Positions 1 to 64,000 of a stretch of 64,000 nt of DNA are shown here, in pieces (the stretch's first letter is position 1; every line of letters starts with the position of its first letter). The position numbers and the translations under genes are program-made. Source of the stretch: an uncultured Chloroflexia bacterium (GTDB taxonomy: Bacteria > Chloroflexota > Limnocylindria > Limnocylindrales > CSP1-4); assembly GCA_963705215.1 (NCBI GenBank), contig CAVPJI010000010.1:104564-168563 (forward strand), written 5' to 3'. The notes under the pieces were generated by a model. That model ran no database searches, was not told the DNA's origin, and was given only the letters and a program-made list of their open reading frames with translations.

Positions 1-996
1 CGGGCGATGATGCGGGCCTCGGCGCCGGCGAGGGCGCGACCCTCGTCGTCACCCGCGACGTGCGCACGTTCGCCGAGGCGGACCTGCCCGCCGGCGAGGT
101 GGAGGTCCGCGTCGGCTGGTCCAGCGTCAACTACAAGGACGGGCTCGCGACCATCCTGAACGGCAAGGTCGCCCGCATCAGCCCGCTCATCCCGGGGATC
201 GACCTCGCCGGCGAGGTGGTCGCGAGCGACGACCCGACGATCCCAGTGGGCGCGCATGTCCTCGCTCACGGCCACGACCTGGGCGTCGCCCGCCACGGCG
301 GCTATGCCGAGTACCAGCGCGTGCCGGCCGGCTGGATCGTGCCGATGCCGGGGGGCCTCACCCCGCGGTTCGCGATGGCGGTCGGGACGGCCGGCTTCAC
401 CGCGGCGCTCTCCGTGGTCCGCATGGAGGAACGGGGCCTCGAGGCCATCGAACGGGCCGGTCCTCGTGACCGGCGCGAGCGGCGGCGTCGGGTCGAACGC
501 GGTCGGGATCCTCGCTGGCCGCGGCTACGAGGTCTGGGCCGCGACGGGCAAGGCCGACGAGGCGGACCGCCTCCGGGGCATCGGCGCCGCCGGCATCCTG
601 GCGCGCGACGACGTCACCGCCGGGAGCGCCCGCCCGCTCGAGTCGGAGCGCTGGGCCGGCGCCGTCGACTGCGTCGGCGGGTCCACCCTCCCCTACATCC
701 TGCGCACGCTCCGCCGCGGCGGCACCGTGGCCGCGTCCGGCAACACCGGCGGCCCCGCCTTCGCGACCACCGTCTTCCCGTTCATCCTTCGCTCGGTCGC
801 GCTCGTCGGCATCGACTCGGCGGTTGTGCCGATCGCGGAGCGTCGCGCCGTCTGGGAGCGGATCGCCACCGACCTGCGCCCGCGCGGCCTCGGCGACGCG
901 CTCACCGAGGTGACGCTCGACACGCTCCCCGGCGCGCTCGACGCCATCCTCGCGGGCCGGGCCCGCGGCCGGTGGATCGTGCGCATCGGCGGCTGA
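1..996 (+). pseudogene. YhdH/AcuI-like NADPH-dependent oxidoreductase (MDR superfamily), 5' end outside window. The reading frame breaks near 455-470: the N-terminal part is in the frame of ORF 60..1523, the C-terminal part in the frame of ORF 256..996.
   Basis: The N-terminal part (…VEVRVGWSSVNYKDGLA…PLIPGIDLAGEVV…) and the C-terminal part (GPVLVTGASGGVGS…VAASGNTGG…RGRWIVRIGG) together match the YhdH/acrylyl-CoA reductase family. They sit in two different frames that join around a GGGCCGG run (…IERAGP | NGPVLVTG…). Confidence 0.7.
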
Positions 997-1119
997 GCTC
1001 GACGGCGGGATCGGTGCGGCTCGCGCCCCGGCGCGCGTGTCGGCCGTGTTGCGGCTCAGCTACCGCTATGCCTGCTGCCGACCGCCGTGCCTGCCGCCGC
1101 GCCCGCCGATCCGTCCCCC

Positions 1120-1345
1120 GCCGCGGACGCGCTTGCGTTGAACGCACAACCGCGCACCCCGCGGACCGGCCAGCGGTCTCGACGGCAGGATCCTTGCGTT
1201 GGACGGCGGCTTCCCTTCTCAGCCAGCTTTTCGACGAGGACCGCGACCCGCCGGATGACGGATCCATGCGTCTGACCCGCGAGAACCTGCAGACGACCAT
1301 CGATCAACCAGGGCGTGCTGCGCGGTTGTGCGTTGCACGCAAGGC
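1120..1345. repeat. Divergent copy of the dispersed repeat family (see 9107..9395). It carries the terminal palindromes TTGCGTTGAACGCA and TGCGTTGCACGCAA and the internal GGCAGGATCCTTGCG and CTGACCCGCGAGAACCTGC blocks.
   Basis: Direct comparison with the copies at 9107..9395 and 10250..10541. The ends and two internal blocks are conserved, the rest is diverged. It lies in the convergent yhdH/vapC intergenic region. Confidence 0.5.
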
Positions 1346-1559
1346 CCAACCTGGCTCTCGACCTTCGGCCCGCAGCCACGGCGGTCACCGTGGCGCGGCG
1401 TCACCGGGCCCGCACCTCGACCGTGAGCATCGATCCGTCATCACCGTGAGCTGGCTTCAGCTCGAAGCACTCCTCGGCGGTGCGAGAGCGCGGGGTCTCC
1501 CCGATGAGGCGGGTCCAACTTGAGGATGGCCGTGGCCCATTGATCCTGCCTCTGCTCCA

Positions 1560-2006
1560 TCAAGCGACCAGGTCGGCCAGCTGGACGACGTCAAGTCGAG
1601 GGATTGCCCGCAGGCGGCGATCGTTCGTGACGAAGACTGACGCATTTGCCGAGACTGCAGTCGCCAGGTGAATCGCGTCCGGCAGGGAGTGCCCGCGCCG
1701 ACCGCGCATGAGGCCTGCATCGATCGCAATCTCCGCCGTCAGCGGGACCACGTCGAGCCGCGAAATCGATTGAATGGCGTCCGCATACCGCTCGGCCATG
1801 ACCGCGTCGTCTATCGCCGCCGGGTAGACGGAGACTTCGGCCAGCGCCAGCGATGCGACGACAAGTGAGGCGCCGGCTGCTTCCGCGGCATCGAGCAGGC
1901 GTTGAACGGCCTTCGCTTCCGGTCCGCCGGTCTCGAACAGGTAGATAAGGAGGTTCGAATCGAGTGCCAGCCGGCGGTTGCCGCGGCACAGCTCGTCGGC
2001 TGTCAC
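1560..2006 (-). CDS. vapC: PIN-domain ribonuclease toxin VapC (about 148 aa; GTG start overlapping the vapB stop as GTGA).
   Basis: LALDSNLLIYLFE…D…D residues typical of PIN/VapC. The 4-nt GTGA overlap with the upstream antitoxin ORF is the classic VapBC arrangement. Confidence 0.75.
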   Translation of the reverse strand: MTADELCRGNRRLALDSNLLIYLFETGGPEAKAVQRLLDAAEAAGASLVVASLALAEVSVYPAAIDDAVMAERYADAIQSISRLDVVPLTAEIAIDAGLMRGRRGHSLPDAIHLATAVSANASVFVTNDRRLRAIPRLDVVQLADLVA

Positions 2007-2352
2007 TGCAACGGCTCCGGCTCCTCGCGAGCCGCGCGCGATGCGGAAGACAAACGGGTCGCGTACTCGGCCTCGGCAGCCCGGATATCCGCGTCGATCT
2101 GTGCTCGCCGTTCGATGTCGCGGGCCTCCCATTCGTCACGCAGCGCCCGAATGCGCTCTGCAGGATCCGTTCCGTCGTAGATGTGGGCGCCGATCCCGAG
2201 GAGGCGCGTCCCGGCCGGCACGTGGCGACGAAGGTGGATGACATCGCCCTCGATCTCGACATCGAGCCGGTCGCCGGCCTTGAGGCCGAGCTTCTTGCGG
2301 GCTTCGCTTGGTACCGCGATCTGGTGCTTGGTGCTGATCTTGACGCTAAGCA
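2003..2352 (-). CDS. vapB: AbrB/MazE/SpoVT-type antitoxin VapB (about 116 aa).
   Basis: MLSVKISTKHQIAVPSEARKKLGLKAGDRLDVEIEGDVIHL is a swapped-hairpin AbrB/MazE DNA-binding fold. ATG found at 2350-2352 (revcomp). It sits immediately upstream of, and overlapping, the PIN gene. Confidence 0.75.
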
Positions 2353-2389
2353 TACAGCGGATGATAGGCGTCTTGTGCTCGGGTAGCAA

Positions 2390-3445
2390 GTGGTGTCGGG
2401 AAGGCATCGTGCGCCTGACGGCGAGGGGCCGGAGAGCCGCGCGCCGGAGAGCCGTGCCGGGACCGCGTACGCTGCGGCCGTGGAACCCTTGGAGCGCCGA
2501 TTCGCCCCCGTTGAGCCCGTCGACCTGCGCCTGACGCTGGCCATCCACCGGCACGGACCCGGCGACCCCACGATGCGCTTCTCCCGCGACGGGTCGACCT
2601 GGCGAGCCTCGCGCACGCCCGAGGGGCCGGCAACACTGCGGCTGATGGCAGATGCCGACGGGATCCGGGCGCAGGCGTGGGGGCCGGGCGCCGGCTGGGC
2701 GATCGAGCAGGCACACGAGCTGGTCGGCGCCGACGACGACCCCGGCGAGTTCGCGGCCCTGGTGGCCGCCGCCCGGTCTCCGCTGCTCGCTACCTTGTTA
2801 GCACGCTACCGCGCTATCCGGGTGGGACGAACTGGACGCGTCCTGGAGGCGCTCGTCCCGGCGATCATCGAGCAGAAGGTCACCGGCGACGAGGCACGCA
2901 GCGCGTTCATGGCCCTGGTCCGGCGCCACGGCGAGCCGGCGCCGGGGCCGTGGGAGACCGCGGGAGCGGCCGCAGGGCGGGATGAGGGACGCCCCGCCCC
3001 GATGCGGGTGATCCCGGCGCCGGAGCTGCTCGCCGGCCTGCCCGGGTACGCCTACCACCCGCTCGGGCTCGAGCGTCGGCGGGCCGACGCGATCCGCTTC
3101 GCGGCGTCGAGGGCGACGCGCGTCGAGGAGTGCGCCGCCATGTCCCTCCCCGACGCCTACGCTCGTCTCCGTGCCCTGCCGCTGGTCGGACCCTGGACGG
3201 CGGCCGAGGTGGGCCTGCGGGCGCTCGGCGACGCGGACGCGGTGAGCGTGGGCGACTTCCACCTCGGCCCGGCGGTCTGCTGGGCGCTCGCGCACGAGGA
3301 GCGCGGAACCGATGAGCGGATGCTGGAGCTCCTCGCCCCGTTCGCCGGGCATCGGGCGCGGGTGATCCGGCTCATCGAGGCTGCAGGGATCCATGCCCCG
3401 CGCCGCGGTCCCCGGATGGCGCCGCGCTCGATCGCGGGGATCTGA
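2390..3445 (+). CDS. AlkA-like DNA-3-methyladenine glycosylase, HhH-GPD superfamily. The true start may lie downstream of 2390.
   Basis: The central and C-terminal part (LVPAIIEQKVTGDEARSAFMALVRRHG…LPLVGPWTAAEVGLRALGDADAVSVGDFHL) fits the HhH-GPD base-excision fold with the catalytic Asp region. Confidence 0.55.
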   Translation: MVSGRHRAPDGEGPESRAPESRAGTAYAAAVEPLERRFAPVEPVDLRLTLAIHRHGPGDPTMRFSRDGSTWRASRTPEGPATLRLMADADGIRAQAWGPGAGWAIEQAHELVGADDDPGEFAALVAAARSPLLATLLARYRAIRVGRTGRVLEALVPAIIEQKVTGDEARSAFMALVRRHGEPAPGPWETAGAAAGRDEGRPAPMRVIPAPELLAGLPGYAYHPLGLERRRADAIRFAASRATRVEECAAMSLPDAYARLRALPLVGPWTAAEVGLRALGDADAVSVGDFHLGPAVCWALAHEERGTDERMLELLAPFAGHRARVIRLIEAAGIHAPRRGPRMAPRSIAGI

Positions 3446-3498
3446 GGGCGGGGCGGGGCCGACCTGCTGACGCGCGGCCGGCCGTCCGGCCGTGGCAC

Positions 3499-4104
3499 AT
3501 GGGCCGCTCGGCCGTTGGCGGCGCGCCGGCCGCCGAGGACGATGGCGCCATGAGGTGCACCCAGTGCCCAGCCTGGCGAGGCGCCGGCGGCGGCGCCATT
3601 CTGCTTGTCGGCCTGTTGGCGGCCGAGTCCCTGGTCGCCGGTTGCGGTGGATCGCCGGCGCCGGCATCGACCCCGCCGCCAGTGGCCTCGCCCGGTGCGG
3701 CCGAGGTCCGGGCCTACTTCGTTCCCGGGGGCGCGGATCCGTGCGGCACGGTTGTGCCGGTCGTGCGAAAGGTCGCGGGCCCCGTGACCGCCGAGATCGT
3801 CCTGCGCGAGCTCCTGGCCGGACCGACCGCCGACGAGGCCGCCGCCGGCTTCGCCAGCATCTTCGGGCCGGCGACCGCCGATGCGCTCATCGAGATGATC
3901 ATCGTGGACGGGATCGCGCGCGTCTCGTTCCGCGACCTGCGACGGGTCATCCCGAACGCGTCCTCGTCGTGTGGCAGCGCTGCGCTCCTGGGTGCCCTCG
4001 ACGCGACCCTTGCCCAGGTCCCGGGGATCCGCGCTGCCCGCTACTCGTTCGGCGGCGACGAGGCCGCGTTCTACGAGTGGCTCCAGATGTCGCCGCCGGA
4101 CTGA
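3499..4104 (+). CDS. GerMN-domain lipoprotein (alternative start at 3547, MRCTQ…).
   Basis: Lipobox LVAGCGGS after a hydrophobic segment. The LRELLAGPTADEAAAGFASIF…IVDGIARVSF segment looks GerMN-like. Confidence 0.5.
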   Translation: MGRSAVGGAPAAEDDGAMRCTQCPAWRGAGGGAILLVGLLAAESLVAGCGGSPAPASTPPPVASPGAAEVRAYFVPGGADPCGTVVPVVRKVAGPVTAEIVLRELLAGPTADEAAAGFASIFGPATADALIEMIIVDGIARVSFRDLRRVIPNASSSCGSAALLGALDATLAQVPGIRAARYSFGGDEAAFYEWLQMSPPD

Positions 4105-4221
4105 TCCAGCCCGCGTTCCGCGGGCCGCTCCGCCCGCCGGGCCGTGGCCTGCCGTTGTCTATCATTACCGTCGCTGCCTCGGTGACGTCCTTTCCGCGGC
4201 GCAGCAGATCAGTCTCGTGTT

Positions 4222-4238
4222 AGAGAGAGAGAGAGAGA
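4222..4238. repeat. (GA)8 dinucleotide microsatellite forming the purine tract (AGAGAGAGAGAGAGAGA) immediately 5' of the tupA ATG.
   Basis: Seen directly: …gttagagagagagagagagaATGacg. A purine-only run is very unusual in this ~70% GC sequence. Confidence 0.8.
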
Positions 4239-5174
4239 ATGACGACCCATGCGGGCGCCTCGCGGCGCGCCCTCCCCATGATCGGAGCGGTGATCGTGGC
4301 GGCAGCCCTCGCCGGCTGTTCCGGCGGCGCGTCGCCCAGCCCGGCCGCCCCGTCGGCTTCGACCGCCGCATCGCCGGAGGCGACCGCCATGGCAACACCG
4401 GCCGGATCGAAGGACCTCATCCTGGCGACGACCACGTCCACCCAGGACTCCGGCCTCCTGGACGTGCTCGTCCCCGCCTTCGAGGAGGCCTCGGGCTACA
4501 GCGTGAAGACGGTGGCCGTTGGCAGCGGGCAGGCCATCGAGATGGGCGAACAAGGCAACGCCGACGTCCTGCTGGTCCACTCCCCCGCCGCGGAGAAGGA
4601 GCTGGTGGCCGCGGGATACGGCATCGACCGCCGGCTCGTCATGCACAACTCCTACCTCGTCGTCGGCCCGTCGGCAGACCCGGCCAAGATCAAGGGCATG
4701 ACGTCCACGGTGGACGCGTTCAAGGCGATCGCCGGGACGGAGTCGACCTTCGTCTCGCGCGGGGACGAGTCGGGCACCCACACCAAGGAGCTCGGCTACT
4801 GGAAGAAGGCCGAGATCACGCCGGAGGGCGCCTGGTACATCGAGACGGGCCAGGGGATGGCCGCGACGCTGCGGGTGGCCTCGGAGAAGGCGGGCTACAC
4901 GCTGACCGACATCGCCACCTGGCTCGCCACGCAGGAGCAGCTCGACCTCGAGAGCCTCGTGACGGACGATCCGTCGCTGCTCAACCCGTACCACGTCATC
5001 CAGGTGAACCCCGAGAAGTTCCCGAAGGTGAACGCGGCGGGCGGCAACGCCTTCGCCGATTTCCTGCTCTCCCCGGAGGCGCAGGCGATGATCGGGGAGT
5101 TCGGCGTGGACGAGTTCGGGCAGCAGCTCTTCATCCCCGACGGTGGGAAGACCGACGCCGATCTCGGTCTCTGA
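4239..5174 (+). CDS. tupA: Tungstate ABC transporter substrate-binding lipoprotein TupA.
   Basis: Lipobox LAGCSGG. The TupA signature TTTS (ILATTTSTQDSGLLD) is present. It is followed by the permease and ATPase genes. Confidence 0.85.
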   Translation: MTTHAGASRRALPMIGAVIVAAALAGCSGGASPSPAAPSASTAASPEATAMATPAGSKDLILATTTSTQDSGLLDVLVPAFEEASGYSVKTVAVGSGQAIEMGEQGNADVLLVHSPAAEKELVAAGYGIDRRLVMHNSYLVVGPSADPAKIKGMTSTVDAFKAIAGTESTFVSRGDESGTHTKELGYWKKAEITPEGAWYIETGQGMAATLRVASEKAGYTLTDIATWLATQEQLDLESLVTDDPSLLNPYHVIQVNPEKFPKVNAAGGNAFADFLLSPEAQAMIGEFGVDEFGQQLFIPDGGKTDADLGL

Positions 5175-5254
5175 CCGTCGGACGGTGACACGGACGGCGT
5201 GAGGGGCGCGCCCGCGGTGGAGCCCGGCTCCGCGCGACGAGGAGCACGATCGAG

Positions 5255-5914
5255 GTGAGTGGCGACCCGGTTGCCTACATCGTCGAGATCACCCTGCTCT
5301 CGCTCGCGGTCTCGGGCGCGGCGACCGCCATCAGCGTGCTGATCGGGCTGCCCATCGGGACGTGGCTGGCGCTGTCCCGGATGCGGTCGCGCGGCGTGGC
5401 CCTCAGCGTCGTCAACACCGGGATGGCGCTGCCGCCCGTGGTCGTCGGCCTCGTCGTCGCCCTGCTCCTCTGGCGGAGCGGCATCCTCGGGGGCCTCGGC
5501 CTCATGTACACGCCGGGGGCGATGGTGATCGCGGAGGTCATCATCGCGGCACCGGTCATGGCCGGGCTCACGGCGGCGGGCCTGGGCCAGCTGGACCCGC
5601 GGCTCCAGCTCCAGCTCCAGGGCCTAGGCGCGTCGCGCTGGCAGACGACCTGGTGGCTCTGGCGCGAGGCGCGCCTGCCACTCCTGGCGGCGCTCATGGC
5701 GGCCTTCGGCAGCGTCATCTCCGAGGTGGGGGCGGCGATGATGGTCGGCGGGAACATCGCCCACCAGACCCGCGTGCTCACGACCTCGATCGTCCTCGAG
5801 ACCGGGCGCGGCGAGTTCGGGAACGCGATCGTCCTCGGGCTCGTGCTGCTCACCCTCGCCTTCATCGTGAACGGTGTCCTGACCTGGGCCCAGCAGCGCG
5901 GGCCACGTCGCTGA
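5255..5914 (+). CDS. tupB: Tungstate ABC transporter permease TupB.
   Basis: About six TM segments and a conserved ABC permease EAA-like loop. Its stop overlaps the tupC start (ATGA). Confidence 0.85.
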   Translation: MSGDPVAYIVEITLLSLAVSGAATAISVLIGLPIGTWLALSRMRSRGVALSVVNTGMALPPVVVGLVVALLLWRSGILGGLGLMYTPGAMVIAEVIIAAPVMAGLTAAGLGQLDPRLQLQLQGLGASRWQTTWWLWREARLPLLAALMAAFGSVISEVGAAMMVGGNIAHQTRVLTTSIVLETGRGEFGNAIVLGLVLLTLAFIVNGVLTWAQQRGPRR

Positions 5915-6891
5915 TGGCCGCGGTCCGGCGCATCGAACCCCGCGACCCACCCCGGCCCGGGGAGCCGTTCCTCGAGGTCCGGGGTCTTGAGGTCGTGCGC
6001 GCGCAGCGGCGCATCCTCGCCGTCGACGAGCTCACGATCCGGGCGGGCGAGACGCTCGCGATCGTCGGTCCCAACGGCGCCGGCAAGAGCACGCTGCTCC
6101 TTGCTCTGGCCGGCCTCCTGCGCCCGGATCGGGGCTCGATCGTCGTCGAGGGCGTGCCCGTGGTCCCCGACCGGGACCTGACCTACCGACGACGGATCGG
6201 GCTGGTGCTGCCCGCGCCGCTGCTGCTGTCGACGTCGGTCTACGGGAACGTCGCCGCTGGCCTGCGCTTCCGGGGCGTCGACGCAGCGGAGACCCACGAG
6301 CGGGTCGAACACTGGCTGGAGCGGCTGGCGATCTCCCACCTGTGGGACCGTCCGGCCAGCCAGCTCTCGAGCGGCGAGGCGCAGCGGACGAGCCTCGCCC
6401 GCGCCCTGGTGCTGGATCCGGAGCTGCTCCTGCTGGACGAGCCGTTCGTGGCGCTCGACAGCAGGACGCGCGCGCAGCTCCTCGATGACTTCGAGCGGCT
6501 CCGGGCCGAGGCCCCGACGACGCTGGTGCTCGTGACGCACCACCTGCACGAGGCCGTCCGGCTGGGCGACCGCCTGGCCGTCCTGCTCGACGGGCGCATC
6601 CGCCAGTGCGACGTCCCGGAGCGGGTGATGGGGTCGCCGGTCGACGCGGACGTGGCCGCGCTCGTGCAGACCGAAGCGCGGATCCGGGGGCACGTGGTCG
6701 CGTCGGAGGACGGGCTGGTGGTCGTGGACACGGGAGCCGGGTCGAGACGGGACGTGGAAGGCCGTGCCCGGCGCCTCCTGGACGCGACGCACGCGACCGG
6801 ACCTGCGGCACGCGACGGCGCCAGCGGGGCGCATGATGCGAGCAGCGGAGCGGACGTACGCGCCGCGGCGGGCGGCCCTGGAGGTTCGTGA
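5914..6891 (+). CDS. tupC: Tungstate ABC transporter ATP-binding protein TupC.
   Basis: Walker A GPNGAGKST, signature LSSGEAQR, Walker B LLLLDEP, H-loop. The real protein starts at MAAVRRIEP inside ORF 5362..6891. Its stop overlaps the AOR start. Confidence 0.8.
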   Translation: MAAVRRIEPRDPPRPGEPFLEVRGLEVVRAQRRILAVDELTIRAGETLAIVGPNGAGKSTLLLALAGLLRPDRGSIVVEGVPVVPDRDLTYRRRIGLVLPAPLLLSTSVYGNVAAGLRFRGVDAAETHERVEHWLERLAISHLWDRPASQLSSGEAQRTSLARALVLDPELLLLDEPFVALDSRTRAQLLDDFERLRAEAPTTLVLVTHHLHEAVRLGDRLAVLLDGRIRQCDVPERVMGSPVDADVAALVQTEARIRGHVVASEDGLVVVDTGAGSRRDVEGRARRLLDATHATGPAARDGASGAHDASSGADVRAAAGGPGGS

Positions 6892-9116
6892 TGGGGTACG
6901 GGAGCAACGGGACGATCCTGCGGGTCGACCTGACCCGCGGAACCACCGCCGTCGAGACCTTCGAGGAGTCCTTCTACCGGCGCTATCCCGGCGGGAAGGC
7001 GCTCGCTGCGTACCACCTCCTGCGCGAGATGCCGGCCGGGGCGGATCCCCTGGGTCCCGACAACGTCCTCGTGCTCGCGACCGGCCTCCTGACCGGCGCG
7101 CCCGTCTCCACGGCGACGCGCTTCAATGCCATCGCCCGGTCGCCCCTCACCGGCGCCTTCGGCGAATCGGAGGCCGGCGGCTACTGGGGCCCCGAGCTGA
7201 AGATGGCCGGGCTCGACGCGATCATCCTCACCGGGCGGTCACCGGAGCCCGTCTGGCTCTGGATCCGCGACGGCGTGGCCGAGATCCGCGACGCGCGGAC
7301 GCTCTGGGGCCAGGACCCGCCGACGGTGCAGGCCGCCATCAAGGCCGCAGTCGGCGAGAAGAGCGCGCGGGTGCTCCAGATCGGCCGCGCCGGCGAGAAC
7401 CTCGTCCCCTACGCGATGCTCATGAACGAGCTGCGCCACTACAACGGCCGCACCGGGATGGGCGCCGTCATGGGCTCCAAGAACGTGCGGGCGATCGCGG
7501 TGAAGGGCTCGCGAAGGTACCTCGAGCTGGCCCACGACCCGGGGGCCCTCGGGGCGATCGGCAAGCGCCTCGCGGGGGAGATCGCCGACCACCCCCAGGG
7601 CTGGGACCTGCGGACGAAGGGAACGCCGGGCCTGACCGACGGCCTCAACGCCGGCGGCATCCTGCCGACGCGCAACTTCCGGCTGGGGTCGTTCGAGCAG
7701 GTCGAAGGGATCGGCTGGGCGGCCTACGAGGCCATCCGCAGCGGCACCCGCACCTGCTACCTGTGCGCCGTCCGCTGCAAGCCGGAGACCGCGTTCTCCG
7801 GGCGCTACACGGTCACCGACACCTACGACGGGCCGGAGTACGAGGGGATCGCCGGCTTCGGCTCCAACTGCGCGATCTTCGACCTCCAGCTGGTGGCCAG
7901 GGCCAACGAGCTGTGCAACGAGCTGGGCCTCGACGTCATCTCGACCGCGGGCACCGTCGCCTTCGTCATGGAGTGCGTGGAGCACGGCCTCCTCGGGCCC
8001 GCGGACCTCGGGGGCGTGGACCTGCGGTTCGGCAACGGCGAGGCGCTTCTCGACACGATCCCGCTCATCGCCGAGCGCCAGGGGATCGGCGAGCTGCTGG
8101 CCCTCGGATCGCGGCGGATCGCCGAACAGGTCGGCGGCGAGGCGATCTCCTTCGCCATGCAGGTCAAGGGCCTCGAGATGGCGATGCACGAGCCGCGTGG
8201 CAAGGTCGGCGTGGCCCTCGGCTACGCCACCAACGAGGCCGGGGCGGACCATCTCGTCGGCTTCCACGACGGCGTCTTCGTCAACCCCAAATCGGTCTCG
8301 TTCAAGGGCGCCACGAAGATCGGGATCACCGAGCCGGCCGACGTCTTCGACCTCGGTGAGACGAAGGTCCGCAACTGGTACACCGCGGAGCGCTGGAACA
8401 GCGCCGAGAAGGTCCTGGGCCTCTGCTTCTTCGGCCCGGCCCCGCGCTCCTTCATCCAGGTCGACGACGTGGTGGGCGCCGTGCGTGCCGCGACCGGCTG
8501 GGATGTCACGGTGGACGAGCTCCTCGACGTGGGCGAGCGGGCGGTCAACCTGGCCCGGCTCTTCAACGTCCGGGAGGGCTTCTCGCGGGCCGACGACCGG
8601 CTGCCCGGCCGGCTCCACGAGCCGCTCGAAGGCGGGACGCTGACGGGGCGCTCGATCGACCGCGAGGCGTTCGAGGCGGCGGTCACCCGGCTCTTCGAGC
8701 TCAAGGGCTGGGATCCGGCGACCGGTGTGCCGACGCCGGAGCGGCTGCGCACCCTGGGCCTCGACTCGGCCGCGGACCGGGTGGCGCTCGGGGGTGCCGC
8801 GCCCGGGGGTGCCGCGCCCGGGGGTGCCGCGCATCGGGGGTGCCGCGCTCGGGGCGCCAGGCGGATCCGTCGAGGCCCTGTGAAGGTCCATCTCTGGGGC
8901 GAGCTCGGCTTCTACGGCCCCGAGCGGCGGAGCCGGTTCGAGGTCCGGCTCGACGCCGAGCTGCCCCTGCGCGAGGTCCTGCGCCTGATCGGGGTGCCAG
9001 AGGCCGAGGTCGCGGTTGTGGGGCTCAACGGCGAGGTGGTCCGGCTCGACGACCCGTCCCTCGTCGTCCGCGACGCGGACCGCCTCGACCTCTTCCCGGC
9101 GACGAGCGGAGGCTGA
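6888..9116 (+). CDS. aor: Tungsten-containing aldehyde:ferredoxin oxidoreductase (AOR family). It runs in frame through a Gly/Ala/Pro repeat linker into a C-terminal MoaD/ThiS-like beta-grasp domain ending in Gly-Gly.
   Basis: MMGYGSNGTILRVDLTRG…, CYLCAVRCKP (4Fe-4S Cys motif), and the full-length AOR fold through …GVPTPERLRTLGLD. There is no stop codon before the linker GGAAPGGAAPGGAAHRG and the 79-aa tail. Confidence 0.9.
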   Translation: MMGYGSNGTILRVDLTRGTTAVETFEESFYRRYPGGKALAAYHLLREMPAGADPLGPDNVLVLATGLLTGAPVSTATRFNAIARSPLTGAFGESEAGGYWGPELKMAGLDAIILTGRSPEPVWLWIRDGVAEIRDARTLWGQDPPTVQAAIKAAVGEKSARVLQIGRAGENLVPYAMLMNELRHYNGRTGMGAVMGSKNVRAIAVKGSRRYLELAHDPGALGAIGKRLAGEIADHPQGWDLRTKGTPGLTDGLNAGGILPTRNFRLGSFEQVEGIGWAAYEAIRSGTRTCYLCAVRCKPETAFSGRYTVTDTYDGPEYEGIAGFGSNCAIFDLQLVARANELCNELGLDVISTAGTVAFVMECVEHGLLGPADLGGVDLRFGNGEALLDTIPLIAERQGIGELLALGSRRIAEQVGGEAISFAMQVKGLEMAMHEPRGKVGVALGYATNEAGADHLVGFHDGVFVNPKSVSFKGATKIGITEPADVFDLGETKVRNWYTAERWNSAEKVLGLCFFGPAPRSFIQVDDVVGAVRAATGWDVTVDELLDVGERAVNLARLFNVREGFSRADDRLPGRLHEPLEGGTLTGRSIDREAFEAAVTRLFELKGWDPATGVPTPERLRTLGLDSAADRVALGGAAPGGAAPGGAAHRGCRARGARRIRRGPVKVHLWGELGFYGPERRSRFEVRLDAELPLREVLRLIGVPEAEVAVVGLNGEVVRLDDPSLVVRDADRLDLFPATSGG
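8791..8850 (+). repeat. About 4 tandem copies of a 15-bp unit (GGGGGTGCCGCGCCC) encoding the (GGAAP)n linker between the AOR and MoaD-like parts.
   Basis: Seen directly: gggggtgccgcgccc gggggtgccgcgccc gggggtgccgcgcat cgggggtgccgcgct. Confidence 0.8.
8880..9116 (+). other. MoaD/ThiS-like sulfur-carrier domain (VKVHLWGELG…LFPATSGG*). It has an in-frame GTG that could also act as an independent start.
   Basis: It is 79 aa and ends exactly in GG before the stop. The beta-grasp pattern (V..NGE.V…D.L…P..GG) is like MoaD/AorD. Confidence 0.6.
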
Positions 9117-9395
9117 CCGGGCGGAGCGTCGGCCAAAGCCGCCGACCCACCTTGCGCTGAACGCAACACCCCGCGGCCCGGCGGTCAGCTCACGTCCGCC
9201 CACGGGTCCCCACGGCAGGATCCTTGCCTTGGCCAACCGCTTTCCTGCCGTCGCCATCCTCAGGACCAGGCCGGGCTGTCCGGAGGGCAGCCTTCTTGCG
9301 CCTGACCTGCGAGAACCTGCTGGGCGAACGTGACCGCCTGCGCGGTGTTGCGTTGAACGCAACCCCGACCGGCGCGGGGGGGTGCCGGGCCAGAG
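9107..9395. repeat. Dispersed repeat copy A (about 290 bp), immediately after the AOR stop. The terminal palindromes are TTGCGCTGAACGCAA and GTTGCGTTGAACGCAAC, and there is an internal near-palindrome GGCAGGATCCTTGCC.
   Basis: Near-identical to 10250..10541 over about 290 bp in direct orientation. The ends are TTGCG-N5-CGCAA palindromes. Confidence 0.85.
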
Positions 9396-9488
9396 TCGGC
9401 GCCGGGCACGAGGCGGCGCCGCGGATCACGCTCGGACAGTCAACTCGCCGTTGAGTCGCATGTAAGTGACGCCACCCACAATGGCTGC

Positions 9489-10142
9489 GTGGCATCGATC
9501 GAGCGCCTCATGGACCGCGCCAACCAGCGCGCCGACGCGGCCATTCGCGGGGCGGGCCGGGAGATCCGCATTGCCCGCCGGGATCGGAACCTCAGCCTCG
9601 ACCGAGCCGGGGCGGCCGCAGGCATCTCCGCTGCGGCGACGAGCCGGATCGAACGCGGGCTCGCTCCGGAGGTGTCAGTCCTGAGGTTGACGCAGCTCGC
9701 CGAGGTTGTCGGCCTCGAGCTGTCTCTGCGCCTCTTCGCAGGCGGTTCCCCCATCCGCGACGAGGTCCACGCTTCACTCCTGGGGCGCTGTCGTGACGGA
9801 ATACACCCCAGCCTCCGATGGTCCATCGAGGTGCCGCTCCCGAACCTGGGTGATGACCGGGCATGGGACGCGATGGTGTCGGGTCCCGGCTGGCGGTACG
9901 GCGTCGAGGCGGAGACGGCTCCTCGCGACGTGCAGGCTCTATCCAGGCGCCTTGCGCTCAAGCTCCGCGACGGTGACGTGGATGGCATCATCCTCGTTCT
10001 TCCACGCACTCGACGGGTCCGCGAGTTCCTCGCCGCGAGCCGCGGAATGCTGGCCGAGGCGTTCCCGATCCCGGGAACAGTCGCTCTGGCTCGATTGAAG
10101 GACGGGCTCGACCCCGGCGGCAGCTCGATCATCCTTATCTGA
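9489..10142 (+). CDS. XRE-family helix-turn-helix transcriptional regulator with an uncharacterised C-terminal domain of about 140 aa.
   Basis: IRIARRDRNLSLDRAGAAAGISAAATSRIERG is an HTH_XRE motif. The C-terminal region (WRYGVEAETAPRD…DGIILVLPRTRR) matches no domain I can name. GTG start. Confidence 0.7.
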   Translation: MASIERLMDRANQRADAAIRGAGREIRIARRDRNLSLDRAGAAAGISAAATSRIERGLAPEVSVLRLTQLAEVVGLELSLRLFAGGSPIRDEVHASLLGRCRDGIHPSLRWSIEVPLPNLGDDRAWDAMVSGPGWRYGVEAETAPRDVQALSRRLALKLRDGDVDGIILVLPRTRRVREFLAASRGMLAEAFPIPGTVALARLKDGLDPGGSSIILI

Positions 10143-10249
10143 CGGGCAGGGCGACGCGCACCGAGTGGTGGGGCGACGCGCACCAAGGACGGGGCACCTC
10201 CCGCTGGCGTTCCCGCCCGCTGATCCGCCCGACCCGTGTCCTGCGGCAA

Positions 10250-10541
10250 CGGAGGCTGACCGGGCGGAGCGTCCGCGGCACGTGGGCCAAGCCGCCGACC
10301 CACCTTGCGCTCAACGCAACACCCCGCGGCCCGGCGGTCAGCTCACATCCGCCCACGGGTCCCCACGGCAGGATCCTTGCCTTGGCCAACCGCTTTCCTG
10401 CCGTCGCCATCCTCAGGACCAGGCCGGGCTGTCCGGAGGGCAGCCTTCTTGCGCCTGACCTGCGAGAACCTGCTGGGCGAACGTGACCGCCTGCGCGGTG
10501 TTGCGTTGAACGCAACCCCGACCGGCGCGGGGGGTGCCGGG
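10250..10541. repeat. Dispersed repeat copy B, a direct repeat of copy A, between the XRE stop and the moeA 3' end.
   Basis: The same about 290-bp sequence as 9107..9395, with a few mismatches. Confidence 0.85.
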
Positions 10542-10595
10542 TCGACCGGCCGGCCCCAGACCACCCGCAGGGTCAGGCGTCCCGAACCGCGAGCG

Positions 10596-11871
10596 TCAGG
10601 CGTCGAGTCCGCGAAGCACCCAGGCGACGGTCTCCGCGCCCGCCGGGAGGTCGACGTCCGGCGGGATGAACAGCATGCCGTTCGCAAGCGAGAGCGAGGC
10701 CAGCATGTAGGAGTCCTGGCCACCCGACGAGCGGGCGACGAGCCCGTCCGGGCGGTCCGGGTCAGGTGCCAGGGCGACGCGGGCGACGGTGATCCGGCCG
10801 TCGGACCCCCGCATCGGCTCGGTGAGACGGACGATGCGTTCCGGCCGGTCGAACGCCCGCGCATGGCCGGCCAGCAGGCGCAGGACGGGCCGCACGAAGA
10901 GCTCGAACGTGACGAAGACGCTCACCGGGTTCCCGGGAAGCCCGAAGAGGCGGACGGATCGACCGCCGACGGTCGCCCGGGCGAACGCGAACGGGCGTCC
11001 CGGCTTGATCGCGACCCGCCAGACGTCCAGCGTCCCGACGTCGGAGAACGCGGCCTTGACATGGTCGTGCGCGCCCACGCTGACGCCGCCGCTGAGGATG
11101 ACGACGTCGGCCCAGGCCACGCCCTCGCGGACGAGCGCGAGCAGGTCGGGCAGCGTGTCGCGCGCGACGCCGAGCCGGCGCACCTCGGCGCCCGCGTCGG
11201 CCGCCTGCGCTGCGAGCGCGTACGAGTTGGAGTCGTGGATCTGGGCCGGCCCCAGCGGCTGACCGGGCGGAACGAGCTCGTCGCCGGTGGAGATCACCGC
11301 GACGCGCGGCCGGCGGTGAACCGTCACCGTGGCGTGCCCGGTGGCCGCGAGGAGCGCGATGGCCGCCGGATCGCAGGCCCGGCCGCGATCGAGGAGGGCG
11401 GCGCCGGCGACCACGTCGGTACCGGGGAGGCGCACGTTGGCACCCCGGCGCAGGGCGGCGCAGGATCGCGACCGAAGCGGGGATCTCCGAGGCGCCGGCC
11501 GACGCATCCGTGTCTTCGACGGGCACCACGACGTCGGCGCCGGGCGGCATCATCGCGCCGGTCATGATCCGGAGCGCCGTCCCGGGCACGACCTCCCCGT
11601 CCGGGGTCCGGCCGGCGGGCACCTCGCCGAGAACCCGGAGGACGACCGGATGGCCGGGGCCCGCCGCGGCGATGTCCTCGAAACGGGCCGCGAAGCCGTC
11701 CATGGCGCTGTTCGTCCACGAGGGAACCGTCAGCTCCGAACGGACCGGGCCGGCCAGGACGAGGCCTGCGGCGTGGGCGAGGTCGACGACCTCCACGGGG
11801 AGCGGTTCGATCCCGTCGAACACCCGGCGCTGGGCCTCGGCGAGTGGGATCAGGTCCGGAAGATCGGGCAT
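10596..11871 (-). pseudogene. moeA: Molybdopterin molybdenum/tungsten-transferase MoeA, disrupted by a 10-bp tandem duplication (about 11445-11464; CCGGCGCAGG/GCGGCGCAGG on the plus strand).
   Basis: The N-terminal MoeA part is in ORF 10762..11871 and the C-terminal part (…VAVISTGDELV…GGVSVG…LPGNPVS…) is in ORF 10596..11507. Removing one 10-bp copy restores …SVAILRRGANVRLPGTDV…. Confidence 0.8.
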
Positions 11872-11897
11872 GAGACGTCTCCTTGCGCTGGACCGGG

Positions 11898-13541
11898 TCA
11901 GCGGCGCCGGCGCCCGGACCGGCCGAACAAAGTCCCGAAGACCCCCCGGATCAGGCCGCCGCCGATGTCCTCGATCATGTCCGCCTGGCGCTTCGCCGCC
12001 CGCTCGGCCTCCCGTCGATCGGCGGCCTCCTCGCGCTCACGCTCGCGATCGGCGGCCTTGGCCTGGCGCTCGGCGTCGCGGCGGACTCGCTCCAGCTCGC
12101 GGGCGCGAGCCTCGATGGCCCGCCGTTCCTGAGCGGGGGTCGGGGCAGCCACGCCAGGCGCGCCGGTGGCGCCCACTATGGCCGCCTTCGCGGCCGCAAG
12201 GCGCGCCGAGAGGATCTCGTGGGCGCTCTCACGGTCGATCGGCGCGGCGTACGTGGAGTACAGCGAGCCGGCGCTGATCCGGCGCTCCATCTCGTCGGGC
12301 GGGATCGCCGCCATCAGCGAGTCCGGGGGGACCAGGCGCGTCGGCGCGAGGGGCGTCGGCACGCCCCGTGGGGACAGCACGGTGACGAGCGCCTCGCCCG
12401 TGCCCAGCGACATGATCACCTGGCCGGCGTCGAAGTAGTCGGTCATCGGGAAGGTGCGGACGGTCTTCTTGAGGTTGTCGGCGTCCTCCGGCGTGAACAC
12501 GCGCAGGGCGTGCTGGACGCGGTTGCCGAGCTGGGCGAGGACCGAGGAGGGCACGTCGGTCGGCACCTGGGTCACGAAGTAGACGCCCACGCCCTTCGAC
12601 CGGATGAGCCGGACGGTGCGCTCCACCTGGTCGAGGAGTGCCTTGCTGGCGTCGTCGAAGAGGAGGTGGGCCTCGTCGAAGAAGAAGGCCAGCTTCGGCT
12701 TCGGCAGGTCGCCGGCCTCGGGGAGGGCCTCGTAGAGCTGGGCGAGCATCCAGAGCATGAACGTGCTGAACAGGACGGGCTTGTCCATCACGTCGGACAG
12801 CTCGAGGACGCTGATGATCCCCTGCCCCGCCGGCGTCGTCCGCATGAGGTCCTCGACCTCGAACTCGGGCTCGCCGAAGAAGACGTCGGCGCCCTGCTGC
12901 TCGAGGCCGACGATCGAGCGGAGGATGACGCCCAGCGTCGCCGGGCCGATCCCGCCGTAGTCCTCCAGGACCACCTTGCCCTCGTCCGAGCCGAGGAACT
13001 TGAGGGTGGTGCGCAGGTCGTCGAGGTCGAGCAGGGCGAGGTCGTGGTCGTCGCAGTACTTGAACACGAGCGCGAGCACGCTGGTCTGGGTCTCGTTGAG
13101 GTCCAGGACCTTGCCCAGGAGCAGCGGCCCGAACGAGTGCACGGTGGCCCGGACCTGCGCGCCGAGCTTGCCGGTGAGCGACAGGAGCTCGATGGGGTGG
13201 CCGTCCGGCTTGAAGTCCCAGCCGAGGTCCTTCGCGCGCGCCTGGACCTTCGGGTTCGCGGCGTCGCCGGGGAGGGCGAGGCCGGTCAGGTCGCCCTTGA
13301 TGTCGGCCACGAGCACGGGCACGCCGGCGGCCGAGAGCTGGCCCGCCATCAGCTGGAGGGTCTTGGTCTTGCCGGTGCCGGTGGCACCCGCGATCAGGCC
13401 GTGGCGGTTGACCATCGAGAGGGCGAGCTGGACGCGCACGTCCGGCATCGCCGTGGTCCCGTCCATCGGCGCGCCCAGGATCAGCGACGGCTCGTCGAGA
13501 GCGTAGCCCGTCGTCATCGCGTCGTGGAACGTCTGGGCCAT
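11898..13541 (-). CDS. DUF853 / YjgR-family HerA-like P-loop ATPase.
   Basis: NRHGLIAGATGTGKTKTLQ (Walker A), KPKLAFFFDEAHLLF (Walker B), GVGVYFVTQVPTDVP…LGNRVQHALRVFTP. Collinear with E. coli YjgR. Start at MAQTFHD. Confidence 0.85.
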   Translation of the reverse strand: MAQTFHDAMTTGYALDEPSLILGAPMDGTTAMPDVRVQLALSMVNRHGLIAGATGTGKTKTLQLMAGQLSAAGVPVLVADIKGDLTGLALPGDAANPKVQARAKDLGWDFKPDGHPIELLSLTGKLGAQVRATVHSFGPLLLGKVLDLNETQTSVLALVFKYCDDHDLALLDLDDLRTTLKFLGSDEGKVVLEDYGGIGPATLGVILRSIVGLEQQGADVFFGEPEFEVEDLMRTTPAGQGIISVLELSDVMDKPVLFSTFMLWMLAQLYEALPEAGDLPKPKLAFFFDEAHLLFDDASKALLDQVERTVRLIRSKGVGVYFVTQVPTDVPSSVLAQLGNRVQHALRVFTPEDADNLKKTVRTFPMTDYFDAGQVIMSLGTGEALVTVLSPRGVPTPLAPTRLVPPDSLMAAIPPDEMERRISAGSLYSTYAAPIDRESAHEILSARLAAAKAAIVGATGAPGVAAPTPAQERRAIEARARELERVRRDAERQAKAADREREREEAADRREAERAAKRQADMIEDIGGGLIRGVFGTLFGRSGRRRR

Positions 13542-13742
13542 CGGTCTGCTCTCCCCTGCGTGCCGGCGTTCCCCGGGCCCGCGGCGGCGGCCCCACCGAT
13601 CCATCGGACCCCCGGTCCGCCTTGACCCGCTACGGCACGCCTATCATCGCGCACTCGGCCGCGAACGTGGACCGCGCGGTACCAGGCCGGGCGAACGAGG
13701 CCGGGCGTTGTGCCGCGAGTGCCGCGCGTGCCGCGCCGCCTG

Positions 13743-14612
13743 CTACCGGTCTGCGGTCGGCGGTGCGCCGTTCGGGGGGATCGGCTCGGTCGGGAACTCC
13801 GGCGCAGGGACCTCGTTCGGAGGGCGGGCCTCGTTCGGAGCCGAGGTTCCGTTGGGCGCCGGTGGCTGGTCGGGCGTTGCCGGAGAGTCGGGCGCCGCGG
13901 CGTCGGCGGGCGAGATCGGCGCCGTCGGCCCGGGTGCGTCGGTGAGGGGAGTCGGCTCCGTGGGCGCAGTCCTCGCACCGCGACGCCGCAGCGCGATCGC
14001 GGCCGCCACGAGCAGTCCGACGCCCACGAGGAGGAGTGCGAGGAGCGCGAGCCCTCCGTTCGACCCGTCGCCCGAGCCTTCGGCGGGCGGCGGCGACGGG
14101 ATTGGCGTGACGTCGACGGTCTGGGCCGGGGTTGGCGCCGGGCTGGGTGTGGGCGACGGGCTCGGCGAAGGCGAAGCCGTCGGCGACGGCGTGGCGGTCG
14201 GGCTCGCCGTCGGCACAGGCGTTGGCGTGGACGGGGTGGGCGAGGGACTCGCCGTCGGAACAGGCGTTGGCGTCGGTGTCGCTGTCGGCGCTGGCGTTGG
14301 GGTCGGCGTCGCCGTCGGCGCTGCGGTCGGCGCAGCCGTCGGCGTCGGTGTCCGCGTCGGCCTGGGCGTCCGGGCCGGGGTGGGCGCCGGGGTCGGCTCG
14401 ACCGTTGGCGCCGGCGTTGCCTCCGCCGTCGGCGCTGCGGTCGGCTCTGCCGTGGGCGCCGGCGTCGCAACCGGCGGAATCGAGACCGTGGGACGCGGCG
14501 GCAAGGACGGGAGGCCGCTGGGCAGCTCGATCCCGCCGCAGCCGGCGACAAGCGAGGCGAGTACGGCGACCAGCGCGACACCGCGGGCTCCCGCCAGGAT
14601 CCGGCTGCTCAT
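13743..14612 (-). CDS. Lipoprotein with a long Pro/Thr/Ala-rich linker, a C-terminal TM helix and a Pro-rich tail.
   Basis: [27 protein letters not shown] lipobox, about 150 aa of (PTPTPA)n, and [27 protein letters not shown]. The underlying DNA is low-complexity and repetitive. Confidence 0.5.
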
Positions 14613-14689
14613 GACCACGCGTGACCTCCCGTGACGAAGGGGCGACGGACGCCCCGCAAGACGCGAGGCCGGCGCCTCGCGTCCGGTGC

Positions 14690-15142
14690 CTACTGCGTCG
14701 CGGGGCAGCCGATCTGGCTCTGCACCTCGGCGAAGGCGGTCTTCACGTCCGCGCCCGCTGCCTTGGCGGCATCGACCTGCTCCTGGGTGGGCGCGTTCTG
14801 GTCGATGGCGCCCAAGGCGGCCTCGAAGGTCGTCCAGGACTCCACGAGCGCGGCTTCGCCCGGCACGTCGACGAACTCCAGGCTGGTCGCGACGGCGGTG
14901 TAGGTCCCCCGCAGGCGGTTGACCTGGGGGGCGAGGTTCGAGGCGCCGATGGCCACCACGTCCACGCCCTCGAACTGGAACACGGCGTCGGCGAAGGCGC
15001 TCATCGCGGCGCAGGCGGCGGCCTCCGCTGGGGGCAGCGTTGGCGCTCCGGGTGTGCTGGAGGAACCTCCGGAGCAGGCGGCGGTCCCGAGCACGAGGGC
15101 GGCCGTGGCGACGACCAGGGTAAGCCGGGATCGGAGGGACAT
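14690..15142 (-). CDS. Small secreted lipoprotein (about 150 aa), paralogue of the next gene.
   Basis: [26 protein letters not shown] lipobox. It has a conserved Cys pair (…AACAAM…GCPATQ). Confidence 0.5.
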
Positions 15143-15305
15143 GGCGAAGCTCCTCAGCGGGCATATCGTCTTCGGCTCGGTAGTGGCCAGAATACAGCCC
15201 CGACCGTGCCGTCGAAGCGCACGACGCCGGGATGCCGGCCGCCGCGCCGATTTCGCTGTCCGGGGCGCGGGCGGTGCGCCCCGGGCATCGTGCGCGGCGC
15301 GAAGC

Positions 15306-15752
15306 CTAGTAGGGCGTCGCGATCTTGCAGCCCATGCCGTCGGCCATCTCCTTGTAGGCGGCCTTGAGCGGGACGGCAGCCGCCTTGACGCCGTTGATGG
15401 CATCGGCGATCGGCACGTCGGAGGGGATGTTCTTGAGCGCCGCCTGGAGGCCGGCCCAGCCGGCCTCGACGGCCGCCTTGTCGGACGCCTTGACGTCGGT
15501 GAGGCTCGCCTGGACGGCGTCCCACGCGGACGCCACGGCGTCGCGCTGGGCGGCGACGTCATCGGCGCTGGCGGTCGCCGGGTCGAGCTCAGCGAACGCG
15601 CGCATCTCGTTGCTCCACGCCTGGAGCGCGGTGCACGTGGCCGCCTCGGCGTCCGGCTGGGGCGAGGGCGTCGCGCCCCCCGAGCAGGCGCCGACGACGA
15701 CGGCGAGCGACAGGGCGCCGATGATGGCCAGGGAGCGTCTCCGAAGGCTCAT
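15306..15752 (-). CDS. Small secreted lipoprotein, paralogue of 14690..15142.
   Basis: MSLRRRSLAIIGALSLAVVVGACSGG. It has the same architecture and the same Cys positions (ATCTAL…GCKIATPY). Confidence 0.5.
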   Translation of the reverse strand: MSLRRRSLAIIGALSLAVVVGACSGGATPSPQPDAEAATCTALQAWSNEMRAFAELDPATASADDVAAQRDAVASAWDAVQASLTDVKASDKAAVEAGWAGLQAALKNIPSDVPIADAINGVKAAAVPLKAAYKEMADGMGCKIATPY

Positions 15753-15874
15753 GGGTGAGCTCCTCATGCTGCAGGTCGGGAAGGGGCCGGCCCTTCTGGG
15801 CGGGGCAAGCGTAGACCGTGGTCGGGAAACGCGGCGTCACCTCGATCGGGTGAACGCATTTCCAGGAGTGGCAG

Positions 15875-16765
15875 CTACCCGTGGGCCCCCCGCGCATAGC
15901 TGCCCAGGACCCGCACCGAGGTCGTCACCCCGGCCAGATCGTCGAGCGCCTCCCGCGTGGTGAGCGCGCTCGCATCGGCATCGAGGTCGACCCAGAAGAC
16001 GTACTCCCAGGGCCGGTCTTGGGCCGGTCGGCTCTCCAGCTTCGACATGTTCAGGTCGTGGTCGGCGAAGACGGTCATCGCCCGCAGGAGGGCGCCCGGC
16101 TCGTTCCGGATCCCGATCACGAGCGTGGTGCGGGCAGCACCGGCCGGGTCCACGGCGGCCGTCTGCGCCGCGGGCAGCGATGCCTCCGGTGGCGCGACGA
16201 CCAGGAAGCGTGTCCGGTTGTCGGGATCACCCTGGATGCCATCGGCGAGGATCTCCAGCCCGAAGAGCGCCGCGGCCCGGGGCGAGAGGACGGCCGCCGC
16301 GCCACGTTCGCTCCGCTCGACGATCGCCTTCCCGGCGCCGGCAGTGTTGTACGTCGTGAGGAGCGTCCAGGGCCGGGCGCGCAGGAACACGTCGGCCTGG
16401 CCCAGCGCCTGGACGTGCGAGTAGACGCGCTCGATCCCGTCCAGCGTCTCCCCCGGAAGCGCGGCGAGGCACAGTCGGACGGGCACGACCACCTCGCCCC
16501 GGATCTCGAGCGCGAACTCGAGGAGGAGGTCGTAGTTCTCGCGCACCGTGCCGTTGACGAGGTTCTCGATGGGAACGACGCCTGCGATGGCCCGGCCGTC
16601 GGCGACGGCCTCGAAGACGCCCCGGAAGCCTCCGATCGGCAGTGTCGAGGCCTCCGCGCCGAAATAGGCGCGCACGGCGTCCTCGGCGAAGGCGCCGGGC
16701 TCGCCGGAGTACGCGACCGCGAGCGAGGCGGGCGTGCGGGGTCCGGGTGACGTGGGCCGGGTCAT
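15875..16765 (-). CDS. pheA: Prephenate dehydratase with a C-terminal ACT domain.
   Basis: PDT domain (VAYSGEPGAFAE…) plus an ACT domain (TLVIGIRNEPGALLRAMTVFADHDLNMSKLESRP). ATGA overlap with the upstream ORF. Confidence 0.85.
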   Translation of the reverse strand: MTRPTSPGPRTPASLAVAYSGEPGAFAEDAVRAYFGAEASTLPIGGFRGVFEAVADGRAIAGVVPIENLVNGTVRENYDLLLEFALEIRGEVVVPVRLCLAALPGETLDGIERVYSHVQALGQADVFLRARPWTLLTTYNTAGAGKAIVERSERGAAAVLSPRAAALFGLEILADGIQGDPDNRTRFLVVAPPEASLPAAQTAAVDPAGAARTTLVIGIRNEPGALLRAMTVFADHDLNMSKLESRPAQDRPWEYVFWVDLDADASALTTREALDDLAGVTTSVRVLGSYARGAHG

Positions 16766-17253
16766 CGGTCGAACCAGCTCCCACCCAGCTCGTCGGCCTG
16801 CGACTCGTCCAGCTCGGCGCGGCCGCCCGCCCGTGCGGCACCGGCACGGAGCTCGGCCAGGCGGGCGTTGCCGGCGGCCTCGGTCGCCCCGGCCCAGGCG
16901 TCGTCGGCGAGGAGAGCCCGCAGTGCCTCGAGATACGCCTCAGCGCAGGCAGCGACCAGGTTCACGTCACGGGCGGTCCCGACATGGCGCCCCGTCGCTC
17001 GCTCGCCGGTGGCCGTGGCGGGCGGCTCGACCGCAAGCTCCACCAGCGCGTCGGCGCCGGCCGTCTCGCCGATCGCGTGGACGTCGAACGAGACCAGGCG
17101 CACGCGCCCGCCGAGAACGTCCGCGAGGGCGGCGTCCACGGCGTCGAACAGCGATCCGATCGCGCCCGCGCTCTCGGCCGTGGCCTCCCACTGGTGATCG
17201 CCGGCGGCAAGGACGACGGCCGCCCGGGCGATGCCCGACGAGCCGGTCGTCAT
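16762..17253 (-). CDS. Standalone protein resembling the LeuA C-terminal allosteric/dimerisation (LeuA_dimer) domain, translationally coupled (ATGA) to pheA.
   Basis: AGAIGSLFDAVDAAL…RVRLVSFDVHAIGETAGADALVELAVE…VGTARDVNLVAACAEAYLEAL runs parallel to the regulatory domains of both LeuA-family proteins in this window. It lies in the C-terminal part of the spurious-looking ORF 16762..19761. Confidence 0.45.
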   Translation of the reverse strand: MTTGSSGIARAAVVLAAGDHQWEATAESAGAIGSLFDAVDAALADVLGGRVRLVSFDVHAIGETAGADALVELAVEPPATATGERATGRHVGTARDVNLVAACAEAYLEALRALLADDAWAGATEAAGNARLAELRAGAARAGGRAELDESQADELGGSWFDR

Positions 17254-17348
17254 CGTCCAGCGGAGAAGGTGCAGCCCCTCGGGCCGGGGCACCGGCCCAC
17301 CGGGCGCCCCGCGCGCGCCCAGCCCAGCTTCGCCGCCCCGGTGCTCGC

Positions 17349-19067
<1,719 letters not shown>

Positions 19068-19138
19068 TGGGGTCACGGATCGGTTCCTTCGAAGTCGAGT
19101 CGGACTGGATCGGGCGGCTCGGGCTTGGGCGACCGCCG

Positions 19139-20326
19139 TCAGGCGATCGCCCCGGTAATCCCGATCCGGGCCACGATCGCGTCGGCCATCGCGACGGTCC
19201 CCACACGGGCGCAGGCTTGAGCCAGGGCCGGGTCGCGCGGCCAGATGTCGGCGGTACGGAAGCCGTCGTCGAGGGCGCGCCCCACGGCCGCCTCCACCGC
19301 GTCGGCGGCGTCGGCGCGGCCCAGCGACCAGCGCAGGAGCAACGCCGCGGAGAGGATCGTGCCCACCGGGTTCGCCAGGTCCTGCCCGGCGATGTCCGGC
19401 GCCGAGCCGTGGATCGGCTCGTAGAGCCCGTGCAGGCCGTGCGCAGTCCGCCGCGTGCCGATGGAGGCGGAGGGCAGCATCCCCAGGCTCCCCGCCAGCA
19501 CCGACGCCTCGTCGGACAGGATGTCGCCGAACAGGTTCTCGGTGACCAGCACGTCGAAGCTCGCCGGGGCCCGCACGATCTGCATCGCGCAGGCGTCCAC
19601 GAGCCGGTCGTCGAGGGCCACGTCGGGGTATTCGGCGGCGATCTCGTGGACGACGGTCCGCCACAGGCGGGACGTTGCCAGGACGTTGGCCTTGTCGACG
19701 CTCGTGAGGCGGCGACTGCGACCGCGGGCCAGGTCGAAGGCCAGCCGCGCGACGCGGGCAACCTCCGCCTCGGAGTACGGCAGCAGGTCGCTGGCGGCGC
19801 GCGCGCCCGGGGCGCCGGTCGCCTCGGTGCGCGAGCCGAAGTAGAGGCCGCCGGTCAGCTCGCGGACGATGAGCATGTCGACGCCCTCGAGGAGCTCCGG
19901 GCGGAGCGGCGACGCGGGCACGAGCGTCGGATGGACGCTCACGGGGCGCAGGTTGGCGAAGAGGCCGAGGCCCCCGCGCATGGCGAAGAGGGCCTGCTCG
20001 GGGCGAACGGTGGCCTGCGGGTCGTCCCAGCGGGGGCCGCCGACGGCACCGAGCAGGATCGCGTCGCTGGCTGCGCACACGGCGAGGTCCTCGTCGCGGA
20101 TGGCCACCCCGTACGCGTCGATCGCGGCCCCGCCCGCGACGAGGTCCGTCCACGCGAGCGCGAACCCGAAGCGGGCGGCGACGGCCGCGAGGACGCGCTT
20201 CGCCGCGCCGACGACAGCGGGCCCGACGCCGTCGCCCGGGATCGCGACGAGGCGGTAGGTCGGGCCCGGGCTGCCCGACCTGCCGGCGGCCCCGGTCGAG
20301 CCCGGAAGGCCACCCTCCGTGGTCAC
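19139..20326 (-). CDS. leuB: 3-isopropylmalate dehydrogenase.
   Basis: RLVAIPGDGVGPAV…NLFGDILSDEASVLAGSLGMLPSAS. GTGA overlap with the leuA stop. Confidence 0.85.
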   Translation of the reverse strand: MTTEGGLPGSTGAAGRSGSPGPTYRLVAIPGDGVGPAVVGAAKRVLAAVAARFGFALAWTDLVAGGAAIDAYGVAIRDEDLAVCAASDAILLGAVGGPRWDDPQATVRPEQALFAMRGGLGLFANLRPVSVHPTLVPASPLRPELLEGVDMLIVRELTGGLYFGSRTEATGAPGARAASDLLPYSEAEVARVARLAFDLARGRSRRLTSVDKANVLATSRLWRTVVHEIAAEYPDVALDDRLVDACAMQIVRAPASFDVLVTENLFGDILSDEASVLAGSLGMLPSASIGTRRTAHGLHGLYEPIHGSAPDIAGQDLANPVGTILSAALLLRWSLGRADAADAVEAAVGRALDDGFRTADIWPRDPALAQACARVGTVAMADAIVARIGITGAIA

Positions 20327-21951
20327 GGCAGCTGCTCCGCCGAGCGGCGCATCGGGATGACCGTGCCGTCGAGCTCCGCCGCGCGGAGCTTGTTGGCCGC
20401 CAGGACATAGGCCTCCAGCGAGGCCTCGATGATGTTCGTGGAGAGGCCGTGGCCGGTGACCACGTGCGCCTCGGGGCTGGCGTCGATCGAACGCCGGCAG
20501 CGGATGAAGACGCGGCCCTGCGCGTCCTCGCCCTCGGTGATCGCCTTGATCTCGTACTCCTCGAGCGTCGGCTCCCAGCCCAGGATCGGCCGGATCGCGT
20601 CGTCGACCGCTCGATAGAGGGCGTTGACCGGCCCGTTGCCGGTCTCCTCGCCGGCCCGCTCCTCGCCGTCGAGGGTGACCCGGACGCTCCCGGTGGAGCG
20701 GCCGCCGTGCGACGAGGTCACGCTCCAGCCCTCGAGGATGATCGAGGCCGGGACGTCGTCGGAGCGCTGCTGGGCGAGGGCGAGGAGGTCGGCGTCGGTG
20801 ACCTCCTTCTTGAGGTCGGCCAGCGCGATCGCCTCGCGGTAGATGACGTCCAGGGCATCGCCCGAGACATCGTGGCCCAGGTCGCGCAGCTTCTTCTGGA
20901 GCCCCTTGCGTCCCGACAGCTTGCCGATCGTGAGCTGGCTGCCCGAGAGGCCGACGGACTGGGGGGTCATGATCTCGTAGGTGAGCGGGTTCTTGATGAC
21001 GCCGTCCTGGTGGATCCCGCTCTCGTGGGCGAACGCGTTGGCGCCGACCACGGCCTTGTTGGGCTGGATGGCGAAGCCGGTCAGGTGGCTCACGAGCCGG
21101 CTGGCGGACGAGATCTGGTCGGTCTGGACCCGGCTGGCCAGGTCGGGGAACTGGGTGGGTCGCGTGCGGAGGGCCATGACGACCTCCTCCAGCGACGCGT
21201 TCCCGGCGCGCTCGCCGAGCCCGTTGATCGTGACCTCCACCTGGCGCGCGCCGGCCTGGACGGCGGCGAGCGTGTTGGCGGTGGCGAGGCCGAGGTCGTT
21301 GTGGCAGTGGATCGAGACGGTTGCCTGGTCGCCGACCAGCGCGTAGACCCGTTCGACGAGCGCGCCGAACTCGGACGGGATCGCGTAGCCGACCGTGTCG
21401 GGGATGTTGACCGTGGAGGCACCGGCTCCCACGACCGCCTCGTACACCTGGAGCAGGTACTCCGGGTCGGTGCGCGAGGCGTCCTCGGCCGAGAACTCGA
21501 TCTCGGCATCGCGTCCCAGCTGCTCGCGGCCGTAGCGGACCCAGCGGATCGCTTCCGCGAGGGCCTCCTCGCGTGACAGCTTGAGCTTGTGCTTGAGGTG
21601 GATGTCGGAGGTGGCGATGAAGACGTGGAGATGGGGGCGCTCGGCGACCTTGATCGCCTCGATCGCGCGCTGGGGATCGCCGTCGCGGCAGCGGGCGAGC
21701 GCGGCGACGGCCACGCCCTTGGTCTCCTTCGCGATCCGGTGGACGGCCTCCCAGTCGCCCGGCGAGGCCGCCGGGAATCCGGCCTCGATGACGTCGACCT
21801 TGAGGCGGACGAGCTGGCGGGCGACCTCCAGCTTCTCGGCGGCGGTCAGGCCGGCGCCCGGCGCCTGCTCCCCGTCGCGGAGGGTGGTGTCGAAGATACG
21901 GACGGAGCCCGCGGGGACGAACGGGCCGGCGGGTACGGGAACCGACGGCAT
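20323..21951 (-). CDS. leuA: 2-isopropylmalate synthase (bacterial short type).
   Basis: IFDTTLRDGEQAPG…IHCHNDLGLATANTLAAVQAGARQVEVTINGLGERAGNASLEEVVMAL…GNGPVNALYRAVDDAI. Collinear with E. coli LeuA. Start at MPSVPVP. Confidence 0.85.
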   Translation of the reverse strand: MPSVPVPAGPFVPAGSVRIFDTTLRDGEQAPGAGLTAAEKLEVARQLVRLKVDVIEAGFPAASPGDWEAVHRIAKETKGVAVAALARCRDGDPQRAIEAIKVAERPHLHVFIATSDIHLKHKLKLSREEALAEAIRWVRYGREQLGRDAEIEFSAEDASRTDPEYLLQVYEAVVGAGASTVNIPDTVGYAIPSEFGALVERVYALVGDQATVSIHCHNDLGLATANTLAAVQAGARQVEVTINGLGERAGNASLEEVVMALRTRPTQFPDLASRVQTDQISSASRLVSHLTGFAIQPNKAVVGANAFAHESGIHQDGVIKNPLTYEIMTPQSVGLSGSQLTIGKLSGRKGLQKKLRDLGHDVSGDALDVIYREAIALADLKKEVTDADLLALAQQRSDDVPASIILEGWSVTSSHGGRSTGSVRVTLDGEERAGEETGNGPVNALYRAVDDAIRPILGWEPTLEEYEIKAITEGEDAQGRVFIRCRRSIDASPEAHVVTGHGLSTNIIEASLEAYVLAANKLRAAELDGTVIPMRRSAEQLP

Positions 21952-21952
21952 C

Positions 21953-23008
21953 TCAGTGGGCCTTTCCTGCTGTGTCCGAGGCGCTGGCCTGGGCCTGGCC
22001 GGCGCGCACGGTGACGGGGTTGAGGAACGGCATGCCTGCCCGAAGGCCGGCGCCGACCTGCTCGATCTGGTGATCGCGGTCCTGGGCGCGGAGGCGCTCG
22101 AACTCGGGGCGGCCGGCGTCGTTCTCGGCGATCCAGCTGGCGGCGAAGGTGCCGTCCTGGATCTCCGCGAGGACTGCCCGCATCGTGGCGCGGACACGCT
22201 CGTCGATGATCCGCGGCCCGGAGACGTAGTCCCCGTACTCGGCGGTGTCGCTCACGCTGAAGCGCATGAAGTTGAGGCCGCCGCGATACATGAGGTCGAC
22301 GATGAGCTTCAGCTCGTGCATCGTCTCGAAGTAGGCGAGCTCGGGCTGGTAGCCGGCCTCCACGAGCGTCTCGAAGGCCATCTTCACGAGGGCGGCGGTG
22401 CCGCCGCAGAGGACGCTCTGCTCGCCGAAGAGGTCGGTTTCGGTCTCCTCGGCGAACGTGGTCTCGAGGACCCCGGCCCGCGTGTTGCCAAGCCCGCGGG
22501 CATAGGCAAGGACGCGGGCGCGGGCGGTCCCGGTGGCGTCCTGGTGGACCGCGAACAGGGCCGGCACGCCGCCGCCGCTCTTGTAGACGGAGCGGACGAG
22601 GTGGCCGGGGCCCTTGGGGGCGACCATCCCGACGTCGACGCCCTCCGGCGGGGCGATCCGGCCGTAGCGGATGTTGAAGCCGTGGGCGAACAGGACGAGG
22701 GTGCCCGGCTTCAGGTTCGGGGCGATCTCCGCGTCCCAGGCCGCCTTCTGGGCCGTGTCGGGGATCGCGATCATCACGACGTCGGCGGCGGCCACGGCGG
22801 CCCCCGTGTCGAGCACGGGGAGGCCCGCCTCCGAGGCGAGCGCGCGGCTCTTCGAGGCCGGCGGGAGGCCCACGACGACGTCGACGCCCGACTCGCGCAG
22901 GTTCAGCGCGTGGGCGTGGCCCTGGCTGCCGAACCCGATGATCGCGACGGTCTGGCCGGCCAGCGCCGCCAGGTCCGCGTCCGCGTCGTAGTACATCTTC
23001 GCCGTCAT
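21953..23008 (-). CDS. ilvC: Ketol-acid reductoisomerase.
   Basis: [22 protein letters not shown] is the Rossmann NADPH site, and the sequence is collinear with full-length IlvC. Confidence 0.9.
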
Positions 23009-23586
23009 CGCTTGGTGGCCTCCTCGATCGACTGCGCGCCCCGCGACATCACGACCGTCCCGGTGCGCACCATCTCCTTGATCCCGTAGCCGCGGAGGAG
23101 GGTGATCAGGGCGTCCACCTCCGACTCGGTGCCCGTCGTCTCGACGATGACGGCCTCGGCCGCCATGTCCACGATCCGGGCCTTGTACATCTCCACGATG
23201 GAGATCAGCTCCCCGCGCGTGCGGTCGGTCGCCCGCACCTTCACGAGGACGAGCTCGCGCTGGACGGTCGGCTCGTCGGTGACGTCCTGGACCTTGAGCA
23301 CGTCGATGATCTTGTAGAGCTGCTTGGCGGCCTGCTCCACGAGGACGTCGTCCGCGCGGAGGGTGATCGTCATGCGGCTGATCTTGGGGTCGTCCAGGTG
23401 GCTGACGGCCAGCGACTCGATGTTGAAGTTGCGGGCGCGCATGAGGCTGGCGACCCGGTTCAGAACGCCGGGACGGTTGTTCACGATCGCCACGAGCACG
23501 TGGCGGCGCTGCTCGCCGGTCCCCGGCAGGGTGCGCGGCGGGGGTGCGCTGTGGGCGGGCACCCGGGCGGATCCGTCGGGGCTCAT
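23005..23586 (-). CDS. ilvN: Acetolactate synthase small (regulatory) subunit.
   Basis: [33 protein letters not shown] is the ACT domain. ATGA overlap with the ilvB stop. Confidence 0.85.
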
Positions 23587-25541
23587 TCGTCGGCTCCTCC
23601 CCAGGTCTCGATGAGGTCCGAGAGGCCTTTGCCGGCGGGCATGATCGGCAGGACGTTCTGCTCCTCGGCGATCTCGAACCAGACGAGCGCCGGGCCGTCG
23701 ACGGCGTTGGCGGCCTCGATGGCGGGCCGCACCTCCTCGGGCGACCGGACCTTCCAGGCCGGGATGCCGTAGGCGTCGGCGAGCTTCAGGTAGTCGGGAC
23801 CGAGCATGTTGGAGGAGTGGTAGTTGCCGCCGTAGAAGATCTCCTGCCACTGCCGGATCATCCCGAGCTTGTGGTTGTCGAGGAGGGCGATCCGAACCGG
23901 GATCCGATCCTGCACGAGCGTGGCCAGCTCCTGGATGGTCATCTGGAAGCCGCCGTCGCCGCAGATCGCCCAGGTCGACTTGTCGGGACGGCCGAGGGCA
24001 GCGCCCATGGCCGCCGGGACCGCGAAGCCCATCGTGCCCAGGCCGCCGGAGCTGAGGTGGCTGTGCGGCCGCCGGTAGCCGGCGTAGCGCGCCGTCCACA
24101 TCTGGTTCTGCCCGACGTCGGCCACGAGGGTCGCATCGTGATCCGTGGCCTCGCCGATCTGGGCGACCACGAAGTCCGCCGAGAGGAGCCCGTCGCGCCA
24201 GGCGCCCGAGCCGTGCCAGCTCGATCCCTCCGAGTCCAGCCGCCACTCGGCGAGCTGGGCCAGGTAGCCGTCCCGCTCCGCCCCAGCTCCGGGCTGCACC
24301 AGCGGGAGCAGGCCGCCCAGGACGCGCTTCGCATCGCCCACGACGGGGATGTCCACGGCCACGTTCTTGCCGATCTCGGCCGGGTCGATGTCGACGTGGA
24401 TGATCCGCGCGTACGGCGCGTAGGTGCGCACGCTGCCGGTCACCCGGTCGTCGAAGCGCATGCCCACGGCGATGATGAGGTCGGAGGCCTGGATCGCGCG
24501 GTTGACGTGCTTCCAGCCGTGCATCCCCATGTAGCCGTAGGCCAGGGGATGGGTCTCGTCCATGGCACCGACCCCGAGGAGGGTCCACGCGACGGGGATC
24601 CGGGCCTTCTCGGCGAGGATCCGGAGCTCCTCGGTCGCGTCGGCGATGAGGATCCCGTGGCCGGCCAGGATGATGGGTCGGCGAGACTGCGCGATCTCCT
24701 CGGCGATGAGCTTGAGCTGCCGGGGATGGCCGCCCAGGTTCGGGCGGAAGCCCGGCAGCCCGGCCACGACCTCCTCGTCAGTTGGGTGGGGCGCGTCGGT
24801 CTCCTGCTGGAAGGCATCCTTCGTGATGTCGATGTGCACGGGGCCGGGCCGGCCCGTCCGGGCGATGTGGAAGGCCTCGGCCAGGACGCGGGGGAGGTCG
24901 TCGGCGTCGCGCACGAGGTAGTTGTGCTTGGTCATCGGCAGGGTGATGCCGGTGATGTCGATCTCCTGGAACGCGTCCTTGCCGAGGAGCGCGGCGGTCA
25001 CGTTGCCGGTGATGGCCACCATCGGGATGGAGTCGAGCTGGGCGTTGGCGATCCCGGTGACGAGGTTCGTGGCGGCCGGGCCCGAGGTGCCCAGGCACAC
25101 GCCCACCTTGCCGGTGGCACGGGCGTACCCGTCCGCGGCATGGGCGGCGCCCTGCTCGTGGCGGACGAGCACGTGACGGAGCTCCGGGTGGTCGCCCAGG
25201 ACGTCGTAGAGCGGCAGGATGACCCCGCCGGGGTAGCCGAACAGGACGTCGACACCCTGGCGGAGGATCGCCTCCACGAGGACATCGGCGCCGATCCGGG
25301 CGCGCTTCCCGCGTCGCTCGGCGGCATCCAGGCGGGCCTGGTTGCCCTCGTGCAGCATCTCCTGACGGGCCTTCTCGACGGCGTCCGCGGCCGCCGTCCC
25401 GGCGCCCGGCACGTGGCTGCGGCGCGTGCCGCCGGCCGACGGGGGTGGCCCCACGGACGCGTCCGCGGCCGCAGCCGCGTCCGCCGCCGCGGCCGTCGCG
25501 TTCGGGGGAGCCGCCGCCCCCTCGCCCTTCGTCATCGCCAT
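23583..25541 (-). CDS. ilvB: Acetolactate synthase large subunit (TPP/FAD enzyme). The N-terminus has an Ala-rich extension of about 70 aa; alternative start MLHEGNQ.
   Basis: [12 protein letters not shown]…[14 protein letters not shown]…, i.e. the TPP motif GDG…N, collinear with IlvB. Confidence 0.85.
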
Positions 25542-25605
25542 CGCTGCTCCTGACCTCCCTCGACCGCCCGCCGTGGCCTCGTCGGCCCCCGGCGAACCCG
25601 TCGCT

Positions 25606-25804
25606 CATGCAAAGACCCCCGCCGGTCTCCCGGCGAGGGCCTGTTGGTTCCGTTCGTTCGGTGCGCCTAGCGCTCCGTCCGAGGTCCTCCAGACTCCCGC
25701 CGGGAGCCGCCAATAAGGCCGAGAAGGCCAAGAAGGGCGAGGAGAATGGACCGGACGGATACGGGAGCGGCGTCGGGGCCGAGCTCATCGAGCGGCACGT
25801 TCAC
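25606..25804 (-). promoter_or_regulatory. Candidate ilvB leader/attenuator. A short ORF rich in Leu/Ile codons (…SILLALLGLLGLIGG…) is followed by a GC hairpin (CGCCGG-GAGA-CCGGCG) plus GGGGUCUUUGC, about 60 nt upstream of ilvB.
   Basis: A run of 8 Leu/Ile in 13 codons lies immediately upstream of a branched-chain operon. A stem-loop followed by a U-containing tract lies between it and the ilvB start (read on the minus strand). Confidence 0.3.
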
Positions 25805-26144
25805 GCGGCGGCCATCGCGCGTCACGGCGACGGCGACGGGGCGGCGATCCTGACCGTTGAACAAGCCCATGGTGCCGGGCAGCTCCTGCGCGGCTCGCCG
25901 CGACGCGACGAGTGGGCGGAGTGTAGCAGGGATCGGGGAGGCGTCAAACACCCGAGGCGCGTTTGTGAACGGCCAGCGAACCTGTTACCCATAAGCGGCC
26001 AGCGACTTTGTCACCCTCGCCGCCATGGAGAGGGAGACGATCTCCCTGGATGCTGGGCCTGACCCGTCGCCGCGTACACCGAGCCGCCGCTGGACGGGAT
26101 CCATCCGGGACTGAACCACGAAGGCGCCGCGGCCATACCTGCTG

Positions 26145-27645
26145 GTGATGAACGACACCCCGGCAGCCGCGGTCGCGTCGCCGTGGCCGAACCGACGCAT
26201 CCCGGTCCGGGCGGTCGTTGCCGGTGCCCTCGTGGCCGCCCTCGCGCTCGGCTCGATGGGCTGCGGTCAGCCGGCACCGCCCACGCCGCGCCAGCCCGCC
26301 GCCGCGGCGGTAACGGCAGCGATCACGGAGGCCGGCCTGCGAGAGCGGCTCGAGGCCCTCGCCGTGGCAACCGGAGAGACGCCCCCTTATCGGTCGGTGG
26401 GCAGCGCCGGCTACGACCGCGCCGCCACCATGGTCGAGGACGCGCTCCGCGACGCCGGCTGGACGATCACCGCGGATGCGTACGACGCGCTTGCGTTCGA
26501 GGACGATGGCTCTTCGTCGCTCGAGATCGGGGCGCAGACATACGGGAAGAAGGATCTCCTGCCCCTGGTCTTCGCGCCGGCCGGCGACGTCGAGGGACCG
26601 GTCGTGGCGATCGACTGGAACCCCGCGGCCACGGCCGCGGACGGCAAGGGCTGCGCCGTGACGCACTACGGCGACCTGCCGTCGAACGCGATCGTCGTCG
26701 TCCGCTCCGGCGACTGCCTGCGTCGCGACCAGGTCATCGCGGCCCAGCAGGCCGGTGCCGCCGCGTTCGTGGCGGTCTACCCGTGGGCGCCGCCCGGCGC
26801 GACCTACCGCCCCACCCTCATCCAGCCGCAGTTCCTCACGATCCCCGCGGCCGGGGTCTCTCCCGAAGTCGCCGGGGCGCTGGTCGCCGCGGCGGCGGCC
26901 GGCGAGACGGCCCACCTCGTCACCCGGGCGCGCACCCTACAGGCCCCCACCCGCTCGATCATCGCCGAGCTGCCGGGAACCGAGCCCGAGGCGGTGATCA
27001 TGCTGGGGGCGCATCTCGACTCGGTGCTCGACGGCCCGGGCCTCAACGACGACGGCTCCGGCGTTGCCGCGCTCCTCGAGATCGCGGCGGCCCTCGCGGG
27101 TACGCGTCCCCGGGCGACGATCCGCCTGGCCTTCTGGAGCGGCGAGGAGCTCGGCCTGCACGGGTCCTATCGCTACGCGACGGCTCTCTCGAGCGAGGAT
27201 GCGCGGGCCATCCTCGTCTACGCGAACGTCGACATGATCGCCTCGCCGAACGGGTTCGCCGGCGTCTACGACGAGCCGGGCGCGCCCGTCGGCTCGGCGG
27301 CCGCGCGAGATCTCCTGGCCTCGGCGGTCGAGCGGGCCGGCGGCACGGCGGTCGGCGTCGACCTGGGCGGTGGCTCGGACCACCGCGGGTTCGCCGAATC
27401 GGGCGTGGCCACGGCGGGCGTCTTCTCGGGCGCCAGCGAGCCGGTCTCGGCCGAGCAGGCAGCCGCGTCGGGAGCGCAGGCTCCGGGCTCCGGGGCCGTG
27501 GCCGGCCAGCCGGCCGACGCCTGCTACCACCAGATCCTGCGACGATCTCACGAACGCGAACCTGCGCCTCGCCCGGGTGCTGGCGGCAGGCCTCGCCGAC
27601 TTCACCGTCCGGGTGGCCAACAACCCCGAGCTGCTGCGCCACTGA
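26145..27645 (+). pseudogene. M28-family (PA-domain) aminopeptidase lipoprotein. A +1 frame break at about 27534 places the conserved C-terminus (…SCDDLTNANLRLARV…) in the frame of ORF 27370..27645.
   Basis: Lipobox LGSMGCGQ, the M28 Zn ligands (HLDSV, NDDGSG, SGEELGLHGS, NVDM, GGSDH), then …CYHQ in frame 1 and SCDDL… in frame 2 (the expected motif is CYHQxCD). Confidence 0.7.
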
Positions 27646-27792
27646 GCCAGGGCGCCGGGCTGCTCGCGCGTGCCGGGTGGTTGACGGAATGACCCGGTCG
27701 CGGCTGGCGGGCAGCCCCGCGACAGGTGCTTGATACTGTTCCCTCGTGGTCGTCGATTGGGGAAGGAGGCCACGCACGAGGAGGGGATCTCG

Positions 27793-28356
27793 ATGACCGA
27801 CCCGCGGACGATCATGGGCCCGATGGCCGACTCGCTCGAGGCGACGACCGGTCGGTCGGTGGAGGACTGGCTGGCGATCGTGCGCGGCCTGGGCCTCCAG
27901 CGCCACGGCGAGATCCTGGCCGCCCTCAAGCGCGACCATGGCCTCAGCCACGGCTACGCGAACCTGCTGGCGCTGGTCGCGACGGGCTACGGCCAGCAGG
28001 GCGAGGCCGAGCTCGTCGAGGGCCTCTTCGTCGGCCCCAAGGCGGGCCTCCGGCCGCTCTACGACCGGATCCTCGAGATCGCCACCGGCCTGGGCGACGA
28101 CGTCGCCATCGCTCCGAAGAAGACGATGGTCAGCTTCCGCCGGAAGAAGCAGTTCGCCTGCTTCACGCCGATGTCGGCGAAACGTGTCGACCTGGGGGTG
28201 AACCTGCGGGGTGACCTGGCCGACGAGGCGGTGGGCGTGGCGCGCCTCCGGCCGACCCCGGGTGGGATGGCCAGCCACGTCTTCGCGATCACGACCCCGG
28301 AGGAGATCGACGACGAGGTCATGGCCTGGATCCGCCGCGCCTACGACGCGAACTGA
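27793..28356 (+). CDS. Hypothetical protein, possibly DUF4287/DUF5655-like.
   Basis: Soluble, about 187 aa. RBS GAGGAGGGG upstream of the ATG. My similarity call is weak. Confidence 0.45.
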
Positions 28357-28460
28357 GCACCGCCCGGATCGCCGGTCCGCCGACCGCCTGCCGGACCGCC
28401 GGCCTTCCTCTGCTACGCTTCGGCCTCCCACCGACCACACCGATTCGGAGCCGCACCACC

Positions 28461-29933
28461 GTGTCCGACCCCCGCCCCGCCGACGCGCCCGCACCCCGCC
28501 CTCGCACGCTCGTCGAGAAGATCTGGGACGACCACGTCGTCGCCCAGGACGAGGGCGCCCCCGCCGTCCTGGCAATCGACCTCCACCTCGTCCACGAGGT
28601 GACGTCGCCGCAGGCCTTCACGAGCCTGCGCGCCCGCGGCCTCCGCGTCCGCCGCCCCGAGCGCACGGTCGCGACCGCCGACCACTCCACGCCCACGGCG
28701 CCGCGCGGCCTTCCGATCATCGACCCGATGGCCGCCGCCCAGGTGAAGCAGCTGGAGGCGAACTGCGCGGAGTTCGGAATCCCGATCCACGCCTACGGCA
28801 GCGACACCCAGGGGATCGTCCACGTCATCGGCCCGGAGCTCGGCCTGACCCAGCCGGGCATGACGATCGTGTGCGGCGACAGCCACACGGCGACCCACGG
28901 AGCGTTCGGGGCCCTTGCCTTCGGGATCGGGACGAGCGAGGTCGAGATGGTCCTCGCCACCCAGACCCTCCTCCAGCGGCAGCCGAAGACCTACGAGGTC
29001 CGGGTCGACGGCCGGCTGCGTCCCGGCGTCGGGGCGAAGGACGTCATCCTCGCCCTCATCGCCCGGATCGGGATCGGCGGCGGCACCGGCCACGTCTTCG
29101 AGTATCGCGGCGAGGCGATCCGCGCGCTCTCGATGGAGCAGCGGATGACGATCTGCAACATGAGCATCGAGGGCGGGGCCCGGGCCGGCCTCGTCGCGCC
29201 CGACGACACGACCTTCGAGTACGTCCACGGTCGTCGCCATGCCCCACAGGGCGCGGCCTGGGACACCGCGGTCACCGGCTGGCGGACGCTCCCCACCGAC
29301 GAAGGCGCGGCGTTCGACACCTCGATCGCGCTCGATGCGAACACCCTCGAGCCGATGATCACCTGGGGCACGAACCCCGGCATGGGCATCCCCGTGAGCG
29401 GGCGCGTGCCCCGGCCTGAGGACGCCGCCGACCCGTCCTCGCGCCGCGCTCTCGAGCGGGCGCTCGAGTACATGAGCCTGCAGGCCGGCCAGCCGATCGC
29501 CGGTCAGCCGGTCGAGGTCGTCTTCATCGGCAGCTGCACCAACTCCCGGATCAGCGATCTGCGCCAGGCCGCCGCCGCCCTCGAGGGCCGCCACGCGGCC
29601 GAGGGCGTGCGCCTCATGGTCGTGCCGGGCAGCCAGCAGGTGAAGGCCCAGGCCGAGCGCGAGGGGCTCCACGAGATCTTCCGCGCGGCCGGCGCCGAGT
29701 GGCGCGAATCTGGCTGCTCGATGTGCATCGCCATGAACGGCGACCAGCTCTCGCCCGGCCAGTACGCCGTCAGCACCAGCAACCGCAACTTCGAGGGCCG
29801 CCAGGGGCGGGGCGGGCGGACGCTCCTCGCGTCGCCGCTCACCGCCGCGGCAAGCGCGATCGCCGGCGTCGTCACCGACCCGCGCACGCTGCCCGGGATC
29901 GAGCAGCCGGCCATGGTCGGCGGGGGGTACTGA
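28461..29933 (+). CDS. leuC: 3-isopropylmalate dehydratase large subunit.
   Basis: Aconitase-family motifs: VCGDSHT, Cys ligands FIGSCTNSR…CSMCIAMN, and [12 protein letters not shown]. Confidence 0.9.
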
Positions 29934-29936
29934 GCC

Positions 29937-30572
29937 GTGGCCGAGCCGTTCCGCCAGTTCACGAGCAAGGTCGTCCCGCTTCCCGCGGAGAACGTCGACA
30001 CGGACCAGGTGGTCCCGGCGCGCTACCTCAAGATCACCGACAAGGCCGACCTCGCGAACGCCCTCTTCCGCGACTGGCGCTTCAACGACGACGGGTCGCT
30101 CAAGGACCCGCCGTTCGTCCTCGACCGGCCGGAGATGGCCGGGCGGCAGATCCTCCTCGTGGGCGACAACTTCGGGACCGGCTCCTCGCGCGAGCACGCG
30201 CCCTGGGCGCTCACGGCGTGGGGGATCCGGGCCGTCTTCTCCACCAGCTTCGCCGACATCTTCCGCAGCAACGCCCTCAAGAATGGGGTCCTGCCGATCG
30301 TCGTCGACCCGGCGACCCACGCCCGGCTGTTCGATCTCGTGGAGGCGAACCCCGACGCCCGCCTGACGGTGGACCTCGCCGAGCAAGGCGTCCTGCTCCC
30401 GGATGGAAGCACGCTCGACTTCGAGATCGATCCCTTTGCCAAGCAGATGCTCCTCGCCGGCACCGACGAGATCGGGTACGTTGCCACGAAGCTCCCCGCG
30501 ATCGAGGCGTGGGAGGCCGCCCGCCCCGCCCGCGTCGACACGCGCCTCGGGACGCCGCCCGCCACGCCCTGA
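29937..30572 (+). CDS. leuD: 3-isopropylmalate dehydratase small subunit.
   Basis: VGDNFGTGSSREHAPWAL aconitase swivel-domain motif. Directly follows leuC. Confidence 0.9.
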   Translation: MAEPFRQFTSKVVPLPAENVDTDQVVPARYLKITDKADLANALFRDWRFNDDGSLKDPPFVLDRPEMAGRQILLVGDNFGTGSSREHAPWALTAWGIRAVFSTSFADIFRSNALKNGVLPIVVDPATHARLFDLVEANPDARLTVDLAEQGVLLPDGSTLDFEIDPFAKQMLLAGTDEIGYVATKLPAIEAWEAARPARVDTRLGTPPATP

Positions 30573-30605
30573 CGCGGCGCACGCCGAACCCGCACGACCC
30601 GCCAG

Positions 30606-32012
30606 GTGGATGCAGCATCGGAGGCCTCGTTGACCATCGACTTGACCAGCACCCTGCCGCCTGATAGCCCGGCTGCGCTCGCCCTTGTGCGAGGACGCTC
30701 GCTCCGCACCACCGTTCCACGGCGCAGCCATGGCGGCTGGACGGCCGCGGCTGATCGGCCGGACCCTGTCGCGACCCTGATGGCGTCGAACGAGGGACGG
30801 CTCCCGCACCTGGTGCCGATCCGGATCGGGCGGATGCTTGCCTCGCCGTTCGCCTTCCTGCGAGGCTCCGCCGCGGTCATGGCTGGCGACCTGGCGATGG
30901 CCCCCCGGACGGGTTCGATGGTCCAGCTGTGTGGCGATGCGCACCTGGCCAACTTCGGCGTGTTCGCCAGTCCGGAACGGCGTCTCGTGTTCGACCTGAA
31001 CGACTTCGATGAGACGCACCGTGGGCCCTGGGAGTGGGACGTCAAACGGCTCGCCGCGAGCGTCGTCGTGGCCTCACGAGAGAACGGCTATCCGGAAGCC
31101 ACGTGTCGCGACATGGCGCGGACTGCCGCCTGGAGCTATCGACGGTGGACCCGGACGTATGCGGGGATGCGCGCGCTGGAGGTCTGGTACGCCGCGATTC
31201 CCATCGAGTCGATCGTCGAGCGCGTGGAGCGCGCCCGCGACCGAGCCTACCTCAACATCAACATCGACGAGGCTCGCCGCCGCGACCACATGCGGGCCCT
31301 CGGGAAGCTCTCGACCAGGGTGCCCGGGGGCGGCTGGCTCATTCGCGATCGACCGCCGCTGCTCCTGCGACTTCCCGACGACGACCCGGGCCGGGCCGCG
31401 CTGCCGGCGCTGTACGCCGCCTACCTTCGAACCCTGGCGCCGGACCGTCGCATCCTCGTGGAGAAGCACCGCCTGCTGGACGTTGCCCTCAAGGTCGTCG
31501 GCGTCGGCAGCGTCGGCACCCGCTGCTACGTCGCCCTGTTCGCCGGACCTGCCGGTGGCCCGCTGATCCTGCAGGTCAAGGAGGCAGGCCAGTCCGTGCT
31601 GGCACCCTACGTCCCCGGGCGCCGGCAGGGCCACCAGGGCGAGCGGGTCGTCAACGGGCAGCGGATCATGCAGGCCGTCTCTGACAGCTTCCTGGGTTGG
31701 ACGCGGTCCCCGGCGAGTGGGACGGAGTACTACGTCCGCCAGCTCCATGACATGAAGTACGGCATCGACATCGGGGGATTGCGTCCCGCGGGGATGCGGC
31801 TCTACGCGGAGGTCTGCGCCTGGGCCCTCGCCCGGGCCCACGCCCGGTCAGGCAACCCGGCGGAGATCGCCGGGTATCTTGGGGCAGGCGACATCTTCGA
31901 CGAGGCGATTGCCGACTTCGCGGTCAGATATGCCGACCAGACCGAGCGGGACCACGCGGCGCTCGCGGCCGCGGTCCGGATGGGCAGGCTCGCCGGGGAG
32001 ACCGGCGTCTGA
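30606..32012 (+). CDS. DUF2252-family protein (uncharacterised, widespread in Actinobacteria).
   Basis: ERRLVFDLNDFDETHRGPWEWDVKRLAAS…, length about 468 aa. Confidence 0.55.
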   Translation: MDAASEASLTIDLTSTLPPDSPAALALVRGRSLRTTVPRRSHGGWTAAADRPDPVATLMASNEGRLPHLVPIRIGRMLASPFAFLRGSAAVMAGDLAMAPRTGSMVQLCGDAHLANFGVFASPERRLVFDLNDFDETHRGPWEWDVKRLAASVVVASRENGYPEATCRDMARTAAWSYRRWTRTYAGMRALEVWYAAIPIESIVERVERARDRAYLNINIDEARRRDHMRALGKLSTRVPGGGWLIRDRPPLLLRLPDDDPGRAALPALYAAYLRTLAPDRRILVEKHRLLDVALKVVGVGSVGTRCYVALFAGPAGGPLILQVKEAGQSVLAPYVPGRRQGHQGERVVNGQRIMQAVSDSFLGWTRSPASGTEYYVRQLHDMKYGIDIGGLRPAGMRLYAEVCAWALARAHARSGNPAEIAGYLGAGDIFDEAIADFAVRYADQTERDHAALAAAVRMGRLAGETGV

Positions 32013-32040
32013 GCGACCGGCGCGCCTCGCCCGCCCGCGC

Positions 32041-34071
32041 CTACAGCAGCTCCGGGCGCTCGAACGGCTTGGCCAGCAGGTGCTCGTCCAGGAAGGCCAG
32101 GACCGTGGCGTACCACAGCCGCGCGTTCTGGGGCTTCAGGATCCAGTGGTTCTCGTCGGGGAAGTAGAGGAGCTTGCCCTCGACCCCGTGCCGCCGCAGG
32201 TCCGTCCAGAGCCGCAGCGCCTCGCTGACCGGGACACGGAAGTCCTGCTCGCCGTGGATCACCAGCATCGGCGTCCGGATCGACGCGAGGTGCTCGAACG
32301 GTGACTGGCTGACGTAGCGCTCGGGCTCCCGGTACGGGTCGCCCATCTCGAACTCCCAGAGAGCGCCCGTGTCGGTCGTGCCGTGGAAGCCGCGCAGCTC
32401 CCAGAGGCTCGCGTGGGTGACGATCGCCCGGTAGCGGTCGGTGTGGCCGGCCACCCAGTTGGCCATGTAGCCGCCGTACGAGCCGCCCATCAGGGCCGTG
32501 CGCGTGGCATCCAGGTCCGCCCGCTCGGCCAGCGCGGCATCCACCGCGGCGGTGACATCCTCGTACGGCGCCCCGCCCCAGTCGCTCCAGCCACGGGCAA
32601 CCATCGCCTGGCCGTAGCCGGTCGAGAGGGCCGGGTCCGGCATGAGCACGGCAAAGCCGCGCGCGGCGAGGACGTGCGGGTTCCAGCGCCAGTGCCAGCT
32701 GCTCCACGAGCCCAGCGGACCGCCGTGGACCCACACGACGAGCGGCGCCTTCGCGTCCACCGAGGCGTCCGCCGGCCGGACGAGCCAGCTCCCGACGGCC
32801 GTACCGTCGGCCGCGCGCGCGGTCAGCCGCTCGACAACGCCGGGTGCTTCAACGTCCGAGCCGAGGATCCCATTGGCCAGGGGGACCGGAACCTGGTCCG
32901 GCATCCGTGCGTCCAGACGCACGATGCGCGGCGGCGCGCCGATGGTGGAGCAGAGGGCGAAGACCGCGCTGCCGTCGGGCGTCGGGCAGAGGTCGGCGAG
33001 AGCGCCCGCAACGGTGAGGCGCGTGACGCGCCCGTCTGCGAGGTCCGCGCGGAAGGCGGGGTGGTGGCCGTCATCGTCGGCGGTGAAGAAGATCGCCGAG
33101 CCGTCGGGCGCCCAGGTCGCGTCCTCGGGCCAGCGATCGAGAGCCGGGGCGAGCGTCCGCTGCGCGCCGGTCGCCAGGTCGACGAGCACAAGGATCACCG
33201 TCGTGGCCTCGTCCGGGCTCCCGAACAATTCGCGGATGGCAGTCACCGCGCTGCCGTCCGGTGAGATCGCCGGGGATTGATACCAGCCGTCGCCCGCGGT
33301 CAGCGTCCGCCGTTCGCCGGTGGCCAGGTCGACCGCGACCAGGTCCGTCCGGACCCGGGGCAGGTCCGTCGCATCCGTACGGGAGGCAACGAGGACCCGG
33401 CCGTCCGGCGACAGGGCGAAGCCCGTCTCTTCGAAGGTGCTCGGAGCGACGTCCGGCTCCAGGTCCCGCGGCGCGGGGAGCGGCGCCTCCGGATCGTCGG
33501 CGAGGATCGCGGTGAAGAGGCGCCGGCGGCGCGGGCCGAGCCAGTGGTCCCAGTTGCGGACCGGGTAGTCGTTCTCGAAGAGCAGCGCGCCCACCCCGGC
33601 GTCCTTGCGAGCCTTGCCGCGCTCCGCGTCGGCCGCGAAGTCGGACGCGCCCGGGAACATCCCCGCCCCGAAGGCCACGACCGCGGCGTCGCGCGCCGTC
33701 GCCAGGCCGTCCACGCCGCCCTCCGGAGCGGCGAGGAGGCGCGCCTCGCCCCCGCCGGCGGGGAGGAGCCAGAGGGCGTTGACCTTCCGATCAGGGTCCG
33801 GCTTCGCGTCGGGGTCGGGGCGGCTCGACGTGAAGAGGAGCGAGCCGTCGGGGAGGAACTCGGCGCCGCCGGCCTCGCCGGCCGCCGAGCGGGTGATGCG
33901 ACGGGGGGCCGCCATGCCCGCCGGGTCCACCTGCCAGAGCGCCGAGCGCATCCGCTTGCCCTCGGGATCGGGCCCGCCGACGGCAACGACGAGGCGCCGG
34001 CCGTCCGGCGAGAGACGGAGGCTGGAGAGGCGCGGCAGCGCGAGGAGGCTGTCGACGTCGAAGTCGGTCAT
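32041..34071 (-). CDS. S9-family serine peptidase (beta-propeller plus alpha/beta-hydrolase; prolyl oligopeptidase/acylaminoacyl peptidase-like).
   Basis: N-terminal propeller repeats (SPDG…), C-terminal catalytic GGSYGGYM (nucleophile Ser), D and H downstream. Start MTDFDVDSL. Confidence 0.8.
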   Translation of the reverse strand: MTDFDVDSLLALPRLSSLRLSPDGRRLVVAVGGPDPEGKRMRSALWQVDPAGMAAPRRITRSAAGEAGGAEFLPDGSLLFTSSRPDPDAKPDPDRKVNALWLLPAGGGEARLLAAPEGGVDGLATARDAAVVAFGAGMFPGASDFAADAERGKARKDAGVGALLFENDYPVRNWDHWLGPRRRRLFTAILADDPEAPLPAPRDLEPDVAPSTFEETGFALSPDGRVLVASRTDATDLPRVRTDLVAVDLATGERRTLTAGDGWYQSPAISPDGSAVTAIRELFGSPDEATTVILVLVDLATGAQRTLAPALDRWPEDATWAPDGSAIFFTADDDGHHPAFRADLADGRVTRLTVAGALADLCPTPDGSAVFALCSTIGAPPRIVRLDARMPDQVPVPLANGILGSDVEAPGVVERLTARAADGTAVGSWLVRPADASVDAKAPLVVWVHGGPLGSWSSWHWRWNPHVLAARGFAVLMPDPALSTGYGQAMVARGWSDWGGAPYEDVTAAVDAALAERADLDATRTALMGGSYGGYMANWVAGHTDRYRAIVTHASLWELRGFHGTTDTGALWEFEMGDPYREPERYVSQSPFEHLASIRTPMLVIHGEQDFRVPVSEALRLWTDLRRHGVEGKLLYFPDENHWILKPQNARLWYATVLAFLDEHLLAKPFERPELL

Positions 34072-34106
34072 GGTGAGCGGCGTCCTCTCGGTGTCGGTTC
34101 GGCCGG

Positions 34107-34784
34107 TCAGGCGCGGGCTGCGCGCGCGTCCCGGATCCAGCCGAGGTAGCGGCGCGTCCGGTTCGCGATCTCGGCCCTGTCGCGGCCGGCGATCACGTTC
34201 GCGGGATAGAGGTGCCCGCCCACGCCGAGTGCGGCGACGCCCGCCTCGATCCAGGCCCGCGTCGCCTCCTCGGTGGCCACCACGTTCGTCGGCATGACCC
34301 GGGAGCCCGGGCTGGGAGCCAGGAAGTTGCGGACGAACGCGGGGCCGTCGTACGCAGCGGCCGGGAACAGCTTGACGATCTCGCAGCCGAGCTCCTCGGC
34401 CGCGGCAATCTCGGTGGCCGTCCCGCACCCGGGGATGTAGACCGCTCGGCGGCGGTTGCAGAGCCGGGCAACCTCCTCGCTGTACGACTGCCCGACGATG
34501 AAGCGCGCTCCGGCGGCAATGAACAGGGCCGCCGTGGGGGCGTCGATGATGGTGCCCGCGCCGAGGGTCACGCCGGGCAGCTCCGCAGCGACGCGACGCG
34601 AGAGGGCGGCGAAGGTGTCGAGCGCGAAGTCGCCGCGGTTCGTGAACTCGACGGCCGTGGCGCCGCCGTCGGCGCAGCCGGCCACCATGTCGAACGCCGT
34701 GTCCGGATCCGGGGCGGTGAAGATGAAGACGGCGCCACTGTCGAGGATCGCGCGGAGGACCCTCAGGCGATCGGGTGCGGTCAT
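34107..34784 (-). CDS. KDPG/KHG aldolase-family (Eda/DgoA-like) protein.
   Basis: TIM-barrel aldolase pattern …LGAGTII…IPGCGTATEI…KLFPA…. Start MTAPDRL within ORF 34107..35549. Confidence 0.55.
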   Translation of the reverse strand: MTAPDRLRVLRAILDSGAVFIFTAPDPDTAFDMVAGCADGGATAVEFTNRGDFALDTFAALSRRVAAELPGVTLGAGTIIDAPTAALFIAAGARFIVGQSYSEEVARLCNRRRAVYIPGCGTATEIAAAEELGCEIVKLFPAAAYDGPAFVRNFLAPSPGSRVMPTNVVATEEATRAWIEAGVAALGVGGHLYPANVIAGRDRAEIANRTRRYLGWIRDARAARA

Positions 34785-34896
34785 GGGCGGGCGACTCCTC
34801 GGCGGACGGGCGTTACGGCGAGAGCGGATGCTTGGCCGCTTTCCGGGCGACGCGGCCATGGTGCCGGAATCCGGGCCGTCGCGCACAATCCCCGCG

Positions 34897-36087
34897 ATGG
34901 ACCTCCTTCCGATCAACACGATCGACCTCATCGTGCTGGTGCTCGCGATCATGGGGGCGCTGATCGGCTTCCGGTCGGGCGCGATCCCGCAGGTCCTGGG
35001 GCTGGCCGCCGTCGGCGTCGCCGTCGTCCTCATCGTGGCGCTGGCGCCGCAGCTCGTCAGCGCCCTGGCCGGGCTGGAGCAGCCGGCACGCGCCTTGGTG
35101 GCGATCGGGGGCGCCTTCCTGATCGTGGCCCTGGCCCAGGCGATCGGCTCGAGCGTGGGTGCCCTGATGCGCAGCGAGCTCGTGGGGGGTGTCGGAGGCG
35201 GGATCGACAGCGCCCTCGGGGCGATGCTCGGGGCGGCGCAGGTGGTCCTCGTCACCTGGCTGGTGGGCGGGCTTCTCGCGACGAGCTCCCTCCCGGTCGT
35301 CGCGGGCATCGCCGGCCGATCGGTCGCGGTCCGATGGCTCCTCGAGGTGCTCCCGCCCCCCGGTGAGGTCATCGGCAGCGTCGGCGCGGTCCTCGACGAG
35401 AGCGGCCTGCCCCAGGTCTTCAGCGGGATCGAGCCCCTGCCGGCGCCGCCGGTGGAGCTCCCGGCCGTCATCGAGGCCGGCGGCATCGCCGCCCGCGCCC
35501 TCGCGAGCACCGTGCGGGTGGACGCGCAGGGCTGCGGCGCCTCCTTCACGGGTGCCGCCTTCTCCGTTGGCGAAGGCTACTTCGTCACGAACGCCCACGT
35601 CGTCGCCGGCGCCGAGCGGATCACGCTCCGCGGCGAGGCCGGGTCCGGGCGCGGGACGGTCGTCCTGTTCGACCCGGACCTCGATGTCGCCGTGGTGCGC
35701 GTGTCCGAGCTCCGCCTGCCGGCCCTCGTCCTGGCGCCCGAGGCGCCCGAGCGGGGCGCCATCGGGGCCGCCCTGGGCTTCCCGAACGGGGCCGGCCTGA
35801 CCACGATCCCCGCCGCAGTCACGGCCCAGGTCCGAGCCCGCGGTCGCGACATCTACGGCGAAGCGCCGATCGTCCGCGACGTGCTGGAGCTGCTCGCGGC
35901 GATCGAGCCGGGAGCCAGCGGCGGCCCGCTCGTGCTGCCGAACGGCACCGTCGGCGGGGTGGTCTTCGCCGAGTCCCGGACCGACGAGACCGTGGGCTAC
36001 GCGCTGGACCCGGCGGCCGTATCGCTGGCGATCGGGCCGGGCATCGGGGAGACTGGCGCGGTCGACACGGGACCCTGCATCCGGTAG
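34897..36087 (+). CDS. MarP-like membrane serine protease: a CvpA-family 4-TM N-terminus fused to a trypsin-like S1 domain.
   Basis: [25 protein letters not shown]… TM helices, then [13 protein letters not shown]…TNAHVV…DVAVV…GASGGPLV (His/Asp/Ser triad). Confidence 0.7.
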
Positions 36088-36158
36088 CCGGCCATCATCC
36101 GGTAGCCGGCCGTACACTTCGCCTCGCCCCGTCGCGCCCACCAACGAGGACCTCCACG

Positions 36159-37891
<1,733 letters not shown>

Positions 37892-37895
<4 letters not shown>

Positions 37896-38896
37896 GCGAG
37901 CGGAGCGGGACGACGGTGGGCAGGGGCACGTCGGCGAGCCTCCGCGGGTCGGCCGGCGGTGGCGCATCGCCGGCTGACCTCGGCCCCCGTCATCCGGGGT
38001 TGATCGGCTTCCGGATCGCTGCCACCGCCTCGGCCGGGATCGACTGGGCGCGCCTCGACGAGACCTGGTCGCTGGCGGGCGAGCTGGGCGCATTCGACGC
38101 AGGCTGGCTGAGCGACCACCTCTCCGATGCCGCGCGCGACCGTGGCGGCCCGGCCGTGGAGGCGCTCACCGCGGCGGCCGCGCTGGCCCATCGCGTTCCC
38201 GGGAAGTGGATCGGGATCGCCGTCGTGGCCAACACGTTCCGCCACCCGTCGGTCCTGGCGAAGGCCGCGACGGTCCTCGACAACGTCACCGGGGGCCGGT
38301 TCATCCTGGGGATGGGGGCGGGCTGGCACGAGGGCGAGCACGAGGCGTTCGGGATCCCGCTGCCGTCGATGGCCGATCGGTTCGATCGCTTCGAGAGCGG
38401 CGTCGCGACCGTGGCGGCCCTCCTGTCGGATGAGGCGCGGATGCCGCCCGGCGTCTCGCGTGACGACCCGTTCTACCCGCTCCGCGACGCCACGAACGAG
38501 CCGCCCCCCGCCCGGCCCGGCGGCCCGCCGATCTGGCTGGGCGGCCAGCGCCGGCGGGGCATCGCCCTCGCGGTCCGGCATGGGGATGGCTGGCCTATGC
38601 CCGGCAACCGGCCGGGCGACGTCGCGTACTTCGCGCACAAGAGGGACGAGATCCGGCGGGCGCTCGAGACCGCCGGCCGGGACCCGGAGGCGTTCACGTT
38701 CGCGGCCCAGCTGAGCTGCGGGACGACGGGGGCGGAGCGCCGCGAAGCACTGGCGGTCGGGCTGGCGTTCGTGCGGGCCGGCGCCGGCCACGTGATCCTC
38801 GGCCTGCCGGCCACCGTGGCCCCGAACGGGCTCGCCGACGTGGCCCGCGAGGTGGCGGAGCCCCTGATCGGGGCGGCCGGCCGGGAAGGCACGTGA
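37892..38896 (+). CDS. LLM-class (luciferase-like) flavin/F420-dependent oxidoreductase. The start is uncertain: GTG at 37892 overlapping the ilvD stop, or TTG at about 38000.
   Basis: [11 protein letters not shown]…[34 protein letters not shown]… are LLM family motifs. Confidence 0.65.
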
Positions 38897-38903
38897 TCCG
38901 GCG

Positions 38904-39200
38904 ATGACCGACGCGTCCGAGCCCGGGGCGGCGCCGGACCCCACAGCGGAAGCGCCAGCTCCTGCGGAGGCTCCGGCCGCCCCGGCCGAACCGCACCCGT
39001 GGGCCGACACCGACCGTCCGCGCGGCCTCGACGCTCCGTTTGCACCGGGCGGCGAGGATGAGGCGCCGCCCGAGAGGATCGCCGACGAGCGCCGCCTCGC
39101 GCGCCTGCTCGTCCTGATGGTCGTCCTGCTCGTCGGCGTGCCGACGCTCCTCACGCTGATCGCGTTCATCGGCCAGCTGCTCGCCCTGCGCGGGGGCTGA
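38904..39200 (+). CDS. Small hypothetical membrane protein (98 aa) with a Pro/Ala-rich N-terminus and one TM helix.
   Basis: An ORF with ATG directly after the upstream stop. TM segment LLVLMVVLLVGVPTLLTLIAFIGQLL. Confidence 0.3.
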   Translation: MTDASEPGAAPDPTAEAPAPAEAPAAPAEPHPWADTDRPRGLDAPFAPGGEDEAPPERIADERRLARLLVLMVVLLVGVPTLLTLIAFIGQLLALRGG

Positions 39201-39254
39201 CGGTCGAGGGCGTCCGCCGGTGACAGCGGCACGATCGCGCCCGGTGGGCCGACC

Positions 39255-39827
39255 TCAAAGAACGCCGAGGCCCTGCAGGACGAGGATCGCGCCGAAGACC
39301 ACGAAGGCGCCGGCGGCGAAGACCTTGATGGCGCGCTCCGGCAGCCGCGAGCCGAGGAGCGCGCCGACCCCGATCGCCAGCGCGTCGGCCGCGACCATCC
39401 CGGCGGTCGAGCCGAGCCAGACACCGATCGGCTCGTTGTTGGTGGCGAGCGTGATCGTCGCCAGCATCGTCTTGTCGCCGAGCTCCGCGAGGAAGAATGC
39501 GGTCCCGATCGAGACCATCGCCCAGCGGGTGGACCGGGCGGCCCGCGACTCGTCCTTCTCGCCGAGCTGGTCACCACGGAGCGTCCAGGCGGCGAAGGCA
39601 AAGAAGGCGAGGCCGGCCGCGATGTTGATGACGTTCGTCGGGAGGGCGAGCGCGAACGCCGCGCCGAGGAGGACCGACATCGCGTGGACGATGAGCGTCG
39701 CGACGGTCACCGCGGCCAGCACCATCCAGGCCGGATAGCGGGCGGCGAAGGCAAGAGCCATGAGCTGGCTCTTGTCGCCCAGCTCGGCGAGCAGCACGAT
39801 GCCGAAGCTCAGCCAGAATGCATCCAC
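39255..39827 (-). CDS. GDT1/UPF0016 (TMEM165) family cation (Mn2+/Ca2+)/H+ transporter.
   Basis: Two E-x-G-D-K-(T/S) motifs (LAELGDKSQL and LAELGDKTML) across six TM helices. GTG start with a GGAGGA RBS. Confidence 0.7.
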   Translation of the reverse strand: MDAFWLSFGIVLLAELGDKSQLMALAFAARYPAWMVLAAVTVATLIVHAMSVLLGAAFALALPTNVINIAAGLAFFAFAAWTLRGDQLGEKDESRAARSTRWAMVSIGTAFFLAELGDKTMLATITLATNNEPIGVWLGSTAGMVAADALAIGVGALLGSRLPERAIKVFAAGAFVVFGAILVLQGLGVL

Positions 39828-40029
39828 GAAATCCTCCGGCTGGGGGGCGCCGGGCGGGGTGCGACCTCGACCCGGCACCCGGGGATGGGTGCTGGTCGAA
39901 GGTCTCGTCCACCCGCGAGGGCCCGGCGACCGGGCGCCGAGGCGCCAGCATGTCGATCAACCGGAGAGGGACTACTCCCCTTCGCGCGGAGTGTGGGGCC
40001 CGCGGGATCCGCGCGTCAAATGGAGGCCC

Positions 40030-40240
40030 TTGGCGCTGGGCGAGACACCTTGAGTTGAACGCACCACGGCGCCAACCGGACCAGCACACCGCAAGAAACG
40101 GCATGTCGAACGCGAGGAACCTGCACGGCGCGGCCAGCGGTGCCCGATTCCCGACGTCGAGCGCAACGAACCACCCGGCCCGCCGTCGGGGAGGGCCGGG
40201 CGTTGAGCTCAGCGCAAACGCGTCCGCGACCCAGGATCCC
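40030..40240. repeat. Degenerate fourth copy of the dispersed repeat (CCTTGAGTTGAACGCACC … GAGGAACCTGC … GGCGTTGAGCTCAGCGCAAACGCG) in the GDT1 upstream / marR downstream region.
   Basis: The terminal motifs and the internal block are in the same order as copies 1, A and B, but weaker. Confidence 0.3.
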
Positions 40241-40322
40241 GGCGAGGCGACGGCGGGGTCGTCGCCGCAACAGGCGCCGCCACAGGGGGCGCCCGCCGCC
40301 ATCGCCGCCCCGGCGGCCGTCG

Positions 40323-40835
40323 CTACAGCGGGCGCTGCTTGATGAGGCGGCCGCGCCGCGAGACCGCGCGGGTCGCCAGTGCGGCAACGCCCATCGCCAC
40401 GATCGCCCGCTCCGCCTGGGGGAGTGGCCGGACCACGGCGAGGAACTGGTCCGCCCGGGCCCGGTCGATGACCGCCACCAGAGCGCGTCCGCGCTCGGTG
40501 AGCCAGACCGACTTCATCCGGCGGTCGTCGGGCTCCTCCCGGCGCTCGAGGAGCCGGCGCCGGACCAGCCCGTCCACGAGCCGCGACGTCGCCGACGGGG
40601 AGCGATTCAGCGTGTCCGCGAGGTCGACGATCGTGGTGGTGCCGCCGTCCGCGACCGCGTAGAGGGCGGCCAGCTGGGTGAAGCCCAGGCGCAGCTCCCC
40701 GAGCTGGGCGGCGAACCCGATCACGAGCTCCCGCCAGAGTGCCTTGCCGAACGAGACGCGCTCGGAGAGCTCGCGCGGGTTCTGGATCCGTGACCGCGCG
40801 GCCGCCACCGGGGCGAGCAGCACGTCGTCGGCCAT
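40323..40835 (-). CDS. MarR-family transcriptional regulator, divergent from fabD.
   Basis: Winged-helix MarR core (…QLAALYAVADGGTTTIVDLADTLNRSPSATSRLVDGLVRRRLLERREEPDDRR). Alternative upstream start at 40919. Confidence 0.7.
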   Translation of the reverse strand: MADDVLLAPVAAARSRIQNPRELSERVSFGKALWRELVIGFAAQLGELRLGFTQLAALYAVADGGTTTIVDLADTLNRSPSATSRLVDGLVRRRLLERREEPDDRRMKSVWLTERGRALVAVIDRARADQFLAVVRPLPQAERAIVAMGVAALATRAVSRRGRLIKQRPL

Positions 40836-40948
40836 CGCCTCCAGGGACGCGGTCGTGACCCGGGCGGGGTGCGGCCGCCCGGGCGGCGGGCGAACAGGGC
40901 GCGGACGGGACTGGGTCACCGGACGAGGCTATCCCGTCGGCTCGAATC

Positions 40949-40964
40949 GTGCAACGTTGCACGC
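40949..40964. promoter_or_regulatory. Perfect 16-bp palindrome CGTGCAACGTTGCACG in the marR-fabD divergent intergenic region; a candidate MarR operator.
   Basis: Seen directly, and it is its own reverse complement. It lies about 140 bp upstream of the fabD ATG. Confidence 0.4.
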
Positions 40965-41104
40965 GTTCCGCGGATGACGCCACGCTCACGGGGTACCCTG
41001 CACGCGATGCCGGCGGGCACGCGCGTCCCGCTCGAGCCCGCCTCCCGGGAGGCCCCGGGCGTTGCAGCCGCACCCAGCCCGTTCGCACGAGGTACCGCCA
41101 GCAG

Positions 41105-42070
41105 ATGTCCAGCCTCGCCTTCGTCTTCCCCGGCCAGGGTTCGCAGGCCGTGGGCATGGGACGCGCGCTCGCCACCATCTCGCCCGCCGCCGCCGCCGTC
41201 TTCGCGCAGGCCGACGAGGCGCTCGGAGAGCCCCTCTCCAGGGTCGCCTGGGACGGCCCGGCCGAGGAGCTGGACCTCACGGTCAACGCCCAGCCCGCGC
41301 TGCTGGCAGCCTCGATCGCGTTCCTCCGCGCGCTCCAGGAGCGGAGGGCTGCGGCCGGCCTGGAGCTGCTCGACCCGGCCTTCGCCGCCGGCCATTCCAT
41401 GGGCCAGTACTCCGCCCTCGTGGCCGCCGGCGTGATCTCGCTCGCCGATGGGATCCGCCTCGTGCGCGAGCGCGGCCGCCTCATGCAGGCGTCGGGCGAG
41501 GGACACCCGGGCGCGATGGCCGCGATCATCGGCCTCCCCGACGAGCGCCTCGGCGACCTCGTAGCAGCCGGCGCGGCCCACGGCACGTTCGGCGTCGCGA
41601 ACCGCAACTCGCCCGGCCAGGTCGTCGTCTCCGGCTCGCGGCCCGCCGTCGAAGCCGCGGCGGCCGCCGCCAAGGGGCTGGGCGCCAAGCGCGCCGTTGT
41701 GCTCCCGGTCAGCGTCGCCGCCCACTCGCCCCTCATGGCCGACGCCGCCACGGGCATGCGGGCCGCCCTCGCGGGGGTGGTCTTCGCCAATCCCGCCGTG
41801 CCTCTCCTCGCCAACGCCGACGCGTCCCTCCTGACAACGGCCGAAGCCTGCCGCGCCGAGCTGGTCGACCACCTGACGACCGGCGTCGACTGGATCGCCG
41901 CCGTCACGGCGATGAGCGCCGCCGGCGTGACCCGCTTCGTGGAAGTGGGGCCCGGCCGCGTCCTCTCCGGCCTGATCCGCCGGATCGCGCCGGAAGCCGA
42001 GACGCTGGCCCTCGATGACCCAAACGCCCCGGGTGGCCTCGCCGACCCGGACGCCACGGCGCCGGCCTGA
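41105..42070 (+). CDS. fabD: Malonyl-CoA:ACP transacylase.
   Basis: FVFPGQGSQAVGMG…GHSMGQYSAL (active-site Ser) …AHSPLM. Confidence 0.85.
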   Translation: MSSLAFVFPGQGSQAVGMGRALATISPAAAAVFAQADEALGEPLSRVAWDGPAEELDLTVNAQPALLAASIAFLRALQERRAAAGLELLDPAFAAGHSMGQYSALVAAGVISLADGIRLVRERGRLMQASGEGHPGAMAAIIGLPDERLGDLVAAGAAHGTFGVANRNSPGQVVVSGSRPAVEAAAAAAKGLGAKRAVVLPVSVAAHSPLMADAATGMRAALAGVVFANPAVPLLANADASLLTTAEACRAELVDHLTTGVDWIAAVTAMSAAGVTRFVEVGPGRVLSGLIRRIAPEAETLALDDPNAPGGLADPDATAPA

Positions 42071-42111
42071 CGGCGCCGCGAACGACCCCCGCGACAGGAG
42101 TACCCAGCACC

Positions 42112-43374
42112 GTGCGCAAGCCCGACTTCACCCGCCGCATCGCCGTCACCGGCATGGGCCTCGTCAGCCCGATCGGGGACGAGGTCGACACCGTCTGGAG
42201 CAACCTGGCCAACGGCGTCTCCGGCCTCAAGCGGATCACCTACTGGGATCCCGAGCCGTACGACTGCAAGGTTGCGGGGGAGGTTCCTGACTTCGATCCA
42301 GCCGCCTGGATGAACTTCAAGGAGGCCCGCCGGACGGACCGCAACGTCGTCCTGGGCGTGGCGGCGTCGAAGAAGGCGCTGGCCCACTCCGGCCTCGAGG
42401 TGACCGACGCCAACCGCGACGACATCGGGGTCTACTTCGGATCGGGCGGCGGCGGCTCGAAGCTCATGATGGACAACAAGGAGATCTGGTTCGAGAAGGG
42501 GGCGCGTGCGGTCAGCCCGTTCTTCATCGCCAACATGCTCCCCGACACCGCCTCGGGCCAGATCGCGATCGAGACCGGGATCCGAGGGCCGAACATGTGC
42601 ATCGTGACGGCCTGCTCCACCGGAACCCACAACGTCGGTGAGGCGGCCGAGCTGATCCGGCGGGGCGACGTGGTCGCGGCGATCGCCGGGTCCACCGAGA
42701 CGCCGCTCCATGAGCTGATCCACATCGGCTTCTCCAACATGCGGGGCATGGGCACACCCCGCGAGGGCGACGTGGAGCAGTCGGTCTCGCGACCGTTCGA
42801 CATCTCGCGCAACGGCTTCGTCCTCGGCGAGGGTGCCGGCGCCGTCGTCCTCGAGGACCTGGAGTACGCGAAGGCACGCGGGGCGACCATCTATGCCGAG
42901 GTCGTCGGGTTCGGGTCGGCGGCCGACGCGTGGGATCTCATCCAGCCCGTGGAGAAGGGCGACGGCATCCGCCGGGCGCTGGTCGCCGCCCTCGAGCGCC
43001 ACGACGTGCGGCCCGAGTGGATCGACATGATCAACCCCCACGGGACGTCGACACCGCTGGGCGACCTCCGCGAGGCGCAGGCGTTCTGGGCGGTCTTCGG
43101 CGACCGGACACCCGAGATCAGCATCAGCGCGACCAAGTCGCTGACCGGCCACCTCATGGGCGCCGCCGGCGCGGTCGAGGCCATCTTCACGATCCTCGCC
43201 GTCCACCACCAGGCAGTTCCGGGTGTCCCGACCTTCCGAGATCCGGACCCGGAGATCAACCTCAACGTCCCGGTCGCCACCGTGCAGCGCGAGATCCGCT
43301 ACGCCATCTCCGACAATGTCGGCCTCGGCGGTCACAATGGCGCGGTCGTGTTCAAGCGCTACGAGGGCGACTGA
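42112..43374 (+). CDS. fabF: 3-oxoacyl-ACP synthase I/II (KasA-like).
   Basis: ACSTG (Cys), HGTSTPLGD (His), GHLMGAAG (His). GTG start 42 bp after fabD. Confidence 0.85.
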   Translation: MRKPDFTRRIAVTGMGLVSPIGDEVDTVWSNLANGVSGLKRITYWDPEPYDCKVAGEVPDFDPAAWMNFKEARRTDRNVVLGVAASKKALAHSGLEVTDANRDDIGVYFGSGGGGSKLMMDNKEIWFEKGARAVSPFFIANMLPDTASGQIAIETGIRGPNMCIVTACSTGTHNVGEAAELIRRGDVVAAIAGSTETPLHELIHIGFSNMRGMGTPREGDVEQSVSRPFDISRNGFVLGEGAGAVVLEDLEYAKARGATIYAEVVGFGSAADAWDLIQPVEKGDGIRRALVAALERHDVRPEWIDMINPHGTSTPLGDLREAQAFWAVFGDRTPEISISATKSLTGHLMGAAGAVEAIFTILAVHHQAVPGVPTFRDPDPEINLNVPVATVQREIRYAISDNVGLGGHNGAVVFKRYEGD

Positions 43375-43468
43375 CTCCGGAGGGCGACTGATCCGCCGGC
43401 CACTACAATCCGGCCACCTGCGACGTAACCTGCCCGGTCGGCGACGCCGACCGTCGAGCCCCGAGGAG

Positions 43469-44746
43469 ATGCCCGTGCCGCCCAGCCAGGATCCCGCCCG
43501 TCGCGCCGTGGTGACCGGCCTCGGGGCCGTCATGCCGAACGGGAACGACTTCGAGGCCTACTGGGCGAGCCTCAGGGCCGGCAGGTCGGGCGTGGCCCCG
43601 ATCACCAGCTTCGACGCCTCCGGTTTCGAGATCCGGATCGCCGCCGAGGTCAAGGGCTTCGACCCGGGCACCGGCATGGATCCCAAGATGGCCCGGCGGA
43701 TGAGCCGCTTCATCCACTTCGCGATGGCGGCCGGCAAGGAGGCGATCGCCCACGCCGGCCTCGACTTCGCCGCCATGACGCCCGAGCAGCGGGATCGGGT
43801 GGGCGTCGTCGTGAACACGGGCGGTGGCGGCATCGAGGAGATCATCGAGGGGACGCACACGGCCGACACGCGCGGTCCGCGCTTCGTGAGCCCGTTCGCG
43901 ATCCCGGCCCTGTCGGGCTCGATGGCCGCCTGCATGCTCTCGATGGAGTTCGGCCTGACCGGGCCGGTCATGGCCCAGACGGCCGCCTGCGCAACCTCGA
44001 TCATCGCCTTCCACGACGCGCTTCGCCTGATCCAGTCCGGCGAGGTGGACGTGGTGCTGACGGGCGGCAGCGAGGCGCCGATCCTCCCGGTGGGCATCGC
44101 GGCGCTCGGCAACATGGGCGCCCTCTCGAAGCGCAACGACGACCCGACGCGGGCGAGCCGGCCGTTCGACCGCGATCGCGACGGGTTCGTCCTCGGCGAG
44201 GGCGGGGGCGTCGTCGTCGTGGAATCGCTGGCCCACGCCCTCGCGCGCGGCGCGACCCCGATCGCCGAGATCCTCGGTGGAGCACTGACTGCCGACGCCT
44301 TCCACATCTCCGCCCCGGAGCCGACGGGGCGCGGCGCGACCCGGGCCATGACCATGGCCCGGGAGCACGCCGGCATCACGGCCGACGAGGTGGACTGGGT
44401 CGTGGCCCATGGGACGTCCACGCCACTCAACGACGTGACCGAGACCCGGGCGATCAAGGCGTCGTTCGGACCCGCGGCAGCGAAGGTGGCCATCTCCTCG
44501 CCGAAGTCGATGATCGGGCACCTCGTGGGCGCCGCCGGCATCGCGTCCGTGCTCGCGGCGCTCGGCGGGATCCGCGACCAGGTGATCTCGCCGACGGCCA
44601 ACCACGAGAACCCGGACCTGCCGGAATGCGACCTCGACTACGTGCCGCTGACGGCGCGGAAGGCGAAGGTCGAGACGGTCATGGTCAACGGCTTTGGCTT
44701 CGGCGGCCAGAACGCGGTCGCGATCTTCCGGCGCTACACGGGGTAG
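43469..44746 (+). CDS. Second 3-oxoacyl-ACP synthase II (KasB-like paralogue).
   Basis: ACATS / HGTSTPLND / GHLVGAAG catalytic triad, about 425 aa. Confidence 0.8.
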   Translation: MPVPPSQDPARRAVVTGLGAVMPNGNDFEAYWASLRAGRSGVAPITSFDASGFEIRIAAEVKGFDPGTGMDPKMARRMSRFIHFAMAAGKEAIAHAGLDFAAMTPEQRDRVGVVVNTGGGGIEEIIEGTHTADTRGPRFVSPFAIPALSGSMAACMLSMEFGLTGPVMAQTAACATSIIAFHDALRLIQSGEVDVVLTGGSEAPILPVGIAALGNMGALSKRNDDPTRASRPFDRDRDGFVLGEGGGVVVVESLAHALARGATPIAEILGGALTADAFHISAPEPTGRGATRAMTMAREHAGITADEVDWVVAHGTSTPLNDVTETRAIKASFGPAAAKVAISSPKSMIGHLVGAAGIASVLAALGGIRDQVISPTANHENPDLPECDLDYVPLTARKAKVETVMVNGFGFGGQNAVAIFRRYTG

Positions 44747-44777
44747 TCCGACCCGGCGCCGGGCGTACCATCGACGC

Positions 44778-45291
44778 CATGGGCCGCATCCGCACTCCGG
44801 CGTGGCTCCAGCGTGGCCTCGAGGCCGGCGTCTTCGCCGCGCTGCTCTCCCTGGTCACCGTGCTCGCGCTGGAGTGGGAGCACGCGGGACCCGGGCCCTT
44901 GACCCTGCCGAGCAGCATCGGCGCGGGCCTCGCTCTCGCCCTGCCGGTCTTCTCCCTTGGCGTGCTCGGCGTAGCCTATCCCGTCGCCCTGGCGGCCACG
45001 AAGGGCGACGCCATCCTGGGCGCGATCGTGGCCTGGATCGTGGGCGCCGACCTCCTGGCCATCGTGACGGTCGCCATGGGGCAGCAGCTCCTGCTGGTCG
45101 GGGCGGGCATCACGGTGCCGCTTGGCGTCGTGGCCGGCGTCTTCGCCGCCCCGGCCGCGCTCGGCGGGCTGCTGGCGGCGGAGCTCTTCACCCCGCTCGG
45201 CTTCGGGCGGCGCGCCGGGCGATTCGCCGCGATCGCCGCCGCCGCGATCGCGACGCTGATCCTGCTCTTCGTCGTCCCGCGCGTGGCCTGA
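44778..45291 (+). CDS. Hypothetical polytopic membrane protein.
   Basis: Four or five hydrophobic helices and no recognisable motif. Confidence 0.4.
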
Positions 45292-45358
45292 CCGGGAGCG
45301 GCGCCCGGGTGGTGCGATACTCCGCGAGCGATCCGGACCGCGGATCGCAGGAGGCCTC

Positions 45359-47014
45359 GTGATCGAACTGCTCCCTGTCGGCAGCACGTTCGCCGGCTAC
45401 CAGGTCGATGCCGTCCTCGCCAGGGGTGGGATGGGCGTCGTCTACCTGGCCACCGAGCTGCGGCCCCGCCGGCGCATCGCCCTCAAGCTGATCGCGCCTG
45501 CCGTGGCCGCCGACCCGGCCTACCGGGAGCGCTTCCTGCGCGAGGTCGACGCCCTTGCCGCCCTCGAGCACCCCAACGTCGTCCCGATGCATGCCGCCGG
45601 GGAGTGGGAGGGCCAGCTCTACCTGGCGATGCGGTTTCTCGACGGGCCGGACCTCGCCGAGGTCGTCCGGACCCGCGGCCCCCTGCCGCCCGCGGAGGTC
45701 ATCGTCCTCCTCGCCCCGATCGCCGATGCGCTCGACGTCGCCCACGCCCGCGGGATCGTTCACCGCGACGTCACGCCCTCGAACATCCGCCTCGACGCCC
45801 GCGGCATCCCTTACCTGACCGACTTCGGCCTCACGAAGCGGGCCGCGACCTCGGGTCCGACCGCGCTGACGCTGGGGCCGATGGGGACGCCGGCCTACAT
45901 GGCGCCCGAGCAGTTCGCGCACGACGCCGCGGCGCCGGCGCCGGATCCCGCGCTCGCGCCGCGGGCCGACGTCTACGCCCTCGGGTGCGTGCTCGTCACG
46001 CTCCTGACGGGCACGCCACCGTACCCGCGCGACACCTACGAGGCCGCGCTCTGGGCGCACGTCCACGCGGACCCACCCGCAATCTCGGAACGCGTGCCGG
46101 GTCTCCCCGCCACCCTCGATGCGGTGGTCGCCCGGGCCATCGCCAAGGATCCCGCCGCACGCTTCCCGACGCCCGGCGCCCTCGTCGCCGCCGCGCGGAC
46201 GGCACTCGCCGGAACCGGGCGGGAACCGACGGCATCTCCCACCGCCATCACCGTCGCGGCCGGCGGGCTACCCGACCCATCCAACGCGAAGCGCCGCCGG
46301 GGCCTCGCGCGCGTTGCCGGGACGGTCGGGGCCATCGCGCTCGTGGCAGTTGCCGCCGGCTTCGTCGTCGGCGCCGGGCTGCTCGTCGCCGGATCGGCGG
46401 GCGCCGGGCCCTTCGCGTCGCCGACCCCGCCGGCCGCGGCGGGAGCCCAGCCGACGCCGCGCCTGACTCCCCGGCCCACCCCGCGGCCGACGCCGACGCC
46501 ATCGCCGACTCCGTCCCCCACTCCCTCGCCCACACCGGTTCCCACGCCGCGCGTCGGTGCGCCCGAGAACGTCGCCCGGCTTCGCGCCTGGATTCCGCGC
46601 CAGGTGCGCAACGACTGCAGCTCGGCCGAGGTGACCTACGCGAACGAGCTCGCCGCGCTCGTCTGCTCGGCCAAGGACACGAAGGCGGTGCGTTACACCC
46701 TCTGGGACGACCCGGCCGCCCTCCGGTACCGATGGGACCGGTTTGTCGCGCGGGCGGTGACGACGGCTGGCGGCCGCTGCGAGGCCGGCGAGGAGGCCAC
46801 CGGACCCTGGGGTGACCAGGGCATCTTCGGGCTCTTCGGCGAGACCCGCGGCCTGATCGCCTGCAGCGTCGAGAGCGACGGCGACGCACGCGTCGACTGG
46901 ACCGTCACCGACGCCCCCATCTGGGCGACCCTCTGGCGCGACGACGAGGACATCGCCGCCGCGTACGCCACGTGGTCGGAGGCGCGCCTGAACCCGCTCC
47001 GCGAGCCGCGCTGA
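45359..47014 (+). CDS. Hanks-type Ser/Thr protein kinase with one TM helix and a Cys-containing extracellular C-terminal domain.
   Basis: ARGGMGVVY…ALKLI (Lys), [18 protein letters not shown], and [11 protein letters not shown] helix [22 protein letters not shown] Pro/Thr linker is followed by a domain of about 150 aa with 4 Cys. Confidence 0.8.
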
Positions 47015-47019
47015 GCCGG

Positions 47020-49846
47020 CTACCTGACCTCGAACACCGCGGCCGCCATCGCCGGCCCGCCCATCGCGTCGGCCCCGGCCATCCCCGCCTCGTCGGCGCC
47101 CGCCCCGTTGGCCGCCGCGGCCGTCTCCTCCGACGGCGCGCACGAGAGCGTGAACGTCCCGGGTTCGGACAGGGCGAAGCGCGCCGACTGCTCTTGGCCC
47201 GGGCGCGGGTTCAGCTCGACCTTGGGCGCGCCCGGCAGGACGCAGAGATGGAGCACGTCGGCATCGTTCGTGAACGTGACCAGGATCTGCTCGCCGGCCG
47301 CGACCTGCCAGACCGGGGCCGGCTCGCCCAGCGCGGACGCCTGCAGCTCCACCGGCACGGCGGTCGCATCGAGCCAGCGGTTGACCCCGATCACGGCCGC
47401 CGCCACACCGACCGCCAGTCCCGCGATCACGGCCAGGTACGCCGCGTCCTTCACCCGCGTCCAGGTCCGGTGCTGGGCGGCGGCGAGGACGGCCGATGGG
47501 CGCGGGTCGTAGCCGCGCAGGCGCAGCGAGTTGGAGATGACGCTCACCGACGAGAGGGCCATCGCGCCGGCCGCCATGGCCGGGTTGAGCGTGATCCCGA
47601 ACGAGCGGGTAGAGGATGCCCATGGCGATCGGGATGAGGGCGACGTTGTAGGCGAACGCCCAGAACAGGTTCTGGCGGATCACCGCCATCGTGCGGCGCG
47701 AGAGGGCGATCGCCGCGACCACGCCGCGCGGGTCACCGCCGACGAGGGTGATGTCGGACGCCTCGATGGCGACGTCGGCGCCGGTGCCGATCGCCACGCC
47801 GAGGTCGGCCGCCGCGAGGGCCGGGGCGTCGTTGATCCCGTCGCCGACCATGGCCACGACCTTGCCGCGGGCATGCAGCTCGTCGACGACCCCCGCCTTG
47901 TCGCCGGGGAGCACCTGGGCGCGGACGCGCTCGGCCGGGATCCCGACCTGCGCCGCGACCGCGAGGGCAGTGGCCCGATGGTCGCCGGTCACCAGCCACG
48001 CCTCGATGCCGGCGGCCCCGAGCGCCCCGACGGCCTCGGCGGATTCGGGCTTGACCGGGTCCGCGATCGCGATCAGGCCAAGTGGCACGCCGTCGGCGGC
48101 CACGAAGACCGGCGTCCACCCGACGGCGGCCTGCGCCTCGCCCGCTGCTGCCAGCCCGTCGCCGCCGGCGGCCGGATCACCCAGGGCGATGCCGCGCTCG
48201 GCCAGGAAGCGGGCGCTGCCGACGAGGATCGTTCGTCCCTCGACCGTCGCCTCGGCGCCGCCGCCCGCAGTCGCGACGAATGCGTCACCGCCGGGGAACG
48301 CGAGCCGGCGCTCGCGCGCCGCCAGGAGGATCGCCGAGGCCAATGGGTGCTCGGAGCCCGCCTCGACTGCCGCGGCCAGGCGGAGGAGGTCGTCCTCGGC
48401 AAGATCGCCGGCGGGAATGAGCGCGGCGACGGCCGGCTTCCCCCGCGTCAGCGTCCCGGTCTTGTCGAGGATCACCGCGGTCACGCGGTGGGCGTTCTCG
48501 AGCGCCTCCCCGCCGCGCACCAGGATCCCGGCCTCGGCGCCGCGACCCGTCCCGACCATGATCGCGGTCGGCGTGGCGAGCCCCATCGCGCAGGGGCAGG
48601 CGATGATCACGACGGTGATGAACGCGGCGAGCGCGAGGGTCAGCTTCGGCTCGGGCCCCAGGAGCCACCAGAGCGCGAAGGTGGCGGCCGCGATCCCGAG
48701 GACGATCGGGACGAAGACGCCGCTGATCTGGTCGGCCAGGCGCTGAATGGGGGCCTTGCTGCCCTGGGCGCGCTGGACCATCTCCACGATCTGGGCGAGG
48801 GCGGTGTCGCGCCCGACGCGGGTGGCCCGCATGACGAAGCTGCCGGTGGTGTTGATCGTGGCCCCGATCACCTCGTCGCCGGGGCCCTTCGTGACCGGCA
48901 TCGCCTCGCCGGTCAGCATCGCCTCGTCGACGGCGCTCGAGCCCTCGCTGACGACGCCGTCGACCGGGACCTTCTCGCCCGGGCGAACGCGCAGGAGGTC
49001 GCCCGGCTGGACCTGCTCGATGGCCACGTCGACATCCCCGTCCGCGCGGACGAGCCGGGCGGTCCTGGCCTGGAGCCCGACCAGGCGGCGGATCGCGCCG
49101 GTCGTGCGGCCCTTCGCCTGCGACTCGAGCCACTTCCCGAGGAGGATCAGGCCGATGATGATCGTGGAGGAGTCGAAGTAGGTCTCCGCGGGCAGGCCGG
49201 CCCGCATGATGACCTCCGGGTACATCGTCACGAAGACCGAGTAACCCCACGCGGCACTCGTGCCGACGGCGACGAGCGTGCTCATGTTCGTGCCGCCGTG
49301 ACGGGCGCTCTTCCAGGCGGCCTGGTAGTAGCGACGTCCGGCCCAGAACTGGATGAGGGTCGCGGGCCAGAGGACGAGCCGATTGACGTCGTGCATCGTC
49401 AGCGGGAGGGGCGCGAACATCAGGACCATGATCCCGATCGCCACGCCGATGCTCGCGGCCGACTGGATCCCGAGCTCGCGCTGCTCGCGGGAGCGGGTCC
49501 GCTCGGTCTCGTCGAGCTCGTCGTCCTTCGTCGCTGTCTCGACCGCGCCGGTCGCCCGCGCCTCGGCGGCCTCGAGCGAACCCGGGCGCACCTCGTAGCC
49601 CGCCTTCTCGATCGCCCCGACGAGCTCGCCACGCCCGACGGTCTCGGGCAGGTAGCGGATCGTGGCCACCTCGGTCGCGAGGTTGACGTTCGCCTCCACG
49701 ACGCCGTCGGTCTTGCGCAGGAACCGCTCGATCCGGTTGCTGCACGACGCGCAGGTCATCCCGACGACAGGGAACGAGACCTCGACGGGCGGCGGTGCCG
49801 ACGGCGGGGCCTGCGGCGTGGGGGTGGTCGGGACGCTGGCGCTCAT
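47020..49846 (-). pseudogene. copA: Cu+-exporting P1B-type ATPase CopA with a frame break near 47600 (between TM7 and TM8). The frame holding TM8 continues into an extra TM helix and a periplasmic beta-rich domain of about 110 aa with a Met-rich tail.
   Basis: [18 protein letters not shown] ([11 protein letters not shown]), [15 protein letters not shown] in ORF 46268..49846. The TM8 motif [20 protein letters not shown] is in the frame of ORF 47020..47577. Between them is …ILYPL(g)FGITLNP…. The tail ends …[21 protein letters not shown]. Confidence 0.75.
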
Positions 49847-50308
49847 ACTCCCCCGGAGTATAACAGGGCATCAAGGCGCCCCGACGGGCGCGCCGAGATG
49901 GTGTCGTGCGGGCGGGTCGTCGGGTTCCACGCCGAACGGGCCGTCAGGACCTTGACCGCGGGGCATGCCCGCCGGACGATGCGGGCATGACGCGCGAGAG
50001 GACGGGCGACCCAAAGGATGGCGACCAGCACGAAGGCGGTGCCCGGTTCGTCCCGGTAGCGGGGTCGTTCGGGACGGCTGCAGTCATCCCGGGACCGATC
50101 ACCGCCGGGCCGCCGCAGCCCGAGCCGGAGGAGCGCTGGACGCTCGCCCCGGGCCACCGGCCGGCCGCTCCGGGTTCCACGGTCGACGAGCCGGTCGAGG
50201 GCGTCGTCGCCAGCCCCGAACCCGTAGAGCCGTAGCCGCGCCGCGCCGCGCTCGGCAGCCGCCCGAACCGGGCGCTTCCCCCCTCGGGCGGGACGCTACA
50301 CTCCGGCG

Positions 50309-50929
50309 ATGCCGCGCCCCGTCGCCACCCCTCCGGCACCTTCGACCACGCGCGCGCCCGCGGTCGTGGCCGTGCTCGCCACGCCGATCGGGCCACTCCA
50401 CGCCGCCGCCACCGACGAGGGGATCGTGGGCCTCGAGCTGCGCACGACCGACGAGGCCTTCGCGGCGTCGGTCGGCGGCCGAACGCGGCGCGCGACGGTG
50501 CCAGCGGCGGACCCTGCCGCGTCCCCCGCCGCCCGCGCCCACCTGGCCGAGCTGGAGCGCGAGATCGCCGAGCACCTCGCCGGCACACGCGCTGCGTTCG
50601 ACCTGCCCGTCGTCCTCGAGGGCATGAGCGACTGGGACCACCGAGTCCTGGGCGGCGTGCGCACGATCCCGCGCGGCGCCACCGCCTCGTACGGCGAGGT
50701 TGCCCGGCGGATCGGGAAGCCGGGCGCGGCGCGGGCCGTAGGGGGAGCCGTAGGCCGGAACCCCATCGGGCTGCTCATCCCCTGCCACCGGGTCATCGCC
50801 GGCGACGGCACGCTCGGCGGCTACGGCGGCAGCTGGTTCGGCAGCCGCGAGGAGCTGCTCGGGCTCAAGGAACGCCTCCTGGAGCTGGAGGGCATCGAGC
50901 CGCCGCCTCGCTCGCAGGCCCGGCGATGA
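50309..50929 (+). CDS. ogt: Methylated-DNA-protein-cysteine methyltransferase (Ogt/MGMT).
   Basis: Active-site PCHRVI motif, GGYGGS…, and the N-terminal MGMT domain. Confidence 0.8.
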   Translation: MPRPVATPPAPSTTRAPAVVAVLATPIGPLHAAATDEGIVGLELRTTDEAFAASVGGRTRRATVPAADPAASPAARAHLAELEREIAEHLAGTRAAFDLPVVLEGMSDWDHRVLGGVRTIPRGATASYGEVARRIGKPGAARAVGGAVGRNPIGLLIPCHRVIAGDGTLGGYGGSWFGSREELLGLKERLLELEGIEPPPRSQARR

Positions 50930-50987
50930 GCGCGCGTCGGGGCCCAGCACAGAGCGCGCCGGGCGGCCACACCATGCGAGCGCCGCG

Positions 50988-52712
50988 ATGACCGTCCTGC
51001 GCGCCTATCGCCAGCTGCTCGGCAACGCGCCGCTGACCAGGCTGCTCGTCGGCGAGTTCGTCTCGTCGATCGGCGACTGGCTCTCCCTCGTCGCGATCCT
51101 CATCCTCGTGTACCAGGTAACCGAGGACCCGTTCATCCTCGGCCTCGTCGGGGCCGCCCGCGTTCTCCCTTATGTCTTCCTGTCGGTGCCCGCCGGCATC
51201 GTGGCCGACCGCTTCGACCGGCGGCTCATCCTCCTCTCGACGGACGTCGCCCGCGGGATCCTCATGCTCGTCATTGCCGCGGTCGTCTTTGTCGACGGGC
51301 CGATCTGGCTGGTCATCGCCCTCGTGATCGGGGCGACCTGCTTCGCCACGTTCTTCGGGCCGGCGATCGGCGCCTACCTGCCGAACCTCGTCGAGGACGA
51401 GGAGCAGCTGGGCCCGGCCAACAGCGCCTGGGCGACGCTCGACAACCTGGCCTACATGGTCGGCCCCGCGGTCGCGGGCATCCTCATCGCGACTGGCGGT
51501 CTCGTGATCGCGTTTCTCCTCAATGCCGCCAGCTTCGCCGTGATCGCGGTCGTGCTGTGGGGGCTGCCCCGGAACGTCGCGGGCCCAGCTTCCGAGGCGG
51601 CCACGATCGCGCCCGGTGCCGCGCCGGGCGTGACACCCGGCGCGGAGACAGCGCCGACAGAGCGAGCGGCGCCTGCGTCCCTCCCTGTCCCCGCGATCGA
51701 GAAGCGCGTCCTCGTGCCGATCCTCGGGCTCGCCCTGATCGACGTCACCGGAGCTGCTGTAGGCGGCGGCCTCTCGGTGCTCACCGTGGTCATTGCCACG
51801 ACCGGGCTCGGCGGTGGCGAGGAGGCGACCGGGTTCCTCAACGCGGGAATCGGGCTCGGTGGTTTCATCGGCGCGCTCGTCGCGGGTGCCCTGGTGCTGC
51901 GCCCCAGCCTCGTCCCGCTGCTGGTTGGCGGATCGCTGGTGTACGCGATCGGCCTCGTGGCCCTCGGGTTCGCACCGGCCCTGGGAGCCGCGATCGCGGC
52001 CATCACGATCGCGGCCGCCGGCAGCCTCGTGATCGAGGTCTCGAGCATGACGGTCTTTCAGCGGGTGGTGCCGGACGCCATCCGTGGCCGAACGCTCGGG
52101 ATCATGAATACGATCTCCGTTGTCGCCCTCGCCATCGGGTCGTTCGTGGTCCCCGTCCTCGCCGACGCCGTGGGCACAGGTCCGGTCATGGCCGTGTGCG
52201 GCGTGGCCGTCGCCGTGGCCGGGCTCGTGGGCGCGCTCATGGCGGCCTCGGCCGCGCGACGCAGGGCGGGTTCCGCGGCCGACGTCCGCGTGAACCGGCT
52301 GGCCGGCCTGCCCTTGTTCGCGGGCGTGCCCGCAGCGGCCCTCGAAGCTGTGGCGGTGCGCATGGCACCGGTCCGGGTCACCGCCGGCGAGGTCGTCATC
52401 CGCGAGGGCGACGTGGCCGACCGCTTCTACCTGATCGACGAGGGCTCGTTCGCCGTGACGCGGCTGGTGGGCAGCGACCCCGCATCGGAGGCCACCGTGG
52501 TCGAGCACCTACGGACGATGGGGCCGGACGAGGTCTTCGGCGAGATTGGCCTGCTGCGCGGGATCCCGCGGACGGCAACCGTGACGGCCGCCACCGATGG
52601 CGCCCTCCTGGCCCTCGACGGGGCCGACTTCCTGGAGCTCGTGAACGCCGGCCCGCTCGTGAGGCCGCGCCTCATGGACCTGCATCGGGGGGCCCCGGGC
52701 GCAGGCTCCTGA
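50988..52712 (+). CDS. MFS transporter fused to a C-terminal cyclic-nucleotide-binding (CAP-effector) domain.
   Basis: 12 TM MFS core, then …FYLIDEGSFAVTRL…GEIGLLRGIPRTATVTA…, the cNMP-binding signature. Confidence 0.75.
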   Translation: MTVLRAYRQLLGNAPLTRLLVGEFVSSIGDWLSLVAILILVYQVTEDPFILGLVGAARVLPYVFLSVPAGIVADRFDRRLILLSTDVARGILMLVIAAVVFVDGPIWLVIALVIGATCFATFFGPAIGAYLPNLVEDEEQLGPANSAWATLDNLAYMVGPAVAGILIATGGLVIAFLLNAASFAVIAVVLWGLPRNVAGPASEAATIAPGAAPGVTPGAETAPTERAAPASLPVPAIEKRVLVPILGLALIDVTGAAVGGGLSVLTVVIATTGLGGGEEATGFLNAGIGLGGFIGALVAGALVLRPSLVPLLVGGSLVYAIGLVALGFAPALGAAIAAITIAAAGSLVIEVSSMTVFQRVVPDAIRGRTLGIMNTISVVALAIGSFVVPVLADAVGTGPVMAVCGVAVAVAGLVGALMAASAARRRAGSAADVRVNRLAGLPLFAGVPAAALEAVAVRMAPVRVTAGEVVIREGDVADRFYLIDEGSFAVTRLVGSDPASEATVVEHLRTMGPDEVFGEIGLLRGIPRTATVTAATDGALLALDGADFLELVNAGPLVRPRLMDLHRGAPGAGS

Positions 52713-53092
52713 GCGGGTCGCGGCGGCGCGTCGGCGGGGCTCGGCGCTCTACGCCGCCGGGAGTCTCATTCACATTCCCTGGGCATGCGGGAGCCCAAGA
52801 CACTGATCGGCCAATTCCGCGCAGGTCCCGGCGTGCCCGTCGGGCGCCCTGGACCTGCCGCCAAGCGTGGAGGACGGCACGTCTGAGCCTCGGAGGCGCT
52901 CTGCACGGTCGCCATCGGCCGGCGATGACTCGACGGGCGACCTTCGGCGGGTGTGTGGCGGTGAAATGTGAATGGCACTCCCGAAGGGGCAGTGTCCGCG
53001 GATGGCGCGCGGCGCCCGGGGCGTTGATGCCTGGGCGTGGCGACGGTGCTTGCTCGGGGTGCCAGACTACCGGGGCGGCCGCCGCCCGCCGC

Positions 53093-53929
53093 TTACCGCG
53101 TGGGCGGCTCCGAGGCGGTCGCGGCCAGGATCGCCTTCACCTCGAACGGCGACGCAGCCGGGTGCTTCGCCCGCACGAGCGCGGCGTAGCCGGCCATGTG
53201 CGGCGCGGCGAACGAGTTGCCGGTCGCGATCATCCGGCCGCCGTCGCGCCATGCGATGTCCACGTCGACGCCGTGGGCGCCAAACTCCACCGGCGGATCC
53301 GGGTTGTAAAACCAGGCCGAGGCGTCGGCGAGATCGTGGGCGGCCACGGAGACGACCGAGGCGAAGAGCGATGGGTAGCTGTTGCCGGGCACGTTGTTGG
53401 CGGCACACACCAACAGCACATTGGCGAAGTAGGCCTGGTCGGCGAGATCGTGGAAGAGGCCAAACAGGGCTTCGCTCTTGGACGAAAGGCTCAGGTTCAC
53501 GACCGTGGCCCCCTGCTCGATCGCCCAGTCGAGGCCCGCGGCGAAGACCATCCCCTTGCCCCGGTTGTCGGGCCCGAGGACGCGCACGGAGATGAGATCG
53601 GCGCCGGGCGCGATGGCGTGGATGATCCCCGCGCAGGCGGTGCCGTGGCCCACGACGTCCAGTGCCTCGGGATCCTCGACCACGACGGGGTCATCGTCCG
53701 GGTCCGCGGCGAGCTCCACCCGGACGCTGCGCACCAACTTCCCGCCGACGGCCGGATGGTCGCGCTCCACGCCCGAGTCGATGATCGCGATCGTGACCCC
53801 GGTGCCGTCCGTCCCGCCGAGCGCCCAGTCGCGGTCCAGCTTCCCGAAGGGCGCCTCGCGCCGGAGGCCGGCGAGACGGGCGCCGACGAAGGGCTCGCTC
53901 CAGGCGGGAAGGAGCTCCTCCTCGCTCAT
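53093..53929 (-). CDS. S8-family (subtilisin-like) serine peptidase, with no signal peptide, so probably intracellular.
   Basis: IAIIDSGV (Asp), VGHGTACAG (His), GNSFAAPHMAG (Ser). Confidence 0.75.
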   Translation of the reverse strand: MSEEELLPAWSEPFVGARLAGLRREAPFGKLDRDWALGGTDGTGVTIAIIDSGVERDHPAVGGKLVRSVRVELAADPDDDPVVVEDPEALDVVGHGTACAGIIHAIAPGADLISVRVLGPDNRGKGMVFAAGLDWAIEQGATVVNLSLSSKSEALFGLFHDLADQAYFANVLLVCAANNVPGNSYPSLFASVVSVAAHDLADASAWFYNPDPPVEFGAHGVDVDIAWRDGGRMIATGNSFAAPHMAGYAALVRAKHPAASPFEVKAILAATASEPPTR

Positions 53930-54792
53930 CGACCCGGCGCGCGGCGGCGAAGCCCGCGCCCGCCCGCGCCGCCGCGCCCACCGGCGCCCCGCAGCCCGCT
54001 CGAGTCCCGTTCGGCCTGGCGCACGAGCACGTCGAGGAGCGCGGCCACCAGCTCCACCTGGTCGGGGGCAGCTCGGCGCAGCGCGGCCACCCGCTCGACG
54101 AGGGGCCAGAGCGGGTCGTCCGGACCACCGACGTCAGAGACCGCGGCGGCGACGAGCGCCTCCACGCCATCGATTGGGGCCGCGTCCCCGGCCAGCGTGC
54201 CGAGCACGTCCGCGAGGAGAGCGGCGACGTCGCGCTCCACGCGGCTCGCCCGGATCGCGACCGACGCCTGGCGGGCGAAGGCACTGGCCAGCTCCACGTC
54301 ACGGATCGAGAAGGCCGCCTCGGTCCGCTTGTCGAGCACCTCCAGCACGCCGATCGTGCCCCGCTCGTCGACGAGCGGCACGGCGACGATCGAGCGCGGC
54401 ACGTACTGGGTCTGCTCGGCGAAGGTCCGCCCGAACCGGGGGTCGCGGGCAACGTCGGAGATCGCGAGCGCCTGGCCCGTCGAGAAGACGTAGCCAACGA
54501 GACCGCGGTCGGGCGGGATCTCGAGGCCAACGACGCCCTGGCCCTCGGCGCCGGCGGCGACGCGGAAGACGAGCAGGTTGCGGGCGGCGTCGAAGAGGGC
54601 GAGCGAAGCGGCTTCGGCGTCGAAGAGGAGAGCGGCCGCCTCCACGATCGAACGGAGGACCGCCTCGGTGCCGCCCATCTCCAGGCGGCGCGCGATCTCG
54701 GCGCGCCGGCCGATCGCCGCCAGCGCCTCGCGGGCGGCCGCGAGGTCGGGCGCTTCGCCGGCTCCCCGTTCGGTCCCTTCGCCCTCGCTCAT
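53926..54792 (-). CDS. GAF-domain protein. Its start overlaps the crp-like stop and its stop overlaps the S8 peptidase start.
   Basis: GAF core (…LVGYVFSTGQALAISDVARDPRF…SIVAVPLVDERGTIGVLEVLD). Starts at MSEGEGT in ORF 53926..54951. Confidence 0.65.
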   Translation of the reverse strand: MSEGEGTERGAGEAPDLAAAREALAAIGRRAEIARRLEMGGTEAVLRSIVEAAALLFDAEAASLALFDAARNLLVFRVAAGAEGQGVVGLEIPPDRGLVGYVFSTGQALAISDVARDPRFGRTFAEQTQYVPRSIVAVPLVDERGTIGVLEVLDKRTEAAFSIRDVELASAFARQASVAIRASRVERDVAALLADVLGTLAGDAAPIDGVEALVAAAVSDVGGPDDPLWPLVERVAALRRAAPDQVELVAALLDVLVRQAERDSSGLRGAGGRGGAGGRGLRRRAPGR

Positions 54793-55493
54793 CGCTCCGC
54801 GGCCCGTTCGAGGCGCTCGAGATCCGGGACGATGAGGGTCTCCTTCTCGATCCGGATCAGCCCCTCGGCCGCGAAGTCCGCGAGCAGACGGTTCACAGTC
54901 TGGCGCGTCCCCCCGATCATCGATGCCAGCTCCGACTGGGAGAACGGCCACGATAGCCTGATCTCACCACGCGCGTCCGGGTCGGCCTCGAGGGCCATGC
55001 GCACGATGCGCCGTGCCAGGCGGCCGGGCAGGTTGAGGAAGTGGAGCTCGCCGACATGGTACGTGAGGCGGCGCAGCTCGCCGACAAGGCCCGCGAACAG
55101 CGCGCGCCGCAAGCCGGGATCCTCATCCACGAGTCGGTCGAAGGCATCCCGACGGAGGACGAGAGCCTCTGTGGCCTCGAGGGCGATCGCGGTGGCGGAA
55201 TGGTCCGCGCCATCAAGGAGCGCCAGCTCGCCGAAGAAGTCGCCGGCGTTGAGGGTTGCGATGATGGCGCCCTCCTCGCCCTCGGGATCAGGGAGGACGA
55301 TCTTCACGGCGCCGCTCTCGATGACGTACAGGGAGTCGCCCGGATCCCCCTGGTGGAAGATCGTCTCGTTGCGCCGGTAGCGCCTGCTGCGCAACGAATC
55401 CATGCAGTGCGCCAGCGTCTCGTCGTCGAGTCGCGAGAAGAGGATGCAGCGTCGCAGCGCCTCTGCGGCATTGGCCCGCTCGTCCGCTGGCAC
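54789..55493 (-). CDS. Crp/Fnr-family transcriptional regulator.
   Basis: cNMP-binding domain (…GDFFGELALLDG…RSATA…) plus C-terminal HTH (SQSELASMIGGTRQTVNRLL). Confidence 0.8.
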   Translation of the reverse strand: MPADERANAAEALRRCILFSRLDDETLAHCMDSLRSRRYRRNETIFHQGDPGDSLYVIESGAVKIVLPDPEGEEGAIIATLNAGDFFGELALLDGADHSATAIALEATEALVLRRDAFDRLVDEDPGLRRALFAGLVGELRRLTYHVGELHFLNLPGRLARRIVRMALEADPDARGEIRLSWPFSQSELASMIGGTRQTVNRLLADFAAEGLIRIEKETLIVPDLERLERAAER

Positions 55494-55642
55494 TCAGCCC
55501 TCCCGCATTTGCCCTGGCCTCAACGGGCGAATGCTACGAGCCGCGGCTGGGCGTCGCAATGGGGCGGCGCGAGAATGAACCGAGGGCGGGCCCCCCGGCC
55601 CGCCCTCGGCGCCTTGCGTGCTCGATCCCAGTGAGGCCGCGG

Positions 55643-56264
55643 TCAGTCCTTGCGGCGGATGGCCCGCTTGGCCTCGCTGATCAGGTTGCTGCGAGAGGCG
55701 GCACGCTGGATGTCGTGCTCCTTGGCGCGGGCAAGATCCCGCGCAAGGACCGGGTTCATCGTCCCGATCATGTGGCCCTCGACGTCGACCTCGCCGATGC
55801 CCTTGGCCTTCTTGACTCCCTCGGGCGCCTTGGCCTTCTTGACGTGGCCCTCGACGTCGTCCTCGACGGCCCTGCTCTTGATGACGCCGTCGGGGGCCTT
55901 CTGCTTGATAGACGTGGCCCTCGACGTCGTCCTCGACGGCCTTGCTCTTGATGACGCCGTCGGGGGCCTTCTGCTTGATCACGTGGCCTTCGACGTCGTC
56001 CTCGACGGCCTTGCTCTTGATGACGCCGTCGGGGGAGCTCTTCTTGTAGACGTGGCCCTCGACGTCGTCCTCGACGGCCTTGCTCTTGATGACGCCGTCG
56101 GGGGCCTTCTTCTTGATAGACGTGGCCTTCGACGTCGTCCTCGACGGCCTTGCTCTTGATGACGCCGTCGGGGGCGCTTCTTCTTGATAGACGTGGCCTT
56201 CGACGTCGTCCTCGACGGCCTTGCTCTTGATGACGCCGTCGGGGGCCCTCTGCTTGCTTGTCAT
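55643..56264 (-). pseudogene. Repeat protein with about 6 tandem 23-aa units (APDGVIKSKAVEDDVEGHVYK-K) and a conserved tail (…GHMIGTMNPVLARDLARAKEHDIQRAASRSNLISEAKRAIRRKD). The frame is broken because three of the DNA repeat units are 70-71 bp instead of 69.
   Basis: I translated the minus strand manually. The frame is lost after unit 1, restored after unit 2, and lost again after unit 5. The listed ORF 55494..56264 continues out of frame. The sensible C-terminus is in the +1 frame and ends at about 55643. Confidence 0.5.
55842..56261 (-). repeat. Tandem array of six 69-71 bp units (GACGTGGCC-CTCGACGTCGTCCTCGACGGCCTTGCTCTTGATGACGCCGTCGGGGGCCTTCT-GCTTGATA). The periods are 70, 69, 69, 70 and 71 bp.
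   Basis: Seen directly on the plus strand. The ACGTGGCC anchors are at about 55842, 55912, 55981, 56050, 56120 and 56191. Confidence 0.85.
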
Positions 56265-56441
56265 GTGCGGTCCTCCTTGGGGATCGAGTGGTCCGGACTG
56301 CGCCGGTGCCCGGATGATGCTCGTGCGGGGGGTCCGGGTAAAGGGGCGATCTGACCGCCGACCTGTCGTCCTCGCGACAGGCGCCGGGTCGCAGCCGATC
56401 GAGTCCGGCGACGCCCGCGATCGGAGCCGCCCGCCGCCCCG

Positions 56442-56873
56442 TCAGGGGCGCTGGACGGGCCGCATGGGGAAGACGCCGATCACGAGGGGGCTCGTCGGAT
56501 CCAGGAGGAGCTCGTAGCCAACGTCGCCCTGGCGGAGCAGGTCGCCCAGCAGTCCCGTCTCGCGCTCCGGCAGGCCGATGAAGATCCGCTGGCCGTCGAC
56601 GTCGACGCCTGAGACATCGTCGTCCGCGCCATTCAGGCCGAAACGCCGGCGCAGCTCGTGGAGTGGCACGTACGGGCGGCTCTTGATGAATCTGCGCAGC
56701 TGGGCCTGGGTGCAGGGTGTCGGCGGCTCCGGCGCGGCTCCGTCAGGCCCAGGCATCGCGGCGGACACCTCGGCTGCGGGCGCGTCCACGAGCGCGGGCG
56801 CGGCGGGGCCGGCCGGAGGCGCGGCGGAGAGGATCTCGTGCTGGGCCGTGGGCTCCAGCCGCTGGTCGCTCAT
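56442..56873 (-). CDS. Hypothetical protein of about 143 aa.
   Basis: ORF with a Pro/Ala-rich N-terminal half and a structured C-terminal half (…LRRFIKSRPYVPLHELRRRFGLNG…). No family recognised. Confidence 0.35.
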   Translation of the reverse strand: MSDQRLEPTAQHEILSAAPPAGPAAPALVDAPAAEVSAAMPGPDGAAPEPPTPCTQAQLRRFIKSRPYVPLHELRRRFGLNGADDDVSGVDVDGQRIFIGLPERETGLLGDLLRQGDVGYELLLDPTSPLVIGVFPMRPVQRP

Positions 56874-57114
56874 CGGGGCAGCTCCGCGGCTCACGCCGCG
56901 CATGACGGACGGATGGGCTGGCCGGCGCGGGCCGGCTGGGCAGGATCATACCGCCGGTCCTCGACGGGTGCCGCCGGACGGCCTGAGCGTGGCCGGCGGC
57001 GGACCTGTCGGTCGGCGGCCCCCGCGCGCGGCGGGCCGGCGCGCGCCGCGTCGGGCATGGGAAGGCCGCCGCCCGGGAGGGCGACGGCCGTTCGGGGCGC
57101 CGAGGAGGCGGACG

Positions 57115-57345
57115 TCAGGCGCGGTGGTGACCCACGGCGATCCGGGGCCCAGGCCGCACATGGACGTGCCGGAGGCGCGTCACGAGCGCAGCGCTCGAGT
57201 GGATGACGGCGCGTAGCTCGCTGGTGAGCCAATGGGTGCGCGTGCTGCCAGCCCGAGCTTCCGCCGCGAGGCGGCGAGCCTGCATCTCGGTCATCCGGTC
57301 GCCAACACGTCCCTGGACCTGGAGTGGAGTGCTGTGGTCGATCAT
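57115..57345 (-). CDS. Small hypothetical ORF (76 aa) with a strong RBS (GAAGGGGGA) inside an otherwise non-coding stretch of about 820 bp.
   Basis: MIDHSTPLQVQGRVGDRMTEMQARRLAAEARAG…. The RBS is 6 nt upstream of the ATG. No homology recognised. Confidence 0.2.
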   Translation of the reverse strand: MIDHSTPLQVQGRVGDRMTEMQARRLAAEARAGSTRTHWLTSELRAVIHSSAALVTRLRHVHVRPGPRIAVGHHRA

Positions 57346-57722
57346 CGGAGTCCCCCTTCGCGCCCCGGTCCCCCTTGCGTCTCGGCTCCCGGAGTCAAGG
57401 GGATGGTGCGCCGATGCATGCCGCAGCGGTAGCGGCTGGGCGACCTCTCGGGCGCCGCCCGCGCGCCAGGGACGCGGACGGCCAGGCGCCCGTCTGGGTG
57501 TCGCCACCCGGACAGCATGCCCCGGACCCGATGCGGGCGGTGGGCGGTGCCCGGGGGCCGTCCGCCGGGTGCGCGGGGCCCGGGGACGTGCTCCTGGAGC
57601 ACATCGGCTGACCCGCCTCGCGGGGCCATGTCACCTGCAGCGGTGGGCGGTCCGGACCTGGTCCGCATGAGGGCACCGGCGAACGTCGCGGGAACGGCGC
57701 CGCACGGCCGCGAACGCCTCGC

Positions 57723-58892
57723 CTACCCCGTGACGACCAACAGGTGGCGGGGCGCCTCGTTGAGGACGATCGGGCCATCCTCGCCGCACACGACGATGTC
57801 CTCGATCCGGGCGCCGTAGCGGCCCTCGAGGTAGATCCCGGGCTCGATGCTGAAGGCCATTCCGGGCTCGAGCAGCTCGGCGTTGCCGGCCACGATGTAG
57901 GGGTCCTCGTGACCCTCGAGGCCGATGCCGTGGCCGGTCCGGTGGATGAAGTGCGCACCGTGGTGGGCCGCCGAGATGATCTCGCGGGCGACGAGGTCGA
58001 TCCGCTCGCAGGCGACGCCCGGCCGGACGGCATGGGTCGCCTCGGCCTGGGCAGCCCGGAGAACAGCGTAGAGGCGGAGGAACTCGTCGTCCGGTCCGCA
58101 GGCGGCATCCCCACCGGTCACCCAGATCATCCGCGTGATGTCGCTGCCGTATCCGCCCAGCGGGCCGCCGATGTCGAGCACGATCGGCTCGCCGGCGTGG
58201 ATCACACGGTCGGAGGCGTCGTGGTGCGGTGAAGCAGAGTTCGGCCCGGACGCGACGATCGCGAACTCGGCGCGGTCGTGACCTTCGTCGAGAAGCCGAT
58301 CGCGGATCTCGCGGGCGACGTCGGCCTCGGTCCGCCCGACCAGCCGGCCATGGGCGACCTCGTGGATAACCTGGTCCGCGGCCTGGGCAGCGAGGCGCAG
58401 GAGGGCCACCTCGTCGGAGTCTTTGACGATCCGCAGGTCGCGCAGGACGAGCGAGGCGGGCTCGAACACCACCGTCGGGAGCGCCGCCTGGAACCGCAGG
58501 AGGTGGAGAGCCCAGAGCCGGTCCGACGCACCGAGGCGGCCGACGGTTCGCGGAAGGAGGCCCCGCACGACGGCAACGGGGTCCTCGGTCTCCTCCCACG
58601 TGGCGATCGCGACGTGGCCGCCCGCGGCAGCCGGACAAAGTCGAGCCGGCGCGACCTCCAGCCGCGGCACGACGAGGGTGACGGGCCCCTCTGCAGGGAC
58701 CACGAGCATGGTCAGGCGCTCCAGCGGCATGGCGCCGTAGCCGGCCAGGTAGACGAGGTCCGGGCCGACGCCCACGAGCAGGGCATCGAGCCGGCGGGCT
58801 CGCGCGCCGGCCTGGGCGCGGGCGATCCGCTCGGCGAAGCGAGATCCGGGAATGGCCGGCCGGCCGCTGCCGGCGACGAGAGGGGCGCTCAT
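57723..58892 (-). CDS. M24-family Xaa-Pro aminopeptidase/prolidase.
   Basis: Pita-bread fold metal ligands: D…D (HGTGHGIG), E and E (…SIEPGIY…RIEDIVV). N-terminal creatinase-like domain. Start MSAPLVAG. Confidence 0.8.
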   Translation of the reverse strand: MSAPLVAGSGRPAIPGSRFAERIARAQAGARARRLDALLVGVGPDLVYLAGYGAMPLERLTMLVVPAEGPVTLVVPRLEVAPARLCPAAAGGHVAIATWEETEDPVAVVRGLLPRTVGRLGASDRLWALHLLRFQAALPTVVFEPASLVLRDLRIVKDSDEVALLRLAAQAADQVIHEVAHGRLVGRTEADVAREIRDRLLDEGHDRAEFAIVASGPNSASPHHDASDRVIHAGEPIVLDIGGPLGGYGSDITRMIWVTGGDAACGPDDEFLRLYAVLRAAQAEATHAVRPGVACERIDLVAREIISAAHHGAHFIHRTGHGIGLEGHEDPYIVAGNAELLEPGMAFSIEPGIYLEGRYGARIEDIVVCGEDGPIVLNEAPRHLLVVTG

Positions 58893-59356
58893 GCGCGGGG
58901 TGCCTCCGCGGGGCTGGCGGGGACAGGGACGGCGAGCGTGCCCGGCGCCGGCACCGGGACCCCGAGCCAGGCCGCCAGCGCGGCGTGACCGTCCTCGAAC
59001 AGCTTCCGATACGAGTAGACGCGCTCCGCGCCCGCCGCCAGGGCAGCCGTCCGCAGGGCGCGGTCGTCGTGCTGGCCGACGCACAGGACGCGCAGGCCGG
59101 CGTCCGCCGCCGACCGCGTCATCGCCACGCCGTCGTAGGCGCGGGCGGTGAGGTCGACGATGGCGCGCGACACGGCTCCCGCGAGGAGTATCGCGGCGAA
59201 CGCCTCCGCCGAGCCGGCCCGAATGGGCGTCGCGCCGAGCGTCCGCAGCTGACCGACGAGGCGCGTCGACCAGATCAGGTCGTCCGCCAGGACGGCCACC
59301 GTCTGGGCGGCCGGGCTGGGCGTCCCGGCGGGAGCCCCGAGGTTGGCGCCGCTCAC
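58889..59356 (-). CDS. Stand-alone CheY-like receiver (REC) domain protein, translationally coupled (ATGA) to the M24 peptidase.
   Basis: TVAVLADDL (acidic pair), AIVDL (phospho-acceptor Asp), VLCVGQ, and YSYRKL (Lys), at canonical REC spacings. Confidence 0.5.
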   Translation of the reverse strand: MSGANLGAPAGTPSPAAQTVAVLADDLIWSTRLVGQLRTLGATPIRAGSAEAFAAILLAGAVSRAIVDLTARAYDGVAMTRSAADAGLRVLCVGQHDDRALRTAALAAGAERVYSYRKLFEDGHAALAAWLGVPVPAPGTLAVPVPASPAEAPRA

Positions 59357-60408
59357 CGAACGGTCCAGGTCTCGCCACCCCCGAGCAGCGTCGCGATGTC
59401 GCCCGCGCCCTGCCGAGCGACCGCCTCGCGGATCTGCGCCTCGATCAGCTCGTCGTGCGTGGGCCGGGGGACGTTCCGGATCACGCCGATCGGAACCGGG
59501 AACTCCGGCCAGTAGATCCGGGCGAGCATGTTGTGGATTGTGGGGTCCTCGCTCGTCTCGTCGTGGACGAGGATGTCGGCCTCCGTCACGCCGTCGATGC
59601 CGAGCTGGACGATCTCCGGGCGGAGCCCATCGAGGCGGAGGCCCAGGTCCCGGTTCTTGCCGAAGAGCATCGGCTTGCCATGCTCGAGGATGAGCATCCG
59701 GTCCTCGCGTACGTCGCGATCCGTGAAGATCCGGTGGGCACCGTCGTTGAAGATGTTGCAGTTCTGGAGGACCTCGACGAAGGCCGACCCGCGATGGAAG
59801 CCGGTCTTCTCGATGACACCCTGGATGTGGTCGGCCTGCGTGTCGACGGTGCGGGCCACGAAGCTCGCCTCGGCGGCGAGGGCGATCATGAGCGGGTGGA
59901 TGGGGTAGTCGATCGAGCCGACCGGGGTCGACTTCGTCTTCTGGCCCAGCTCCGAGGTCGGCGACGCCTGGCCCTTCGTAAGGCCGTAGATCCGGTTGTT
60001 GAACATCACGACCCGGATGTCCACGTTCTTGCGCATCGCGTGGAGGATGTGGTTGCCGCCGATCGAGAGGGCGTCGCCGTCACCGGTCACCACCCAGACC
60101 ATGAGGTCCGGGCGGGCCACCTTGAGCCCGGTCGCCAGTGTCGGCGCCCGGCCGTGGATCGAGTGGAAGCCGTACGTGTTCATGTAGTACGGGAAGCGGC
60201 CGGAGCAGCCGATGCCCGAGATGAAGACGATCTTCTCGCGCGGGATCCCGAAGTCGGGCATCACCTTCTGGGTCTGGGCGAGAATCGAGTAGTCGCCGCA
60301 GCCGGGGCACCAGCGTGGGTCCTGGTCGCTGGCGAAGTCCTTCTTGGTGAGCTTCGGGGCCTCGGCGGTGGTCTGCGGCTCGGCGCCCGGGGTCGTCTGC
60401 AGGGTCAT
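59353..60408 (-). CDS. korB: 2-oxoglutarate/2-oxoacid:ferredoxin oxidoreductase beta subunit (TPP-binding).
   Basis: WCPGCGDYSIL…GIGCSGR (Cys cluster), and the GDGD…N TPP motif (VVTGDGDALSIGGNH). Confidence 0.85.
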   Translation of the reverse strand: MTLQTTPGAEPQTTAEAPKLTKKDFASDQDPRWCPGCGDYSILAQTQKVMPDFGIPREKIVFISGIGCSGRFPYYMNTYGFHSIHGRAPTLATGLKVARPDLMVWVVTGDGDALSIGGNHILHAMRKNVDIRVVMFNNRIYGLTKGQASPTSELGQKTKSTPVGSIDYPIHPLMIALAAEASFVARTVDTQADHIQGVIEKTGFHRGSAFVEVLQNCNIFNDGAHRIFTDRDVREDRMLILEHGKPMLFGKNRDLGLRLDGLRPEIVQLGIDGVTEADILVHDETSEDPTIHNMLARIYWPEFPVPIGVIRNVPRPTHDELIEAQIREAVARQGAGDIATLLGGGETWTVR

Positions 60409-60418
60409 CGGGCCGGCC

Positions 60419-62272
60419 TCACTGGTCGCCGAGCAGCTGCTCGGCCTTGGTCTCGATCTCGGCGATCGTGAAGGGCTTGCCGCGCACGAGGTTGAAGCCG
60501 AGCGCGTCGACGAGGAACTCCGCGCGGATGACGGTTCGCAGCTGGCCCAGGTTGACCTCCGGGATCAGCACGGTCCGGTAGCTGCGGAGAATGTCGCCGG
60601 TGTTGGCCGGGAACGGGTTCAGATGACGGAGGTGGGCGTGGGCCACCTTCTTCCCGCGCGCCTGCAGGCGTTCCACCGCGCTCCGGATGGGGCCGTAGGT
60701 GGAGCCCCAGCCCAGGATGAGCAGGTCACCCTCGGGCGGCCCAAGCACCTCGAGGGGCGCGATGTCCCCGACGATCCGGGCCACCTTCTCGGCGCGCAGG
60801 AGCGACATCCGGTGGTGGTTGTCGGGGTCGTAGCTGACCGTGCCCAGGCCGTCGAGCTTCTCGAGGCCACCGACACGGTGCTCCATCCCGGGCGTGCCGG
60901 GCACGACCCACGGCCGGGCGAGCGTCTCGGCGTCGCGGTCGTAGGGGTAGAACCCGGCAGCCTCCGTCCGGTTCGGGACATGGAGGTCCGGCAGGTCCTG
61001 CAGGCCGGGCAACATCCACGGCTCGGTGCCATTGGCCAGGAAGGCATCGGAGAGGTAGATGACGGGCGTCATGTACTTGAGGGCGATCCGCCAGGCCTCG
61101 ATCGCCATGTTGAAGCACTCGGCCGGCGAGGCTGGGGCGACGACCGGCACCGGCGACTCGCCGTTGCGCCCGTAGAGGGCCTGGAGGAGGTCCGACTGCT
61201 CGGTCTTGGTGGGCAGGCCGGTTGAGGGCCCGCCGCGCTGGACGTTGACGATGACGAGGGGCAGCTCCACCATCACGGCGAGGCCGATCATCTCGGCCTT
61301 GAGGGCCATCCCGGGGCCGGACGTGCCGGTGAGCCCGAGGGCGCCCCCGTACGAGGCGCCGATGGCCGCGCCGATGGCCGCAATCTCGTCCTCCGCCTGG
61401 AATGTCTTGATGCCGTAGCTCTTGTAGCCGGCGAGCTGGTGGAGGATGTCGGTGGCCGGCGTGATCGGGTAGGTCGAATAGACCAGGGGACGGCCCGAGA
61501 GGGCCGAGGCGGCGACGCAGCCCAGGGCCGTGGCCTCGTTGCCGGTCACGTTGCGGTAGGTGCCGGGCGCCAGGTGGGCCGACGGGACGTCGTACCGGGT
61601 GTGGAAGATCTCAGTGGTCTCCCCGAAGGCGTAGCCCGCGTGGAGGGCGCGCCGGTTCGCCTCGGCGACGACGGCACGGGAGCCGAACTTCTCCTCGATC
61701 CAGCGGAGAGTCGGGTCCATGCTTCGTTCGAACAGCCAGAACATGACACCGAGGGCGAAGAAGTTCTTGGTGAGGTCGACCTGCTTCGCGGTCATGTCGA
61801 GGCCCTCGAGGGCCCGCGCGTTGAGCGTGGTGACGGGGATCTCGAAGACCCTGTAGGGCTTGAGGGACCCGTCGCCGAGGGGATTGCCCGCGTAGCCGGC
61901 CTTGGCCAGGTTCGGCGGCGTGAAGGCGTCGCTGTTGACGATGATCGCGCCGCCCTGGACCAGGTCCTTCACGTTCGTCCGGAGCGCCGCCGGGTTCATG
62001 GCGACTAGAACGTCGGGTGCGTCACCCGGCGTGTGGATGTCACTGGAGCTGAAGCTGATCTGGAAGCCGGAGACGCCAGGGAGCGAGCCTGCCGGCGCCC
62101 GGATCTCGGCCGGGTAGTCGGGCAGGGTGCTGATGTCGTTGCCGAAGACGGCGGCCGCCCGGGTGAACTGCGTGCCGGTCAGTTGCATCCCGTCGCCGGA
62201 GTCGCCGGCGAACCGGATTGTGACGCGGTCAAGCTCCTGGACCGGCACCTCGTGGGTCTTCGTGGTCGTCAC
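60419..62272 (-). CDS. korA: 2-oxoglutarate:ferredoxin oxidoreductase alpha subunit (fused gamma+alpha domains; actinobacterial KorA type).
   Basis: RFAGDSGDGMQLTG (gamma-like) …YPITPATDIL…GTSGPGMALK (alpha). GTG start preceded by GGAGGA. The ORF could also begin at the ATG at 62311. Confidence 0.85.
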   Translation of the reverse strand: MTTTKTHEVPVQELDRVTIRFAGDSGDGMQLTGTQFTRAAAVFGNDISTLPDYPAEIRAPAGSLPGVSGFQISFSSSDIHTPGDAPDVLVAMNPAALRTNVKDLVQGGAIIVNSDAFTPPNLAKAGYAGNPLGDGSLKPYRVFEIPVTTLNARALEGLDMTAKQVDLTKNFFALGVMFWLFERSMDPTLRWIEEKFGSRAVVAEANRRALHAGYAFGETTEIFHTRYDVPSAHLAPGTYRNVTGNEATALGCVAASALSGRPLVYSTYPITPATDILHQLAGYKSYGIKTFQAEDEIAAIGAAIGASYGGALGLTGTSGPGMALKAEMIGLAVMVELPLVIVNVQRGGPSTGLPTKTEQSDLLQALYGRNGESPVPVVAPASPAECFNMAIEAWRIALKYMTPVIYLSDAFLANGTEPWMLPGLQDLPDLHVPNRTEAAGFYPYDRDAETLARPWVVPGTPGMEHRVGGLEKLDGLGTVSYDPDNHHRMSLLRAEKVARIVGDIAPLEVLGPPEGDLLILGWGSTYGPIRSAVERLQARGKKVAHAHLRHLNPFPANTGDILRSYRTVLIPEVNLGQLRTVIRAEFLVDALGFNLVRGKPFTIAEIETKAEQLLGDQ

Positions 62273-62442
62273 GGGACCTCGCGATCCTCCTGGGTCTCGA
62301 AGCCGGCGCATCGGCGGGATCAGCGCGGCGCGGGCCGGTCCAGCAAGGGTACCGCAGGTGCCGACCGGCGTCCGGGCGCGGATGGCGGGCGTGATCGCAG
62401 GGGCCCCGAGAGGTACCCCGGCTTTGCTAGGCTCCGGGGCAC

Positions 62443-63405
62443 ATGGATCATCGCCGGTTGCTGGGCGTGGCCCTTGCGGCCGTCTCGGCATGCGGCTACG
62501 GGTCCGGCGCCCTGTTCGCCAAGAGCGTCTACGGGGCAGGGATCGACTGGCTCGCCCTGCTCTACTGGCAATTCCTGATCGCGGGGGCCATCGTCTGGGC
62601 GTGGACGCTCCTGATGAGCGACAACCGCGCGGCGCTCCGGGCCCTGCCCCGGCGGCGGGTCATCGCCCTGCTCGGGCTCGGGGCGTTCTTCGTGGGCAAC
62701 GCCTCGACCTACTACGCCTCGCTGCAGTACGTCTCGGCGTCCCTGGCCGCACTCATCGTCTACATCTACCCGGCGCTCGTCGCCGTCCTGTCGATCCGCT
62801 GGGGCCACGGCCTGCAGGGTCGGCGACCATGGCTGGCCCTCGCCCTCGTGACCTTCGGAGTCGTCCTCACCATCGGCGGCATCGAGACCGAGGCGGATCC
62901 CGTCGGGCTGGTCCTGATCGTCGCCTCGCCGATCATCTACTCCGTCTACATCATCCTCGCAGCCCGGCTGGCCGGTGAGCGGCGCGGCGAGACGGCCGCC
63001 TCGCGGACGGGCGGCGCCGGTGCGGAGACGCGGCCGGCGGTCGCTTCGGCCCTCATGATCAGCGGCACGTTCGGGATCGTTGCCGTCCTCGCGGTGGCGG
63101 CGGGGGAGCCGGTCCTTCCCGCCCAGGTCCCGACCGACGCCTGGCTCGGGCTGCTGGGTATCGCGATCTTCTCCACCGCCATCGCGATCTCCGCCTTCTA
63201 CGCTTCCACGGCGCGGATCGGGGCGGCCCAGACGGCCCTGGTCTCCACCGTGGAGCCGGTCTGGACGATCACGCTGGCCACCCTGTTCTTCGGCGAGTCG
63301 CTCGCTCCTGTTCAGCTGCTCGGGGGGGCGTTCGTCATCGGCGGGGTGATCCTGGCCCAGACGACCCCGGGCGGGACGGTGGACGTCGTGGTGGAGGAGG
63401 CCTGA
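62443..63405 (+). CDS. EamA/DMT-superfamily transporter (10 TM helices).
   Basis: Two EamA repeats and hydrophobic helices throughout. Confidence 0.8.
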   Translation: MDHRRLLGVALAAVSACGYGSGALFAKSVYGAGIDWLALLYWQFLIAGAIVWAWTLLMSDNRAALRALPRRRVIALLGLGAFFVGNASTYYASLQYVSASLAALIVYIYPALVAVLSIRWGHGLQGRRPWLALALVTFGVVLTIGGIETEADPVGLVLIVASPIIYSVYIILAARLAGERRGETAASRTGGAGAETRPAVASALMISGTFGIVAVLAVAAGEPVLPAQVPTDAWLGLLGIAIFSTAIAISAFYASTARIGAAQTALVSTVEPVWTITLATLFFGESLAPVQLLGGAFVIGGVILAQTTPGGTVDVVVEEA

Positions 63406-63516
63406 GATGCAGTGCGCGAGCGGGCGTGCGCCCGCGGGTCGCTCCTCGTGCGCGGGCGACGGCACGCGGGTTGACGCAGTCCCGTACAGTGCGCGGAACA
63501 TGCGGACGCACTGGGC

Positions 63517-64000
63517 TTGACTCCCTCACCTCCCGTACCTCCCTCACTCGGCGACTCGGAGGTCGAGACCGTCGCCGCGCGCGATGGAACGCCGCTCCTG
63601 ACGCGCTGGTGGCCGACGACCGGCGATCCGTGGGGCACGATCCTCGTCGTCCACGGGCTGGGTGAGCACTCGGGGCGCCACGACGCAACCGGGGGGCGTT
63701 TCGCCGCCGCCGGACTCGTCGCCACCTCCTACGACCATCGCGGCTTCGGCGCGTCGGGGGGACGACGCGGCCACGTCGACGAGTGGGACGACCTTCTCGA
63801 CGACGTCGAGGACCGGCTCGATGCCGACCGGTCCGACGGCCTCCCTGCGGCGATCTACGGCCACTCGCTCGGCGGACTCATCGTCGCCGACTACCTCCTC
63901 TCGGACCGGCCCCGGCCGGACGTCGCGGTCCTGTCTGCGCCGGCGCTCGGAGGCGGCAACGCGGTCCTGCGGACGCTCGCCGCGGGCCTTGCCCGCGTGC
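63517..64000 (+). CDS. Alpha/beta-hydrolase (lysophospholipase/monoacylglycerol lipase-like), 3' truncated by the window end. It has no ATG, so a TTG start is likely.
   Basis: In frame: …TPLLTRWWPTTGDPWGTILVVHGLGEHSGR…IYGHSLGGLIVADYL (the GHSLGG nucleophile elbow). This ORF is not in the track because it lacks an ATG. Confidence 0.5.
   Translation, partial: MTPSPPVPPSLGDSEVETVAARDGTPLLTRWWPTTGDPWGTILVVHGLGEHSGRHDATGGRFAAAGLVATSYDHRGFGASGGRRGHVDEWDDLLDDVEDRLDADRSDGLPAAIYGHSLGGLIVADYLLSDRPRPDVAVLSAPALGGGNAVLRTLAAGLARV

Follow-up and report, generated by a model that had tools for sequence, protein, structure and literature searches.

Frame hopping in a Chloroflexota tandem-repeat gene is very probably a consensus artefact of long-read assembly

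Results

The repeat array and its reading frame

The window, by which we mean the whole 64,000-nt stretch of DNA that was analyzed, carries on its minus strand a repeat-protein gene that occupies 622 nt in its unedited form (55643..56264), from an ATG at 56264-56262 to a TGA at 55645-55643. It contains a tandem array (55772..56256, minus strand) of about six near-identical 69-nt units (APDGVIKSKAVEDDVEGHV.K.K) and a degenerate seventh, as delineated by TRF and by unit dissection. TRF describes this array with a period of 69, 6.9 copies, 89% matches and a score of 711; a period-139 description of the same array scores 750. Cutting the array at the anchor CCCGACGGCGTC gives unit lengths of 71, 70, 69, 69 and 70 nt. 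Read from the ATG at 56264, unit 1 is in frame, unit 2 is out, units 3 to 5 are in, and the remainder is permanently out; the tail, ...GHMIGTMNPVLARDLARAKEHDIQRAASRSNLISEAKRAIRRKD*, which ends at the stop codon at 55645-55643, is not in the ATG frame, and no single ORF of the unedited sequence joins the start to the conserved tail. An earlier sequence-only reading of this DNA had described a tandem array at this place with these same five unit lengths, a frame that is lost for one unit, regained and then lost for good, and a conserved C-terminus in another frame; TRF, anchor cutting and translation reproduce all of this.

Four extra bases account for the frame changes. Three of them lie in identical copies of GTCTATCAAG on the minus strand: in unit 1 (56183..56192), where the related loci L001 and L007 both read -ATCAAG at the corresponding column; in unit 2 (56112..56121), located by unit dissection and by alignment with relatives; and in unit 5 (55904..55913), where the extra base throws the tail out of frame. 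The fourth is an extra C in AAGCGCCCCC at the junction of units 1 and 2 (56170..56179, minus strand), beside a C5 run, where the remaining units read AAGGCCCCC. GTCTATCAAG is a hybrid that is one base longer than the two unit variants, GTCTACAAG and GTGATCAAG, found in the in-frame units. The earlier reading had placed the length differences in C/G homopolymers, which is right for one site of the four (AAGCGCCCCC) and wrong for the three copies of GTCTATCAAG, which is not a homopolymer; the example that it gave, GGGGGCC versus GGGGGAGC, is actually a substitution between two units that are both 69 nt long. We found no hypermutable simple-sequence tract at the frame-change sites.

A 169-aa antisense ORF crosses the array on the plus strand (55650-56159), and its repeated ..LDVVLDGLALDDAVGG.. 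is the mirror image of the repeat. Plus-strand terminator-like matches inside the array were likewise discarded as separate features; they are the repeat seen in antisense.

The repaired gene and its product

Deletion of the four extra bases produces a stop-free ORF of 618 nt, encoding 205 aa, with a GC content of 0.66/0.34/0.95 at the three codon positions. The signals around this ORF are preserved among relatives. A Shine-Dalgarno-like AAGGAGGA (56271..56278, minus strand) lies 6 nt 5' of the ATG, is kept in L001 and is seen in L018 and L027, and the N-terminus MTSK..APDG is kept in L001 and L007. At the other end, the conserved C-terminal tail MIGTMNPVLARDLARAKEHDIQRAASRSNLISEAKRAIRRKD (55646..55771, minus strand) is predicted to form one long α-helix over most of its length, and it is followed by a GC-rich hairpin with a 13-bp stem and a GGGG loop, then TTCATTCTC (55580..55609, minus strand). 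This terminator-like hairpin (55609-55580), read from the sequence and partly recovered by a terminator scan, is kept in L001 and L007 in the alignment. Because the gene has a terminator-like hairpin of its own, a separate transcript is likely, and the repeat gene is probably its own transcription unit, apart from the crp, GAF and S8 peptidase genes that follow it.

Of the 205 residues of the repaired protein, 33 are K, 22 are D and 17 are E; W, F and C are absent, and inspection by eye revealed no evident N-terminal signal peptide. AlphaFold, run with the family alignment, leaves the repeats disordered (pLDDT<50) and places one long helix in the tail, at residues 52-85 of an 87-aa segment (pLDDT 70-83). 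An exact look-up of the 256-aa ORF product of the unedited sequence returned no match. In the true gene, the 69-nt units are probably all in frame and the product is ∼205 aa long, although the copy number itself may be uncertain.

A family of DDVEGH-repeat proteins

The sequence-only reading had proposed a search for homologues with intact repeats. Searching with the repaired protein, we found 62 relatives, with E-values down to 3e-54, all of them named 'hypothetical' and none with a Pfam domain; the short-read loci of the family were in frame in 46 of 46 cases (see below). The members share one architecture: a short N-terminus leads into 1 to 11 units, every one of which ends in (E)DDVEGH, and the last motif is followed directly by a strongly conserved tail with the consensus ..NP.LAR.L.RA.E.DIQR..SR..L..EAKR..R+K; the window gene conforms to this definition. 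The invariant columns of the alignment are the D, E, G and H of the motif and the D and R of RDIQR. A profile search of 1.84 billion representatives gave 291 clusters at E≤0.001. Many of these (among the proteins P0064-P0203) are minimal members of 53-80 aa that consist of one DDVEGH (or DDTEGH) motif and the tail; P0124, a protein of 1208 aa, contains six stretches that match in the profile search. The window gene is a version of such a small one-motif gene, enlarged by repeat expansion.

We ran the repaired protein, intact homologues and minimal members against Pfam and NCBIfam, and nothing rose above the threshold; cluster look-ups gave 'hypothetical protein' as the sole name for the family, and in the bacterial literature searched we did not find DVEGH, DDVEGH or EDDVEGH, the only hits being unrelated eukaryotic peptides and OCR noise. 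All genome matches are Chloroflexota MAGs, labelled 'uncultured Chloroflexia' or Candidatus Limnocylindrales, and the best match in the reference-genome scan is 66%. The gene belongs to a family of small repeat proteins that is unnamed, widely conserved and found in soil Chloroflexota.

Between genomes, units vary from 42 to 129 nt in length and from 1 to 11 in copy number (arrays of L006-L027 and L028-L076), and within one genome the units are often identical, as in the 8×42 nt of L024 and the 5×75 nt of L012. This combination of fast change in copy number and spacer between genomes and homogeneous units within them is concerted evolution of an in-frame coding minisatellite. Duplication at the level of the gene, as distinct from expansion at the level of the unit, was seen in L076, where two paralogous DDVEGH genes stand head to tail (1356-1700) with a TAG, a ribosome-binding site and an ATG between them.

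A conserved gene neighborhood

The gene lies in a conserved order of POR, CBS, M24 peptidase, a small ORF, the DDVEGH gene, crp, GAF and S8 peptidase (window 50988-59378; loci L001-L083), with an MFS transporter that carries a cNMP-binding domain on the opposite strand. The order is kept wherever the contig has room, including in relatives at 36-44% identity and in the distant L082 and L083. The crp gene is present in 74/80 loci. Long flanks were fetched for 27 loci, of which 26 have the S8 peptidase gene; the remaining one, L003, ends inside crp. The earlier observation that the gene sits directly upstream of crp-GAF-S8 in the same orientation is thus correct, and it extends to the loci of the family. 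The neighborhood is rich in cyclic-nucleotide signaling.

In L002, adenylate/guanylate cyclase genes flank the block on both sides. In L001 (2248-4473), crp, GAF and S8 were called as one 741-aa product, presumably because of indel errors; in the window and in L004 they are separate genes in three frames. The small ORF just upstream of the repeat gene (153 aa, window 56442-56903, minus strand) has no Pfam or NCBIfam match and is conserved in 59/80 related loci at 54-98% identity, making it a second unnamed family tied to the block; inside it, at 56796-56827, the 10-nt tandem repeat GGGCGCGGCG occurs three times.

Other broken genes in the window

A frame plot of GC by codon position flagged same-strand phase switches at which the upstream ORF fails to stop, and three of these were verified. 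On the minus strand, copA, a P1B ATPase gene, is read as a 1192-aa ORF (46268..49846) that is split by one extra base, CCGCTC[G]TTCGGG, at ∼47602 (47590-47610); once repaired, the product can be aligned through the junction with A. fulgidus CopA (E=3e-44). Also on the minus strand, moeA is divided between an ORF at 10765..12036, which matches positions 1-112 of MoeA_N, and an ORF at 10599..11549, which matches positions 120-160 of MoeA_N together with MoCF_biosynth and MoeA_C; the break is likely due to an extra G in CCGGGGTGCC, CCGGG[G]TGCC, at ∼11443-11446 (region ∼11440-11470). On the plus strand, the ADH_N and ADH_zinc_N domains of a zinc-type alcohol dehydrogenase (MDR) gene lie in different frames (ORFs 3..1520 and 160..993), with the break likely at GAG[G]CC, ∼441-446, where removal of one G restores ...ERGLEPSNGPVLVTGASGGVGS....

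Over ∼63 kb, the ordinary genes of the window thus carry no fewer than three insertions that break the frame, which is hard to fit to a healthy free-living genome and easy to fit to an unpolished long-read consensus. That three unrelated housekeeping genes are broken in the same single-base way suggests poor data quality as the cause, not a selective loss of the repeat gene. As a separate observation, the canonical last transmembrane segment of copA continues in the next frame, followed by ∼130 residues up to a stop at 47020; these C-terminal residues have no Pfam match and may form an unusual C-terminal domain.

Frame breaks follow sequencing technology

For a census of the family, we fetched loci as raw DNA, independently of gene calling (23 from reference genomes and 53 from JGI metagenomes), and scored the frame of each [VT][ED]GH codon block relative to the tail, using strict codon-level anchors and counting loci with at least 2 units. 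Out-of-frame units were found in 0 of 46 loci from short-read MAGs and JGI contigs and in 8 of 17 loci from the Nanopore-only MFD MAGs (Fisher p=6e-6), a comparison in which technology is partly confounded with array type: long arrays of near-identical units are badly resolved in short-read assemblies, so that the short-read controls are weighted towards arrays that are shorter or more diverged. The short-read set does include arrays of 5-6 units, and when only arrays of 4 or more units are compared, 0/9 short-read and 7/16 Nanopore loci are affected (p=0.027). The MFD MAGs are Nanopore-only metaFlye assemblies with one round of Medaka and no short-read polishing (PMC12313526); six of our loci (L001-L004, L082 and L083; ERZ250394xx-396xx) are tentatively linked to that project by contig naming and accession block. 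Nanopore bins below ∼40x coverage retain frameshifting indels (PMC9262707).

The same effect is visible in databases, where several relatives contain GRRRGP or RTTSRAT stretches that are EDDVEGH DNA read out of frame; the ENA examples are all on contigs named contig_N from one assembly block. Two apparent cases in short-read data were rejected. L076 is not a frameshifted array, its two adjacent paralogous genes having been taken for one, and the JGI contig of P0043 is no counter-example, as its M24 peptidase and crp genes are also split. Frame hopping recurs only in long-read assemblies.

Position and sharing of the indels

We extended the comparison to the flanking non-repeat genes (crp, GAF, S8, M24 and the small ORF), where short-read loci show 2 frame switches over 74.8 kb and Nanopore loci show 10 over 54.7 kb. 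Broken arrays and broken flanks occur together: 6/8 Nanopore loci with broken arrays also have broken flanks, compared with 1/9 of those with intact arrays (p=0.015). The density of breaks is ∼14 times higher in the arrays, with 24.9 non-triplet units per 10 kb, than in the flanks, with 1.8 frame switches per 10 kb.

Within the long-read arrays, the indels fall at unit-variant positions, and the product combines two variants. In L007 and L018, AAGGCACAAG can be derived from AAGGCCAAG and AAGCACAAG (GCC/CAC); in L002, CGCGCAGACC from CGCGCGACC and CGCCAGACC (GCG/CAG); in L023, AAGTGACC from AAGTGGACC and AAGCTGACC (TGG/CTG); and in the window, TATC from TAC and ATC. Arrays that repeat one identical unit sequence (L012, L015 and L024) are intact. 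Errors also reach the invariant GAGGACGACGTCGAGGGCCAC core, within which L003 and L004 have single-base indels, and L018 has core indels plus an in-frame TAG.

The window, L001 and L007 are close relatives, with flanking proteins that are mostly 81-98% identical, and an alignment of these three loci shows that they have no indel in common: each has its own, and at each indel column of one locus the other two are in register. At the TATC columns of the window, both L001 and L007 read -ATC. Further single-base indels private to L001 affect its leader, its 3' UTR, the stem of the terminator and the final codons of the tail.

Discussion

Our results indicate that the non-triplet unit lengths are very probably consensus errors of an unpolished long-read metagenome assembly, most likely a Nanopore one, and do not belong to the DNA of the organism. 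The frame hopping is not a real feature of the DNA, and we see no evidence for phase variation or recoding. This conclusion is carried by the association with sequencing technology, by the co-occurrence of array breaks with flank breaks, by the private nature of the indels and by the other broken genes of the window; that removal of four bases restores a 205-aa ORF with a GC3 of 0.95, a Shine-Dalgarno-like sequence and a terminator-like hairpin also counts in its favor. The window itself would then come from an unpolished long-read assembly, as its broken genes suggest. The sequence-only reading had offered erroneous assembly, a contingency locus and a degenerating gene without choosing among them; the technology association, the broken housekeeping genes and the private breaks strongly favor erroneous assembly, and the other two are contradicted (see below).

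How might such errors arise? The units are near-identical and differ at a few multi-base variant positions. Reads that are misaligned, or that stem from co-assembled strains with different unit orders, would pile up on one unit, and the consensus caller would then emit bases of both variants, giving hybrids that are one base longer or shorter, e.g., TATC from TAC and ATC. This property of the units would explain why errors accumulate in the array, and the ∼14-fold higher density of breaks in arrays would reflect such repeat misalignment or strain mixing. The effect resembles the indel-fragmented gene calls of Nanopore-only genomes and metagenomes, in which single-base consensus indels break ORFs and frameshift indels are frequent in low-coverage bins without short-read polishing (PMC9262707), and it was a pipeline of the same type, metaFlye with one Medaka round, that produced the relatives in which we observe it (PMC12313526). 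It differs in that classical Nanopore indels are associated above all with homopolymers, whereas most of the errors described here are at unit-variant positions and form hybrids.

Three points stand against a consensus artefact: technology is partly confounded with array type, as noted above; non-triplet units are ∼14 times denser in the arrays than frame switches are in the flanks; and the three identical TATC sites could stem from duplication of one real mutated unit, in line with a period of 139 that scores slightly above that of 69. The last point would also suit a real pseudogene, in which the extra bases are genomic and the protein is no longer made intact, and the lack of a single ORF from start to conserved tail is what such a gene would present. 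We nevertheless regard a degenerating gene as very unlikely. There is no further decay, the repaired frame being stop-free with its high GC3, and the Shine-Dalgarno-like sequence, N-terminus, tail and terminator are all conserved; moreover, the breaks differ in the closest relatives, all 46 short-read loci of the family are intact, and loss of this one gene leaves the single-base breaks in three unrelated housekeeping genes of the same 64 kb unaccounted for. Another alternative is that the frame is restored during expression, at the TAT-C sites, either by programmed +1 ribosomal frameshifting or by transcriptional slippage, and the presence of three identical sites, at which TAT and CAA would presumably be rare codons in a genome of ∼72% GC, is compatible with it. 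We give it next to no credence: four separate shifts would all have to succeed, one of them at a different sequence (AAGCGCC), yet the nearest relatives have no extra base at these columns, the short-read orthologues are single ORFs that need no shift, and breaks elsewhere in the family occur at unrelated sequences and include deletions.

A contingency (phase-variable) locus would have base gain or loss, or recombination between 69-nt and 70-nt units, toggle the helical tail, the assembly having caught an OFF state or a mixture of states. Simple-sequence contingency loci, such as the CTCTT repeats of Neisseria opa and the tetranucleotide repeats of Haemophilus, have slippery units of 1-7 nt and encode surface structures; the products of typical contingency genes are surface-exposed. 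The likeness is that a repeat tract whose length is not a multiple of three shifts the downstream coding frame, and both the rapid evolution of the array (unit length 42 to 129 nt, 1 to 11 copies, near-identical units within a genome) and the recurrence of frame breaks in many long-read assemblies could be taken to favor this explanation. However, the unit here is 69 nt long, and the extra bases are outside any slippery tract, three being in TATC and one beside a C5 run. In accurate data the relatives are uniformly in frame, with the OFF state in 0/46 short-read loci, and breaks vary with the quality of the assembly. Co-occurrence of broken arrays with broken flanking genes is not something that phase variation predicts, nor does phase variation account for the errors in relatives that hit the invariant core and introduce a stop codon; and a protein with no signal peptide evident by eye and mostly predicted disorder is unlike the typical surface-exposed product. 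We therefore consider phase variation highly improbable, and equally so the narrower proposal that some of the non-triplet units are real. The array would then be a coding minisatellite of hypervariable type, and units of 69 and 70 nt would recombine with each other so as to move the helical tail in and out of frame. If true, it would represent phase variation by long-unit repeats in a cytoplasmic disordered protein tied to a cyclic-nucleotide/S8-protease module.

Consensus error, the explanation that we prefer, has a practical consequence: Nanopore-only MAGs that enter reference collections carry frame-breaking indels, and these are strongly enriched at variant positions of coding tandem repeats, where they mimic contingency loci or recoding.

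A minor by-product of this work is the delineation of an unnamed Chloroflexota family defined by the DDVEGH motif, the C-terminal helix and the crp-GAF-S8 neighbors. After repair, its arrays resemble the in-frame coding minisatellites (VNTRs) of bacterial proteins, with near-identical in-frame units that are homogeneous within a genome and vary in copy number and length between related genomes; the particular family of DDVEGH and helical-tail proteins is covered by no Pfam or NCBIfam model and is unnamed in all sources consulted. The protein is probably cytoplasmic; it is highly charged and mostly predicted to be disordered, and it presents multiple copies of the invariant DDVEGH motif ahead of a conserved basic helix. 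Given that invariance is confined to the motif and does not extend to the spacer, and that the gene keeps its place beside crp-GAF-S8, we offer a low-confidence guess: the protein may serve as a scaffold with multivalent motifs, or it may be cut by the neighboring intracellular-type S8 peptidase as a substrate, in either case under cyclic-nucleotide control.

The yeast α-factor is made as a multi-copy precursor that is cut by Kex2, a subtilisin-like (S8) protease. Purely as an analogy, the DDVEGH gene also has tandem short units that end in an invariant motif, with an S8 peptidase gene alongside in every locus that has enough downstream sequence. The two systems differ in several respects: here it is the motif that is invariant, not the stretch between motifs; any cleavage is hypothetical; the DDVEGH protein has no N-terminal signal peptide evident by eye; and the family includes members of 53-80 aa with a single motif.
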